From: an uncultured Verrucomicrobiae bacterium | Lineage (GTDB): Bacteria > Verrucomicrobiota > Verrucomicrobiia > Chthoniobacterales > JAATET01 | DNA: 64,000 nucleotides | Reading direction: 5' to 3' | NCBI GenBank assembly: GCA_963719495.1 | Contig: CAVRCI010000007.1 | Location: forward strand, 32,001 to 96,000 | Part shown: piece by piece, positions 1-64,000 of the stretch | Numbering within the stretch: the stretch's first letter is position 1 | Layout of the letters: every line of letters begins with the position of its first letter | Position numbers and translations under genes: made by a program | Notes under the pieces: model-generated | Database searches by the model: none | Told to the model about the DNA's origin: nothing | What the model saw: the letters and a program-made list of their open reading frames with translations, nothing else

Positions 1-40
1 ATTAATCCTAGCGAAGACCTCAATCAGGAGACAACCGACC

Positions 41-1702
41 GTGCCCCTCAACGACGACTACATCATCGACATCCTCATCGAAGCCGGACTTCTCACCCGT
101 TCGCAAGTCGACGAGGTCCGAGCCAACGCTCCCGAAGGCACCACGATCACCGACGCCCTCGTCCAGGCCAACCTCCTCAGTCACGAAGACATCGCCCGCA
201 CCCTCGCCGCCAACGGTGGCATGGACTTCGTCGACCTGACCGCCATCACGGTCCCGCCGAACGTCACCGAGATTCTTTCCGCCGAAGACGCTCGCCGCTA
301 CCACGCGGTCCCGATCTACGCGACCGACAGTTCGGTCACCATCGCGGTCGACGACCCCATGGCCTTCGAAACCTTCGACAGCCTTGGCTTCCTCCTCAAA
401 CGCGAAGTCGAATTCGTCTGCACCACCCCCGAGCAGCTCGAACAGGCCCTCGGACAATACTACGGCGCCGCCGAGAGTCTCGGCAGCGACCCGACGTCGG
501 AAATGGATCTCAGCGACGACGGCGAAGGCGACGCTCCCATCATCAAGATGGTCACGAGCCTCCTGCTCGAAGCCTACAAGGCCCGAGCCTCCGACATTCA
601 CCTCGAGCCGCTGGAAAAATCGTTCCGCGTCCGCTTCCGCATCGACGGTGTCCTCCAGGAAATGCAGTCCCCGCCGAAGAAGCTCCAATCCGCCATCGTC
701 TCCCGTCTCAAGATCATGACCGGCACGATGTCCATCGCCGAGAAGCGCCTCCCGCAGGATGGCCGCATCCAGGTGAAGGTTGGCAAAAACGCGATCGATC
801 TCCGGGTCTCGACCATCCCGACGGTCCACGGCGAGTCGATCGTGATGCGAATTCTCGACAAGTCGGCCCTCGTCCTCGGCCTCCCCGAGCTCGGCTTCCT
901 CAGCGACGATCAGCAGAAATTCGAAAACCTCATCGCTCTCCCCGACGGCATCATCCTCGTCACCGGACCGACCGGTTCCGGCAAGACGACGACGCTCTAC
1001 GCCTGCCTCAATTACATGAATCAGCCGGATCGGAAGCTGATCACCGTCGAAGATCCGTGCGAATACCAGATGGGCGGCATCAACCAGGTCCAGGTCAACG
1101 CCTCCATCGGCATGACCTTCCCCGCCGCCCTCCGTTCCATTCTGCGTCAGGCGCCCAACATCATCATGATCGGCGAGATTCGTGACGCCGAAACCGCGAA
1201 CATCGCGATCAACGCCTCCCTCACGGGCCATCTCGTGCTCTCCACCCTGCACACGAACGACGCCCCCGCGGCTGTCGCCCGTCTCGTCGACATCGGCGTC
1301 CAGCCCTTCCTCGTCTCCTCCTCCGTCCGCGCCGTCATGGCCCAGCGTCTCGTCCGTCGCCTCTGTCCGAAGTGCAAGGAGCCCACCGAGATCGCCGACT
1401 TCGAACTCATCGCCCTCGGCCTCGAGGCATCCCAACTCACGAACGCCCAGCCCATGAAAGCGGTCGGTTGCGACGCCTGCCGCGGTCGCGGATTCAAGGG
1501 CCGAATGGGCATCTTCGAAGTCTTCATCATCGACGACGAAGTCCGCCACATGATCAACAACAACGCCTCGACCATCGCCCTGCGCCAGCGCGCCCGCGAA
1601 CTCGGCATGCGCACCCTCCGCGAGGACGGCATCCGCAAAATCCTCTCCGGCTCCACCACCGCCGACGAAGTCATCACCGCCACCGCCGCCGACCTCGCGT
1701 GA
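41..1702 (+). CDS. pilB: GspE/PilB family type II secretion / type IV pilus assembly ATPase (copy 1)
   Basis: Walker A GPTGSGKTTT, LRQAPNIIMIGEIRD, GHLVLSTLHTNDA, CxxC...CxxC zinc motif, N-terminal MshEN-like region. Confidence 0.9.
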   Translation: MPLNDDYIIDILIEAGLLTRSQVDEVRANAPEGTTITDALVQANLLSHEDIARTLAANGGMDFVDLTAITVPPNVTEILSAEDARRYHAVPIYATDSSVTIAVDDPMAFETFDSLGFLLKREVEFVCTTPEQLEQALGQYYGAAESLGSDPTSEMDLSDDGEGDAPIIKMVTSLLLEAYKARASDIHLEPLEKSFRVRFRIDGVLQEMQSPPKKLQSAIVSRLKIMTGTMSIAEKRLPQDGRIQVKVGKNAIDLRVSTIPTVHGESIVMRILDKSALVLGLPELGFLSDDQQKFENLIALPDGIILVTGPTGSGKTTTLYACLNYMNQPDRKLITVEDPCEYQMGGINQVQVNASIGMTFPAALRSILRQAPNIIMIGEIRDAETANIAINASLTGHLVLSTLHTNDAPAAVARLVDIGVQPFLVSSSVRAVMAQRLVRRLCPKCKEPTEIADFELIALGLEASQLTNAQPMKAVGCDACRGRGFKGRMGIFEVFIIDDEVRHMINNNASTIALRQRARELGMRTLREDGIRKILSGSTTADEVITATAADLA

Positions 1703-1829
1703 ACGAGTCCAATGTCAAAAGTCCGACGTCGAAAGTCGTGAGGCCGCAGGCCGCATTGTCCCGACCCGCTTTCACCAACTCGCCGACCTTTGCCATTCCG
1801 ACCCTCCGACCTTCGACTCTCCGCTCCCT

Positions 1830-3530
1830 ATGAACGCCACCCAAGTCACCGACATCTTCCAGGACGCCAACCTCATCACGCACGGTGTCGCCAAGGAGCT
1901 TCAACGTGAGTGCACCGAAAGCGGCAAGCCGATCTATCAGGTCATGGTCGACGGAGGTCACGTCTCCGAGGATATTTTCTACCAGACCATCGCCGACACG
2001 CTCGGGGTCGAACGTTACGACCTCACCGAGTTCGCGCCCGGCCCCGAGATCCTTCAGCTGATCCCCGGCGGCCTCGCCCGCCTGCACGGAGCGCTGCCCA
2101 TCGGAGCCTCCGAGAACACGATCTTCGTCGCGCTCACCGATCCACTCGACGGCCAGGCCGCCGAAGATCTCCGCTTCGCCCTCGGTCGCGAGATCCAGGT
2201 CGGCGTCGGCCAGAGCATTCCCCGCGTCGAAGCCCTCATCGCCGAGTCCTACGGCAACGAGGATTCTTCGATGGAGGACATCCTCTCGCAACTCGGCAGC
2301 GGCGGCATCGAATTCGGCGAAGACGGCGTCGTCACCGACGATTTCGATCCGAACGCCGTGGCCGCGGAAGCGAACGCCACCCCGATCATTCGCTACGTCG
2401 ACCTCATCCTCGACAAAGCCATCCAGGCGCGCGCTTCCGACATTCACTTCGAACCCTTCGAGACCGAATTCAAGGTCCGCTACCGCGTCGACGGCGCGCT
2501 CTACGAGATGGACCCACCCCCGCGCCACCTCGCGCTCCCGGTCATTTCCCGCGTCAAGGTCCTCTCCAATCTCAACATCGCCGAGCGCCGCCTCCCGCAG
2601 GACGGTCGCATCCAGCGCGTCATCAACGGAAAAACGGTCGACCTGCGTGTCTCCAGTCTGCCCACCCAGTTCGGCGAATCCGTCGTGCTGCGTATCCTGG
2701 ATCGCTCCGCCGTCAACCTCGACCTCGAGACGCTCGGGATGCCGGATTACATCTACAACTACATCCTCGAAGTCATCCAGAAACCGAACGGCATCTTCAT
2801 CGTCACCGGCCCGACCGGCTCCGGCAAGACCACCACGCTCTACTCCTGCCTCCGCAAGATCAACACGATCGACTCGAAGCTCCTCACCGCCGAGGACCCG
2901 GTCGAATACGAAATCGAAGGCCTCATTCAAGTTCCCATCCAGGACGGCATCGGCCTCACCTTCGCCCGCGTCCTCCGCGCCTTCCTCCGTCAGGACCCCG
3001 ACAAGATCATGGTCGGAGAAACTCGTGACATCGAAACGGCCCAAATCGCCATCCAAGCGTCACTCACCGGGCATCTGGTATTTTCCACGCTCCACACCAA
3101 CGACTCCACCGGCGCCGTCACCCGACTCGTCGACATGGGCGTCGAGCCGTTCATGATCTCGGCCTCGCTCGAGTGCGTCCTCGCGCAGCGCCTCATCCGC
3201 CGCGTCTGCCCGAAGTGCAAGACCGCCTACGAGCCCACGGAAGCCGTCCTCCAACAGCTCGGCCTCTCCGCCTACGATATCGGCGACAAGACTTTCTACT
3301 ACGGAAAGGGTTGCGATCATTGCAACCACACCGGCTACCGCGGTCGCAAAGGCATCTACGAACTCCTCAAAATGTCTGACCCGATCCGCGAGCTCATCAA
3401 CAACCGCGCCCCCGGCGTCGTCCTCCGGCAGAAAGCGATCGAGCTCGGCATGACCACCCTCCGGGAAGACGGCCTGCGAAGCATCTACGACGGCGACAGC
3501 ACCATCGAAGAAGTCCTCAAATACACCTGA
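1830..3530 (+). CDS. pilB: GspE/PilB family assembly ATPase (copy 2)
   Basis: GPTGSGKTTT, TAEDPVEY, LRQDPDKIMVGETRD, GHLVFSTLHTND, CPKC...CDHC. Confidence 0.9.
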   Translation: MNATQVTDIFQDANLITHGVAKELQRECTESGKPIYQVMVDGGHVSEDIFYQTIADTLGVERYDLTEFAPGPEILQLIPGGLARLHGALPIGASENTIFVALTDPLDGQAAEDLRFALGREIQVGVGQSIPRVEALIAESYGNEDSSMEDILSQLGSGGIEFGEDGVVTDDFDPNAVAAEANATPIIRYVDLILDKAIQARASDIHFEPFETEFKVRYRVDGALYEMDPPPRHLALPVISRVKVLSNLNIAERRLPQDGRIQRVINGKTVDLRVSSLPTQFGESVVLRILDRSAVNLDLETLGMPDYIYNYILEVIQKPNGIFIVTGPTGSGKTTTLYSCLRKINTIDSKLLTAEDPVEYEIEGLIQVPIQDGIGLTFARVLRAFLRQDPDKIMVGETRDIETAQIAIQASLTGHLVFSTLHTNDSTGAVTRLVDMGVEPFMISASLECVLAQRLIRRVCPKCKTAYEPTEAVLQQLGLSAYDIGDKTFYYGKGCDHCNHTGYRGRKGIYELLKMSDPIRELINNRAPGVVLRQKAIELGMTTLREDGLRSIYDGDSTIEEVLKYT

Positions 3531-3567
3531 CCAAAACCGCCGCGCCAGCGCCCCCAAATCCCCAACC

Positions 3568-3649
3568 GGAGGGCGAGGCTCCCCCCGGAGGGCAGCCGGA
3601 GCGAAGCGGAGACAGTCGGGCAATTTTCCGACAACGCTCCCGCCGAGCC
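3568..3649. repeat. GGAGGGCGAGGCTCCCGCCGAGCC-type REP interrupted by a 52-bp insert
   Basis: Intact copies at 27186-27209 and 48273-48295; here split, with GCTCCC duplicated at 3578-3583 and 3636-3641. Confidence 0.65.
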
Positions 3650-3751
3650 GTGATCCTCACCCGGACCGCCCAACGCCCACGCGAAGCGATCCGCGACGAG
3701 GAGCCTTCTCTGCGACTCTGCGACTCCGCGCAAGAACCAATCGGCAATCCC

Positions 3752-3961
3752 CCGGTCGACGACAGCAACGACCCGGTCAACCATCGCAACCCCCTGACCG
3801 CTGACCGCAACGACCCGGTCGACGATCAAAACGACCCGTTGAACGACAGCAACGACCCGATCGATCCTAGCAATGGCCCGCTCGACGACAGCAACGAACC
3901 GGTCGATGGCAACAACGGCGCGTTCGACCATCGCAACGACGCCGCAGCTCCTGACAACCAT
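3752..3961. repeat. Degenerate 21-bp tandem repeat, about 10 units, consensus CCGGTCGACGACAGCAACGAC
   Basis: Units phased by eye; AAC/AAT at unit positions 16-18 in all ten; + frame reads as the heptad PVDDSND. Confidence 0.85.
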
Positions 3962-4091
3962 CCCCGCGGTCGAGGGACAATCGGACGTCGTCGGCTCCGC
4001 AAGCGTCAATCTGTGATTGCGAAAGTCGTCAGTGCCAAGTGCGCGCTGGGAGAAAAGGTGGGCGCGGAAGGCACTCCGCGCCCCACCTGCG

Positions 4092-4576
4092 TATGCGTTG
4101 AGCGCCGCTGTCCCGAACAGGGGGGGGGGAGGACGTCTCGTCCTCCCGATTCGAACGTGCGGACGAGACGTCCCCACCCCGTTTTTTCCGATCCCGAGGG
4201 AAATCGTGCATCTCCGGCCATCCAACCTCTCCGACACGCAGAATCACGCTATACTGAGATAGGAAGTTGAGAGTCCATAGTTGAGAGTTGAATGCCTAAA
4301 ATCAACGGCTTGCAGGAAATGGGGCATTCACCTTCTGGGTGATCTCGCAATCCGACGCAAGTCGCCCATTTTCAACTCTCAACTACCAACTCTCAACTAT
4401 CCACTTTTCCTTTCAGGTTTAGCGCCGCTGTCCCGGACGCGGGGGGAGGACGTCTCGTCCTTCCGATTCGAGCGTGCGGACGAGACGTCCCCACCCCGTT
4501 TATTCCGATCCCGAGGAAACTCGTGCATCTCCGGCCATCCACCCTCTCCGACACGCAGAATCACGCTAAACACATA
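4092..4576. mobile_element. Composite non-autonomous element (MITE-like) with terminal inverted repeats and target-site duplication
   Basis: Left end TATGCGTTGAGCG; reverse complement of right end TATGTGTTTAGCG; CCCACCTGCG repeated at 4082-4091 and 4577-4586; two ~150-bp direct repeats (4101-4251, 4421-4568) around a ~170-bp element with GTTGAGA/TCTCAAC inverted ends. Confidence 0.7.
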
Positions 4577-4754
4577 CCCACCTGCGGTAGGGCAGCCAGT
4601 CCCCTGTCCGCCTACTTCTCCGGCGAGGCGCGGTGCAGTCAGCCGGAGAATCTGGACCCCAGCGGTGACCATTTTCGCAATCACACCCCAAACGTCATTC
4701 GGCAAACTATTTGGCTAGCTCTCTCGCAGTCCGGGCGCGTAAAACCTTGTTCCG

Positions 4755-5468
4755 ATGAAAGACGAATTCGCCAATCGCGCCGGAATGCACCGCACGGTGC
4801 TCGAAACCCTCGATCAACCCGCCTATCGGACCATCTGGGAGGATCAGAAGCCCAAGGCCTTCTCCCGAAAGGCCCTCGAGCTACCCGGCATGATCACCCG
4901 CCTGGAGGAGTTCGCCGCCTCCCAGACCCGCGCCATCACCGGCCACGCCGGGCGCAAAGCCGACGAAGAAGCCGACGTCATCGACCTCTGCCTCACCATC
5001 GGCAAAGCCCTCGCCGCGTATTTCGAAGAAACCGGCCGCCTCGACCTCGCCACCGAGGTGGAGAAAAGCCCCACCGCCCTCGAGCGCATGCGCGACGAAG
5101 CCCTCCTCGCCCACGCCGTCACCCTCAAGCAACGGCTCGACGAAGCCCTCACCGCCGACGCCGCCACCCTCGAGGACGACTACGACCTCACCCCCGCCGA
5201 CGCCACCACCCTCGGCACCGAGACCCAGGAATACCGCGACGTCATCGCCTCCCCGCAAACGGCCATTGCCCAGCGCAAAGCCCTCACCCGCGTGCTCAGG
5301 CCCGAGTTCGCCAAAGTCTCCGCGCACTTGGCCAGCATGGATCGCCTCATCCCCACCTTCCGCAAAACCGACCCCGGCTCCCGCTTCGCCGACGCCTGGA
5401 CCACCGCCCGCGTCGTCCGAGACTTCGGCCGCGGACCGAGTGCCAAAGAGGGCGGACCAGAGGCTTAG
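4755..5468 (+). CDS. Hypothetical, probably all-alpha protein (237 aa)
   Basis: ATG start, host-like high-GC codon usage, helical composition; no tyrosine-recombinase motifs. Confidence 0.75.
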   Translation: MKDEFANRAGMHRTVLETLDQPAYRTIWEDQKPKAFSRKALELPGMITRLEEFAASQTRAITGHAGRKADEEADVIDLCLTIGKALAAYFEETGRLDLATEVEKSPTALERMRDEALLAHAVTLKQRLDEALTADAATLEDDYDLTPADATTLGTETQEYRDVIASPQTAIAQRKALTRVLRPEFAKVSAHLASMDRLIPTFRKTDPGSRFADAWTTARVVRDFGRGPSAKEGGPEA

Positions 5469-5487
5469 GAATGAAATGGGCGGAAGG

Positions 5488-5570
5488 CTCGAAAGCATAC
5501 TCGAAAGCATACGAGACAATTCTTCCGCCTATTCCGAAAGCAACAACATCAATCTAATCAACTGTTCGAC
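5488..5570 (+). other. Candidate attI-like integron recombination site
   Basis: GTTCGAC at 5564-5570 is the exact reverse complement of the R'' box GTCGAAC (6058-6064) that closes cassette 1; no attC arms upstream; CTCGAAAGCATA tandem at 5488-5511 and a third CGAAAGCA at 5535-5542. Confidence 0.5.
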
Positions 5571-6057
5571 TCATTGTGAGCCTCCGGCGGATGACTATAT
5601 TTCGCTCTTACATATTCGGACGCCGTCAGGGGACACCACATCTTGTTTCAAGCGGTCGGGTTCTTTTTTTTCGACCAGCGCAGGACGGAGGATCGGGGCC
5701 TAGGCAACAAACCCAGTTTCTCAACGGATAGAATATTTTGATTTTCGACCAATCGTTCGGAAGTCACCAGATGTCCCAACAATCGTTCCAAGCTTCTATT
5801 TGTGAGCTTGATGCCCCCTCTCTATTCCAATTCAGCCTCTACCCCCTACAATCTTCCTGGCGTATATTTGTGAGCTTGATCCCAAGCCCCCCGCTCCAGT
5901 TCAGCCTTTACTCTCTACAATCTTCCAATCGCATTTCAGTGATTCCAATCGCGAAGCCTCTTCGAAGGTTTGATCGTCATTATTGGAGTGCCTTCGGTAG
6001 AGATACGGAGGGGTTGGCTTGAGGAAGTCACGATATGCGTAGTTTGAACAGATGCGC

Positions 6058-6183
6058 GTCGAACAAGGCGCTGCAGCCAACCCCTAGCCGCTTCGCGGCG
6101 GGGGTTGCGCGGACCCGCTACTCGCAGCCCACCTCAGGGTTGGCTTGGTTCCCCGCTCAGGGTGGCTGAGCTTGACGTTAGGC
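6058..6183 (+). other. attC site 1 (126 bp)
   Basis: GTCGAAC-AAGGC-GCTGCAGCCAACCCCT...AGGGTGGCTGAGC-TTGAC-GTTAGGC; L''/L' boxes pair with one extra base. Confidence 0.9.
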
Positions 6184-6366
6184 CTTATACAAATGCGAGC
6201 ATTCATTCTTTAAGAGCGATTTCGCCCAGAAAATTTCTCCGTAAGTGGAAAATATCCAACTGCCTCTCCCGCAAATTCATCCCTTTCGCACTAAGCTAAA
6301 ACCACACACTTTGGCAAGCGCACTAACTCAGCAACACACCTCACTAAACCAAACACCCTAAATATC

Positions 6367-6747
6367 ATGTCATTTCTTCCTGCCGTTTCAGCCCGTATTG
6401 CAGCGTTACCCCCCACCGAACCAGAAAGGATTTTTCTAGAATTTATGGAGGTCAATGCGGTAGGGCGCGCAAATTCAAAAGCTTGGTCGATCATTGAATC
6501 GCACCTCCATACCAGAGGGATCATTTTGAATCAGAGACAGTTTCAACAAGGCATTCTTAAACGAACCCGTGAAGGCAACGTATATATTGGATCGAATGAT
6601 CATGGAGTTGGGAGGGGATACTTCATCATCGACGAAATCGAGGATGCCGAGTTGATGCGAAACTGGTATCAGACGCGGATTGACCGAGAGAATGTTCGCT
6701 TGGCTCATTTGCGTAGTGTAGCCGCTCTCTCCGGATGGACGATTTAG
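6367..6747 (+). CDS. Cassette 2: hypothetical protein, possibly a winged-helix/phage-like DNA-binding protein
   Basis: 126-aa ORF whose stop abuts attC2; pattern VGRANSK...IGSND...GYFII followed by a C-terminal helix. Confidence 0.7.
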   Translation: MSFLPAVSARIAALPPTEPERIFLEFMEVNAVGRANSKAWSIIESHLHTRGIILNQRQFQQGILKRTREGNVYIGSNDHGVGRGYFIIDEIEDAELMRNWYQTRIDRENVRLAHLRSVAALSGWTI

Positions 6748-6873
6748 GCCTAACAAGGCGCTGCAGCCAACCCCTAGCCGCTGCGCTCTTGGGGTTGCGC
6801 GGACCCACAACTTCCAGAAAATCACCAGACAAATTCGGTTGCCCGTTCAGGGTGGCTGAGCTTGACGTTAGCC
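6748..6873 (+). other. attC site 2 (126 bp)
   Basis: GCCTAAC AAGGC GCTGCAGCCAACCCCTAGCCG ... TCAGGGTGGCTGAGC TTGAC GTTAGCC. Confidence 0.92.
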
Positions 6874-6879
6874 TAAAAT

Positions 6880-7254
6880 ATGAAATCTCTTGCCATGCTT
6901 ACACTTAGCTTACTGCTGATTTCGTGCGGAGAGGATGCACAACCATCTTCCGAAACCTTTGCGTTTCCCGATGTAGGGGTTATATCGGTTAAAAATGGAT
7001 GGAATAGATCCGAGATTGGAGCTAGAAATAACTTTATTGGGACGTCGTGGACGAAATCGAATGCTCAGTGTGCCGATTATAATGGCGATGGAAAGATTGA
7101 TTATTTGAGAGTCGTTTCTCCTCCCGATTCCTATGAACATTATATTCTTATTGATGGTGATTTTGATGGCTATTTTGACGAAGCCGCAGGTTCCACTAGC
7201 GATACTGTTTTGAGTGACAAAAACTTATCTGTGCCACGTCTGATAGATAAATGA
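6880..7254 (+). CDS. Cassette 3: putative lipoprotein with DxDxDG-like Ca-binding motifs
   Basis: Signal/lipobox MKSLAMLTLSLLLISC; DYNGDGKID and DGDFDGYFD; ORF fills the cassette. Confidence 0.75.
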   Translation: MKSLAMLTLSLLLISCGEDAQPSSETFAFPDVGVISVKNGWNRSEIGARNNFIGTSWTKSNAQCADYNGDGKIDYLRVVSPPDSYEHYILIDGDFDGYFDEAAGSTSDTVLSDKNLSVPRLIDK

Positions 7255-7261
7255 TAAACTC

Positions 7262-7327
7262 GGCTAACAAATCCGTAGACTCAATTCTCTCGCTGCGCTC
7301 GTTCTTGAGTCACGGATAACGTTAGCC
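7262..7327 (+). other. attC site 3 (short, 66 bp, different family)
   Basis: GGCTAAC AAATC CGTAGACTCAA ... TTGAGTCACG GATAAC GTTAGCC. Confidence 0.85.
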
Positions 7328-7703
7328 TCTGATACAATGAATAAAATTAGTGTATTAGGAACGATGACCATGAGGATCGACCACAACCGCTCCGGTTCGA
7401 CTCTCTCGAGCACCGTTCTCACATGCCAAGACGCCGACATTCAGTAACCCTGTCCAAAACCTAAATGAGGAGGAACGACGAATTCACTTTTACGCGTAGC
7501 GCCGAATTTTTTTGGCCGATTTTCGCATTTTTATGCAGACGTTTTTCTTGGGATCAGGACATACTACTTTACCGATAGAGCGACCGGGAAGACATGATTC
7601 AAGATCGCCACAACTACTGTAGCTTCACAACCCGCATCGACACATCAACTTCACCAGAAACCTTTGAACGCGATCGATAGCGCCTATCGAGAAACACAAT
7701 ACA

Positions 7704-7828
7704 GGCTAACAAGGCGCTGCAGCCAACCCCTAGCCGCCGACTGTCACTCCAAACTTGCATCCGCTGTGTGGCGCAACTGCGTTGCGCGGCTCAACGCCCG
7801 TTCAGGGTGGCTGAGCTTAACGTTCGCC
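7704..7828 (+). other. attC site 4 (125 bp)
   Basis: GGCTAAC AAGGC GCTGCAGCC ... GGGTGGCTGAGC TTAAC GTTCGCC. Confidence 0.9.
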
Positions 7829-8164
7829 TGATTTATTGGAGTTAAGATCAAGGGAAAGTTCAGAGTTGCTCGATTCCCTTCGGCATACGATTGAGCACGA
7901 TTCTGGTTTTCCATTGATCACTCCCGATTCGACGCCAAGGGTTATTCGCCTGCCATGCACGCTTGAGGCGCTCACGCGGCATGAGTAGATCCATCCAAAA
8001 TCCGTTCCGGCCTGCTCTTGTCACGAGCAATATATTTATAATGCGGAGTCAATCTGGACCACAGAAGCATCGTCTACTGAATGCTCTAACGAAGCCGCTT
8101 GCTGGGTTTGACCATCGTCGGCCTGTCGGACGATCGGGTCCTCCATTGTGCAGTCACCTCTTTC

Positions 8165-8293
8165 GACGAACAAGGCGCTGCAGCCAACCCCTAGCCGGCC
8201 TACGGCAAGCCTTGGCCGACCGATCCCCCTCCCGCAAACACCTTTCCTAGACGTTCGTTGCCCCGCTCAGGGTGGCTGAGCTTGAGGTTAGGG
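8165..8293 (+). other. attC site 5 (129 bp)
   Basis: GACGAAC AAGGC GCTGCAGCC ... GGGTGGCTGAGC TTGAG GTTAGGG. Confidence 0.88.
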
Positions 8294-8334
8294 CATATCA
8301 GATACCAATAAATACAACCAACACCAATACAACC

Positions 8335-8667
8335 ATGTCACTCAAAACTGAAGTTACCAAACTTATCGAAGCAAAATCGGTTCTCGAAAACGCGGAGAAA
8401 GATTACGAAGCACAACGACTCGTCGTTCGAAACGGACTGATCGAAGAAAGCCGCAATACAATTGATCACGATGGATTTCGCATCGCCCGTGTAGATGATA
8501 AGATCGTTCGACGATTCAGTATCGCGGAACTTCGGGAACAACTCCAATGGCATTATCTCACAGACCCCGCAATCGAGGACATTATTTCCCATTCGAAGGC
8601 TGAAAGCGTTATTAAGGGAGTTCTCAGAGTAACTCGAATCCCCCAGAAAAACAGAAGTGCAATCTGA
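8335..8667 (+). CDS. Cassette 6: hypothetical protein (110 aa), coiled-coil N-terminus
   Basis: ATG at 8335 after an AC-rich leader; in frame with track ORF 8272..8667. Confidence 0.7.
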   Translation: MSLKTEVTKLIEAKSVLENAEKDYEAQRLVVRNGLIEESRNTIDHDGFRIARVDDKIVRRFSIAELREQLQWHYLTDPAIEDIISHSKAESVIKGVLRVTRIPQKNRSAI

Positions 8668-8830
8668 AATTAGCTACTTCAAGCAGGACATGCATTCTCT
8701 GCCGCAATTAAATTTCCGCTTTAAGCTTCAACATCATCGGTTTTAAAACAGCATATTTTGGGAATTGGTAAGGAGCAAAGTCAGCTTTGACTGACATCTC
8801 TTAAATTTCTTCTAATATTCCCTTGTCTCG

Positions 8831-8956
8831 CCCTAACAAGGCGCTGCAGCCAACCCCTATCCGCTTCGCTCCTGGGGTTGCGCGGACCTTCTACCGGCAG
8901 TTGATCACCAGTTGCATCCGGTCGCCCGTTCAGGGTGGCTGAGCTTGACGTTAGCT
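8831..8956 (+). other. attC site 6 (126 bp)
   Basis: CCCTAAC AAGGC GCTGCAGCC ... GGGTGGCTGAGC TTGAC GTTAGCT. Confidence 0.9.
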
Positions 8957-8989
8957 TTTAATACAGAAATACAACACGATACACACAAC

Positions 8990-9460
8990 ATGAAATCGAC
9001 CATCGTAACCTCAGCCATCGCCCTAATCTCTGTATTGCACGTCTACGGAGATTCTTCTGTATCGCCCATCGCGACACTCCCCTCAGGCACGGTGACCATC
9101 AACCAACAGTCGGGTGAAGCAAAACTGTCTATAAATGTATCCGGGCCACCAATCTCAGATTTCTTCGGGACCACAGTATTTTGGAGGGCTGTTCCTGGAA
9201 CTGCAGAGTGGGTTCGCGATTTCGATTCATTGACCGGATCAGTAAAGTTCCTCACGGGTGAGACAACTAAAGACTTAATTATCGGAATACCCGTTTCACC
9301 ACCATTTGCAGGAACACGAACGTTTTCGGTAAGACTTGAGAATAGATCGGATTATTCAGTCGGCACACCAAGCTCATCAACTGTTCAGATAATCGGCGCA
9401 ACCAGCCAAGCCCCTCAACCGGGACCAACGATCACCGTTCGTAGCAAGGAGTTACGTTGA
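8990..9460 (+). CDS. Cassette 7: secreted Calx-beta domain protein, probably truncated; no attC follows
   Basis: Signal peptide MKSTIVTSAIALISVLHVYG; Calx-beta-like GTA...DF...GSVKFLTGETTK...TFSVRLEN...VGTPSSSTVQI; stop 18 bp before the IS. Confidence 0.7.
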   Translation: MKSTIVTSAIALISVLHVYGDSSVSPIATLPSGTVTINQQSGEAKLSINVSGPPISDFFGTTVFWRAVPGTAEWVRDFDSLTGSVKFLTGETTKDLIIGIPVSPPFAGTRTFSVRLENRSDYSVGTPSSSTVQIIGATSQAPQPGPTITVRSKELR

Positions 9461-9478
9461 ATTGAAGGGGTCAGTCCG

Positions 9479-11033
9479 GAATGGCACTGCTTTAAGCCAG
9501 TTTTCGGGGAGAAAGATGGAGGGAGATCCGCTGATTTGGTAGATTAAAGTGTGAGCAGCAACCAACCATTTCTCAGCGGATTCCCAACTCAAATATGTGG
9601 CAAAATGCGGCGGCGTCTGCAAGCGGTCATCGCGGAGCGACGGAGCGCATTGGCAGAGTCATCCATAGCGACCTACGCGCTGCAGTTTTCCCACATCCTG
9701 CCGGCCGATTTTTTGGAGTCACTCTCGCTCACGCAACGGGTTCGGCAGTATTGCAATGTGGTCGTCTTCTGGGTGTGGCTGGCTCAGATTTTAGAGGCCA
9801 ATGCGTCGCTCTCCAAAGCGGTGAGTCTGGTCCAATGCTGGTGCGGCGAGGCGGGTCTGCCAGTTCCCAGTGGGGATACCGGAGCCTTCAGTCGGGGTCG
9901 GGGACGACTCGGAGAGGCGTTTCTGGCCGGGGCGAGCCAACGCGTGCGCACTCATCTGGGAGCCCGGATCAGGCCCGAGGATACTTACAAAGGACACGTG
10001 GTCAAATCCATCGACGGCAGCTCGTTGACTCTGGATGACACAGCGTCCAATCAGGAGCAATATCCGCAACCCACGAGCCAGAAAGCGGGTTGCGGCTTCC
10101 CGGTCATGGGCATCATGGGCGTGCTCAACCACGCCCATGGCGGATGGGAGGATTTCGTTGAAGGGCTGCAGAGCGCGCACGATGCACCGATCTTTCACAA
10201 GCTCATGCACTGCTTCGAACCCGGGGATTTACTTTGCGGTGATCGCGCTTTCTGCACCTACGAGTTGATGTCCACTCTGGACCAAAGGCAGGTCCATACG
10301 CTCATGCGTTTGCACCAATCCCGGCACCGCGTCCTGAACTGGAGCCGTGGCAAAAAGCTCGGCAAGCACCAACGCCTGGTTACTTGGAAGAAGCCCGCTA
10401 AACGCCCCGTGGGCAGCACCTTGAATGATTTGGAATGGGCGGCACTACCCGAAGAACTCCAAATCCGTCTCATTCGCTTTGAATACAAGGATCGCGCCGG
10501 GAGCAAACGCCGCATGGTCCTGGCCACGACCATGACTGACTCCCTTCGATACGACTGGCGCGAACTGGCCGCCATCTACGCCCAGCGCTGGGACATCGAA
10601 CTACGTCTGAGGGACGTGAAAACCACCCTCGCCATGGATCACCTGCGCGTCAAAACGCCCGCGACCGCCCGCAAGACTCTCACGATGAGTTTGATCGCCT
10701 ACAACCTTCTCAAGGCCACCAGCCAGCAAGCCGCGCACAGCACCGGGCAGGACCTCCGACTCATGAGTTTCAAAGCCACTCTGGACACCATCGTCGCCAA
10801 CACCGCTCGCTACCTCCGCCGTCAAAAACACGCCCGCCTCATCAAGGAAATCTGGACCGACACCATCGAAATGATCGCCGCAAAAATCATCGATCTCCGC
10901 CCCGGCAGGCACGAACCTCGTGCCCAGAAGAAGCGACCTAAAAACTTCAGTTATCTCACCGCTCCTCGCGCTCTCTACCAAGAAATCCCTCACCGCGGCA
11001 AATCCCGATCCTTCGCTTAATGCAGTGCCATTC
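9479..11033 (+). mobile_element. IS4-family insertion sequence
   Basis: Ends GAATGGCACTGCTTTAAGC / GCTTAATGCAGTGCCATTC; 11-bp direct repeat GGGTCAGTCCG at 9468-9478 and 11034-11044. Confidence 0.9.
9551..11020 (+). CDS. IS4-family DDE transposase
   Basis: IDGS, GDRAF, YAQRWDIELRLRDVK (YREK-type), RPGRHEPRAQKKRPK. Confidence 0.92.
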   Translation: MSSNQPFLSGFPTQICGKMRRRLQAVIAERRSALAESSIATYALQFSHILPADFLESLSLTQRVRQYCNVVVFWVWLAQILEANASLSKAVSLVQCWCGEAGLPVPSGDTGAFSRGRGRLGEAFLAGASQRVRTHLGARIRPEDTYKGHVVKSIDGSSLTLDDTASNQEQYPQPTSQKAGCGFPVMGIMGVLNHAHGGWEDFVEGLQSAHDAPIFHKLMHCFEPGDLLCGDRAFCTYELMSTLDQRQVHTLMRLHQSRHRVLNWSRGKKLGKHQRLVTWKKPAKRPVGSTLNDLEWAALPEELQIRLIRFEYKDRAGSKRRMVLATTMTDSLRYDWRELAAIYAQRWDIELRLRDVKTTLAMDHLRVKTPATARKTLTMSLIAYNLLKATSQQAAHSTGQDLRLMSFKATLDTIVANTARYLRRQKHARLIKEIWTDTIEMIAAKIIDLRPGRHEPRAQKKRPKNFSYLTAPRALYQEIPHRGKSRSFA

Positions 11034-11095
11034 GGGTCAGTCCGTTCATTGGTTCAGAATCGCCCGCCCAAATACAAGTTGAAGGGGTCAGTCCG

Positions 11096-11360
11096 GAATG
11101 GCGCTGCTTTAAGCGAATTTTCGGTGAAGAGGGCAAGGCGGTGAGGACGGCTTGGAGGCCGTCCCGCGCGAGACCATTGGCAACCCGGGTCTTTTCGATC
11201 AACGCTGGCGGTGTTGGTGGGGTGAGCGCGAAGTTGTCGCGGCGCGTCTGTGACCGCCGCGAACCATCTCGCTGAGTTTGCGCACCCGAGTCTGACGGCT
11301 CCGGCGGTCACAGACCGCCGCTACAGCCCTGCCGACGATCCGCTTAAAACAGTGCCATTC
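11096..11360. mobile_element. MITE (265 bp) with IS4-type ends, carrying a REP pair
   Basis: Ends GAATGGCGCTGCTTTAAGCG / CGCTTAAAACAGTGCCATTC; same 11-bp flank at 11085-11095 and 11361-11371; internal GTCTGTGACCGCCG / CGGCGGTCACAGAC. Confidence 0.85.
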
Positions 11361-11475
11361 GGGTCAGTCCGTTCATTGGTTCAGAATCGCCCGCCCAAAT
11401 GACCCTGAGATTCCGTAAAAACGTCTTCTGAACCAATGCACGGACTGACCCGAATGGCGTTGACCCGAATGGCGT

Positions 11476-11750
11476 TACAGCTCTGTCTTGCTGCGCCACG
11501 CTGGACGAGTTCCTCGCGGATCTGGACGACGGTCCGCAGGAGGTCTACGTGCGGAAACCGTCGGTGCCCGTGATCTACGACCCCTATTAGAATCAGGCGA
11601 AAATCTACCGCCGACCCCGGTATTACGAAGAGACGGCGAGAAAAAAAGGGCGACAAGGTGACGAAGACCTGGACGATCAAGAACGAATACGGTCGGACGG
11701 TCTACAAGGAGAAGACGACCGAAACCAAAAAGAAGAAAAAGAAGAAATGA
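11476..11750 (+). pseudogene. Degraded small protein gene (5'-truncated, internal stop, frameshift)
   Basis: ...CCATLDEFLADLDDGPQEVYVRKP...DPY*NQAK...RKKG, then in a shifted frame DKVTKTWTIKNEYGRTVYKEKTTETKKKKKKK*. Confidence 0.5.
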
Positions 11751-12026
11751 GCCTCTCGAAACCACTTCTTTTTCTCAGCCTGCTCGGCCTCGGAAGCGCC
11801 GTGGCATCGGACCTTGATTTCACGCTCGTGAATGGGACCGGCCGTAGCTTCGAGGCCGTCTACCTCTCCGCTTCCGACGACGCGGACCGGGATGGCAATC
11901 TCCTCACCGACGGCAGCGTCCTCGCCGTGGACGGCGAACTCGTGGTGACGTTCCCCGAATCGTCGAGATCGGCGGCAACCTAAGATCTGAAAGTGGTGGA
12001 TTCCGATGGCGTCGCCGTGACCTTCT
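11747..12026 (+). pseudogene. Small secreted protein pseudogene
   Basis: Signal peptide, DFTLVNGTG..EAVYLS; in-frame TAA at 11981-11983 followed by DLKVVDSDG; cut by the repeat at 12027. Confidence 0.6.
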
Positions 12027-12098
12027 CAATCCGATGCAAGTCGCTCATTTTCAATTCTCAACTCCCAACTCTCAACGATCCACTTTCCCTTTCAGGTT
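12027..12098. repeat. 72-bp copy of the right part of the element at 4348-4419
   Basis: Manual alignment: 6 mismatches in 72 nt, same orientation. Confidence 0.85.
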
Positions 12099-12107
12099 AA
12101 AACGAAG

Positions 12108-12647
12108 ATGACCACTCCGGGAAAAGTCATGGTGATGCCCGACAAGGGGAAGCGTGATCCGCGCTTGGTCACGATCCGACGTGGCGGCGTGCTCGTTGAT
12201 TCCGATCATCGTCTTCTCGCCGTCTGGGCGGCGGATTGTGCCGCGCATGTCCTCCACCATTTCGAGGATCGGCATCCCCGGGATTCCCGTCCACGAGAGG
12301 CAATTCATCAAGCGCGTGCCTGGGCACGCGGCGAGATCAGCATGACTCGGGCGCGCACCGCTGCCTTCGCCGCTCACGCCGCGGCGCGGGACGCCTCCGG
12401 GGCGGCGAAGGAAGCCGCTCGAGCTGCTGGCCACGCGGTGGCGGTCGCCCACATGGCCGATCACGAACTCGGCGCCTCAGCCTACGCGATCCGGGCGGCG
12501 CGGGCCGCAGTCGGATCAGACTTGGAGACGGAAGTTGGCCGGGAGGAGTGTCGTTGGCAGCGGGCTCAGCTCCCGGTCGCGATTCGCGATCTCGTTTTGG
12601 ACGATCAGCGACTCCGGAATGCCAAGTGTTGGTCTCTCTTCGACCAA
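12108..12647 (+). CDS. Imm5-like (putative immunity) protein; no stop, reads in frame into the next gene
   Basis: RDPRLVTIRRGG...WAADCAAHVL...RPREAI...ARAAGHAVAVAHMADHELG...WQRAQLP...CWSLFD. Confidence 0.7.
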
Positions 12648-12749
12648 GCCGAACCAGCTGTCCCTCCGGAAGCCTGCCCCGACGCCGCGGTCCCGACACT
12701 CGATATTCCTTTCTGCCTGGGCCCGATTTCGGGCAGTCTCCTTTCCAAT

Positions 12750-13976
12750 ATGGCAAACGCAATGGTTATCGGCATCGGCGGAGTCGGCTCCGTCATCGGC
12801 CAGAAACTCCACGAATACGACTGCTTTGACCGGATTGTCCTCGCCGACATGGACCCAACGTTCGCGAAGCAACTCGCCGCCCGCACGCCGAACAATCGCT
12901 TCACCGTCGTCGCCGCCAACGCGATGGATACCGCGCGCCTGACCGCACTCATGCAGGAGCACTCGATCGACGTGACGTGCAACGCCTGCGTCTGCCAGAC
13001 GAACTACTCCGTGATGGAAGCTTGTCTGCGCGCCGGTTCCCACTACCTCGACATGGCCGCCGACATCTACTCGGCCCCCGGCGTCAAGCGCGCGGGCAAG
13101 AATTCCTTCGAAGCCGAGATCGAGATGTTCAACCAGTCCTACCTCGACAAGGGACTGGCCGGCATCCTCTGCATGGGCATGGACCCGGGCGCCGTCAACG
13201 TCTTCGCTCGCTGGGCGATGGACCGGCTCGACACCGCCAGCTCGATCCGCGTCCTCGACGCCGATAACGCCGAAGTCCGCGGCTACCGGTTTGCCGTTCT
13301 TTTCTCGCCCGAAACCTTCTTCGAAGAGCTCGGCGCCGTCCCGTATTTCGTCCGCGACGGTCGAGTCGTCTCCGGCCGTCCGCTCGAGACCGAGGTCGAG
13401 TGGGTCCGATTCCCGGATCCCATCGGGTTGCAGAAAACCTACGCGGTCGCTCACGAGGAAGGCGTCTCGCTCGGCATCTACCCGCCCTTCGTCGAAAAGG
13501 GCGTCCGCTACTCGGTCTTCAAGTATTCCGTCCCCGACAAGGTTGTGAACATCTCGAAAAGCCTCGCGCTCCTCAACCTCGACACTTGGAAAAAGATCAA
13601 AGTCGATGGAGTCGAAGTCTCGCCCGTCCGCGTCGCGTCCGCGAGCCTGCCCAAACCCGCCGCCCTCGGCGCGACTGTCGACGGCTACTCCTGCGTCGGC
13701 ACCGAGGTCCGCGGCACGAAGGACCGCAAACGCGTGGAATACTTCGTTTATTCGATGGATTCCCACCGCGAGACCTACGAAAAATACGGCTACAGCCTCA
13801 CGCTCGTCCAGACCGGCATCCCCCCCGCCCTCACCGCCCGACTCCTCGTCGAAGGCAAAATCCCCGAGCGCGGTGTCATGATGCCCGAGCACATGAACCC
13901 CGACGCCCTCATGGAAGCCTTCCCTCGCGAAGGCCTTCCCATCTTCGTGGAAAAGCGCGAGGTCGAGCGGCTCTAA
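12750..13976 (+). CDS. Saccharopine dehydrogenase family protein (carboxynorspermidine dehydrogenase-like)
   Basis: Rossmann VIGIGGVG, HYLDMA, GMDPGAVNVF, FSPE, HEE, QTGIPP. Confidence 0.85.
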   Translation: MANAMVIGIGGVGSVIGQKLHEYDCFDRIVLADMDPTFAKQLAARTPNNRFTVVAANAMDTARLTALMQEHSIDVTCNACVCQTNYSVMEACLRAGSHYLDMAADIYSAPGVKRAGKNSFEAEIEMFNQSYLDKGLAGILCMGMDPGAVNVFARWAMDRLDTASSIRVLDADNAEVRGYRFAVLFSPETFFEELGAVPYFVRDGRVVSGRPLETEVEWVRFPDPIGLQKTYAVAHEEGVSLGIYPPFVEKGVRYSVFKYSVPDKVVNISKSLALLNLDTWKKIKVDGVEVSPVRVASASLPKPAALGATVDGYSCVGTEVRGTKDRKRVEYFVYSMDSHRETYEKYGYSLTLVQTGIPPALTARLLVEGKIPERGVMMPEHMNPDALMEAFPREGLPIFVEKREVERL

Positions 13977-14031
13977 AATTCCTCGCAGAAACGGCTTGGC
14001 TTTCCCGGCACCGTGGCGAATCTCCAACACG

Positions 14032-14149
14032 GCTTCCGAGCAGCCAACGGTCCGCGTAAAGGGTCCAACCCACTCGTGCCCATTCCACCCAAGTCGACCT
14101 GACTTCCCAGCCCGTCTCGCGGACGCCGGGCGCAACCGGAAGCAAGGTT
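14032..14149 (+). promoter_or_regulatory. Putative structured 5' leader RNA
   Basis: Nested pairings GCTTCCG 14032-14038 / CGGAAGC 14137-14143 and GTCCGCG 14050-14056 / CGCGGAC 14118-14124, closing just before AAGGTT-ATG. Confidence 0.5.
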
Positions 14150-17100
14150 ATGTCCAAAATTCAGCCGACCCGGGCGATCCGTCGCTCGCTCCCCACCCGT
14201 CCGAATCTCGATCATCTTCGCGCGGCCGCCAAACGCCAACTGCGCGACCTGCGCGCCGAGAACCCCGACGCCAAGCTCTACGACGCGCAGCTCCGGCTCG
14301 CCCGCGAATACGGATTCCCCAGCTGGCGAGCGCTCAAAGCCTACGTTGAAGCCGTCGTCGCCCCGGCCACCGATTGGAAGGACCATCCCAACTCGCTCCC
14401 CGACGCGGCGGATCGCAACAATATCCAGCTGGTCCGGACGCTGCTCCAAGCCCAGACCTCGCGGGATATCACCCAACTCGATCTGGATCTCGCCCTCGCT
14501 CGCGGTCTTTGCGGTCAAGGCGATGGATCCACCCGCGAACTTCGACTGGCCATCGCCGATCTCCTGATCGAAGCCGGCGCGAATCCCAACGGCCAATACG
14601 GCGGCGACTACGGCCCCATCGTCTTTGCGATTTGTGAAGGGCTGGACGCCGACGCGTTGGAATACCTGATCGACCGCGGTGCCGACGTCAGCTTCGGACC
14701 GATCGACACCCAATACGGTCCGCAAACGCCCCTGTCCCACACCTTCACTTACGTGCGCGGGCGCAACGCCGCCAAGCACCGCTGCGTGGAGCTTTTGGTG
14801 CAAAATGGAGCCATTTACGAAGACACCCCGGCGTTTCAGATTCATCGAGGCGACGCCCAGGCGCTGCTCGCCAGTGTCCGCGAGGATCCGGCATTATTGA
14901 GTCGGCGTTTTCCGGAGTGGGATCAGATCGGAAATCTGGCGCTCGAGGGAGCCACGCTGCTCCATTTCGCGGTGGAATTCGGAGAAACGGAATGCGTCGA
15001 GGTGCTTCTCGACGCGGGCGCGGACATCAATGCCCGGGCCGAAGTGATCGATGGGACGGGTGGGCAGACCCCCGTTTTCCACGCCATTCAGTCCTGGCGA
15101 TCCGCGCACTTCGCGCTGCTCAAACGTCTCGTCCAGCGGCAAGGGGCCAGGATCGATTGGCAAGCTCGGGCCACCCTCCGCCTGTTTGGCCAGAAGCAGG
15201 ATGGACCCGTCACCGCCCTCGAGTTCGCTGCGGAGAACGAACGGGAACGCCGGATGCTTCGCGGCCTGGGAGTGCCGGTGCCGGGCGGGAAGCCGCCTCG
15301 CGAATGGCCACCCGACTTGCTGAGGACGTTCCGCGAAGCCATCAGCCATGGAAGCGGCGACCCGCGAACGACGCACCGCTTGCTGAACGAGAACCACGAA
15401 CTCGCCAACTGCCAACCGTGGGCACCGGACGGGACCGCGACCGCCATCGAAGCGGTGGCAAACCGCTGCGTCTGGCATCGACCGCTCCTGCCGGAGATCG
15501 CTCGCTTGCTGGTCGCCTACGGAGCCGTCGCCGATCTGCCCACCCTGGCGCGCGGCGGATTGCTCGCGGAAGTCCGACGACGCCTCGGTGAGGAACCGGA
15601 GGCGCTCGACCAGCCCGATTCCCGGCACCGGACCCCGCTCTACCGGGCAGCTTGTGTCTATGGCGCATTTCCCGAGGGCGAAGCGGTGGCCGATGACTTG
15701 ATCCGCCGGGGGGCGCGCATCGACATCTGGACCGCCTGCACATTCGGCCTACTGGACCACGTGCGGGATTTGTTGGCGAAGGATCCCGCGCTTGCGAATG
15801 CCCCCGATCCCGAAGGCATCCGCCCCCTGCATTGGGCCTGCCGCAATCGACGGAACCCCCAATCCGAAGTCGCCGTCGTTCGGATGCTCTGCGCGGCGGG
15901 AGCGGACGTCTCCGCCACCAATCCCAGTGAGGACGGAATGCAGCCGCTCCATCACTGCGGCGAATGGATGGCCCAGGTCAGTTCGGCCGAGGTGTTGCTG
16001 GAGTTTGGTGCCGGGATCGATGCCATCGCGCCGGGCAGCGGCTTCACGCCGCTCGACTACTCGATCGACCGCGGACGTCATGCGATGATCGCCTTTCTTT
16101 CGAAACGCGGAGCGAAGCGCGCCCCGGGACACGACGATGGCCCCCGGCAATTTCTGCAAATCGTGAGCGTAGGCCACGTCCAAGCGGCGAAAACGAGACT
16201 GAAGGAACGCCCCACTCTGGTGAACGTGCCGGGACCGCACCCGCTGTGGGGCGGTCGCCCCCAACCCCTGCACGTGGCGGTCGAATCCGGTCACGCCGGA
16301 CTCGTCGATCTCCTCCTGGCCGAAGGGGCCGACGTGAACGGGGACGGCGCCGAATACGACGGCTGGACGCCGCTTCTGCTGGCCTGCCACCACTCCCGCC
16401 GCGAGTTGACCGCCAAGTTCCTCGAACTCGGAGCTCGGGTCGACCTCCCGGCTGCCCTGTTGCTCGAGGATGACGCGACGCTCGACGCCATTCTGGCGGA
16501 CGACCCGGATAGCATCCATCGGCCCATGCCCAGCTTGGCGTCGCCCCTGCGATTTGCCCGGACGTTGCCCGCCGCGCAGCGGCTTTTCGAGCTGGGCGTT
16601 TCCACGACGCACGTCGACCGTTACGGCAAACCGCCAATCCAAAGCGTCGCCACGGCGGGTCCGGCGTATTTTCCCGTCGTGAGATTTCTTCTCGATCACG
16701 GGGCTGAAGCCGCCCCGGAAATCCTCGCTTCCATCGGGCGGGTGCGGGAATTGGCGGCGTCGGTCCAAAACGATCCGGAAATTCTCCACGACCCGCGGAT
16801 CGCCGTCGCCGCCATCCAGAATGGCCAAGTCGCGGTCTTGCGCTGGCTGCTCGACGCGGGTTTGCCACCGGAGACCCGGGAGCAAACTGGATCTCAGGCG
16901 ACCCTCCTGCACGCGGCAGCGTGGAACGGTCAGCTCGAGTGCGCCACGTGCCTCGTCGAACGTGGGGCCGACCCGGAAGCCATCGACCATGAATACGGGA
17001 CCACACCGGAAGCCTGGGCGCGGACGGCATCCGAACGACTGGGTCGAGCAACCTGTCGAGAGGTTGCGGATTATTTGAGGCCCGCGGATGCCGACCTCAC

Positions 17101-17155
17101 GGCCTCACCGATCATCGCTTCGCCCAGAGAAGCAATCGATGCCACGACCACGTGA
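14150..17155 (+). CDS. Large ankyrin-repeat protein (1001 aa)
   Basis: Many G-x-T/P-L-H-x-A repeats; N-terminal LPTRPNLDHLR..AK..L..AQLRLAREYGFPSW module. Confidence 0.9.
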   Translation: MSKIQPTRAIRRSLPTRPNLDHLRAAAKRQLRDLRAENPDAKLYDAQLRLAREYGFPSWRALKAYVEAVVAPATDWKDHPNSLPDAADRNNIQLVRTLLQAQTSRDITQLDLDLALARGLCGQGDGSTRELRLAIADLLIEAGANPNGQYGGDYGPIVFAICEGLDADALEYLIDRGADVSFGPIDTQYGPQTPLSHTFTYVRGRNAAKHRCVELLVQNGAIYEDTPAFQIHRGDAQALLASVREDPALLSRRFPEWDQIGNLALEGATLLHFAVEFGETECVEVLLDAGADINARAEVIDGTGGQTPVFHAIQSWRSAHFALLKRLVQRQGARIDWQARATLRLFGQKQDGPVTALEFAAENERERRMLRGLGVPVPGGKPPREWPPDLLRTFREAISHGSGDPRTTHRLLNENHELANCQPWAPDGTATAIEAVANRCVWHRPLLPEIARLLVAYGAVADLPTLARGGLLAEVRRRLGEEPEALDQPDSRHRTPLYRAACVYGAFPEGEAVADDLIRRGARIDIWTACTFGLLDHVRDLLAKDPALANAPDPEGIRPLHWACRNRRNPQSEVAVVRMLCAAGADVSATNPSEDGMQPLHHCGEWMAQVSSAEVLLEFGAGIDAIAPGSGFTPLDYSIDRGRHAMIAFLSKRGAKRAPGHDDGPRQFLQIVSVGHVQAAKTRLKERPTLVNVPGPHPLWGGRPQPLHVAVESGHAGLVDLLLAEGADVNGDGAEYDGWTPLLLACHHSRRELTAKFLELGARVDLPAALLLEDDATLDAILADDPDSIHRPMPSLASPLRFARTLPAAQRLFELGVSTTHVDRYGKPPIQSVATAGPAYFPVVRFLLDHGAEAAPEILASIGRVRELAASVQNDPEILHDPRIAVAAIQNGQVAVLRWLLDAGLPPETREQTGSQATLLHAAAWNGQLECATCLVERGADPEAIDHEYGTTPEAWARTASERLGRATCREVADYLRPADADLTASPIIASPREAIDATTT

Positions 17156-17897
17156 CTTTGCCTACGCCGTCCGTCCGAAGCTCGAACTCCAACTTCGCCG
17201 AATCCGGTGCCTCCACGATGAGCGCGCGCACCGCCGAGCGATTCTCCGGCGACGTCGCAGCCGTCTCGAAATACCACTCCAGATCCGGCTGATGCAGACA
17301 GCCGATCTCGCATCGCTCGACCTTCAGTCCAGCCGCTCCGCAAAAGCCGCGCCACTCCGCCGGTGGCATCAGTCTCCCGTGGCTCGGGTCGCGGAGCTTC
17401 TCGACGGCGTTCATCCAATCCGCGGCGACCGCGTCGTTGTCCGGCACGGTCCCGTCGATCACAAGCAGCCAACCGTCCGGTCGCAGCACCCGCGCCGCCT
17501 CACGGACGAACGCCGCCGGATCGCTGAAGTGATGCGCCGCCGTCCGGCAAGTCACGACCGAGAACAGCGCGTCCGGATAGGGCAATTCCTCGGCCGCGTG
17601 CCGCTCCGTGCGGCAGGTGAAGCCCTCGCCTTCCAGCAATCCGAGCGTGTTTTCCAGCATCCGCTCGGAGACGTCGGTCGCGATCACGTCGAACCCACGC
17701 CGCGCCAACCAAAGCGCCGTGTGCCCGCCGCCGGTCGCCACGTCCAACGCCCGCGTACCCCGACCAATTGGAAAATCCGTCCCGGCCACCGCCGCGTCGA
17801 GGTCGCTCACGTCGGCGAGCACGTGCGACTTCCCGTAGCGGTCGCTTTGTCGATCGAACTGCTCCCGCGACGCTTCCTGTGCCGCGTCCAAACTCAC
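17112..17897 (-). CDS. Class I SAM-dependent methyltransferase
   Basis: ALDVATGGGH, AEELPYPD, AAHHFSD, RVLRPDG; GTG start overlaps the upstream stop. Confidence 0.85.
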   Translation of the reverse strand: MSLDAAQEASREQFDRQSDRYGKSHVLADVSDLDAAVAGTDFPIGRGTRALDVATGGGHTALWLARRGFDVIATDVSERMLENTLGLLEGEGFTCRTERHAAEELPYPDALFSVVTCRTAAHHFSDPAAFVREAARVLRPDGWLLVIDGTVPDNDAVAADWMNAVEKLRDPSHGRLMPPAEWRGFCGAAGLKVERCEIGCLHQPDLEWYFETAATSPENRSAVRALIVEAPDSAKLEFELRTDGVGKVTWSWHRLLLWAKR

Positions 17898-18343
17898 CGG
17901 ACTTCCAGGATGAAGATGAGCCGTCCCTTGCCCCACTGCGGGCCGCGGATGAACAGCGGAGCATCCCGGGCCAGCTCGACGTCGGACGTCAGGATGAACC
18001 GATCGTCGGCGTAGAGCTCGAGCCCGACTTGGTAAGCGGCCTCGGTGCGTCCACGCACCCGCATCTTGAGAAAAAACCGCTTCGTCGGGACGACCCATTC
18101 CTCGGTGCCCGCAAGGATCTTCTCCTTGTCGTCCTCGAGCAGGTAATAGGTGTTGTAGCCAAAAACCTCATGGATCTGGTCCACGTAAGGTTCGAGACCT
18201 TCCGACGGTGGCTTCGGCGGTTCCTCCGTGGTCGCCAGCACCAGCCCGGTCCAGATCCGATCCGCCGCCCGCGTCGTGGGCAGACTTCCTCCGAGCAGCG
18301 CAAGGCTCAGAGCGAGAATTGCGAACCGTCCCAGCATTTTCAC
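17894..18343 (-). CDS. Hypothetical secreted protein
   Basis: Signal peptide MLGRFAILALSLALLGGSLPTTRA; coupled to both neighbours. Confidence 0.7.
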   Translation of the reverse strand: MKMLGRFAILALSLALLGGSLPTTRAADRIWTGLVLATTEEPPKPPSEGLEPYVDQIHEVFGYNTYYLLEDDKEKILAGTEEWVVPTKRFFLKMRVRGRTEAAYQVGLELYADDRFILTSDVELARDAPLFIRGPQWGKGRLIFILEVR

Positions 18344-18843
18344 AACCGCTCCGTCGGGGCAATGTATCCGGCTCCCTCGACCCAGAGGACCGATCCGCGC
18401 CCACCCGGCGCGGCGAAGACGTAGGCGTTCGCGGCCGGATCCTGCGATTGAGCGTCGATCACTCGCGTGACGAATTCCGAACTCGCTGACCCGCCCGTTT
18501 GCCCGGTCAACCAGAGCCCGGTCAAAGCCGCCGCGGCGATCAGCAGTAGTGATCCCGCCCACGCCAACCGGGAGATCGGGAAGAGGCCGCCACTTTTGCG
18601 CTCGGGTCTCGCCGTCGCGGTCCGCTCCCGCTCGATGGCCTGGAGAACCTGCGAATTCAGAAAATCCCCGTGCGCCAGTTTCGCCCCCGGGACCTCGCGG
18701 CGCACGCGCTCCCGAATGACCGCCCATCCGTTTCGTTCCCGGGTCGCCGTGTCGAGGTCGGTCAACTCCCGCTCGAACTCCAGCCGCTCGGCATCGTCCA
18801 TCGTCCCATCGACCCACGCCGTGTGTCGTTCCTCAAAGCTCAT
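18340..18843 (-). CDS. Putative membrane anti-sigma factor
   Basis: AWVDGTM..AERLEFE N-terminus, one TM helix, directly after an ECF sigma. Confidence 0.75.
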   Translation of the reverse strand: MSFEERHTAWVDGTMDDAERLEFERELTDLDTATRERNGWAVIRERVRREVPGAKLAHGDFLNSQVLQAIERERTATARPERKSGGLFPISRLAWAGSLLLIAAAALTGLWLTGQTGGSASSEFVTRVIDAQSQDPAANAYVFAAPGGRGSVLWVEGAGYIAPTERL

Positions 18844-19420
18844 CGTAAAGGTCCCTCAGTTCAGTTTGCATTTTTTTCCGGGCGTAAAAGAGCCGCGACA
18901 TCACGGTTCCCATCGAGCAATCCGCGATTTCCGCGATCTCCTTGTAGGACAAATCTTCGACCTCCTTGAGCACGATCACTTCGCGATGATCGGGGCTCAG
19001 CGTCGCGAGCGCGCGCTCGAAACGTTCCTGAAATTCACTCCACTCGACGCCCGCGCCCGGCGCGTCGGGTTGCGCCGGCGTCGTCCGCGAGGCGGCTTCG
19101 ATGGCCATGGGCCCGACGTCGAATTCCGCCTGCGGCCGCACCTGTTTCTTACGCAGGAGGTCGATCGCGGCGTTCCGCCCAATCCGGCAGAGCCAGGCGA
19201 CGAATTGCGAACTCCCGTCGAAGCGCGCGAGCGACTTCCACGCGCGGATGAACGTCTCCTGCGTGAGATCCAGGGCGTCTTCGGAATTTCGGATGATGGA
19301 ATACGTGACCATGTAAACGCGTTGGCGGTGTCGCGTCATGAGCTCGTCGAACGCGGACGTGTCCCCCTCGCGACTCTTCGCGACGAGCGTCACGTCCTCC
19401 ACGGCGACCTCCTGACTCAT
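18833..19420 (-). CDS. ECF RNA polymerase sigma factor (RpoE-like)
   Basis: GDTSAFDEL, DLTQETFIRAW, LSYKEIAEI, GTVMSRLFYARKK. Confidence 0.92.
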   Translation of the reverse strand: MSQEVAVEDVTLVAKSREGDTSAFDELMTRHRQRVYMVTYSIIRNSEDALDLTQETFIRAWKSLARFDGSSQFVAWLCRIGRNAAIDLLRKKQVRPQAEFDVGPMAIEAASRTTPAQPDAPGAGVEWSEFQERFERALATLSPDHREVIVLKEVEDLSYKEIAEIADCSMGTVMSRLFYARKKMQTELRDLYDEL

Positions 19421-19462
19421 GAGGTAACGCCCCCGCTCTGGAATATATTCACCCAGGATCCG

Positions 19463-20191
19463 CTAAAGTTCCCCGCGCCGCCGCTTCAACTCCACGCGAT
19501 ACTCGCTCATCAGATCGACGATCTTTTCGCGCACCGGGAAGAGCAATTCCGTGAGCGCGCCCAGCTCGGCCTCCGTCACGAGCCCACCCTCGTGCAGCCG
19601 ATAGGCGGCGTTCAGTGTGTCCGTCGCGGCCTTCAAACTGCGCTTCAGATAGGCGATGGTCATCCCGACCTCGGAGTAATCGTCGCCGCACAGCGCGGCC
19701 GCCAGTTTCGCCCCACAGATCGCGACCCGTGACGCCATCTCGACGGCCTGCGGATGGTTTTTCAGCTCGTCCTTCTCCTCGACCAAAGTGAAGACCCGTC
19801 GGTTCAATTCCATGCTCTGCAGGTAGACTTCGGAGTTCTGCAGTTCGTCGAAACTGGCGTCCTCGTCGTCCTCATCCTCGTCGTCGTCCTCGATGTCGAC
19901 GATCTCGATCTCCTCGTCGTCTTCCTCTTCGTCACCATCCTCGTCGTCCTCGTCGTCGGTCGAAAACGTGACGGTTTGCCATTCCTCCGAGACTTCGTCT
20001 TCGTCGTCGTCTTCGTCCATCACGTGATTCCAACCCATCTCGCGGGCGATGATCTCGTCGCGGTCGGGGTGGTCGGAATACTTCTCGAAGAGCGCGAAGT
20101 ATTGGTCGGTCTTGCGGTCCTGCTGCTGCAGAAAGCGTTCCCACTCGTACTCGTCCCATAGCTCGGGACACCCGAATTCGTCGTCCGGCAT
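19463..20191 (-). CDS. Hypothetical protein with a long acidic (D/E) tract
   Basis: WDEYEWERFL N-terminus, poly-D/E linker, helical C-terminus. Confidence 0.75.
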   Translation of the reverse strand: MPDDEFGCPELWDEYEWERFLQQQDRKTDQYFALFEKYSDHPDRDEIIAREMGWNHVMDEDDDEDEVSEEWQTVTFSTDDEDDEDGDEEEDDEEIEIVDIEDDDEDEDDEDASFDELQNSEVYLQSMELNRRVFTLVEEKDELKNHPQAVEMASRVAICGAKLAAALCGDDYSEVGMTIAYLKRSLKAATDTLNAAYRLHEGGLVTEAELGALTELLFPVREKIVDLMSEYRVELKRRRGEL

Positions 20192-20203
20192 AAGGGAAAA
20201 TTT

Positions 20204-21283
20204 TTAGAGCACCCCCGCGGCGTCTGCAACGGGTTTCTCGCGCTCGGTCTGGAGTCGGAGTTGGCCGCAGGCTGCCGCGATGTCGTGGCCCTTCTCGCGT
20301 CGCAGCGTGGCCGACACTTTTGCCGCATGCAGCACGTCGACAAACTCCTCGCACACCTCGTCCGCCGGACGCTCCCATTCCAATCCCTCGACCGAGTTGT
20401 AGGGGATCACGTTCACCTTCGCATTCAGCTTCCGCACGATCCGCGACAGCGCCACGGCTTGATCCGGCGAGTCGTTCACACCTGCGATGAGAATGAACTC
20501 GAACGTGATCTTCTGCTTCTTGCGTTCGCAGTAGTAAGCGCACGCGTCGAGCAGCTCCGCCAACGGATGCTTACGGTTCACCGGCATGATCTGGTCGCGC
20601 ACCTCGTCGGTCGCACCGTGCAGCGAGACCGCGAGTCGCACCTGCAGCGGCTGATCCGCCAGGTCGCGGATGCGCGGTGCCAGGCCGCTGGTCGAGACCG
20701 TGACGTGACGCGCGCCGACGTTCGGCCCCCACGGCGCGTTGAGAATCCCGATGGCGCGCATCACGTTGTCGTAATTCGCAAATGGCTCGCCCATGCCCAT
20801 GAACACGAGGTTGTTCACCCGCTCGCCCGCGATCGCCTCGGCCTGCAGCAGTTGGTCGACGATCTCACCCGCGTCGAGGTTCCGCCTGAAACCATCGATC
20901 CCACTCGCGCAAAACCGGCACCCGTAGGCGCACCCGACCTGCGACGACACGCAGAGCGTCCGCCGGTCCGACGCCCCGCCGTAGAGCGCGGGCGACGCCG
21001 GGATGAGCACGGTCTCGATCAATTGACCGTCGTGCAGCCGGAACAAAAACTTCCGAGTCGTGTCGACCGATCCCTCGGTCCGCACCAGCTCCAGCGGCCG
21101 GTCCCGATACTCGCCCGCCAGACGCTCGCGCATCGCCAGCGGCAGGTTCGTCATTTGGGAAAAATCCCCCACCCGCTTTTCGTAGAGCCACTCGATCACC
21201 TGTCTCGCGCGATAGGCCGGATCACCCGCGTCGCGGAAACGGCCCGCCAGTTCGTCGAGTGTGAGCGCCTTGATCGAATTCAT
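20204..21283 (-). CDS. rlmN: 23S rRNA m2A2503 methyltransferase RlmN
   Basis: CVSSQVGCAYGCRFC, MGMGEP, IAAACGQL. Confidence 0.95.
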   Translation of the reverse strand: MNSIKALTLDELAGRFRDAGDPAYRARQVIEWLYEKRVGDFSQMTNLPLAMRERLAGEYRDRPLELVRTEGSVDTTRKFLFRLHDGQLIETVLIPASPALYGGASDRRTLCVSSQVGCAYGCRFCASGIDGFRRNLDAGEIVDQLLQAEAIAGERVNNLVFMGMGEPFANYDNVMRAIGILNAPWGPNVGARHVTVSTSGLAPRIRDLADQPLQVRLAVSLHGATDEVRDQIMPVNRKHPLAELLDACAYYCERKKQKITFEFILIAGVNDSPDQAVALSRIVRKLNAKVNVIPYNSVEGLEWERPADEVCEEFVDVLHAAKVSATLRREKGHDIAAACGQLRLQTEREKPVADAAGVL

Positions 21284-21342
21284 CGCCTCGCAATCTAGCA
21301 TCGACTTGCCCGGCGAAAAGTCGGAACCCTTCCCCGGTCTCC

Positions 21343-22137
21343 ATGTCCGCCGATCCGACCGACATTTTTGTCATCATGGCCAGATTCCGGGCCGACCGAC
21401 GCGAACACGTCCTCGTCCTCGTCACCGCGACCCGCGGCAGCACGCCCCAGGACGCCGGAGCCCGGATGATCGTGACCAGCGACGGCCTCGCCGCGGGCAC
21501 CGTCGGAGGCGGCAAAGTCGAAGCGGCGGCGATTCGCCAAGCGGCTGAATTGTTGACCGCCTCGTCCGCCCCCCGCACCTCGACGGTCGAATGGAATCTC
21601 CAACGCGACGTCGGAATGACCTGCGGCGGCACGATGTCGTTCTACTTCGAAATCCACCGCCCCGCCGCCTGGACGATCGCGCTCTTCGGCGCCGGCCACG
21701 TCGCGGCCGCCCTCGTCCCCGTCCTCGCGCCGCTGGAGTGCCGCGTCCTCTGCCGGGACCCCCGGCCGGACTGGATCGCGTGCCTTCCCACCGCTCCAAA
21801 CGTGATGGCCACTGTCACCGATCCCCTGGCCGACTCCGTCGCGGATCTCCCGGACGACGCGTTCGCCGTCTTGATCACTCAGGGCCACGCGACGGATTTT
21901 CCGGTTCTCCGTCGCCTCCTCGAGACCCGCAACCTGCCGTTCATCGGCGTCATCGGCAGCCGTTCGAAGCGCGCCGTCCTCGAGCGCGAACTCCGCGAAG
22001 CCGGTCTTTCAGCCGAACGCGCCAGCGCCTTCGAGTGCCCGCTCGGCCTCCCCGTCGGCTCGAACCATCCACCCGAGATCGCGATCAGCATCGCCGCCGG
22101 CCTGCTGGCCGCGCGGGATCGTCATCGTGGAGAATAA
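21343..22137 (+). CDS. xdhC: Xanthine dehydrogenase accessory protein XdhC
   Basis: GSTPQDAGARM, GTVGGGKVE, GMTCGG, FGAGHV, IGVIGSRSK, PPEIAISIAA. Confidence 0.9.
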   Translation: MSADPTDIFVIMARFRADRREHVLVLVTATRGSTPQDAGARMIVTSDGLAAGTVGGGKVEAAAIRQAAELLTASSAPRTSTVEWNLQRDVGMTCGGTMSFYFEIHRPAAWTIALFGAGHVAAALVPVLAPLECRVLCRDPRPDWIACLPTAPNVMATVTDPLADSVADLPDDAFAVLITQGHATDFPVLRRLLETRNLPFIGVIGSRSKRAVLERELREAGLSAERASAFECPLGLPVGSNHPPEIAISIAAGLLAARDRHRGE

Positions 22138-22877
22138 TCCTGCTCCGAGACGATCTCGAAATTCCCGTCCGCCTTCGCTCTCAAGCGGAACTCTTTCGTA
22201 AAGTAAAATGCGTCCCGCTCCGAGAAGCTCGCGATCGCTTTGACGCTCCCGTCCGGCATCCGCTCGATCGAATCCACCCGCAGCACGACTCCGCGCTCCA
22301 GGGTCCGCCGGTCCAGGATCCCGTCCCGGGACGCCAACATCGCCCGCGAGACCGGCAGCATTGTCAATCCGGCTTCCCCGGCATCGGACGCTTGCTGCAG
22401 ACGCTCGATCACCAACGCCGGCGGTTCGTCCCCGAATTCTCCCGATCCGAGGAAAAAAGTCGTCACGTCCTCCGCAAAGCCGAGTTCACGGTACTGCAGC
22501 ATCCGGCGGAACACGGCCTCCATCACGGCGACATCCTCCGCCTTGCCGGGATAGGCCGGCTCCCGGGCGATACTCGCCGCGAGCCGGTCGTCCAGCGAGG
22601 CCGGCTTGCCGGGCGATCCCAGCAACACACCCTCGACGCTGCTCGCCGAACGAGCCGGACCCGAGGCCGACTTTTTCACCGTCAAACGTTGCCGATGGAC
22701 GGCGGTCTCCTGAGTGTCCCGATTCGCTTTGAGCTCCAATTCCTCCGAGCGAGTCTCGTATTGCCGCTCGTAGAGCTCCGCATCGGTGATCTCCCTCACG
22801 GTGTAGGGATACGGTTTGTCCTGGGCGGGTAGGACGACCGGAATGAGGAGACAGACGACCGCCAACGGATACTTCAT
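22122..22877 (-). CDS. Hypothetical secreted protein
   Basis: Signal peptide MKYPLAVVCLLIPVVLPA; host-like codon usage. Confidence 0.65.
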   Translation of the reverse strand: MKYPLAVVCLLIPVVLPAQDKPYPYTVREITDAELYERQYETRSEELELKANRDTQETAVHRQRLTVKKSASGPARSASSVEGVLLGSPGKPASLDDRLAASIAREPAYPGKAEDVAVMEAVFRRMLQYRELGFAEDVTTFFLGSGEFGDEPPALVIERLQQASDAGEAGLTMLPVSRAMLASRDGILDRRTLERGVVLRVDSIERMPDGSVKAIASFSERDAFYFTKEFRLRAKADGNFEIVSEQDYSPR

Positions 22878-22959
22878 CGACTCTATTTATCTCGCCATCA
22901 CTCCGAAGTCGATGGCGGAAAGACTGGCGCGCCCTCCGGGATTCGGTATCGTCCTGCCG

Positions 22960-23778
22960 ATGCGTAGACAGCCAGTGCCGGTCGGCAATCGCGAGATTGG
23001 CGGGAAAAAACCGCTTTTCGTTCTCGGACCCTGCGTCATCGAGAGCCCGGCGTTCACGCGGCGAATGGCGAAAAAAATCCACGCGATCTGCGGCGACCTC
23101 GGCGCCGACTACGTCTTCAAAGCCTCCTACGACAAGGCGAACCGGAGCTCCGTGAAATCCTTCCGCGGCACCGCCACCCGCGACGGGTGCCAGCTCCTCG
23201 CCGAGATCGGAGCCGACCTCGGCGTCCCGGTCACGACCGACGTTCATTCGCCCGAGGAAGCCACGATCGCCGCCGAGTTCATCGACCTACTGCAAATCCC
23301 CGCTTTCCTCTGCCGCCAGACCGACCTCATCACGGCCGCCGCCGAGACCGGCCGCACCGTAAACGTGAAGAAAGGCCAATTTCTCGCCCCCTGGGACATG
23401 CGCAACGTCGCCGACAAACTCACCGCCGCGGGCTGCAAAAATTTCTGCTTCACCGAGCGCGGCACCACCTTCGGCTACAACAACCTCGTCGCCGACATGC
23501 GCTCGATCCCGTGGATGCGGGAGCTCGGCGTCCCAGTCATCTTCGACGCCACGCATTCCGTCCAACGTCCCGGCGGTGGCGGCGACACGACCAGCGGCGA
23601 CGGCGAGCTTGCCCCGGTCCTCGCCCGGGCCGCGGTCGCCGCGGGTTGCGACGGTGTTTTTATTGAAACTCACGAGAATCCCTCTAAAGCCTTGTCCGAT
23701 GGCCCGAACCAAGTCCCGCTGCGGAAGCTCCCCGCGCTCCTCCGCCAACTTCAGGCCCTTCACGATGCGGTCCACTAG
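22960..23778 (+). CDS. kdsA: KDO8P synthase
   Basis: GPCVIES, FKASYDKANRSS, QIPAFLCRQTDL, KKGQF, DATHSVQ. Confidence 0.95.
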   Translation: MRRQPVPVGNREIGGKKPLFVLGPCVIESPAFTRRMAKKIHAICGDLGADYVFKASYDKANRSSVKSFRGTATRDGCQLLAEIGADLGVPVTTDVHSPEEATIAAEFIDLLQIPAFLCRQTDLITAAAETGRTVNVKKGQFLAPWDMRNVADKLTAAGCKNFCFTERGTTFGYNNLVADMRSIPWMRELGVPVIFDATHSVQRPGGGGDTTSGDGELAPVLARAAVAAGCDGVFIETHENPSKALSDGPNQVPLRKLPALLRQLQALHDAVH

Positions 23779-24259
23779 TCGCTTCCTCCTCGGGGCCGTC
23801 GCCTTTCTGACGCTCACTTCGTCCGGCTTCGCCGAGTCGAAAGCGAAGGAAGCCGACGCGGAATCCGCCGCGCAACCCAGCGAGGAGGAAGCCATGTTCA
23901 AGGAGCTGCCCGTCGGCGAGACTTTCGAGGGAGTCCGAATCCCGCAGATGGATTCCAACGGAAATCTGCGGATGCTCTTCGACACCAAAAAGGCGACCCG
24001 GATCGACGACAGCCACATCGACATGGAGAAACTGGCCATCGAGATCGTCAACGACGACGGCACCACCTTCAACGTCTCGATGCCCCACTGCGTCTTCGAC
24101 CTCGACACCAACATCCTCGACAGCGACACGCCGGTCGAAATCCGCCGCCAGGATTTCATCATCACGGGCGACACCGCGAAGTTTCACACCAAGACGAAGT
24201 TCGGCCGCATCATCGGCAACGTCAAAATGATCATTTTCAACACGGAAGACATCGAATGA
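23765..24259 (+). CDS. lptC: LptC-like LPS export protein
   Basis: Position between kdsA and lptA; N-terminal hydrophobic segment; beta-rich. Confidence 0.65.
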   Translation: MRSTSRFLLGAVAFLTLTSSGFAESKAKEADAESAAQPSEEEAMFKELPVGETFEGVRIPQMDSNGNLRMLFDTKKATRIDDSHIDMEKLAIEIVNDDGTTFNVSMPHCVFDLDTNILDSDTPVEIRRQDFIITGDTAKFHTKTKFGRIIGNVKMIIFNTEDIE

Positions 24260-24837
24260 GTAATCGCCTGATCCCCATCGCCACCGCCCTCTGCTTCGCC
24301 TTCACCGGCTCCGTCGTCGCGCAATCGAACTCCGCGACGATGAACCCCAACGGCGGCAAAAAAGACAAAGCCGCCGGCCTCGGCCTCCTCCAGAAGGACC
24401 GCCCCAAGGGCGCCAAGACCGAGATCACCGCCGAAGACGAAGCCACCTTCGACAACGAGGCCAACCTCGCCACCTTCAAGGGACGCGTCGTCGTCAAGGA
24501 CCCGCAATTCACCCTCTTCTGCGACGTCCTCGAGGTCTTCCTCAACGCCGAGCGCAAGGGCATGGACCGCGCCGAAGCCACCGGCAACGTCGTCATCATT
24601 CAGGAGAACGTCGACGACCAGGGCGACATCGTGAAATCCATCGGCCGCGCCGGCAAAGCTCTCTTCGAACCCGACACCGGCGACATCACCCTCACGATCT
24701 CGCCGCAGATCCAGCAGGGGATCAACAACCACGTCGCCGCCACCCCCGAGACGGTCATGATCCTCAACCGCGCGGGCAAACTCACGACCGTGGGCAAGAG
24801 CCGCACCACGATCGTCGACGCCACGGAAACCCCCTGA
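24256..24837 (+). CDS. lptA: LptA/OstA family protein
   Basis: Signal peptide; TEITA, ATFKGRVVV, AEATGNVVI. Confidence 0.8.
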   Translation: MSNRLIPIATALCFAFTGSVVAQSNSATMNPNGGKKDKAAGLGLLQKDRPKGAKTEITAEDEATFDNEANLATFKGRVVVKDPQFTLFCDVLEVFLNAERKGMDRAEATGNVVIIQENVDDQGDIVKSIGRAGKALFEPDTGDITLTISPQIQQGINNHVAATPETVMILNRAGKLTTVGKSRTTIVDATETP

Positions 24838-25629
24838 ATGAGCGCCGCCCCATCGAACCTCACCGAGAGCGCCGATTCCGCCAAAAAGGAAAAAGGCGAC
24901 CACGCCAAGCCGCTCCTCCAGACCAGCCAGCTCGTCAAAGTCTACGGCGGCCGCGCCGTCGTCAACGGCGTCGACATCAACGTCAAACAAGGCGAAATCG
25001 TCGGCCTCCTCGGCCCCAACGGAGCCGGCAAAACGACGACGTTCTACATGATCGTCGGCCTCGTCCGGCCAAACGGCGGAGCCGTCCACTTCTCCGGCAA
25101 GGACGTCACCCACCAACCCATGTACAAGCGCGCCCGCGAAGGCATGGGCTACCTCCCGCAGGAGGAATCCATCTTCCGCAAACTCACCGTCGAACAGAAC
25201 ATCCTCGCCATCCTCGAGACCACCAAACTCAACAAGAAAGCCCGCAAAGCCCGCTGCGAAGAGCTCCTCACCCAGTTCGGCATCGAGCACCTCAGCAAAA
25301 ACTACGCCCTCACGCTCTCCGGCGGCGAGAAGCGCCGCCTCACCATCGCGCGCTCCCTCGTCACGAACCCCACCCTCCTCATGCTCGACGAACCGTTCAG
25401 CGGCGTCGACCCAATCGCGGTTCACGATGTCCAGCAGATCGTCAAAGACCTGCGCACCGCCGGCCTTGCCATCATCATCACCGATCACAACGTCCGTGAG
25501 ACGCTCAACATCGTCGACCGAGCCTACCTCATCTTCGAAGGACAAGTCGTCAGCCAAGGCAACAAAGACTTCCTCCTCAACGACCCAATCAGCCGCAAAC
25601 TCTACCTAGGCGAAACCTTCACGATGTAG
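24838..25629 (+). CDS. lptB: LPS export ABC ATPase
   Basis: GLLGPNGAGKTTTFYM, YLPQEESIFRKL, LDEPFSGVDP, ITDHNVRETL. Confidence 0.95.
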   Translation: MSAAPSNLTESADSAKKEKGDHAKPLLQTSQLVKVYGGRAVVNGVDINVKQGEIVGLLGPNGAGKTTTFYMIVGLVRPNGGAVHFSGKDVTHQPMYKRAREGMGYLPQEESIFRKLTVEQNILAILETTKLNKKARKARCEELLTQFGIEHLSKNYALTLSGGEKRRLTIARSLVTNPTLLMLDEPFSGVDPIAVHDVQQIVKDLRTAGLAIIITDHNVRETLNIVDRAYLIFEGQVVSQGNKDFLLNDPISRKLYLGETFTM

Positions 25630-25677
25630 AAAAGCGGAAGCCGGGTCACGCCGAATCAGCGGCCCCTCCCCCCAACC

Positions 25678-25753
25678 TGTCATTCTGAGCGAAGCGAAGA
25701 GCCATCGACCGCCTTTCACTTCAGTCACCTCTCATAAAGGCAATCTCTGGCTT
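25678..25753. repeat. TGTCATnnnGAGCGAAGCGAAG...TCTCTGGCTT REP-like family (8 copies in window)
   Basis: Other copies: 27280-27313, 36298-36331, 37671-37704, 44043-44074, 56612-56689, 56750-56783 (inverted), 63743-63776; all intergenic. Confidence 0.85.
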
Positions 25754-25881
25754 ACACTTCCAACCGTCCGCACACGAATTCCGACCTAACCTCACGTAGG
25801 TCGCCCGAACACACCAGCCAAGCTCCACCAATCACCATTCACGAGTCACCCATCACGGGTAATCCCTCCTCCCCCCCCAGA

Positions 25882-26835
25882 ATGCCCACTCAGATCGTCA
25901 AACACATCAAGGTCGGCGACTTCTACGCCAACCACGCCGACATCCTCGGCATGCGCCTCGAAGGCCTCTCCCTCGGCATGAACCGCCGCATCCGCGAGCC
26001 CACCATCAACCGCCCCGGCCTCGCCCTCTCCGGCTTCTACAGCTATTTCGCCGGGAAGCGCATTCAGGTCATCGGCAGCGCCGAGCTCAGCTACCTCAAG
26101 TCCCTGAAAGGTCCCGTCCTCAAGGAACGCGCCCGCGAACTCTTCTCCCGCAACATTCCCTGCCTCGTCATTGCCCGCAACGCGAACGTCCCGGAGATCC
26201 TCCTCCAGCAGGCCGCCGAATTCGAGACCCCCATCTTCCGCACGCCGATGATCACGATGAAGTTCATCAACGCGGCCACCATCGCCCTCGAGGCCGAGTT
26301 CGCCCCCAAGACGTCCGAGTTTGGCAGCATGGTCGACATTCAAGGCATCGGCACCCTCGTCCGCGGCGACAGCGGCATCGGCAAGAGCGAGTGCGTCCTC
26401 GGCCTCATCGAACGCGGTTACAGCCTCGTCAGCGACGACATGACCCGGCTCCGCGCCTTCGAAGGCCGCGAACTCATCGGCACCTCCCACGACCTCACCC
26501 GCTTTCACATGGAAGTCCGCGGCATCGGTATCATCAACGTCGCCAACGTCTTCGGCGTCGGCAGCGTCCGCCCCGAGAAGAAGCTCGACCTCGTCGTCAC
26601 ACTAAAGGATTGGCACCAGGTCGAGAACGTTGATAGACTCGGAATCGATCGTGAATACTACGAGATCCTGGGCATCCGAGTGCCGCACGTCATTCTCCCC
26701 GTGCGCACCGGGCGTGATTTGGGTCGCCTCGTCGAAGTCGCCGCGCTCGACCAAAAACTGAAGACCATGGGCCACAACACCGCGTTGGAGTTCAACGAAC
26801 GTCTTCTCAGCCGAATGAATCAGAATCCCGATTAA
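25882..26835 (+). CDS. hprK: HPr kinase/phosphorylase
   Basis: INRPGLALSG, GDSGIGKSE, LVSDD, MEVRGIGII. Confidence 0.95.
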   Translation: MPTQIVKHIKVGDFYANHADILGMRLEGLSLGMNRRIREPTINRPGLALSGFYSYFAGKRIQVIGSAELSYLKSLKGPVLKERARELFSRNIPCLVIARNANVPEILLQQAAEFETPIFRTPMITMKFINAATIALEAEFAPKTSEFGSMVDIQGIGTLVRGDSGIGKSECVLGLIERGYSLVSDDMTRLRAFEGRELIGTSHDLTRFHMEVRGIGIINVANVFGVGSVRPEKKLDLVVTLKDWHQVENVDRLGIDREYYEILGIRVPHVILPVRTGRDLGRLVEVAALDQKLKTMGHNTALEFNERLLSRMNQNPD

Positions 26836-26840
26836 GTCAC

Positions 26841-27149
26841 ATGGGTCTTTTATCCAGGAGAAAACCGGCCGACAACGCCGCCAGTTGCACCCGCGAAGTC
26901 GTCGTGCAGAATCGTAACGGCCTCCACGCCCGCCCAGCCGCCATGCTGGTCAAAATCTCGAGCCGCTTCCGGTCCGAGATCTGGGTCGAGAAGGACGGAG
27001 AGCGGGTCAACGGCAAGAGCATCATGGGCCTCATGATGCTGGCCGCCGGCAAGGGATCGAAACTGAACCTCATCGCTGAAGGTGCCGACGCCGAGAAAGC
27101 GCTGGAAGAAATCGGCACCCTCATCGAAAGCCGCTTCGGCGAAGAATAA
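26841..27149 (+). CDS. ptsH: HPr phosphocarrier
   Basis: GLHARPAA, NGKSIMGLMML. Confidence 0.92.
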   Translation: MGLLSRRKPADNAASCTREVVVQNRNGLHARPAAMLVKISSRFRSEIWVEKDGERVNGKSIMGLMMLAAGKGSKLNLIAEGADAEKALEEIGTLIESRFGEE

Positions 27150-27480
27150 CCGCGCGGCGGGCAAAGGCGAAGCCTCCCCAATCCCGGAGGGCGAGGCTCC
27201 CGCCGAGCCGAAACCATCTCCCAAGACGTTCGCCCCACGACGACCCACTCCGCCTCAACCAGCAAGGCTCCTCCAACCCTGTCATGTTGAGCGAAGCGAA
27301 ACATCTCTGGCTTACGAAGTCCTAACCTCCCGTTCCGGCACGACGGCAACGCTCGGAGAATCCCAGGCCCCGCTCACCAAAGCACGGACTCGCCGTCGAA
27401 AAACCATCAGTCCGTCCAAACTCCCCCGACCCGCAACCCATTCTCTGGACGCACCTAATGATTTCCGCTACGTCTGCCGG

Positions 27481-29244
<1,764 letters not shown>

Positions 29245-29393
29245 GTTCAAGGAGCGGCGGCCTCCAGCCGCCGGGGAGCGCACGCGTCCCCGCGTGCGAG
29301 ATGCGGCGTCCCGCCGCATCACTCGGCAAGTCGAGCGAAGCGAGAGAGCCGAATCCACCCACTAATCACCCCTCACCAGTCACCATTCACCAG

Positions 29394-30350
29394 CTACTCC
29401 GCCTCCAACCCCTCCTCATACTTCAACCGATCCTGAATCGCGCGATCCTTGTAAAAAAGGATCCCATACCGCCGCATGTTGTAAACCAGCGCCCGCAAAT
29501 TATCCGCAATGGTCTGATCCGTCAGCAGAGCCCCCACCGGCCCTCGCCCATCCTTGGCGTCCGCGATCACCGCCCGCAGTTCGTCCATCGTCTTGGTAAA
29601 CGCCTCCGCCGACTCCTTCGCCGCGGCCACCGTCTCCTGACTCTGTTGGACCGTCTCGTCCACGGTCCCCGTCACCCGCTCGACCGAGGCCTGCACGTCC
29701 TCCAACGCCGTCGATGCCTTTTCCATCACCGCGTCAAACCCCTTCGAAGCTTCCGCGAACTCGGCGCTGGTCGTCTCCAGATTTTTCAACGTCTCGTCGA
29801 TCGCCTTGACGCTCGTCGGATTGAGCACCTCTTCGTTGATCCGGGTCACCACGGTGTCGATGTTCTTCACCGCCGTCTCCACGCTCTCCAGCAAGTCCGC
29901 GCCACCCGCCGCCAGGTCGCTCAGCCCCGACTCCCGCCCGCCCTGCACGACCGCGTCCGGCGGAATCGGACGAAAGCTCTCCACGTCCAGATCCGACGGC
30001 ATCGTGATCGAAACGTAGCTGTCCCCCAGCAGTCCCGAACTCCCGATCGTGAACTTCGAGCCCTCCGGAATCCGCACCCCCTCGTAGAGTTTCAGCAGCA
30101 CGTAAACCCCCACCATGCTCTTGAGCACGTAAGGCCCCTCCTCCACGGACCCGATCTTCGCGCCAGCCAGGAGCACGTCCGCCCCGACGAACAGGCCACT
30201 TGCGTTCGGATACTCGACCCGGATTTGATAAAACTCCTTCAGCCCATCCCCGAACCTCCCGAAATACACGACCATTCCGCAGATGAGTCCAATCCCGAGC
30301 AGCATGAAAAACCCCACCCGCACCTGCGTCACTTTTTCGCCTTTCGTCAT
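29394..30350 (-). CDS. mlaD: MlaD/MCE family protein
   Basis: N-terminal TM, ASGLFVGADVLLAGAKIGSV, SSGLLGDSYV. Confidence 0.88.
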   Translation of the reverse strand: MTKGEKVTQVRVGFFMLLGIGLICGMVVYFGRFGDGLKEFYQIRVEYPNASGLFVGADVLLAGAKIGSVEEGPYVLKSMVGVYVLLKLYEGVRIPEGSKFTIGSSGLLGDSYVSITMPSDLDVESFRPIPPDAVVQGGRESGLSDLAAGGADLLESVETAVKNIDTVVTRINEEVLNPTSVKAIDETLKNLETTSAEFAEASKGFDAVMEKASTALEDVQASVERVTGTVDETVQQSQETVAAAKESAEAFTKTMDELRAVIADAKDGRGPVGALLTDQTIADNLRALVYNMRRYGILFYKDRAIQDRLKYEEGLEAE

Positions 30351-30368
30351 AATTCCTTCCTCAAATTT

Positions 30369-31130
30369 CTAATCCTCGTCGTGCGAGCGGCCCTCCACGA
30401 AGTCCGCGATCACCGGGTCCCGGCTCGCCCGGAGCTCGGCGACCGTTCCGTCAAAATACACCTTCCCCTCGTAAAGCAACGCCACCCGGTCCGCGATGTG
30501 GTAGCAACTCGTCATGTCGTGCGTCACCACGATCGACGTCGCGTGCAACTGCCGCTGCAGCCGCCGGATCAGCTTGTTGATGCTGTCCGAAACGATCGGA
30601 TCCAACCCCGCCGTCGGCTCGTCGTAGAGAATCACGTCCGGCGGCGACACAATCGCCCGCGCCAAGGCCACCCGCTTCCGCATTCCACCGCTCAGGTTCA
30701 CCGGCATCTTGTCCTCGCTCCCCCCCAGATTCACCATCGCCAGCGTCTCGGCCACCTTCCGCCGGATCACCTCCTCGTCCCGCTCCCCCCGCTCCCGCAG
30801 CGGAAACCCCACGTTCCCCGCCACGCTCATTCCGTCAAAAAGCGCCCCGTCCTGGAATACCATTCCAATCTGACACCGGATCCGCTCCAGCTCCCGCTCG
30901 TTGAAATCCACGATGTCGACGCCCTCGACCAAAATTTCGCCGGAGATCGGCTTCATCAACCCGATCAAATGCCGCAAGAACACGCTCTTCCCGCCGCCGC
31001 TCCGTCCCAACAGAACCAGCGTCTCACCCCGTTTGATCGAAATCGAAAATCCCCGCAGGATCTCCTGCGCCCCGATCCGCTGATGCAGATCCCTCACCTC
31101 GATCAGCGGCTGATTCGACGCGGTCGTCAT
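30369..31130 (-). CDS. mlaF: MlaF-type ABC ATPase
   Basis: GRSGGGKS, LSGGMRKRVALAR, YDEPTAGLDP. Confidence 0.9.
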   Translation of the reverse strand: MTTASNQPLIEVRDLHQRIGAQEILRGFSISIKRGETLVLLGRSGGGKSVFLRHLIGLMKPISGEILVEGVDIVDFNERELERIRCQIGMVFQDGALFDGMSVAGNVGFPLRERGERDEEVIRRKVAETLAMVNLGGSEDKMPVNLSGGMRKRVALARAIVSPPDVILYDEPTAGLDPIVSDSINKLIRRLQRQLHATSIVVTHDMTSCYHIADRVALLYEGKVYFDGTVAELRASRDPVIADFVEGRSHDED

Positions 31131-31912
31131 CCGGCTGGAAACACGATGTTGAGCGCCATGGTGAGGAAAAAATTCGCAATGAGAACCGCCAGCGAACCCA
31201 CGACCACCGCCTGAGTCGTCGCCCGTCCGACGCCCACCGCGCCATCCTTCGCGAAGAGCCCCTCCCGGCTCGAGACGAACACGATGATCGCCGCAAAGAA
31301 AAACCCCTTCGTCACCCCCATCACGATGTCCTCCATCTCCGTGAATTTCCACGTGTTCATCAAGTAGTAGGCCGACCCGACCCCCAGCATTTTCGTGGCC
31401 ACGATGTAGCTCGAAGCAATCCCGAAGAAAATGCACTCGCCGACCAGCAACGGCAGCGAAACGAAAATCCCGATCGCCCGCGGCACCACCAGATAATCGA
31501 CCGGACTCACCGCCAGTGCCCGCAGCGCGTCGATTTGCTGGGTCACCTTCATCGTCCCGATCTCCGCACTGATCGCCGCGCCCGTCCGGCCCGCGACCAT
31601 CAACCCCGCCAGCACCGGCCCCAATTCCCGGCACATCGACACCGAAATCACCGGTCCCACCGCTGTCTCCATGTTCAGCGTCGAAAATTGAAAAAACGTC
31701 TGCGCCGTAAAAACCGCCCCCGTAAACGCCCCGGTCACGATCACCACCATCTGCGACCCAAAGCCAATCTGACTGATCTGCCGCAGGGTCAGCCCCCAAC
31801 GAATCCGGCCCCGCAGAACGGCTCCAAACGTCTCGCCCGCCAACTGCCCCACCTGGCCCAAGTAAGCGCAGAAGCCCAACCAAGCTTCCGCCAGATAAAC
31901 AAAAACCCCCAT
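31127..31912 (-). CDS. mlaE: MlaE-type ABC permease
   Basis: RELGPVLAGLMVAGR, AEIGTMKVTQQIDAL, GVGRATTQAVV. Confidence 0.92.
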   Translation of the reverse strand: MGVFVYLAEAWLGFCAYLGQVGQLAGETFGAVLRGRIRWGLTLRQISQIGFGSQMVVIVTGAFTGAVFTAQTFFQFSTLNMETAVGPVISVSMCRELGPVLAGLMVAGRTGAAISAEIGTMKVTQQIDALRALAVSPVDYLVVPRAIGIFVSLPLLVGECIFFGIASSYIVATKMLGVGSAYYLMNTWKFTEMEDIVMGVTKGFFFAAIIVFVSSREGLFAKDGAVGVGRATTQAVVVGSLAVLIANFFLTMALNIVFPAG

Positions 31913-31981
31913 CCCCTTTGGATCAGTCGAGCGACGAAGCGTCAAAGAGCCCAGCCGCGTTGCGAGTCGACTCGCCGCCGA

Positions 31982-32245
31982 TCACACGTCCAATCGCTGC
32001 GTCTTCTTCTTGGCGCTGATCCCCTCGGGCAGCGCACCGACGAACTTCGCGTTCAACCCCGCCTTGTTAAAAAGGGATTTCAGCGAAGACACGGAAGGCG
32101 ATTTGTCGTCGAACTCCATGTAGACGATGTCGTGGTTCGTATCGACCTTGTAGCGAAGGCCGTTGAGCGTATCGAGTTCGAGCGCCAGGCCCATCATCTT
32201 GTCCGCGTGGCGGACGCCGGCTGCGTAAACTTCCAACTCGATCAT
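31982..32245 (-). CDS. Small hypothetical protein (possible ferredoxin/HMA-like fold, no CxxC)
   Basis: 87-aa ORF MIELEVYAAG...; beta-alpha-beta-beta-alpha-beta pattern by eye. Confidence 0.6.
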   Translation of the reverse strand: MIELEVYAAGVRHADKMMGLALELDTLNGLRYKVDTNHDIVYMEFDDKSPSVSSLKSLFNKAGLNAKFVGALPEGISAKKKTQRLDV

Positions 32246-32360
32246 GCGCGTTATGATCCTCCCCCGACCGATCCCAAGCAAGTGAGAAATGGGCCGAAGC
32301 GGGAGTCCCCACACTTTCGCGAGACACGCCCGCCGCCCCGCGTTATTCTCCCGGCACACT

Positions 32361-34193
32361 ATGCGTTTTCTCATCTCCGACACCACGTCCGCCCCCGCGA
32401 AAAAGACCCCGCTCCGCTCCGAAGTCGCCTCCGCCGACACCTGGGACCTCACCCCGCTCTTCGCGGACGACGCGGCTTGGGAGTCCGAATTCCAAGCCCT
32501 CCAAGCCGACTACCCCACGATTGCGAAATTCCGCGACCATCTCGCCGAAGACGTCACCACCCTCCTCGAAGCTCTCGAATTCGAAAAGTCCGTCGATCTC
32601 CGCATTGAATCTCTCAACCAATACGTCGCCCTCCGCACCACCGAGGACAGCTCCGACTCGACCGCTCTCTCGCGCGAAGCCCGCTTCCAATCCGTCCTCG
32701 TCCAGCTCGCCGAAGCCTTCTCCTTTCTCGCTCCCGAGCTACAGGCCATCGACGACTCGCTCTTCGACCAATGGCTCGCCGACCCCGCGCTCGCCGACTG
32801 GCAGATCCCCCTCCGCAAGCTCCGCCGCCTCAAGCCGCACACGCTCTCACCTTCCGAAGAGCGTCTCCTCGCCCTCGGGTCCGCCGCCCTCGCCGGACAT
32901 CAGGAGACCTTCTCTCAGCTCACGAACGTCGACATGAAATTTGGCACCGTCCGCGACGCCAGGGATCGCGAGATCGAGCTCACCCAAAGCTCCTTCTCCT
33001 CGCTCCTCAACAGCAAGGCCCCCGCCGTCCGCCGCGACACCTTCCATCAATTCTACGAGGAATTCGAAGGCCACAAGTTCACCCTCGCCTCGTCGCTGGC
33101 GAATTCCGTCCGCACCGACGTCTTCCAAGCCCGCGCCCGCAACTACCCGAGCGCCCGCGAAGCCGCTCTCTTCCGCGACGACGTCCCGGTCACCGTCTAC
33201 GACAACCTCATCGCCTCCGTGCGAAAGAACCTCCCCGCCCTCCATCGCTACTACGACCTCCGCCGCCGCGTCCTCGGCCTCGACGAGATCCACCACTACG
33301 ACACCTACGTCCCGCTCGTCTCCGAGATCGACACCGACATCCCGTGGCAGGGCGCCGTCGACCGCGTCCTCTCCGCCGTCCGCCCGCTCGGCGACGACTA
33401 CGCCGCCACCCTCGGTCACGGCCTCACCGACGGCCGCTGGTGCGACCGCTACGAGAACAAAGGCAAACGTTCCGGCGCCTTCAGTTACGGCACCTTCACG
33501 AGCCCGCCTTACATCATGATGAACTACAAGGCCGACGTCTTCTCCGACGTCTACACCCTCGCGCACGAGGCCGGCCATTCCATGCACACCTGGTTCTCGA
33601 CCCGTGCCCAGAGCTACCAGAATTACCACTACCCCATCTTCCTCGCCGAGGTCGCGTCCACCTTCAACGAAATGCTCCTCACCAAGCACCTTCTCGACGA
33701 AAACGCCGACGACCCGCGCATGAAGGCCTACCTCATCAGCCGCCAGATCGACGACCTCCGCGGCACCCTCTTCCGGCAGACGATGTTCGCCGAGTTCGAG
33801 CGCGAAATCCACGCCATCGAGGAACGCGGCGACGCCCTCACCCTCGACACCATGCAGGAGACCTACCAGAGCCTGCTCACCGCCTACTTCGGCCCGAACT
33901 TCGCCCTCGACGACCAACTCCGCTTGGAATGCCTCCGCATCCCGCACTTCTACAGCGCCTTCTACGTTTACAAATACGCCACCGGCATCAGCGCCGCCGT
34001 CGCCCTCAGCCAGCAGGTCCTCGAGACGGGCGACGCGACCGACTATCTCGCGTTCCTAAAAAGCGGAGGCAGCCGTTTCCCGATCGAAACCCTCGCCGCC
34101 GCCGGAGTCGACATGAGCACCCCCGCCCCCATCGACGCCGCCCTCAAACTCTTCGCCACCCGAGTCGAAGAACTCGAGACCCTCATGGAGTGA
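32361..34193 (+). CDS. pepF: Oligoendopeptidase F (M3B)
   Basis: GKRSGAFS, TLAHEAGHSMH, AEVASTFNE, RIPHFY. Confidence 0.93.
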   Translation: MRFLISDTTSAPAKKTPLRSEVASADTWDLTPLFADDAAWESEFQALQADYPTIAKFRDHLAEDVTTLLEALEFEKSVDLRIESLNQYVALRTTEDSSDSTALSREARFQSVLVQLAEAFSFLAPELQAIDDSLFDQWLADPALADWQIPLRKLRRLKPHTLSPSEERLLALGSAALAGHQETFSQLTNVDMKFGTVRDARDREIELTQSSFSSLLNSKAPAVRRDTFHQFYEEFEGHKFTLASSLANSVRTDVFQARARNYPSAREAALFRDDVPVTVYDNLIASVRKNLPALHRYYDLRRRVLGLDEIHHYDTYVPLVSEIDTDIPWQGAVDRVLSAVRPLGDDYAATLGHGLTDGRWCDRYENKGKRSGAFSYGTFTSPPYIMMNYKADVFSDVYTLAHEAGHSMHTWFSTRAQSYQNYHYPIFLAEVASTFNEMLLTKHLLDENADDPRMKAYLISRQIDDLRGTLFRQTMFAEFEREIHAIEERGDALTLDTMQETYQSLLTAYFGPNFALDDQLRLECLRIPHFYSAFYVYKYATGISAAVALSQQVLETGDATDYLAFLKSGGSRFPIETLAAAGVDMSTPAPIDAALKLFATRVEELETLME

Positions 34194-34286
34194 GATTTTG
34201 ATTCTCACGCAAAGACGCAGAGGCGCAGAGAATTTCAGGTCCGGAATGCATTCCCTCTGCGTCTCTTCGCCTCTGCGTGAGAAAAA

Positions 34287-36197
34287 TCACTCGTCCAACT
34301 TCAGATAGGTGTAAGACCCGAGCACCTTCTCGTAAGTCTTGAGAAGCCGCATCGCCTCCTTCGGCTTCAGCCGATCGCTCTTGATCGCCGCATCCGTCTG
34401 AGCCTTCACGCGTCGGATCAACTCGTTCGTGTCCCACTGGGTCAGCGAAAGCACCTGCCCCACCGTGCTCCCAGCCAGGGCCTCCTCGACGTAGTAACCG
34501 CTGTCCTCATCCTCATCGAGGAACACGTGCATCTCGTTCACGCGCCCGAACAGATTGTGCAGGTCTCCCATGATGTCCTGATACGCCCCGGTCAGAAAGA
34601 ACCCGATGTAATAAGGCTTTCCCGCCTCCCAACGGTGCAGCGGAAGCGTCTCCTTCACGTCCTGGAGGTCGATGAATTTGCTCACCTTCCCGTCCGAGTC
34701 ACACGTGATGTCGACCAGCGTCCCGTTGCGATCCGGCATCTCGTTCAACCGATGAATCGGCATCACCGGAAACAACTGCCCCAGCGCCCAATGGTCGAGC
34801 AACGACTGAAACACCGAAAAATTGCACAAATACTGATCGCCCAACGCGACCTCCATTTCCTTCACTTCCTCCGGCACGTAGCGCATCCCGCGAAATCCCT
34901 CGACGATCCTCACCGCGATTTCCCAGTAGAGCGTGTCCACCTTCGCCTTCGCCCGCAGGTCCAGCAGCCCCAGATCAAACATCGACTGCGCCCGCTCGCG
35001 GATCTCCAGCGCGTCGTGCAAATTCTCCAGCCGGTTCTTTTTCCCGAGGTTCGCGTGGATTTCCACCATGTCGTGCACCGGCGGCGGATCCCCGTCCTCC
35101 GGCACCACCGGCTCGTGCTCCGCGCTCTTCTCGATCGACCCGAACGCCTCGACCACCAGCACCGAATGGTGCGCCACCAGCGCCCGCCCACTCTCGCTCA
35201 CGATCGTCGGATGCGGCACCTCCTCGGCGTCGCACACGGCCTTGATGCTGGCCACGATGTCGCGCGCGTATTCGTCCAACGAATAGTTCGTCGAACTATC
35301 GAACGTCGTCCGCGACCCATCGTAATCCACGCCCAAGCCACCCCCGACGTCCAGATAGCCCAACTCGTGCCCCATCTTCTGAAGCTTCGAATAAAACCGC
35401 GCCGCCTCCCGCGTCGCCCGCTTGATCGTCCCGATGTCCGGCACCTGCGAACCGACGTGAAAATGAATCAACCGCAACGCGTCCGCCATCCCCTCCGCGT
35501 GCAGCATGTCGCTCGCCCGCACGAGGTCCGCCGTCGACAACCCAAACTTCGCGTTCTCCCCGCCGCTCGTCGCCCACTTCCCCGCGCCCTTCGAAAGCAA
35601 TCGCACGCGAAGCCCAATGAGCGGACTCCCGCCGAACGCCTTCGCTACCTCGAGGATGTGCTCGAGCTCCTCGAGCTTCTCGACCACGAGGATGACCATC
35701 TTCCCCAGCTTCCGCCCCATCAACGCGATCCGGATCAATTCGGAATCCTTGTAGCCGTTGCAAATGATCAGGCTCTCCGGATCGGTGTGCATCGCGATCG
35801 CCGCCATCAGCTCCGGCTTGCTCCCGGCCTCGAGGCCAAAATGATATTCCTTCCCGCCGTCCAGGATCTCCTCCACGACCTCGCGCAGCTGATTGACCTT
35901 GATCGGGAACACCCCCTTGTAGCAGTTCCCGTAGCCCTCCCCCTTGACCGCGTCGGCAAAAGCTCGGTTCACCGTCGCCACCCGGTGGCGCAACAAATCC
36001 TGAAAACGCAGCACCATCGGAAACGCCAGATCCCGCTCCTTCGCCTCCTCGACCAACTCCATCAGGTCGATCGATTCCTTCTTCCTGCCCGTCGGCAGCG
36101 CCGCCACGTGACCCTTGGAATTGACGGCAAAATACCCCCCCCCCCAACGGTCGACGTTGTAAAGAGCGGTAGCGTCGGCGGGGCCAAAATCAGACAT
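34287..36197 (-). CDS. speA: Biosynthetic arginine decarboxylase
   Basis: FPIKVNQ, EAGSKPEL, HFHVGSQ, DVGGGLGVDYDG, TCDSDG, GAYQDIMG. Confidence 0.95.
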   Translation of the reverse strand: MSDFGPADATALYNVDRWGGGYFAVNSKGHVAALPTGRKKESIDLMELVEEAKERDLAFPMVLRFQDLLRHRVATVNRAFADAVKGEGYGNCYKGVFPIKVNQLREVVEEILDGGKEYHFGLEAGSKPELMAAIAMHTDPESLIICNGYKDSELIRIALMGRKLGKMVILVVEKLEELEHILEVAKAFGGSPLIGLRVRLLSKGAGKWATSGGENAKFGLSTADLVRASDMLHAEGMADALRLIHFHVGSQVPDIGTIKRATREAARFYSKLQKMGHELGYLDVGGGLGVDYDGSRTTFDSSTNYSLDEYARDIVASIKAVCDAEEVPHPTIVSESGRALVAHHSVLVVEAFGSIEKSAEHEPVVPEDGDPPPVHDMVEIHANLGKKNRLENLHDALEIRERAQSMFDLGLLDLRAKAKVDTLYWEIAVRIVEGFRGMRYVPEEVKEMEVALGDQYLCNFSVFQSLLDHWALGQLFPVMPIHRLNEMPDRNGTLVDITCDSDGKVSKFIDLQDVKETLPLHRWEAGKPYYIGFFLTGAYQDIMGDLHNLFGRVNEMHVFLDEDEDSGYYVEEALAGSTVGQVLSLTQWDTNELIRRVKAQTDAAIKSDRLKPKEAMRLLKTYEKVLGSYTYLKLDE

Positions 36198-36398
36198 CGG
36201 ACCGCGAATAAACTACGCTTCGACCGAATGTCCAACCCCACAAACAAACAAAATCCGACCGACCACCCGCGCCAAAGCCACCCCCCATCCAAAACCCTGT
36301 CATGCCGAGCGAAGCGAAGCATGTCTGGCTTCTCACCTCACCACCCGCCTCCGCACACTCGACGTTGACGCCAGGCGCCGCATCGTCGACAGAACACC

Positions 36399-37631
36399 AT
36401 GTTTCTCAGACACCTTCTCACCGTCACCCTGCTGACGGTCGCCGCCTCCAGCACCCGCGCCAGCCAATTTAGCGGCATCATCGCGTTCGGCGACAGCCTC
36501 AGCGATCGCGGCAACACGGTGGCGGAATTCGGTTTCCTCCTCAACGGCACCGACAGCTACAACTCGAACTTCTACGCCGACGGGCGCTGGTCGAACGGTC
36601 CAACGTGGATCGAAGTCGTCAACGACCAACTCGGCAACGGCACCTGGGCCCGGAACAACGGAAACGCGCTTTCCACCGGCACCAACTTCGCCTGGGGCGG
36701 CAGCACCAGCGGCTCCGGCCGCACCAACGGCGTCCTCGCCAATCTGCAAACCCAGATCCTCTCCTACCGCCTGAATGCCGTGGTCGGACCGCTCATCAGC
36801 TCACCCGGCTCGAGGCTCTTCGCCATCTGGAGCGGCGGCAACGACGTGATCAACGCCGTCCAGGGTGACTCGTCCGTCGACGTCGACGCCCTGTCGACCA
36901 CCATGGCCAACAATATCGCCCAGGCGATCACGACCCTCTACGACCTCGGCGGCCGGCAGTTCATCGTTCCGAACCTGCCCGATCTCGCCCAGAAGCCAAA
37001 TTACCTCACCAACAATTCTTTCGCCCGCCAATCCCGGGCCATTGTGAAAGCGTTCAACGCGAAACTCGCCACCCAGTTCGCCAACCTGCGCGCCGACCTC
37101 CCGGGCATCACGATCCACGCCTTCGATACGTTCGGCATCCTCAACGAGATCTTCGCCAGCCCCCGGCAATTCGGTTTCACGAGCATCGACCTCCCGGCTT
37201 ACGTCTCGGATCGCTCGCTGCCCCTCCGAGGCTACGTCCGCCCCCTCGCCGACGACTACCTCTTCTGGGACACGACCCACCCCACGCAACTCGGCCACTC
37301 CATTCTCGGGATCAACGCCCTCCAGCTCATCGCCGGCGGCGGACCCACGCTCGGCCGCGACGTCACCGATCCCACCGTCAACTTCAACCGAAAGAAAACC
37401 CGCGTCCGCGGCAAAACCCTCCGGCTCGTCGGAAACGCCCGCGACAACCGGTCGATCGATCGGGTGGAATACAAAGTCGGCCGCCGTGGCTATCGCACCA
37501 CCCGAAGAACCGAACGCTGGCGCGTGAGAATCCCGCTAGAATCAGGTAAGAACGTCATCCGCGTCCGAGCCTTCGACTTCGCCGGAAACGTCTCCCGAGT
37601 CAAACGCTACGTGGTAAAGCTAAAGCGATAG
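36399..37631 (+). CDS. Secreted SGNH/GDSL hydrolase with basic C-terminal Ig-like domain
   Basis: FGDSLSD, RWSNG, GGND, WDTTHPT; signal peptide. Confidence 0.9.
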   Translation: MFLRHLLTVTLLTVAASSTRASQFSGIIAFGDSLSDRGNTVAEFGFLLNGTDSYNSNFYADGRWSNGPTWIEVVNDQLGNGTWARNNGNALSTGTNFAWGGSTSGSGRTNGVLANLQTQILSYRLNAVVGPLISSPGSRLFAIWSGGNDVINAVQGDSSVDVDALSTTMANNIAQAITTLYDLGGRQFIVPNLPDLAQKPNYLTNNSFARQSRAIVKAFNAKLATQFANLRADLPGITIHAFDTFGILNEIFASPRQFGFTSIDLPAYVSDRSLPLRGYVRPLADDYLFWDTTHPTQLGHSILGINALQLIAGGGPTLGRDVTDPTVNFNRKKTRVRGKTLRLVGNARDNRSIDRVEYKVGRRGYRTTRRTERWRVRIPLESGKNVIRVRAFDFAGNVSRVKRYVVKLKR

Positions 37632-37775
37632 GCAGCCAAGGAGGCGACAGCCTCCTTCCATCCAACAACCTGTCATGCTGAGCGAAGCGAAGCATCTCTG
37701 GCTTACACTCCTCACCTCACCTCACCTCACCTCACCCACCCATCACCAGTCACCCATCACTCATCACCAGCCAAG

Positions 37776-39047
37776 CTACCAGTTCACCACCGTAAACTGC
37801 CCCTGACTGATCGCGTTCGCTTCCTCCAAGGTAATCCACCGCTCCGCGTAGCTCGGCCCCCACGAATCCGAAATCGCAATCTCATCGGTCTCGTCATTGT
37901 AGCCAATGATCATGCACATGTGCCCGTTCTCGCGATCCGGACGAATGCTTCGCGCCGCCTTCCGATAAGGCTGCAACAGCTTTTTGTAAGCCTCCCAATC
38001 CGACACCGACTCCCGCTGCGCCGACCGCTCGGTCACGCTTTTGTCGACCGACCGCTCGACGAACATCGTCCACATGATCGGCAGCCCGTCGTCGATCTCC
38101 CGGGCCACGCTCTGGATCGTGATCCGACCGCCGCTCGTGTTCATCCGCCGACCGTATTGCCGCACCAGATCGTTCACCCCCGCCTGCATCGCCCGCACCG
38201 AAGTCCCGCCGCCCACCTCCGTCGACCCCGCCATCGCCAGCGAATACATGTCCGCCTCGACGCCGAGGTAGCGCAGCGCCCGTTCCCAGGTCGCCGGCAC
38301 GCAGTAGCCCTTCGGTCCCTGGTCCACCATGGGGATTTCGGAAAGAACCACGTCGCCATTTTCCCGACGGACGACCCGACCCGCCAACCGCTCCTTGAGC
38401 ACCGTGTCTTTCACCCGCTCGATGGCGACCCCATCCGCAACCACCGTCGGCACGATGCGCAGCGCGACGTATTCCCCGTCCGGAGCCGCGAGCAGGATCG
38501 CGTGGCCATTCCAATCCCACCGCAACACCCGCTCACTCGCGTTGCGTCCCTGACCGAACGTGTCATTCCCAGGTTCGCCCAACGTTTCCGTGAGCCGCTT
38601 GGCGAGCGCGTTCGCGTCCGCCTCGATCAATTTTTTGTAGTCCCGAAGCTGCCGCTGCAGCTCCGTCCGAGCCCGCGCCTCGCTCAGGCCCGGGTCGATC
38701 TCGATCATCGCGGCCACGTCACCCTTGTTCGCGAAGATCATGGAAATCCGATCCGCTTTGCCATCGTCGCCGTAGAGCGCCAACGAAAACGGCCGCGATC
38801 CCAGCACCCGCTCCTTCGCCCCGGAATAGCGCCGGAAGCTCGCGCTCGCCGTCGTCCGCGACTCCATCGGCCACTCCAACCGCTCGGCCACGTCCGCGTC
38901 CGGGTCATCCCAAAGGTTCGCGTCGGCCCAGATCTTGATCCCGAAAGCATCGTTCATTTCGTCGACGCCGACCTCCTGCGCGTCCGCCGGGAGGACGGCG
39001 AAAGCCGCGATGACGTTGCCGACGATCAGAGCGTGTGTCAGTCTCAT
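37776..39047 (-). CDS. Secreted C39-like cysteine peptidase
   Basis: QGPKGYCVPA, GHMCMIIGYN, DSWG. Confidence 0.75.
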   Translation of the reverse strand: MRLTHALIVGNVIAAFAVLPADAQEVGVDEMNDAFGIKIWADANLWDDPDADVAERLEWPMESRTTASASFRRYSGAKERVLGSRPFSLALYGDDGKADRISMIFANKGDVAAMIEIDPGLSEARARTELQRQLRDYKKLIEADANALAKRLTETLGEPGNDTFGQGRNASERVLRWDWNGHAILLAAPDGEYVALRIVPTVVADGVAIERVKDTVLKERLAGRVVRRENGDVVLSEIPMVDQGPKGYCVPATWERALRYLGVEADMYSLAMAGSTEVGGGTSVRAMQAGVNDLVRQYGRRMNTSGGRITIQSVAREIDDGLPIMWTMFVERSVDKSVTERSAQRESVSDWEAYKKLLQPYRKAARSIRPDRENGHMCMIIGYNDETDEIAISDSWGPSYAERWITLEEANAISQGQFTVVNW

Positions 39048-39076
39048 GCTTCCGAAGCTAATTGATCCCAAGACCC

Positions 39077-40306
39077 ATGCGCACCCTTTTCCTCGACTGT
39101 TTTTCCGGCATCAGCGGCGACATGAGCGTCGCCGCGCTCCTTGACCTCGGCCTCGATCCCAAGGCCCTCGAAGCCGAACTCGCCAAGCTTGGCCTCACCG
39201 CCGAATACCGCCTCCGAGTCCACCGCGCCGCCCGCCAAAACATCGCCGGAACCAAATTCGACGTCCTTCTCACGCCGTCACCGCGCTCCCACCAATCACT
39301 CCTCACCAGTCACCAATCACACACCCACGGCCGCGACCACGCCCAGATTAAGAACCTGCTCACCGCCGCCGACCTACCACCCGAAGTCAAGAAGCGCGCC
39401 CTGGCCACCTTCCAACGCGTCGCCATCGCCGAAGGAAAAATCCACGGCATGCCCCCCGACGACGTCCACTTCCACGAGGTCGGAGCCATCGACTCCATCG
39501 TCGACATCGTCGCCTTCTGCGTCGGCGTCCACCTCCTCGGCATCGAACGAATCCTTGTTTCCAACCTCTTCGAAGGCACCGGCTTCATCACTTGCGCGCA
39601 CGGCCGATTCCCGCTTCCCGCCCCCGCCACCCTCGAAATCCTCGCCGGCATCCCACTCTCGCAGATCGACGAACCGTTGGAATTCATAACCCCCACCGGC
39701 GCGGCCCTCGTCGCCGAGTTCGGTGAATCCTTCGGCCCCATGCCCATTCTCCGCGTCGAGCGGATCGGCTACGGCCTCGGCACCCGCGACACCTCCCCCC
39801 GCCCCAACGTCCTCCGCGCCGTCCTCGCCGACGCCGACGCCGTCGACCCGGAGCGCGACACCATCACTCGCATCGAAACGAACCTCGACGACTGCACCGC
39901 CGAGATCATCGCCGCCTGCACCGAGAGCCTGCTCGCCGCCGGAGCCCTCGACGTCTTCACGACCGCGGCCCAAATGAAAAAAAACCGTCCTGGCGTCCTC
40001 CTCACCGTCCTCAGCGAACCCGCCGACGCCGAGCGCCTGGCCACGATCATCCTCCGCGAAACCACCGCCTTCGGAGTCCGCCTTGACGAGACTCGCCGGA
40101 TCAAGCTCCGCCGCGAAATCCGATCGGTCGAAACCCCCCACGGCCCGATCCACGTCAAATTCGGCTACCTCGGCAACGAAGTCATCCAAGCCACCCCCGA
40201 ATTCGAGTCCTGCCGGGAAGCCGCCAAGAAAACCGGCCAACCCATCCAGGAAATCTACCGCCAAGCCACCCGTGGAATCGGCTTCCAGCCGATCACCAAC
40301 CCCTAA
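39077..40306 (+). CDS. larC: Nickel-pincer cofactor biosynthesis protein LarC
   Basis: DCFSGISGDM, HFHEVGAIDSIVD, TPTGAA, ETNLDD, MKKNRPG, PEFESC. Confidence 0.93.
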   Translation: MRTLFLDCFSGISGDMSVAALLDLGLDPKALEAELAKLGLTAEYRLRVHRAARQNIAGTKFDVLLTPSPRSHQSLLTSHQSHTHGRDHAQIKNLLTAADLPPEVKKRALATFQRVAIAEGKIHGMPPDDVHFHEVGAIDSIVDIVAFCVGVHLLGIERILVSNLFEGTGFITCAHGRFPLPAPATLEILAGIPLSQIDEPLEFITPTGAALVAEFGESFGPMPILRVERIGYGLGTRDTSPRPNVLRAVLADADAVDPERDTITRIETNLDDCTAEIIAACTESLLAAGALDVFTTAAQMKKNRPGVLLTVLSEPADAERLATIILRETTAFGVRLDETRRIKLRREIRSVETPHGPIHVKFGYLGNEVIQATPEFESCREAAKKTGQPIQEIYRQATRGIGFQPITNP

Positions 40307-40376
40307 TCGGCCCAAGCCGATTCACCCCTCCCCACCATTCACCATTCACTATTCACTGTTCACCAACACCACCCCG

Positions 40377-41081
40377 TCACATCATCCCATTCTCACGAAA
40401 GCTGTAATAAGGCTGCCGCCCCCCGTCCGCCGTCCCCATGATCACGTGATCCAGGAACCGCAACCGCAGCAAATCCGCACACTCCCGCAGCCGAGTCGTC
40501 AACCGCCGATCAGCGTCACTTGGCGAAGGATCGCCCGAAGGGTGATTGTGAATCAGCAAAAACCCGAAAGCCCCGCGCAACAAAACGGGCCGCAGAATCT
40601 CGCGCGGATGCGCGATGCTCTCGGTCAACGACCCAATGGAAACCAGCTCGTTCCAAATCATCTCGTATCGCGTATTGACCACCAGCACGTGAAGCCGCTC
40701 ACGGTCGAACGTCGCGAAATCCGCGCCGAGCAAATCGAAAACCCGTTCCGGCGTATCGACCTTCGGCTTCCGGTCCCCACCCCGCGCCAATCGCCGCCCG
40801 ACCTCGAATACCGCCGCCAATTCCGCCGCCTTCGCCGGCCCGATCCCCTTCGCCGCCGACCGGATCTCGTCGACCGAACACCGCGCCAACGTCGAAAGAT
40901 CCCCCGTCGTCTTCAGCAGATCGCCCGCCACCCGGATCGCGTTCCGCCCCGGAATCCCCGTTCGCAGGAAAATGGCCAGCAACTCCGCGTCCGTCAGACT
41001 CCCCGCCCCCCGCGCCGCCAGCTTCTCGCGCGGACGGTCGCTCTCGGGTATTTCGCTGATCCGCGCCGGTTCGTCGTCCAT
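40377..41081 (-). CDS. radC: RadC/JAB-domain protein
   Basis: RPREKL, ELLAIFLRTG, HPREI, HNHPSGDPSPSDAD, LDHVI. Confidence 0.92.
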   Translation of the reverse strand: MDDEPARISEIPESDRPREKLAARGAGSLTDAELLAIFLRTGIPGRNAIRVAGDLLKTTGDLSTLARCSVDEIRSAAKGIGPAKAAELAAVFEVGRRLARGGDRKPKVDTPERVFDLLGADFATFDRERLHVLVVNTRYEMIWNELVSIGSLTESIAHPREILRPVLLRGAFGFLLIHNHPSGDPSPSDADRRLTTRLRECADLLRLRFLDHVIMGTADGGRQPYYSFRENGMM

Positions 41082-41250
41082 CGGCGGAGACTGCCAGCTT
41101 TGCCGCCAATCAATCAAGGCGTCCGCCGCTCTCGGCCTTGCCCCCAACTTCCCTTTGCGCGCCACCGCTTTCGGCTTCATAGCAGAGTCGAGGATTGCGA
41201 CACTCCGCACCGTCACCTTTGAAACTCGACCCAATGACAACCGCACCGCT

Positions 41251-42033
41251 ATGGACCGTTTCTGGCTAGTCGCCGCCGCCTTCTGCTACCTCGCCAGCTT
41301 CGGCCACACGCTTTACGCCCTCGGCGCGCGGAAATTTCGCCCCGCCCGCTTCAACCTCGTCGCGATGATCGCCGGGTTCGCCTTCACGAGCGCATTTCTC
41401 TTCGTCCGCGGCGAACAGGTTGGTTCCTGCCCGATCACGAACCTCTTCGAAGTCCTCGTCTTCCTCAGCTGGTCCATCGTCCTCATCTACCTTGTCGTCG
41501 GTCCCGCCTACCGCCTCTCGCTCATGGGAGCGTTCACGAGCCCGCTCGTCCTCGCCATTCTCCTCATTGCCCTCCTCGCCCCCGCCGACTCCACCCATCA
41601 CATCGCCTTCCACAACGCCTGGGTGGAATTCCACGCCGCCCTCTCCATCATCGCCTACGGAGCCTTCGGCCTCGGAGCCATCGCGGGCCTCATGTATCTC
41701 GTCCAGGAGCGCCAACTCAAGCGCCACACCACCAACGAGCTCCTATACAACCTCCCACCCATCACCGACCTCAGCCGAGTCAACGGCCGCCTCCTCTTCG
41801 TCGGATTCCTCCTCCTCACCGTCGCCTTCGGAGCCGGAATCGCCGCGGGCCTCCCCGTCGCCAACGTTAAATCCGCCACGTCCCTCGTCATCTGGGGCGT
41901 CTACGGCGTGATCCTCGTCGTCCGCCACGCCAACCGCCTCCCCCCCCGCCTCACCGCCACCCTTTCCATCGCCGTTTTTACCGTGGCGCTCGTAACGCTT
42001 CCCGTGATCCAGGCCCTCTCCGTCCGAACGTGA
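41251..42033 (+). CDS. ccsA: CcsA/HemX-like cytochrome c assembly family membrane protein
   Basis: Multiple TM helices, CPITNLFE, conserved His in EFHAAL, YLVQERQLK; precedes hemA. Confidence 0.75.
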   Translation: MDRFWLVAAAFCYLASFGHTLYALGARKFRPARFNLVAMIAGFAFTSAFLFVRGEQVGSCPITNLFEVLVFLSWSIVLIYLVVGPAYRLSLMGAFTSPLVLAILLIALLAPADSTHHIAFHNAWVEFHAALSIIAYGAFGLGAIAGLMYLVQERQLKRHTTNELLYNLPPITDLSRVNGRLLFVGFLLLTVAFGAGIAAGLPVANVKSATSLVIWGVYGVILVVRHANRLPPRLTATLSIAVFTVALVTLPVIQALSVRT

Positions 42034-43103
42034 ACGTCCTCTGCGCCGGCCTCAATCACCACGTCGCCAGCGTCGACGTCCGCGAGCGTTTCGCCGTCCG
42101 CGACACCGACCTGCCCGGCCTCTTCGCCGACCTTCGCGCCATCGACGGCCTCGACGAAGCCGTCGTCCTCTCCACCTGCAACCGAGTCGAATTCTACGCC
42201 GCCACCCTCTGCCCCGAGCGGACCCTCGCCGACCTCCGCGCCACCCTCGCCAACCGCTCCGGCATCGACGCCCCGCTCTATCACCACGTCGGCCCCACCA
42301 GCGTCCGCCACCTCTTCCGCGTCGCCAGCGGACTCGACTCCATGGTCCTCGGCGAAACCGAAATCCTCGGCCAGGTGAAGACCGCCTACGCCGCCGCCGC
42401 CACCCACGGAGCCACCCGCCGCACCCTCAACCGCCTCTTCCAACACGCCTTCCGCGTCGCGAAATCCGTCCGCACCGAGACCAACATCACCCGCGGTGCC
42501 ACGTCCGTCGGAGCCGTCGCCGTTGAAATGGCCGGCCGCATCTTCGGCGACCTCGACCACCGCCGGGTCATGATCCTCGGAGCCGGCGACACCAGCGAAC
42601 GCACCGCCCGCGCCCTCGTCTCCCGCGGCGTCCGCACCGTCATCGTCTCCAACCGCACCTACGAACGCGCCGCCACCCTGGCCGCCGACATCGGCGGCAT
42701 GGCCATCCACTTCGACCACTGGCACAAGGAATTCCGAGACGTCGACATCCTCATCAGCAGCACCCACGCACCCCATTTCATCCTCACCCCCGAGAAACTC
42801 GCCCCCGTCGTCAAAGCCCGCAACGGACGCCCCCTCTTCCTCATCGACCTCGCCGTCCCCCGCGACATCGACCCCGCCGTCAACGCCCTCGACGGCATCT
42901 TCCTCTACGACATCGATTCCCTCCAAACGATCGCCAACCGATCCATAGCGAACCGCCAGCAGGAAGTCGAACGCTGCGAAACCCTCATCGACGACCAGGT
43001 CAAAACCTTCCTCACCTGGCTAACAAAGGCCCCCTTCAAGGAGCGGCGGCTTCCAGCCGCCGAAATCCAAGAATCCAAAGCGGCCCCAGCCGCTCACACC
43101 TGA
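42030..43103 (+). CDS. hemA: Glutamyl-tRNA reductase (short form)
   Basis: STCNRVE, GLDSMVLGETEILGQVK, GAGD, DLAVPRDI. Confidence 0.95.
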   Translation: MNVLCAGLNHHVASVDVRERFAVRDTDLPGLFADLRAIDGLDEAVVLSTCNRVEFYAATLCPERTLADLRATLANRSGIDAPLYHHVGPTSVRHLFRVASGLDSMVLGETEILGQVKTAYAAAATHGATRRTLNRLFQHAFRVAKSVRTETNITRGATSVGAVAVEMAGRIFGDLDHRRVMILGAGDTSERTARALVSRGVRTVIVSNRTYERAATLAADIGGMAIHFDHWHKEFRDVDILISSTHAPHFILTPEKLAPVVKARNGRPLFLIDLAVPRDIDPAVNALDGIFLYDIDSLQTIANRSIANRQQEVERCETLIDDQVKTFLTWLTKAPFKERRLPAAEIQESKAAPAAHT

Positions 43104-43122
43104 CCTTCAGACTTTCAAGACA

Positions 43123-43977
43123 TTGGACCTTCCGACCCACCACCTCACCCTCGGCACCCGAGGCAGCGCCCTCGCCCTCACCCAATCCCGCCTCGTTGCC
43201 GCCGCCCTCGTCGCCGCCCACCCGGCGCTCGAGATCACCGAGCAGATCATCCGCACCGTCGGCGACAACCGCCTCGACGCCCCCCTCCACGCCCTCGCCC
43301 CCCTCGACAAAGGCCTCTTCACCAAGGAACTCGAAAACGCCCTCCTCGCCGGCACCATCGACTTCGCCGTCCACAGTCTCAAAGACCTGCCGACCGAAAA
43401 CCCACCCGGCCTCACCCTCGCCGCCATCCTCGAGCGAGCCGACCCCGCCGACCTCCTCATCAGCAAAACTCCCGGTGGCCTCGCCGCCCTCCCGCCCCAC
43501 GCCACGGTCGCGACCTCCAGCCCCCGCCGCCGCAACCAGCTCCTCCACCTCCGCCCCGACCTCGAAATCGTCGACATCCGGGGCAACGTCCCGACCCGCC
43601 TGCAAAAGCTCGCCGACTCCGACGTCGTCGCCGCCACCGTTCTCGCCAAAGCCGGCATCGACCGCCTCGGCCACCACATCATCCCCACCGGCCTCCACGC
43701 CACCCAGGTCGCCGGCATGCTCCCAGCCCCCGGCCAGGGAGCCATCGCCGTCCAAACCCGAGCCGACGATCAAGCGACCATCGCTCTCCTCGCCCCGCTC
43801 CACCACGAAGCCACCGCCCGCTGCGTCGAAGCCGAACGAGACGTCCTCCGCCGCCTCGGCGGCGGCTGCCACCTCCCCCTAGGCGTCCTCGCAACCGTCA
43901 GTCCCGACGGTCAACTAAAAGTCCAAGCCACCCTCTTCGAACCGGGTGCCAAACCGGTCACGATCCCCCAAACGTAA
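43123..43977 (+). CDS. hemC: Hydroxymethylbilane synthase
   Basis: GTRGSALALTQ, KGLFTKELE, VHSLKD, RGNV, GGGCHLP. Confidence 0.95.
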   Translation: MDLPTHHLTLGTRGSALALTQSRLVAAALVAAHPALEITEQIIRTVGDNRLDAPLHALAPLDKGLFTKELENALLAGTIDFAVHSLKDLPTENPPGLTLAAILERADPADLLISKTPGGLAALPPHATVATSSPRRRNQLLHLRPDLEIVDIRGNVPTRLQKLADSDVVAATVLAKAGIDRLGHHIIPTGLHATQVAGMLPAPGQGAIAVQTRADDQATIALLAPLHHEATARCVEAERDVLRRLGGGCHLPLGVLATVSPDGQLKVQATLFEPGAKPVTIPQT

Positions 43978-44117
43978 CCTCGCACCACAGGTTAGGCGGC
44001 GCAGCGGATCCGGCGGCGCAGCCGCCCCATCCACCAACCAGCTGTCATCCTGAGCGAAGCGAAGGATCTCTGGCAGACACTTTCACCAAAACGCGACAAC
44101 CACGCCGCAAGACACCC

Positions 44118-44774
44118 CTACCCCGTCCAGTCCGCCGCCGAGCCGCGCGTATCGATGTGCGTAAAATTCGAATACCGCCCGATCCCCCCAACATATTTTC
44201 CGCGAGCCCGCACCTCCTTCGCCGCCGCGGCCACCTCCCGCGGCGACGCCTTGAAAACCAAATCCAACGCCACGTTCCGCTTATGCTGCGACCCACTCGC
44301 CGCCCCCGGACACTTCGCGTTGTATTCCGGCGAACGGTAGGCCGAGATCACCTCCTCGACATCCTCGTCCAGCAACTTACCGATCTCGTCGACCATCAGC
44401 AAAGTTGGCCTCATATTTTTCCAGAGTGCCGTCGGGGGCAATCCACACCGCACGTCCCCCCGCACCTTGAGATGCGGAGCCATCACCTGCCGCACGGAAA
44501 CGTGCTTCAGTTGCAGCCCACCCACGAACGCGGAATAACCGATCAGAGGTTGCCCCAAAGTCGGCAGCCACTCCTCCGGCACGCCAAGCGCCAGTTTCTT
44601 CGGACCAAAGACCGACGCCAGCCAGCTGAAAATCGTTCCGCCGGACCCACTCGCGCCCGCGGCCAGCAAACCAACTCCACCGAGCCCCATCATCCGAACG
44701 AACTCCCGCCGCTCCAGCCCGGAGGCCTCCTCGAGCCCGCCCAAAACGTCTTTAGTTCCCAACGGCATTCCCAT
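44118..44774 (-). CDS. Peptidase M15A/YcbK-like protein with Tat-like signal
   Basis: RREFVR; ISAYRSPEYN, SQH, ALD, GGIGRY..FTHIDTRG. Confidence 0.8.
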   Translation of the reverse strand: MGMPLGTKDVLGGLEEASGLERREFVRMMGLGGVGLLAAGASGSGGTIFSWLASVFGPKKLALGVPEEWLPTLGQPLIGYSAFVGGLQLKHVSVRQVMAPHLKVRGDVRCGLPPTALWKNMRPTLLMVDEIGKLLDEDVEEVISAYRSPEYNAKCPGAASGSQHKRNVALDLVFKASPREVAAAAKEVRARGKYVGGIGRYSNFTHIDTRGSAADWTG

Positions 44775-44814
44775 CGCGGCAAACCGATAGCGAAAAACTC
44801 GCCAACCGAAAGGA

Positions 44815-45021
44815 TTATTTCTCCTTTTCCTCTCCCTCGTCCGCGTCCGTCATCGGCCCCGGATACTCCTCCTTCTTCGCACCCTCCGGAGCGTCCGCCA
44901 CTTCACCCTCATCGTTTGCCACCGCCTCATCCGACTCGGCCGGCTTCGTGTTGCCAGTCGCCTCCATCCGGGGATCGTCTTCCTGCTCGCCGTCGTAGGC
45001 CTGCTTCGCTTCGTCACTCAT
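44815..45021 (-). CDS. Small acidic hypothetical protein
   Basis: 68-aa D/E-rich ORF, ATG start, fills the gap. Confidence 0.5.
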   Translation of the reverse strand: MSDEAKQAYDGEQEDDPRMEATGNTKPAESDEAVANDEGEVADAPEGAKKEEYPGPMTDADEGEEKEK

Positions 45022-45060
45022 AATTTCAATATCGCACCCTACCCGCCCATCAGCCGCCCC

Positions 45061-45456
45061 TCAACCCACCAATTTCCGCAAAACCGCGGTCGCCGCCATC
45101 CGATCCAAAGAGCCGGAAGCCACTCCCAAGGTCAGCTCCTGCCACGCGTCGACATCGAGATCTTCATCGGGCAAAAGATCATTCTCCGAGAGAAAAACCA
45201 GACAGGTCGCCAGCGCACACCGCTTATTGCCGTCGACGAATGGATGATTGTTACAAAGATAAAAGAAGTAGGCCCCGGCCACCTCGAAAGGGTCCGACAA
45301 CATCGGCACACCCATCATGCTGGCTTGCGGAGCGGCGACAGCAGATTCCAAAAGCGCCTGGTCCCTCAATCCCGCCGATCCTCCGTGAGCGGTCAACACC
45401 TCGGCGTGGATCGCCTTGACCGCCTCGACGGTCGGGTGAACCAGAATCCCGCTCAC
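45061..45456 (-). CDS. Doc-family (Fic) toxin
   Basis: HGGSAGLRD..LLESA, NHPFVDGNKR. Confidence 0.9.
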   Translation of the reverse strand: MSGILVHPTVEAVKAIHAEVLTAHGGSAGLRDQALLESAVAAPQASMMGVPMLSDPFEVAGAYFFYLCNNHPFVDGNKRCALATCLVFLSENDLLPDEDLDVDAWQELTLGVASGSLDRMAATAVLRKLVG

Positions 45457-45680
45457 GAGAGCCTCCGAAACAGCTCGGAATTCTTCGAAATCAATCGCCG
45501 CGCCGCTGCCGCGGCCGCCGGAGCCTCGATCTCCTCCCGCACCGCCGCCACCGTCATCGTCCCGCCTTCGTGAATCTCCACGTTGAGATCATCCCCCGCC
45601 TTCAGCCGCATCAAACCCATCAACGTCGAATCCAAAATCAGCGCGTGCGAATTCCCAACCTTGGTAACTTTCTTGATCAT
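45453..45680 (-). CDS. AbrB/MazE-family antitoxin
   Basis: MIKKVTKVGNSHALIL; overlaps the toxin start. Confidence 0.85.
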   Translation of the reverse strand: MIKKVTKVGNSHALILDSTLMGLMRLKAGDDLNVEIHEGGTMTVAAVREEIEAPAAAAAARRLISKNSELFRRLS

Positions 45681-45790
45681 GCGTAAAACAATATATGACT
45701 CTTCCCCGCGGTCAATCGCCCCGTCACGCCCCGTCACGCCACTCACCCATTTCTCATTCCGCATTTCAAATTTCTCATTACCGTGACTCC

Positions 45791-47302
45791 ATGCATGGCA
45801 CCTGTTATCTCGTCGGCGCGGGCCCCGGAGACCCCGGCCTCCTCACCCTCCGCGCCAAAGCCCTCCTCGAACGCGCCGACGTCGTCATCTACGACTACCT
45901 CAGCAATCCCGAATTCCTCCGCTTCGCCCCCGCCGCCGCCGAGACCATCTACGTCGGCAAAAAAGCCGGCGCCCACACCCTCGAGCAGGGCGAAATCAAC
46001 GCCCTCCTCGTCGAAAAAACGAAAGCCCACCCCACCGTCGTCCGACTCAAAGGCGGCGACCCCTTCGTCTTCGGCCGCGGCGGTGAGGAAGCCGAAGCCC
46101 TCGTCGCCGCCGGCCTTTCGTTCGAGATCGTCCCCGGCATCTCGTCCGTCATCGCCGGCCCCGCCTACGCCGGCATCCCCGTCACCCACCGCGGCCACAA
46201 CACCACCCTCACCATCTTCACCGGCCACGAAGACCCGACCAAACCCGAGACCAACCTCGACACCGCCGCCATCGCCCGCACCCCCGGCACCAAGGTCATG
46301 CTCATGGGCGTCGAGCGCATCCGCTCCCTCGCCGACACCCTCATTCACGACGGCCTCGCCGCCGAGACTCCGACCGCCCTCGTCCGCTGGGCCACCACGG
46401 GAAAACAACGCACCCTCTCGGCGACCCTCGGCACCATCGCCGACGAGGTCGAGCGCACCGGATTCAAGGCCCCCGCCGTCTGCGTCATCGGCGACGTCGT
46501 CACCTGCCGTGACCAACTCAACTGGTTCGAAACCCGCCCACTCTTCGGCCAGACCATCGCCGTCACCCGCACCCGTCAACAAGCCGGCTCCCTCATCGCC
46601 CAGCTCCGCGACCTCGGCGCCGACGCCTACGAACTCCCCACCATCCGGATCGAACCCGCCCCCGACAAACGCGAGTTCTACGAATCCGTCGCCGTCGCCC
46701 ACACCTACGACTGGCTCGTCTTCACCAGCCCCAACGGCGTCGACGCGTTCTTCGAAGCCTTCTACTCGATCTACAAGGACGCCCGCTCCCTCGGCGGCGT
46801 CCGCATCGCCGCCATCGGCCCCGCCACCGCCGCCCGCGTCCACGCCAATCGCTTCGAAGTCGACCTCCAGCCCGAAAAATACGTCGCCGAGGAAATCGTG
46901 AAAGCGTTCCAAAAAGAAATGGACGTCGAAAATCTCAAAATCCTCCTCGCCCGAGCCGAGGGCGCCCGCGAAATCCTCGCCACCGCCCTCACCGACCTAG
47001 GCGCCATCGTCGACGAAACCGTCGCCTACCGCACCGTTCCCGAAACCGGCGACCCCACCGGCGGAGTCGAGCGCTTCCGCACCGAAGGCGCCGATTGGAT
47101 CACCTTCACCAGCAGCTCGACCGCCGAAAACTTCGTCGCCCTGAATCTGCCCCTACCCGAGCGCTTAAAGACCGCCAGCATCGGCCCGATCACGACCGCC
47201 ACCATGAAAACCCTCGGCCTCGACGTCGACATCGAAGCCCAAGTCCACGACATCCCCGGCGTCGTCGCGGCGCTAATGAAGGCCGCGGCCGCGCGAAAAT
47301 AA
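45791..47302 (+). CDS. cobA: Uroporphyrinogen-III C-methyltransferase / synthase fusion (CobA-HemD)
   Basis: LVGAGPGDPGLLT, RLKGGDPFVFGRGGEE, VFTSPNGV, FTSSST. Confidence 0.93.
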   Translation: MHGTCYLVGAGPGDPGLLTLRAKALLERADVVIYDYLSNPEFLRFAPAAAETIYVGKKAGAHTLEQGEINALLVEKTKAHPTVVRLKGGDPFVFGRGGEEAEALVAAGLSFEIVPGISSVIAGPAYAGIPVTHRGHNTTLTIFTGHEDPTKPETNLDTAAIARTPGTKVMLMGVERIRSLADTLIHDGLAAETPTALVRWATTGKQRTLSATLGTIADEVERTGFKAPAVCVIGDVVTCRDQLNWFETRPLFGQTIAVTRTRQQAGSLIAQLRDLGADAYELPTIRIEPAPDKREFYESVAVAHTYDWLVFTSPNGVDAFFEAFYSIYKDARSLGGVRIAAIGPATAARVHANRFEVDLQPEKYVAEEIVKAFQKEMDVENLKILLARAEGAREILATALTDLGAIVDETVAYRTVPETGDPTGGVERFRTEGADWITFTSSSTAENFVALNLPLPERLKTASIGPITTATMKTLGLDVDIEAQVHDIPGVVAALMKAAAARK

Positions 47303-47341
47303 TGCGGGACATGTGAGATGACGGGGCCGTGAGTTCGGACG

Positions 47342-48214
47342 ATGGTGTTCGCCATGACCCGAAAAAACCTCACTCGGACCGCCACCACGCTGGCACTGGT
47401 CGTCACCCTGCTCCACAGCGCCGCCCAGGCCGCGCCCCCCTTCACGACCACGCTGCTCGAGCAGCCGCTCTGGGCCGACGGCAAAGCCGAATACAATTTC
47501 TACGACGCCGTCGAAGTCCGCTACGGTGTCCCGCGCGACACGGAGGTCCGCCACATCATCGTCCGCGAAAACTTCCTCCCCAACGACAAGGTCAAAGCCA
47601 ATGACTGGAGGACTCCCGGAGCGTATCCCATCATCAAGCTCAATCAGATCATCCGCGTTCCCACCGGCGTCTACCGCTACGACCAGATGCACTCCTCGTT
47701 CTGGAACGCGGGCGACGGCAACCTCGAGAAATTCTCCCTCGCCAGCATCGACAGCTGCGGCAACAGCTACAAGGAAGCCCGCCTCGCCGGCCAATCGCTC
47801 GCCTACCAAGCCCACACCTACTGGCAGGGCCAGGACAACGTCCAACGCGACGTCCCCCTCCCCGAAGGCGCGCTCTTCTACGACGAACTCCCCTTCAAGC
47901 TCCGCCTCCTCGATTGGGAAAACGTCGAGACCTTCGCCGCCCCGCTCACCGGATCGGTGATCGGCAGCCAGGCCGACGCATTGGAATTCAGCCCCGCCAC
48001 CTTCACGGTCGGGAACTCGCCCGATGGCAGGATCGTCACCGTCGAGCACCTCGGCGGCACCGACAGTCTGACCTTCGCCACGGACTCCCCCTACGTCCTG
48101 CAATCCTGGAAACGCGCCGACGGTAGCTCCCTCGTCCTCACCGGCACCACCCGCCTCGACTACTGGAACCACAACTCTTCCGGCGACGAAAAGCTCATCG
48201 AGAATCTGCACTGA
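47342..48214 (+). CDS. Hypothetical secreted protein
   Basis: Signal peptide; WADGKAEY, IKLN, YWNHN..GDE. Confidence 0.75.
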   Translation: MVFAMTRKNLTRTATTLALVVTLLHSAAQAAPPFTTTLLEQPLWADGKAEYNFYDAVEVRYGVPRDTEVRHIIVRENFLPNDKVKANDWRTPGAYPIIKLNQIIRVPTGVYRYDQMHSSFWNAGDGNLEKFSLASIDSCGNSYKEARLAGQSLAYQAHTYWQGQDNVQRDVPLPEGALFYDELPFKLRLLDWENVETFAAPLTGSVIGSQADALEFSPATFTVGNSPDGRIVTVEHLGGTDSLTFATDSPYVLQSWKRADGSSLVLTGTTRLDYWNHNSSGDEKLIENLH

Positions 48215-48472
48215 TCTCTCCACGGAGCAACTCGTTGTCGTCGCCCACCTCCATCCGAAGCCCATCGCGACCGGAGGGCGAGGCTCCGCCGGGCCGTCAC
48301 CCCGCGCTCCAACCTCCCGATCCTCGCTCGGCGAGTCGATGCGCAACTTGATCGACCGCCTCACGAGGCGAATCGGGAATCTGTCTTCGCCGGCCATGAA
48401 CCTCTTCTCGCTTCCGGGCATTTTCGTTTCAGATTGAAATCACCCCGCTTGGGTCGCAAAACTATTCGCCCA

Positions 48473-50515
48473 ATGACGACCCGTCCGTTCGATTTCCCGC
48501 ACCACCTCCGCTTCCGGCAGGTCCACCTCGATTTTCACACCAGCGAAGCGATTCCCAACGTCGGCTCGCGGTTCTCGAAAGAGCAATTTCAGGCAGCTCT
48601 CGAGCGCGGTCGGGTCGATTCGATCACCCTCTTCTCGAAGTGTCACCACGGCTGGAGCTACCACCCAACGGAGGTCGGAAAACCGCACCCGCACCTCGAG
48701 CGCGACCTTCTCACCGAACAAATCGAGGCCTGTCGCGAGGTCGGCGTCCGTTGTCCGATCTACCTCTCCGCCGGCGTGGACGAACTCGCCGCCGCCACGC
48801 ATCCCGAATGGCAGGTCAAGGATCGCAACGGCCGGACCGACGCGCCCGACTTCGAGGGCAACGGATTCTGGTTCAAGCTCCTGCGCTTCGATTCCCCGTA
48901 TCTCGATTACCTCTGCGCCCAGATCGAGGAGGTCGTGCGCCGCTGGCCCGACAACGACGGCATCTTCCTCGACATCATCGCCGAGCGCCACGACTACAGC
49001 CACGACAGCCTCCTCGCCATGCGGACCGACGGGCTCGATCCGGCCAACCCGGCGGACGTTAGCCGGCACGCCCAGCGGGTTTTGCTGAATTACTACCGCC
49101 GCACCACCGCGTCCGCGCAGAGCGCCCGCGCCGACACCCCCGTCTTCCACAACGGCGGTCACGTCCCGATCGGCGCTCACGAGTTCAATTTCTTCAACAC
49201 CCACTTCGAGCTCGAATCCCTCCCGACCGGTGGCTGGGGCTACGACCACTTCCCGCTCTCCGCCCGCTACGCCATCACCCAGCCCCGTGATTTTCTCGGA
49301 ATGACCGGAAAATTCCACACCACGTGGGGCGAGTTTGGCGGCTTCAAACGCCCCGAAGCCCTCCGCTACGAATGCGCGTCCATGCTCGCCCAAGGAGCGA
49401 AGTGCTCGGTCGGCGACCAGCTGCACCCCTCGGGAGAAATGAATCCCGACACCTACGCGCTCATCGGCGCCGCCTACGCCGACGTCGAAGCCGCGGAGCC
49501 CTGGTGCCGCGACGTCCGCCCTACCGCCCGCATCGCGCTCGTGAGTACCGAACGCAATCAACGGAGCGCGCGCGGCCACACGGGCGCGTCGCTCGCCGAC
49601 GAAGGCACCTCCCGCATGCTGCTGGAACTTCACCAACCCTTCGTCATACTCGACGAGCAGGCCGATTGGGACGGATTCGACGTCGTCGTCCTGCCCGACG
49701 GCGGTCAGCTCGGCTCCGCCGCGTTGGCCAAAGCCCAGGCCTTTCTGGCCGCCGGCGGGCGCATCGTTGCCGCCGGTTCCGCGCTCCTCGACGAGGCGCG
49801 CGAGAAATTCCTCATCGAGCCCGGCGCCAACCTCGTCGGACGCTCGACGTTTGATCCCGATTACCTCGTCGCGACCGACCTTTCGCCGAAGGTCCCCGTT
49901 CGCACGCCCATCACCGTCGGCGGCGGTGCCTACGAGCTCGCCGCAACCGACGGCGAGATCCTCGCCACCCGCCGCAACCCCTATTTCAACCGCACGTGGG
50001 AGCACTACTGCTCGCACCAGCACGCGCCCGACGCGCCAGAGGACGCCGGTCCGGCGATCGTCGTCGGTCACAGCGTCGCGTATTTCGCCCACGACATCTT
50101 CAGCGAATACCGCCGCGGCGGCCAACCGCTCCTTCGCGACTTCTTTCGTGCCGCGCTCGAGCGACTCCTCGGCGACAGCCTCCCGGTCGAGACCAATCTC
50201 CCCACCGTCGCCCGATTCAACCTCCTCGAACAACCCGGCCACAACCGCTTCATCGCCCACCTGCTCTACGCACCCATCACGCACCGCGCCGACATCACGC
50301 AACACGGGAAATCCTCCCCGATCGAGATCATCGAGGACCTCATCCCGCTGCACGACATCGAGGTCTCTCTGCGCCTCGATCGACGAGTCACCGCCGTCCG
50401 CCTCGTGCCCGGCGACGAAACCCTCGAGTTCGAATCCCACGAAGGCCGGACCCGCTTCACCGTCCCGTCCTTCACCGCTCACCAGATGATCGCCCTCGAA
50501 TCCGACGCCGCCTGA
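48473..50515 (+). CDS. Putative glycoside hydrolase (GHL6 / beta-galactosidase trimerisation-domain type)
   Basis: RQVHLDFHTS, FSKCHHGWSY, DGIFLDI, ELESLPTGGWGY, KFHTTWGEFGG. Confidence 0.8.
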   Translation: MTTRPFDFPHHLRFRQVHLDFHTSEAIPNVGSRFSKEQFQAALERGRVDSITLFSKCHHGWSYHPTEVGKPHPHLERDLLTEQIEACREVGVRCPIYLSAGVDELAAATHPEWQVKDRNGRTDAPDFEGNGFWFKLLRFDSPYLDYLCAQIEEVVRRWPDNDGIFLDIIAERHDYSHDSLLAMRTDGLDPANPADVSRHAQRVLLNYYRRTTASAQSARADTPVFHNGGHVPIGAHEFNFFNTHFELESLPTGGWGYDHFPLSARYAITQPRDFLGMTGKFHTTWGEFGGFKRPEALRYECASMLAQGAKCSVGDQLHPSGEMNPDTYALIGAAYADVEAAEPWCRDVRPTARIALVSTERNQRSARGHTGASLADEGTSRMLLELHQPFVILDEQADWDGFDVVVLPDGGQLGSAALAKAQAFLAAGGRIVAAGSALLDEAREKFLIEPGANLVGRSTFDPDYLVATDLSPKVPVRTPITVGGGAYELAATDGEILATRRNPYFNRTWEHYCSHQHAPDAPEDAGPAIVVGHSVAYFAHDIFSEYRRGGQPLLRDFFRAALERLLGDSLPVETNLPTVARFNLLEQPGHNRFIAHLLYAPITHRADITQHGKSSPIEIIEDLIPLHDIEVSLRLDRRVTAVRLVPGDETLEFESHEGRTRFTVPSFTAHQMIALESDAA

Positions 50516-50606
50516 GCGGAATCAGACCCGCTCGACTCCGGTAAGAATCCCCGGACGATCGGGATTAATTTGAACAAAGCACGACCGACCGACGTCACAC
50601 CATGCG

Positions 50607-51053
50607 ATGAATATTCCCCTGTCCCGCTTAGCCGCCCTCGCCACCCTCGCCGCCGCCATCCTTCCATCGTCCAGTTGGGCCGGGGAAAATTGGAACACCG
50701 ATTACGAAGCCGCGCTCGCCACCGCGGCTTCCGAAAAGAAGATGGTCCTCCTCGATTTCACCGGATCCGACTGGTGCCCCCCTTGTCAGATGCTCGAGGA
50801 AGAGGTGCTGACGAAAGATGAATTCAAGACCTTCGCCGAAGAGAAACTCGTCCTCGTGGAGCTGGATTATCCGAACGAGAAAACCCAATCGGACGAATTG
50901 AAGCAGCAAAACGCGAAGCTGGCGGAGACCTACGGCATCGAAGGCTACCCGACCCTCATCGTCCTCGACAGCGAGGGCAACGAACTCAAGCGCGAAGTCG
51001 GCCTCGCCTGGAGAACGCCCGAAGAACTGATCGCCTGGATTCAGGAGAGCTGA
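50607..51053 (+). CDS. Thioredoxin-family protein
   Basis: FTGSDWCPPC, GYPT, signal peptide. Confidence 0.9.
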   Translation: MNIPLSRLAALATLAAAILPSSSWAGENWNTDYEAALATAASEKKMVLLDFTGSDWCPPCQMLEEEVLTKDEFKTFAEEKLVLVELDYPNEKTQSDELKQQNAKLAETYGIEGYPTLIVLDSEGNELKREVGLAWRTPEELIAWIQES

Positions 51054-51106
51054 CCCAACAATCGAGAAGCCGCGCCCGCAAAGCGTCGGCCAGCCACCTT
51101 CACCCG

Positions 51107-51131
51107 AAGCGGCGCTCATTGAGCGCCGCTT
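51107..51131 (+). terminator. Hairpin, possible terminator
   Basis: AAGCGGCGCTC-ATT-GAGCGCCGCTT 54 bp after the thioredoxin stop; weak U tract. Confidence 0.4.
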
Positions 51132-51168
51132 ACCGTCTCGCCGGATCTCGCGGCAAAGGGGTCAGCGA

Positions 51169-51543
51169 AGGGGTCGGTCATTCATATTGACACATTCGCA
51201 AATTGCACCGGTTGGTCGAAGTGTTTCGCAACCTTTAAATCGAACTTCCTCAGAATCCCAAATATGCCCATATCAATGACCGACCCCTGTTATGTTCGAC
51301 CGACCCCTGTTCGCGCTTTTCCCTGCCCTGATTTTACCCATTGGGCGCTTTCTTCTGCGTTCCCCGCCCCACTCGGGCCAAGAACCCTCTAAATTAGACC
51401 CTTGACAGCCCTTCGACCCTTTTTTCAGAGAGGTCATTCATATTGACACATTTGCAAATTGCACCGACCGGTTGAAGTATTTCGCACCCTTTGAATCGAA
51501 CTTCCTCAGAACCCCAAATATGCCCAAATGAATGACCGCCCCC
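51169..51543. repeat. Two copies of a ~115-bp palindromic element (51169-51288, 51432-51543)
   Basis: GGTCATTCATATTGACACATT...AATATGCCCA.AT.AATGACCG in both; GGGGTCGGTC/GACCGACCCC ends. Confidence 0.85.
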
Positions 51544-51612
51544 TTTTTGTCGCGCGTCTAAGTCCGACGGGCTGCTAGGAAGATTAAAATATAGCACCAG
51601 TCCAAACTTTTT

Positions 51613-51777
51613 CTATCGCGATCCTTTTTGACGCGTCGGTCCTGGCTCCGCCATCCCCTCGGGTTGTCCGGTCCCAGCGAGCTGAAACGCGCTCTCAAGT
51701 AAATCGCGTAATGGCGAGATGCGATCGAACGTCGACCAAGCCGCCGGGTAGTTCTGATTGTAGCGAATGAGTTTCAT
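51613..51777 (-). pseudogene. Truncated small heat-shock protein (Hsp20) N-terminal remnant
   Basis: MKLIRYNQNYPAAWSTFDRISPLRDLLESAFQL, then frame lost; no alpha-crystallin domain. Confidence 0.55.
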
Positions 51778-51826
51778 TGGATCTGTTTTTTTCGGTTGAA
51801 GGTTCAAGTGACAATCGATCCCTCCC

Positions 51827-51841
51827 GCTTTGCCCGTGCCA
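51827..51841 (-). promoter_or_regulatory. Putative sigma-54 promoter
   Basis: Minus strand TGGCACGGGCAAAGC has GG-N10-GC spacing, ~50 bp before the Hsp20-like ATG; -12 box imperfect. Confidence 0.45.
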
Positions 51842-51988
51842 AACCCCCAAAACCGAACATATAAACGACCCGAAAACGTTATAGTCCAATTGTTTATAGA
51901 GGTTGTTGGTTGCAAAAACGCGCTATTTAATAGCGTCCTTATGACTCATAAATAGACAAAACCCGCGCAATTAACCTGCGCCAATCTG

Positions 51989-52972
51989 CTACATTTGCTC
52001 GAGCAGACGATTCACTTGGTCGAGGTAGCCGACGTAGAACGTGACGATCCGGTAGCCGATGAAGATCGCGATTCCGGAATAGATGATCTTGGGAGTCCAT
52101 GCCGCCAGCGCGGCTAATCGATCCTTGAGCTGCTCGTCGTAGCGGGTCGCCAACCGCTCCATTTCGTCGTCCAAACGTCCCGAATCTTCACCGATTTCGA
52201 ACCCACGGATCACGTCTTCCGGGAATGCCCCGCTCGCCTCGACGGCCTCGCCGAGGCGCTCGCCCCTTCGCACGTCCTCGGTCACCGAGCCCGCCCCCTC
52301 GCGGAAAAGAGCGCTGCCCCCCACCTCTCCGGCGCGGTCGATCGACCCGAGAATCCCCGCGCCGGACCGAATGAGAATGTTGAGCGTCTGGCAGAATCGC
52401 GACGCGACGAGCGCCCGACGAGCGCCTCCGATGATCGGAATTTTCATCACGATCCGATCCGCGAGCGCACTGCGCTGAACCGCTCGACTCACGACGGCGA
52501 CCAGGAGCCAGACCACGATGAGCGCCGCGTAGAAGACACCCAGCACCTGGGCGACCGCCCAACCAAATGCCTCCGGCCCGTCGCTCACGGCCTTCGGCAC
52601 CGCCAGCAGAACCGCGGCGACGTGCAGAAGAACGATGGGATACGTCAGTCCGCCAATGATGCGCCGCCGCGTGCGGGCCAGGGATTCGTAGTAGCTCGAG
52701 AGGTATCCGGTGACCGCGTCCAGGCGTCCCCCGGACGCTCCGGCGACGACCATTTCGCAATCGAGATTGGAAAACGTCCGCGGAGCTGCGCCGAAGTATT
52801 CCGAAGCCGACCCCTCCCCCGAACCGGCGACCATCTGACGCGACAGCTTCGGGATGGTGCCGAACCGCTTCTTCGCACTTCGCTCCAGTGTTTCCGGCAG
52901 CGACTTGCCGCTGCGCAGGGATTGCGTCAGCTCATGAAAAAATTGCTCCTTCTGGGCGAAACTCAGCTTCAC
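51989..52972 (-). CDS. Type II secretion F / PilC family protein
   Basis: Two GspF repeats: ASGGRLD..TYP and IGEDSGRLD..PK. Confidence 0.85.
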   Translation of the reverse strand: MKLSFAQKEQFFHELTQSLRSGKSLPETLERSAKKRFGTIPKLSRQMVAGSGEGSASEYFGAAPRTFSNLDCEMVVAGASGGRLDAVTGYLSSYYESLARTRRRIIGGLTYPIVLLHVAAVLLAVPKAVSDGPEAFGWAVAQVLGVFYAALIVVWLLVAVVSRAVQRSALADRIVMKIPIIGGARRALVASRFCQTLNILIRSGAGILGSIDRAGEVGGSALFREGAGSVTEDVRRGERLGEAVEASGAFPEDVIRGFEIGEDSGRLDDEMERLATRYDEQLKDRLAALAAWTPKIIYSGIAIFIGYRIVTFYVGYLDQVNRLLEQM

Positions 52973-53083
52973 CCCGGGACGATGCTCGTGAAAGGGTTCG
53001 AGCACAAGCCAAGCCACAAAGTAGCGCAAGCGGGGTGCCCGCTCGAATGATGCAAGCAGGATGCCTGCGTCACGGGATGCGAT

Positions 53084-53848
53084 CTACCGCTTCCGCATCA
53101 GCCAGTAGACCTCGCCCGGCCACCACGGGAACGTGGCGCCCCAGCGGAGATTCCAACGCATCCACCCCGGGGAATTCTCCAGCGGGCTCCCCTTGCTGCG
53201 CATGAGGAAGGCCCCGGAGAGAAATTCCGTCGTGCAACCCGCCGCTTCGCCCATCGCGACGACTCGCTCGGGCGAGAAAATGCTCACGTGGCCCATCGGC
53301 CCCGCCGTTTTTCGGACCGCGACCTCGCGCTGCTTGATGAGCGCGTTCGGCAGCACGGGAAAGCCGCCGATGAGCACGCCGCCGGGCCGGATTTTTTCCG
53401 CCACCCGCGCCAGCACGCGCTCGGGCTCGGACAAATGCTCGAGAAGGTGGAGGAGCACGGCGACGTCGTATTCTCGTGGCAAATGAAAGGAATCGTCTTC
53501 GAGGTTGGCCTCGCAGAAATCGTCGTAACCCGCCTTGCGAAGTTTTTCGGTCAGCATCACGGCGTCCACCGCCGTCCAGGCTCCAAGCGCGGGCACGACG
53601 GGAGCCGAGCGAACGAACTCGAGGAATTGCCCGGTGTGCACGCCGATTTCGGCGACGTCGACCGGACGCCCCAATCGCTCGGCCTCGACACGGAGCAAGT
53701 GGTAGCCAAACCAATAACGCAGCAGGCGAATCGGGTATTTGACGCCCTTGGCTTCCTTCGGCATCCCGAAGCGCTTCGTGCGCACGACGGGGTTGGTCGA
53801 CAGGAAGTCGATGTCCCACTTCTGGTGCTGGTAACTGGAGCCGATCAA
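53084..53848 (-). CDS. Class I SAM-dependent methyltransferase
   Basis: VAEIGVHTG, LHLLEHL, IRPGGVL. Confidence 0.75.
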   Translation of the reverse strand: MIGSSYQHQKWDIDFLSTNPVVRTKRFGMPKEAKGVKYPIRLLRYWFGYHLLRVEAERLGRPVDVAEIGVHTGQFLEFVRSAPVVPALGAWTAVDAVMLTEKLRKAGYDDFCEANLEDDSFHLPREYDVAVLLHLLEHLSEPERVLARVAEKIRPGGVLIGGFPVLPNALIKQREVAVRKTAGPMGHVSIFSPERVVAMGEAAGCTTEFLSGAFLMRSKGSPLENSPGWMRWNLRWGATFPWWPGEVYWLMRKR

Positions 53849-53969
53849 GGTCGCGAATCCTGCGAATCGGCCCGCCCGAGGTCAAGCTCGCTCGGACCGC
53901 ACGGCGGTGCCAAAAGTAGCGTAAGCTTCCAGCTTTCGAGTGCCCGTTCGTGCAAGCTGGAAGCTTGCG

Positions 53970-55070
53970 CTACCCTCCCGGTGAAGGCGCCGCCTCGCGC
54001 AGCTCAGTCACCACCCGGCGCACGTCCTCGCCGGTCACCGCGTCGGACACGAACGCGCTGCCGAGCCGCTCGGTCAGCACGAAACGAATCGCCCCGGCTT
54101 CGAACTTCTTGTCCCGCCCCATCGCTTCCAGAATCGCGTCGACCGAAAGATCCGCCGGCACCCGCGTCGGCAATCCAAACGCGCTCAACTTCGCCACGAC
54201 CCGCTCGCAAGCTGCTTCGGTGAGCCCGGCGTGATCGACCGACAGCCGGAGCGCGGCGTGCAACCCGATGGCGATCGCTTCGCCGTGCAGAAAACGACCG
54301 TAGCCCGCCGCCTGCTCGACGGCGTGCCCCACGGTGTGCCCGAAGTTCAGCAGCGCCCGCTCACCGGTGCGTTCCCGCTCGTCCGCGACCACCACGCCGG
54401 CTTTGATTCGGACGTTCCGCGCGATCAGTTCGTCGAGCCCGCCGCGCCGATTGGGGTCGAGCTCGCCGAGCATGTCGGCGTCGGCGATGACCGCGTGCTT
54501 GATCACCTCGGCAAAACCCTCGCGGAATTCCCGGTCCGGCAGACTCAGCAAAGCCCCCGGGTCCGCGAGAACGGTGAGCGGTTGGTGGAAAGCGCCGACG
54601 AGATTCTTCCCACCCCGGGCGTTGATGCCCGTCTTCCCACCCACCGAACTGTCCACTTGGGCCATCACCGAAGTCGGCATCTGAACGAAGGGAATGCCTC
54701 GAAAATAGACCGCCGCCGCGAAGCCCGCGAGGTCTCCCACGACTCCCCCACCCAGCGCGACGAGCAGCGTCCCACGATCGAGTCCCGCCGCGATCATCGC
54801 GTCACAGATCGCTTCCACGCACTCGAACCGCTTCGACTGCTCGCCCGCCGCGACCGTGACGAGGGTCACCGCGAAGCCCGCCGCCTCGAGCGACTCCCGC
54901 ACCGGTTCGCCGTAGATCGGCCCGACGTTCGAATCGGTCACCAGCGCGACCGACCGGCCCGCGAAAAGCCCCGCAACCCGCGCCCCGCACCCGCTCAGCA
55001 CGCCATCGCCGATCCACACGTCGTAAGCGTTCGCGGCCAACGCCACCTCCACCGATACCAAACTCGCCAT
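53970..55070 (-). CDS. aroB: 3-dehydroquinate synthase
   Basis: GGGVVGD, DSSVGGKTG, KNLVGAFHQP, LNFGHTVGHA. Confidence 0.95.
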   Translation of the reverse strand: MASLVSVEVALAANAYDVWIGDGVLSGCGARVAGLFAGRSVALVTDSNVGPIYGEPVRESLEAAGFAVTLVTVAAGEQSKRFECVEAICDAMIAAGLDRGTLLVALGGGVVGDLAGFAAAVYFRGIPFVQMPTSVMAQVDSSVGGKTGINARGGKNLVGAFHQPLTVLADPGALLSLPDREFREGFAEVIKHAVIADADMLGELDPNRRGGLDELIARNVRIKAGVVVADERERTGERALLNFGHTVGHAVEQAAGYGRFLHGEAIAIGLHAALRLSVDHAGLTEAACERVVAKLSAFGLPTRVPADLSVDAILEAMGRDKKFEAGAIRFVLTERLGSAFVSDAVTGEDVRRVVTELREAAPSPGG

Positions 55071-55125
55071 CGCGATATTCTGCATTTCTCATTCCCCATT
55101 TCCCATTTCTAATTTCTAAAGAACC

Positions 55126-56553
55126 GTGTTCGTCGAATCCCTCCTCGCCCTTGTCACCATCCTCTTCCACGTGGCGGGTGGTTTTTTTGCCCTCCAGGGC
55201 GTGCTCATTTCCCGCACTCCGCAGGCGGCGATCGGCTGGGCGCTCGCGCTTATCACCTTCCCCTACGCGGCGATCCCGCTTTTTCTCGTCTTCGGCGAAT
55301 CCCGCTTCTCGGGCTACGTGCACGCGGGCTCCGGCGACGTCGAGGCTCTCGACCGAGCCCTCGCGAATGCCCGCGCCGCACTCGAACCCCACCGGGCGGA
55401 CTTCAACGGGATCTACCGGGAAATTTCCGAGCTGGTCGAACCCCTCTCGCGCCTCCCGACGACGCGCGGCAACGACGCGCAACTCCTCGTCGACGGCGAC
55501 GCCACGTTCGACGCGATCTGCGCGGCGCTCGACCGGGCCACGGAGTTCGCACTCATCCAGTTCTTCATCTTCCGCGACGACGCTCTGGGTCAGCGCATCA
55601 AACGCCACGTGCTCGCCGCCCGCGCGCGCGGCATCCGCATCCACCTGCTCATCGATCAAGTGGGTTCGCGGAAGCTCTCGAAGGCGTATCGATCCGAAAT
55701 CGAAGCCGCCGGGGTCCATCTCCAGGTCTTCATGACGAACCGCGACCGGGGCCGCCGCTTCCGGATGAATTTCCGGAATCACCGCAAGCTCGTGATCGTC
55801 GACGGCCGCGAAGCCTTCCTCGGCGGTCTGAACGTCGGCGACGAATACCTCGGCCTCGATCCGAAGTTCGGCCCGTGGCGCGACACGTTCGTCCGGCTGA
55901 CCGGTCCCGTCGTGCGAGCGTTGCAGATGCCGTTTCTGGAGGATTGGTATTTCAACACCCGCGAAGTGCTCGACCTCCCGTGGGACATCGAGCCGCCGAC
56001 CGGCGAAATGCTCGCCCTGCCGGTGCCGACCGGACCCAACCGACCGTGGAAAGCCGGCCCGGCCGCCTACCTCGAGATCATCCAATCGGCCCGCCAACGC
56101 CTGTGGTTCGCGTCGCCGTATTTCGTGCCCGAGAACGCGTTGGTCACGGCGATTGCCCACGCCGCGATCCGCGGCGTCGAGGTCCGGCTGCTCCTCCCGC
56201 AGATGGCCGACCACCTGCTCCCCTGGCTCTCATCGTTCACGTTCTACCCGGGAATGCGCGCCGCCGGAGTGAAGATCTACCGCTACCAACCCGGCTTCAT
56301 GCACCAGAAGGTCGTGCTCGCCGACGACGACCTGGCGGTCATCGGGTCGATCAACGTCGACTACCGCTCGTTCATGCTGAACTTCGAACTCTCGACCGTG
56401 ATCGAGAGCAAGCCCTTCGCCGCCGAGGTCGAGAAGATGCTGCTGGCCGACTTCGCCAACGCCGCCCCCGCGGACATGTATGCTTATGAGAACGCGAACG
56501 TTTTCTTCAAATTGAAGTGCCGGGCGGCCGCGCTGCTAAGCTCGCAGCAGTGA
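55126..56553 (+). CDS. cls: Cardiolipin synthase
   Basis: Two HKD motifs (NHRKLVIVD, HQKVVLAD), N-terminal TM hairpin. Confidence 0.92.
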   Translation: MFVESLLALVTILFHVAGGFFALQGVLISRTPQAAIGWALALITFPYAAIPLFLVFGESRFSGYVHAGSGDVEALDRALANARAALEPHRADFNGIYREISELVEPLSRLPTTRGNDAQLLVDGDATFDAICAALDRATEFALIQFFIFRDDALGQRIKRHVLAARARGIRIHLLIDQVGSRKLSKAYRSEIEAAGVHLQVFMTNRDRGRRFRMNFRNHRKLVIVDGREAFLGGLNVGDEYLGLDPKFGPWRDTFVRLTGPVVRALQMPFLEDWYFNTREVLDLPWDIEPPTGEMLALPVPTGPNRPWKAGPAAYLEIIQSARQRLWFASPYFVPENALVTAIAHAAIRGVEVRLLLPQMADHLLPWLSSFTFYPGMRAAGVKIYRYQPGFMHQKVVLADDDLAVIGSINVDYRSFMLNFELSTVIESKPFAAEVEKMLLADFANAAPADMYAYENANVFFKLKCRAAALLSSQQ

Positions 56554-56826
56554 TGGCAAGCGGCGGCTCGGGCCGCGACTACCTCGGCGAAGCCGATCCA
56601 GATCCTGCTCCTGTCACTCTGAGCGAAGCGAAGATCCAACGACCGCCTTTCACTTCTGCATTCCTCTTCAAAGGGGCAATCTCTGGCTTCTCCTCATACG
56701 CACAAACAGACAGCGCGCCACCGTCAATTTAGGACGCTGAACAAAGTGTAAGCCAGAGATACTTCGCTTTGCTCAGCATGACATCGGGGGCTTTGCGAAC
56801 TCTTGTCCCGCGCCCCCCCAAAAGGA

Positions 56827-59699
<2,873 letters not shown>

Positions 59700-59700
<1 letters not shown>

Positions 59701-60077
59701 CAGGAGATCTGCTCCCGGTAAGCTTCGGGCGATTTGAGCGCATCGAGCTCCGCCGCATCCGACAGCTTCACCTTGTAGATCCAGCCTTCACCGAAGGGAT
59801 CCGTATTCAGCAAAGCCGGATCGGCATCGAGTGCCGCGTTCGCTTCGACGATCTCGCCGCTCACCGGCGAATAGATGTCGCTCGCCGCCTTCACCGATTC
59901 GACCACCGCGCTGGCCGCCGTGGCCTCGACCTTGTCCCCAACCTTCGGCGGCTCGACGAACACGATGTCCGTCAACTCCGCCTGCGCGTGATCCGTGATT
60001 CCCACGGTCCCAATCCCATCCGCGACCCGCACCCACTCGTGCGACTCCGCGTATTTCAAATCATCCGGCACGTTCAT
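59700..60077 (-). CDS. gcvH: Glycine cleavage H protein
   Basis: [13 protein letters not shown] lipoyl-Lys motif. Confidence 0.97.
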
Positions 60078-60174
60078 ACTTCGAGGGTGTTATTGGTTGT
60101 TGGTTATTGGTGATTGGACAGGAAGGAACCCCTGGCGTTCTTCGCGACCTTGGCGCGAGGCCGCATTCCAGACG

Positions 60175-61272
60175 CTACGCCGGGCGCACGTAAAGCGGTT
60201 TCTTCCGCACGCTCGCGCGGTAGAGTTTCCCGCGCACCTCGATCCCGACTTCCTGCCCCGGTTTCGCGAGCGCGGGCGGCAAATACGCCAACGCGATCCC
60301 GTAACCAAGCGAAGGCGAAAGCGCCCCGCTGCACGTCTCGCCGACCTCCTCCCCGTCGAGCATCACGCGGTAATGCGGACGAATCGGCGGCGATTTTTCC
60401 TCCACGGCCAGCGCCACCAACCGCGAAGGAGCCCCGTCGATTTTGTGTCGCTCCACCGCGTCCTTCCCCACGAAATCGTCCTTCGTCAGATCGACGAAAT
60501 ACCCCAGACCCGCCTCCATCGGCGACCGCTCCGGCGACAAATCCGACCCGTTGAGCGGATAGCACATCTCGAGCCGCAAAGTATCCCGCGCCCCCAGCCC
60601 ACAAGGCACCGCCCCGGCCCCCAGCAACGCGTCCCACAGCGGCACGATCACGTCCGCCGGAGCCACCACTTCGAAACCATCCTCGCCCGTGTAACCCGTC
60701 GTCACCACGAACACCGCCGACCCCGCGAAGACCGACGACACCACCCGGTTCCGCGCCTCGGCCAAAGTCTCGTTGAAGACGCAGGCAAACAATTCCCGCG
60801 CTTTCGGCCCCTGCACCGCCAACGCCGCGAAATCATCGCTCCGATCCGCGAATTCCACGCCGTCAACGAGCCGGCCCCGCAGCCATTCCCGGTCCTCGTC
60901 GATTTTCGCCGCGTTCACGATGAGGAGAAACGCCGCCTCGCCCGTGCGATACACGATCAGGTCGTCGATCACCCCACCCGCCTCGTTCAGCATGAGCGTG
61001 TATTGGGCCTCGCCCTCCGCCAGTCGCGCCACCCGGTTCGTCAGCAACCCGTCCAACCACGCCACCGCCCCCGGCCCGTGCACCGTAAATTCCCCCATGT
61101 GCGAAATGTCGAACACCCCCACGGCTTCCCGCACCGCCCGGTGCTCGGCCATGATCCCCACGTATTGCACCGGCATCTCCCAACCCGCAAAATCCACCAG
61201 CCGCCCCCCGGCCTCCACGTGCTTGTCGTAGAGCGGCGTCCGGCGGGGTGGCGAAGCGAGTGAAATTTCCAT
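60175..61272 (-). CDS. gcvT: Glycine cleavage T protein
   Basis: FAGWEMPVQY, FDISHMG, GYTGEDGFE, GLGARDTLRLE. Confidence 0.96.
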   Translation of the reverse strand: MEISLASPPRRTPLYDKHVEAGGRLVDFAGWEMPVQYVGIMAEHRAVREAVGVFDISHMGEFTVHGPGAVAWLDGLLTNRVARLAEGEAQYTLMLNEAGGVIDDLIVYRTGEAAFLLIVNAAKIDEDREWLRGRLVDGVEFADRSDDFAALAVQGPKARELFACVFNETLAEARNRVVSSVFAGSAVFVVTTGYTGEDGFEVVAPADVIVPLWDALLGAGAVPCGLGARDTLRLEMCYPLNGSDLSPERSPMEAGLGYFVDLTKDDFVGKDAVERHKIDGAPSRLVALAVEEKSPPIRPHYRVMLDGEEVGETCSGALSPSLGYGIALAYLPPALAKPGQEVGIEVRGKLYRASVRKKPLYVRPA

Positions 61273-61419
61273 CGCGGCAATGAGTAATTCACCCGCAATC
61301 CCCGCGCGACGGAAAAATCAGAAGAGACCGAGTTCCGTCCATCGAGTTTCCCAGTTCGCCGCCAGATGATACGCAGATTATTCTTGCAAATAAATGCATC
61401 CGGCTTCGTAATCGCCGCG

Positions 61420-62301
61420 ATGAAAACGAAATGCCTTCCGATCCCCCCGCTTGCTGCCCTGGTTGCCGCCCTCGCCCTCATCGCCGCACCGAACCTCGCT
61501 CACGCCCAAAATGGATCTCTGACCACCACCTTTGGTGGCGTGAACTCGGCGGATGGATTCATGTTCGACGTGATTGCCGCTCGCCCCCTCCAGATCACCG
61601 GAGTGCAGTTCGCTTTTGCTTCCTTGCCGCTGACTGACACCTTCGAGGTCTACGGAAAGTCGGGCACTCACGTTGGCAGCGAGCTGGTTGCCGCGAATTG
61701 GACCCTAGCCGGGGCCGGTTCGATCACTACCTCCGCGCTGAACGTTCCCACTCCGATCTTACTTCTTTCGAGCCCAATCACGATTCCCGGAGGAACCGGA
61801 GCGGCCATCTACGTTCGCCGGGTCGATGTTAGTGAGGCCATCCGCTACTCGAACGGGGTTGGAACTGGAACCGTCCAGGCCGCCGATCCGAACTTATTCA
61901 TTCTCGAAGGTAAGGGAATCAACGGACTTTTTGGAAGTACTGACGTCTATGGAAACCGCATCCCGAACGTCACCATCCACTACACCCTCGCCGACGTCAC
62001 CGCCCCGTCAGTCTCCGTCATCGGAGCCAATCGCATCCGCACGACCGAGCAACGCGTTCGAATCGACGGCATCGCCTCCGACGACGTCGGCGTTGCCAGC
62101 GTCAAGGTCCGCTTCAAGCGGCAGCGCAACAACGGCACCACCCGCAACGTCACCCGCTTCCTGCCCTTCGATCCTGCCACGGGTCTCTTCCGCATCAACG
62201 TCCGCACCTTCGTCGGTCGCAACCCCGTCCGCTTCAACGTCACCGACACCGCCGGAAAAGGCTCCGGCGTCGCCCGCGCCGTCATTATTCGCAAAGAGTA
62301 G
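61420..62301 (+). CDS. Secreted beta-rich protein with basic C-terminal Ig-like domain
   Basis: Signal peptide ending AHA; SLTTTFGG..GFMFDV; C-terminal DVTAP..GIASDDVGV..GRN..DTAG. Confidence 0.75.
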   Translation: MKTKCLPIPPLAALVAALALIAAPNLAHAQNGSLTTTFGGVNSADGFMFDVIAARPLQITGVQFAFASLPLTDTFEVYGKSGTHVGSELVAANWTLAGAGSITTSALNVPTPILLLSSPITIPGGTGAAIYVRRVDVSEAIRYSNGVGTGTVQAADPNLFILEGKGINGLFGSTDVYGNRIPNVTIHYTLADVTAPSVSVIGANRIRTTEQRVRIDGIASDDVGVASVKVRFKRQRNNGTTRNVTRFLPFDPATGLFRINVRTFVGRNPVRFNVTDTAGKGSGVARAVIIRKE

Positions 62302-62382
62302 CGGTGTGCCCGGGTCGGCAAAAGCCGACGTCATCCCGTAGAAACGGAGGTCACGACGCTCCTGCCCCAGCGCCTCGCCCCC

Positions 62383-62881
62383 CAGGGCAATTGCATCTAA
62401 AAGCCGAGAAGGTTCAGGAGATAAGAGTGATCCCAGGCGGCATTCTTCTGTTTGCCTTCGATGCCGCGTTTTTTTGGAGGTATCGAGTTTGAGGACGTTG
62501 AGGGTGATGTGGCGCAAGATGGCGAGGTTTTCGGCGACATAGCCGCGGCGGACGCGGCAGGAGCGCCTCGGCGAAGGCGACGTCCAGAGTCCAATGGAGG
62601 GAGGTCTCCACGGCCCAGTAACCACGCACGGCATGGGCGAACTTTTTGGCGGCGGCAGGTAAACTGCTCAGATAAAAGCGAACCTCGCGAGCGTTCGCAC
62701 CATTGATCTCACGCTGGCTCTCGACCATTCCAAAACTGCGCAACCCTTCCCAGAGATCGGTATCGGCAAACCAGTCGATGGACTCGGTGATCCGATAGCG
62801 ACGAATCTCGATCCGCCCGTGGTCTTTTTCGATGGTCTCGTGGAAGGCATGGGCGGTGTGGGCAAACCCAGCAGTTCTCAT
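62383..62881 (-). pseudogene. ISAs1-family transposase remnant (3' part, frameshifted) with one IS end
   Basis: EKDHGRIEIR, RFYLSSL, VRGYWAVETSLHWTLDVAF, ENLAILRH across frames; CAGGGCAATTGCATC at 62383. Confidence 0.85.
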
Positions 62882-63036
62882 TTTGGGGTAGCGGCAGACA
62901 GGGGGGAGATGTGAGAGGGTTGGAGCAAAGGGATGAGCGTGGAGTGGCCGCCGGGATTGATGGGCGGCGGGTGGGGACGGTTACAGGCTGCGCCAGCGCG
63001 GCAGGCTGACGCGCGATTGGCCGCAAAAAATGGGGC

Positions 63037-63396
63037 TCAGTTTCGAAGCGAGGCGTAGGGGCCGATTTCCAGACCCCGGAGCATGAAGTCCATGAGATGG
63101 TCCCAGCTTTCGAAGTGCAGGTAGGTGGTGAGCGTGCGGATGTGCTCGAAGAACTTGCGCCGAGCGCCCACGGCGGAGCGAACGAGGCGGTAGTTGCCGT
63201 CGGTGAGTTCGAGCAGGGTGTGCAGGCCGTTGCCTTCCTCCAATTCCCCGACCCACTGGGAGTGTCCGGGGCTCACCACGACCGGGGTCAGCGCGCTGTG
63301 GTAATGCGTCGTGCATCCATTGGTGTGCTCGATGCGCGAGCAGTGCGGGCAGTGGATGTTCTCGGACTGGGAGGAAAAATACCAGGTGCCGTCCAA
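63037..63396 (-). pseudogene. Internally deleted transposase remnant (ISNCY/IS4-like)
   Basis: DGTWYFSS..IHCPHC..HYHS joined directly to the C-terminal RRKFFEHIRTLTTY..FESW..LM. Confidence 0.65.
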
Positions 63397-63801
63397 GGCT
63401 ATTTCGTAACATTCGCGCCCCTTCCAGCGCCGCCCTCCAATTCGCCTCCCCTTCGAGTCAGCCGACCGCCCTCTGGCACTTCAACAATACCAAAATGAAA
63501 ACTGCTGGGATGACTCGATCAACGGCAGCGAACCCCATTCTTCCAAATCTTTGCGACCTTTGCGGCCTTCTGTTCAAAGCCGCGTTTGTATTCGCATTCC
63601 CCTTCGTTCCCTTCGTTCCGTTGACTCGCTCGCTCCCGCTCGTCTCGCCCTTCTGGCACCATCGCAGAGCCGATGGCGTCTGCCCCGAGCCTTCCCAGGC
63701 TCCGGTGCTCCCAGCCGCCGGCGCTCTGTTCAAAACAATCCGTGTCATTGGCAGCGAAGCGAAGCATCTCGGGCTTTTCACCTCGCCCGCGACCTTCGCC
63801 G

Positions 63802-64000
63802 TCAGTCCTCCCGCGTGACCATTCGCACCTCGAGCGACTTGAACCCAACCTGCCGACGGTAATCCGCCGCGCTCGCCTCGTTCCGCTCGCACCGCACCAG
63901 CTCGATCGACCCCACGCGCTCCGAAAGCTCCCGCAGCACCGTCCGAATGATCAACCGCGCGTGCGGCGCGCCGAGGCAAAAGTGTGGCCCGCTCCCGAAT
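63802..64000 (-). CDS. Cytochrome P450, C-terminal part (runs off window)
   Basis: Own translation: FGSGPHFCLGAPHARL...VRMVTRED*; heme-Cys motif FxxGxHxCxG. Confidence 0.85.
   Translation of the reverse strand, partial: FGSGPHFCLGAPHARLIIRTVLRELSERVGSIELVRCERNEASAADYRRQVGFKSLEVRMVTRED

Follow-up and report, generated by a model that had tools for sequence, protein, structure and literature searches.

An integrase-free cassette array in a verrucomicrobial genome that appears to start at a second attI site of its lineage

The closest described systems are the CALINs defined in 2016 (PMC4889954), which share with the array reported here at least two attC sites with no intI nearby, a small size, unknown cargo and an IntI elsewhere (mechanisms i, ii and iv of that work). 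The origins given there are secondary sites, loss of intI and rearrangement, attI being unsearchable in most integrons, and both the origin and the liveness of CALINs are debated (PMC4889954; 10.1101/2022.09.11.507474). Standard tools recognise attI only as exact copies of classes 1-3 close to intI (PMC4889954), so that satellite attI sites escape them. Insertion by IntI away from the integron, with a G|TT crossover as at our locus, is described for attG sites and SALINs (Loot et al., 10.1101/2022.09.11.507474), and integrase-less arrays at loci fixed across species, with intI elsewhere, are described in Xanthomonas (10.1101/2025.06.18.660453). One published precedent of a CALIN headed by attI is found in Shewanella prophage M16-3 (PMC9892861). 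The sedentary chromosomal integrons of Vibrio comprise up to 301 cassettes and up to 3% of the genome (PMC11023631), and gene-less promoter cassettes occur in them (10.1101/2023.11.21.568050). The excerpts of three further sources (PMC8876359, PMC9668308 and 10.64898/2026.03.17.712381) contain nothing on attI away from intI.

The window analysed here is a stretch of 64,000 nucleotides from an uncultured Verrucomicrobiae bacterium (genome G000), and its features are collected in Table 1. The array comprises seven mobile gene cassettes and six attC sites with no local intI. Five of the sites have common arms and lengths of 126, 126, 125, 129 and 126 bp, and the third, of 66 bp, is a separate type. 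A sequence-only reading of this DNA had proposed these six sites with near-identical arms in five, and both sites and arms were borne out; the seventh cassette and the attI-like site that heads the array are additions to it.

Table 1. Coordinates of the array, its head and its surroundings in the window
Feature	Position	Strand	Details
21-nt tandem repeat (7-10 copies)	3741..3960	+	repeat family D2, upstream of helical gene
237-aa all-helical protein gene	4755..5468	+	co-oriented with cassettes; ends 96 bp before crossover
Orphan attI-like site	5528..5570	+	CCTAT box at 5528; core ATCTAATCAACT; crossover G|TT 5564/5565
Cassette 1	5564..6176	+	likely gene-less; attC 6058-6183
Cassette 2	6177..6866	+	126-aa ORF 6367-6747; attC 6748-6873
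Cassette 3	6867..7320	+	124-aa ORF 6880-7254; 66-bp attC 7262-7327
Cassette 4	7321..7821	+	attC 7704-7828
Cassette 5	7822..8286	+	likely gene-less; attC 8165-8293
Cassette 6	8287..8949	+	110-aa ORF 8335-8667; attC 8831-8956
Cassette 7	8950..9463 (end approximate)	+	156-aa ORF 8990-9460; attC missing
Insertion sequence	9464..11033	+	ends array; DDE transposase 9551-11020 (PF01609, E 1e-20)

The start core of each cassette complements its own R'' box, as had been listed before, perfectly in five of the six and with one mismatch in cassette 5. Chance does not account for this: of 182 adjacent cassettes in the genome's main array, on contig C2, 137 match their own box perfectly, while 1000 shuffles gave 16.4 on average and 27 at most. 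When the own start core is restored, as in the cassette circle, the canonical attC hairpin (paired R boxes, unpaired central spacer and L boxes with extrahelical bases) is the minimum-energy bottom-strand DNA fold at all six sites; in the array form it is so at three and lies within 1.7 kcal/mol at the other three. The folding check proposed in the earlier reading thus came out as expected, and together with the core rule it upholds the interpretation as integron cassettes. The first extrahelical base in this family is C, the usual one in attC being G. The GC content of the array is 0.41-0.51 against about 0.63 outside it, and the GC skew tracks the coding strand in the window. The only Rfam matches were two to microRNAs, both sub-threshold and outside the array. 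No IntI-like sequence was identified in the 64-kb window (tblastn, eight IntI proteins, E<0.1), which with six attC sites places the array among the CALINs; an intI adjoining attI, as in a complete integron, was not found, and neither Pfam nor fold searches matched the co-oriented helical gene upstream to a recombinase.

The cargo, earlier described as wholly unknown, is partly recognisable: it includes one Calx-beta gene and three cassettes that are likely gene-less (1, 4 and 5). The Calx-beta domain (PF03160, E 3e-7, 30.8 bits, cut-off 27) lies in the ORF of cassette 7, which has a signal-peptide-like start and whose cassette lost its attC to the insertion sequence. Stop-free stretches in cassette 4 never exceed 44 codons in any frame. 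The ORF of cassette 2 gave a weak match to PHROG 2113, that of cassette 3 has a lipoprotein-like signal as read from the sequence, that of cassette 6 matched no family, and PADLOC identified no family in the four window cassette ORFs. The body of cassette 1 is identical over 494/494 positions to a main-array cassette at C2:68900 and has seven copies on C2, whereas cassettes 2 and 6 were seen within the genome at the window locus only. Cassette 5 belongs to a high-copy family with 30 copies on C2 (92-97% identical). Cassette 3 has a 99.5% twin at C2:110572, and the 99.5% twin of cassette 4 lies directly behind it, so these two moved as a pair. The insertion sequence that ends the array has a 99.7% copy at C2:755692.

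The array is integrase-less within the window, as had been stated, but the genome as a whole is not. Contig C2 carries an intI that is an open frame without internal stops, and its product is the sole match in the genome above the cut-off of TIGR02249 (425.6 bits, cut-off 265). It is a tyrosine recombinase whose alignment with Vibrio IntI4 (PDB 2A3V, E 1e-86) covers both features that define an integron integrase, the catalytic residues and the IntI-specific insertion; its N-terminal extension of about 220 residues matches no Pfam family. Behind the gene are 206 paired attC sites (196 and 10) of the window family, 124-130 bp long, in an array that spans about 148 kb (3.3% of the genome), includes repeated gene-less cassettes and shows IS-bounded gaps and an inversion of ten cassettes. 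The search for further arrays and an intI that had been suggested thus found both, and the expectation of a sedentary chromosomal integron drawn from the homogeneous attC sites was confirmed; so was that of a lineage-specific system, since this attC family is common to all six genomes of the genus. A second TIGR02249 match, on contig C1 (248.7 bits, below the cut-off), was discarded as the serving integrase, no attC or attI of the family being nearby. Window cassettes 1, 3, 4 and 5 have twins on C2 with 100, 99.5, 99.5 and 97% identity, which declines with distance from the window attI-like site. The twins are tens of kb apart on C2 among neighbours unlike the window order, and three of the seven window cassettes have no copy there.

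The best reading of the array head is that cassette 1 begins at a second, integrase-free copy of the attI of the lineage. A two-block profile was trained on nine integrase-adjacent attI sites from other genomes and was blind to the window site; over 105,000 GTT positions the main attI scored 52.9 (first), the window site 25.8 (second) and the next position 14.3. The distance from the CCTAT box to the crossover is 36 nt (35-37 in the training set). The site matches the integrase-adjacent attI of the lineage and ends at the G|TT of cassette 1, with 3 of 15 core positions differing from the main attI; ranked by the core alone it falls to third, below a site without attC. A bipartite family attI pattern, which like another search pattern was written after the window site was known and is therefore not blind, gave 17 matches in 17 family genomes against one for the reversed control, and only two in the window's genome, namely the main attI and the window site. 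Matches in G007 and G009 (to an earlier pattern) and in G006:C130 (to the bipartite one) were set aside as chance, the family attC being absent behind them. The GTT fits the GWT of attG sites and the left flank is attI-like, the original right flank having been overwritten by cassettes. The window DNA upstream of the site matched none of the main attI regions in blastn, and a metagenome scan for the site plus its upstream box gave no matches. No sigma-70-like site was identified on the plus strand upstream of the array; the count was 5 sites in 6.1 kb against 3.3 +/- 1.8 in shuffled sequence.

The sister species (G004) shares the gene and the site, and from the identical GTT onward it carries three different cassettes, one of them a homologue of the anti-phage protein Lit; none of the window cassettes is at that site. 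Different cassettes at one junction in the two genomes are indirect support for recombination of the site, as a double-stranded attI, with attC by the cognate IntI. A copy of cassette 1 with 98.8% identity is also present in G004, which makes an outside supply possible. This genome contains 412 attC arms across at least four arrays, two intI loci and an array of 188 attC with attI and without intI. The segment of gene, site and array is missing at the locus in three congeners, which indicates that it was gained and that the locus does not go back to an ancestral integron.

In three families of the order, the attI of the host was identified in additional copies that lie apart from intI and in most cases have cassettes behind them, and the orphan sites of each lineage match the attI of that lineage and no other. 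A second attI type, sought in 401 genomes, gave ten matches in G034, five in G020, two in G175, one in G095 and none in the other 397. G034 has one intI and ten further attI sites, and 13 of the 15 non-intI sites in G034 and G020 lie within 3 kb of an R'' or attC. In G028 two extra attI copies still have the 5' end of intI and the spacer attached (262 and 342 bp, 95-96% identity), apparently a duplication caught in the act. Searches of three family genomes (G006, G011 and G012) found attI copies but no IntI, so attI can outlive its integrase; in G042 intI is internally deleted.

Upstream of the window site, the 21-nt repeat is the longest period-21 array of the genome (TRF, 7.4 copies). The 237-aa protein matched no Pfam family (39 aligned members) and is modelled as a helical bundle (pLDDT 91) with no Foldseek match at E<=0.001, its best VIA hits (Z 8.9) being generic helical bundles; its Atlas neighbours are unnamed clusters, with DUF6261 as a weak lead (0.88 on 32% of members). 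It has a 94% orthologue in G004, and a search of genome contigs recovered the sister genome only. Orphan attI sites often adjoin modules of 21-nt repeat and helical gene, similar to that of the window, in two of the three families. An HMM of the 237-aa family does not detect the genes adjoining the other orphan sites, and six further modules in G034 and G020 (L111-L116) and two in G068 have no attI match. That the 237-aa gene always heads an array was rejected: of 28 homologue loci fetched, eight without a tblastn match were left out, and one of the 20 scored (L028) has downstream attC by a crude detector that recovers two of the six window sites.

The window site is probably a satellite attI platform that, judging from these comparisons, would receive its cassettes in trans, through the IntI encoded with the superintegron of about 200 cassettes on the other contig. 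Cassettes of the main array, or of DNA entering the cell, would be excised by IntI through attC x attC recombination, and attI x attC recombination would then insert the circles at the window attI, the newest first. Transcription may be read-through from the 237-aa gene, with no Pc promoter. The site likely originated from a duplicated intI-proximal attI region whose flanks eroded, the site of about 40 bp being retained; such an origin is visible in G028 and G006 and not at the window locus. It is possible, and proposed only tentatively, that Verrucomicrobia have a distributed integron in which a single integrase acts on a whole set of networked, exported attI sites, preferentially beside 21-nt-repeat/helical modules that aid transcription or spread, many "integrase-less" arrays then being independently regulated expression slots of a shared cassette pool. 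On this view the platforms would number two in the window's genome and about eleven in G034.

The array could instead be the remnant of a complete second integron with its intI deleted in place, the attI being genuine, not exported and maybe still used. CALINs are recognised to arise by loss of intI (PMC4889954), and the 188-attC array of G004 beside its two intI loci, the deleted intI of G042 and the three family genomes with attI copies alone are in keeping with it. We consider it unlikely, since no IntI remnant was identified in the window or in L022, nor upstream in G000 or G004, the segment was gained, ten losses would be required for the ten extra sites of G034 with its one intI, and the 100% identical first cassette suggests recent exchange. 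Chance resemblance to attI of an attG or secondary-site hotspot, with an off-target landing and later additions at attC, is less probable still. IntI inserts at very many GWT sites, proposed as the source of small CALINs (10.1101/2022.09.11.507474), and the core match of the window site is imperfect; however, the attG consensus is short with a conserved motif to the right of the crossover, unlike attI (same source), whereas conservation in the window is to the left, bipartite and at attI spacing, and the extra sites match only their own lineage's attI.

A superintegron block shifted by insertion sequences or rearrangement would agree with the IS that terminates the array and with the gaps and inversion of the main one. 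It is very improbable and largely refuted already: no IS lies at the left end, where the junction is an exact G|TT, the order is not colinear with C2, from which three of the seven cassettes are missing, and the cassettes found at this junction in G004 are different ones. Least credible of all is an assembly chimera of main-array cassettes and the window contig, given the same junction in an independent genome, three unique cassettes and a core rule kept at all six cassette boundaries. Cassette 1 is indeed 100% identical to its C2 copy, and the junction is unspanned by contigs of three public DNA runs, which is uninformative, the joints there coming from repeats of 85% likeness.

If the satellite site is loaded in trans, such arrays would be working outposts and not debris; if this is general, the integron model would have to allow each integrase several insertion points instead of one, and each point an expression context of its own. 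A direct assay at this locus can draw on a named site together with its cognate integrase and attC sites, and comparing a profile of intI-adjacent attI with CALIN heads is a simple computational test for any genome with both. The superintegrons of the genus, in the Vibrio size range, are a large unstudied cassette pool with at least one anti-phage homologue. The C2 locus resembles the Vibrio integrons in its homogeneous attC sites, its extent and its repeated gene-less cassettes, and differs in being verrucomicrobial, in the N-terminal extension of IntI and in the multiple arrays of G004. Compared with attG, defined by a short GWT consensus and right-hand motif (10.1101/2022.09.11.507474), the window has a 40-bp left-hand attI architecture. 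At the Xanthomonas loci attI is not reported in the excerpted text (10.1101/2025.06.18.660453), and our result suggests looking for it there. In contrast to the CALINs described in PMC4889954, a host-type attI can be recognised at the start of the window array; it is reloaded with different cassettes in two species, and in a relative such sites recur up to ten times. Integrase-less arrays headed by attI were known before from Shewanella, where M16-3 is a single case in a defective prophage beside its own integron, with no comparative evidence of reloading in the excerpted account (PMC9892861); the case in the window is chromosomal, on a different contig from the integron and recurrent in three families.

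The array in the window holds six attC sites with shared arms and complementary core/R'' pairs, as the sequence-only reading had described, of 125-129 bp apart from one of 66 bp. When the start core belonging to each cassette is put back, the bottom strand has the canonical attC hairpin as its minimum-energy DNA fold in all six. Counting outward from the array head, cassette 7, with a Calx-beta gene, is truncated by an IS carrying a DDE transposase. No IntI-like sequence was found within the 64-kb window, so the array is by definition a CALIN, an attC cluster without a nearby integron integrase. The earlier description of the array as integrase-less thus holds for the window but not for the genome, where an intI lies on another contig, C2.

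This intI scores above the TIGR02249 cut-off, and its product is alignable to Vibrio IntI4 over the catalytic residues and the IntI-specific insertion. The protein has 535 aa, of which the ~220 N-terminal residues match no Pfam family; such long frames are common in relatives. The search for further arrays that the earlier reading had proposed recovered 206 paired sites of the window's attC family behind the gene; 10 of the 206 are inverted, and a 10-cassette inversion lies between IS copies. The own-core/R'' match is perfect in 137 of 182 adjacent cassettes (16.4 by shuffle). These 182 fall into 117 families, of which 98 are singletons, and the biggest (28, 12 and 7 copies) have no conserved ORF. 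Variation in high-copy cassettes is evenly spread over codon positions, and one such cassette, likely gene-less, stands first at the main attI.

Coordinates of features in the window and in other regions (G000, source genome; G004, sister species; G034, a genome of family f5; L-numbers, fetched regions)
Feature	Location	Observation
Tandem ATPase genes	window 41-3530	two PilB/GspE-type genes (MshEN + T2SSE domains), preceding the variable segment
Dispersed palindromic repeat	window 4124-4571	two 131-bp copies flanking a heptamer inverted-repeat pair; located after the 21-nt array and before the 237-aa gene; not present there in G004
Helical gene	window 4755-5468	237 aa
Orphan attI	window 5528-5570	crossover between G and TT, 5564/5565
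Cassette 1	window 5564-6176	likely gene-less; 7 copies on C2; internal repeat, 69-nt period; 98.8% copy in G004
Cassette 5	window 7822-8286	high-copy, likely gene-less; 30 copies on C2
Truncation of cassette 7	window ~9463
Imm5-like domain fusion	window 12108-13976	in-frame fusion with a saccharopine-dehydrogenase-like gene; two separate ORFs in G004
Superintegron	G000:C2:27416-177349 (L001)	206 family attC sites; ~3.3% of genome
attC sites of C2	C2:27,416-175,148	206 sites
Lone cassette	G000:C4:228800-229560	between two truncated family attC sites; two small overlapping ORFs, toxin-antitoxin-like by eye
Second cassette, G004 satellite site	L022:10711-11637	Lit/peptidase U49 anti-phage homologue (PADLOC E 2e-49)
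Large G004 arrays	G004:C7:1118273-1435411 (L137-L156, L076)	193 and 188 attC arms; second with attI, without intI
Orphan attI, G004	G004:C7:1435395	heads the 188 arms
Tandem attI copies	G034:C3:238920-242150 (L097)	three in one array; upstream DNA near-identical for two of them

The sequence before the first cassette ends in ATCCAATATACT directly before GTT in the main integron and in ATCTAATCAACT directly before GTT in the window, and the joint pattern of the two has 2 matches in the whole genome, namely these sites. In relatives, the integrase-adjacent attI also has a CCYAT box on the upstream side, at a distance of 35-37 nt from the crossover; the window site carries a CCTAT box at 36 nt. 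A profile trained on nine integrase-adjacent sites of other genomes was run over the 105,000 scorable GTT positions in the source genome. The main attI reached 52.9, the window site 25.8 and the third-best position 14.3; with a core-only profile the window site ranks third. Judged by these sequence matches, the head of the window array is an attI.

In the sister species the flanks are 86-93% identical to the window at the nucleotide level, and the 21-nt repeat, the helical gene and the attI site are followed by the same GTT, then by three unrelated cassettes and IS elements. At this locus in three other congeners (G001, G003 and G005), the ATPase gene on the upstream side almost abuts the downstream dehydrogenase gene, with no helical gene, attI site or array; G002 has unrelated DNA downstream, and the three were likewise not seen there. 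The segment was therefore gained in the lineage of the source genome and its sister, and the different cassettes at the shared site point to reloading after their split. G003 (97% complete, 4 contigs) has 65 family attC arms, with no IntI above the cut-off and no attI match.

Cassettes 1, 3, 4 and 5 have twins on C2 with 100, 99.5, 99.5 and 97% identity, whereas 2, 6 and 7 have none in the main array. Transfer of the array as one block is made very unlikely by the non-matching neighbours on C2: only cassettes 3 and 4 are adjacent in both places and the cassettes flanking the shared twins differ, which argues for assembly cassette by cassette. Identity to the twins drops with distance from the window attI, in agreement with addition at position one. 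IntI recombines folded attC bottom strands; cassettes are excised in attC x attC reactions and inserted at attI, a double-stranded site that the enzyme recognises by its sequence (accessible text of PMC11023631). The C2 IntI would also act at the window attI, new cassettes entering at position one. For the window array no Pc-like promoter was found, nor any terminator-like site on the + strand from the 237-aa gene to the attI, so that read-through from upstream is the likely source of cassette expression. Gene-less cassettes may supply promoters, as described for Vibrio in the available part of 10.1101/2023.11.21.568050.

Orphan attI copies were also identified in other genomes. Across 17 genomes of family f1, that of the source genome, the bipartite pattern was matched 17 times and its control once. 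Among the matches away from intI are sites in G006, G011 and G012, genomes 97-98% complete in 90-240 contigs where IntI was not found; another, in the sister species, heads an array whose attC arms span 114 kb, and no IntI match was obtained upstream of it. The different attI type of family f5 was matched 10 times in G034 and 5 times in G020 (≤1 mismatch), twice in G175 and once in G095; the remaining 397 of 401 genomes had no match, and the reversed control had 3 in total. At ≤2 mismatches, 15 f5 sites in the fetched regions lie away from intI, and for 13 of them an R'' or attC was seen no more than 3 kb away; the first five core letters are part of the search pattern. G028, of family f13, has three copies; the two away from intI retain stretches of 262 and 342 bp from the 5' end of intI and the spacer, at 95-96% identity.

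IntI1 is able to recombine one attI with another or with a secondary site. Export of attI might accordingly proceed by either of these IntI reactions or by IS-mediated duplication. The flank shared with other copies extends over several hundred bases in G028 and G006 (280-740 bp among the three copies of the latter), over 15-31 in G034 and over the boxes only in the window, a gradation that fits duplication followed by erosion, the order being our inference. The tandem copies in G034 look as if attI-bearing units were themselves inserted.

One orphan site in G034 lies directly 3' of a homologue (44% identical) of the 237-aa gene, whose product is a predicted helical bundle that belongs to no known family. 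Of the 15 f5 orphan sites, 9 have a tandem repeat of 21 or 42 nt within 1.8 kb upstream, one of them found via the helical gene (8 of 14 without it), three sharing one array and the two genomes being of one genus, hence not independent; the random-point background is 5.3% in 400 kb of G034 and 1.2% in the source genome. Against this association, the repeat is missing from all 3 further f1 orphans tested and from both f13 orphans, most homologues of the 237-aa gene have no array, and the genes next to orphan sites form no single detectable family. The simplest account is that the repeat and helical-gene modules mark variable, transcribed loci favouring attI retention; a direct role at attI is hypothetical.

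A literature search covering passages of mainly open-access papers returned no report of multi-copy orphan attI or of verrucomicrobial superintegrons. CALINs as a class, mobilisation in trans and verrucomicrobial integrons are already known from the accessible parts of PMC4889954, PMC8618304 and PMC9668308. A Shewanella prophage provides one published case of a CALIN that has an attI of its own (PMC9892861, in part), and fixed-locus CALINs are reported in Xanthomonas, with no attI analysis in the portion of that report available (10.1101/2025.06.18.660453). The window array is a real CALIN, best read as a satellite attI platform that is probably live. In size, the attI-headed array of 188 arms in the sister species exceeds the largest CALIN given in the accessible text of PMC4889954 (114), and the 412 attC arms across that genome compare with 301 cassettes for the largest Vibrio integron in that of PMC11023631.
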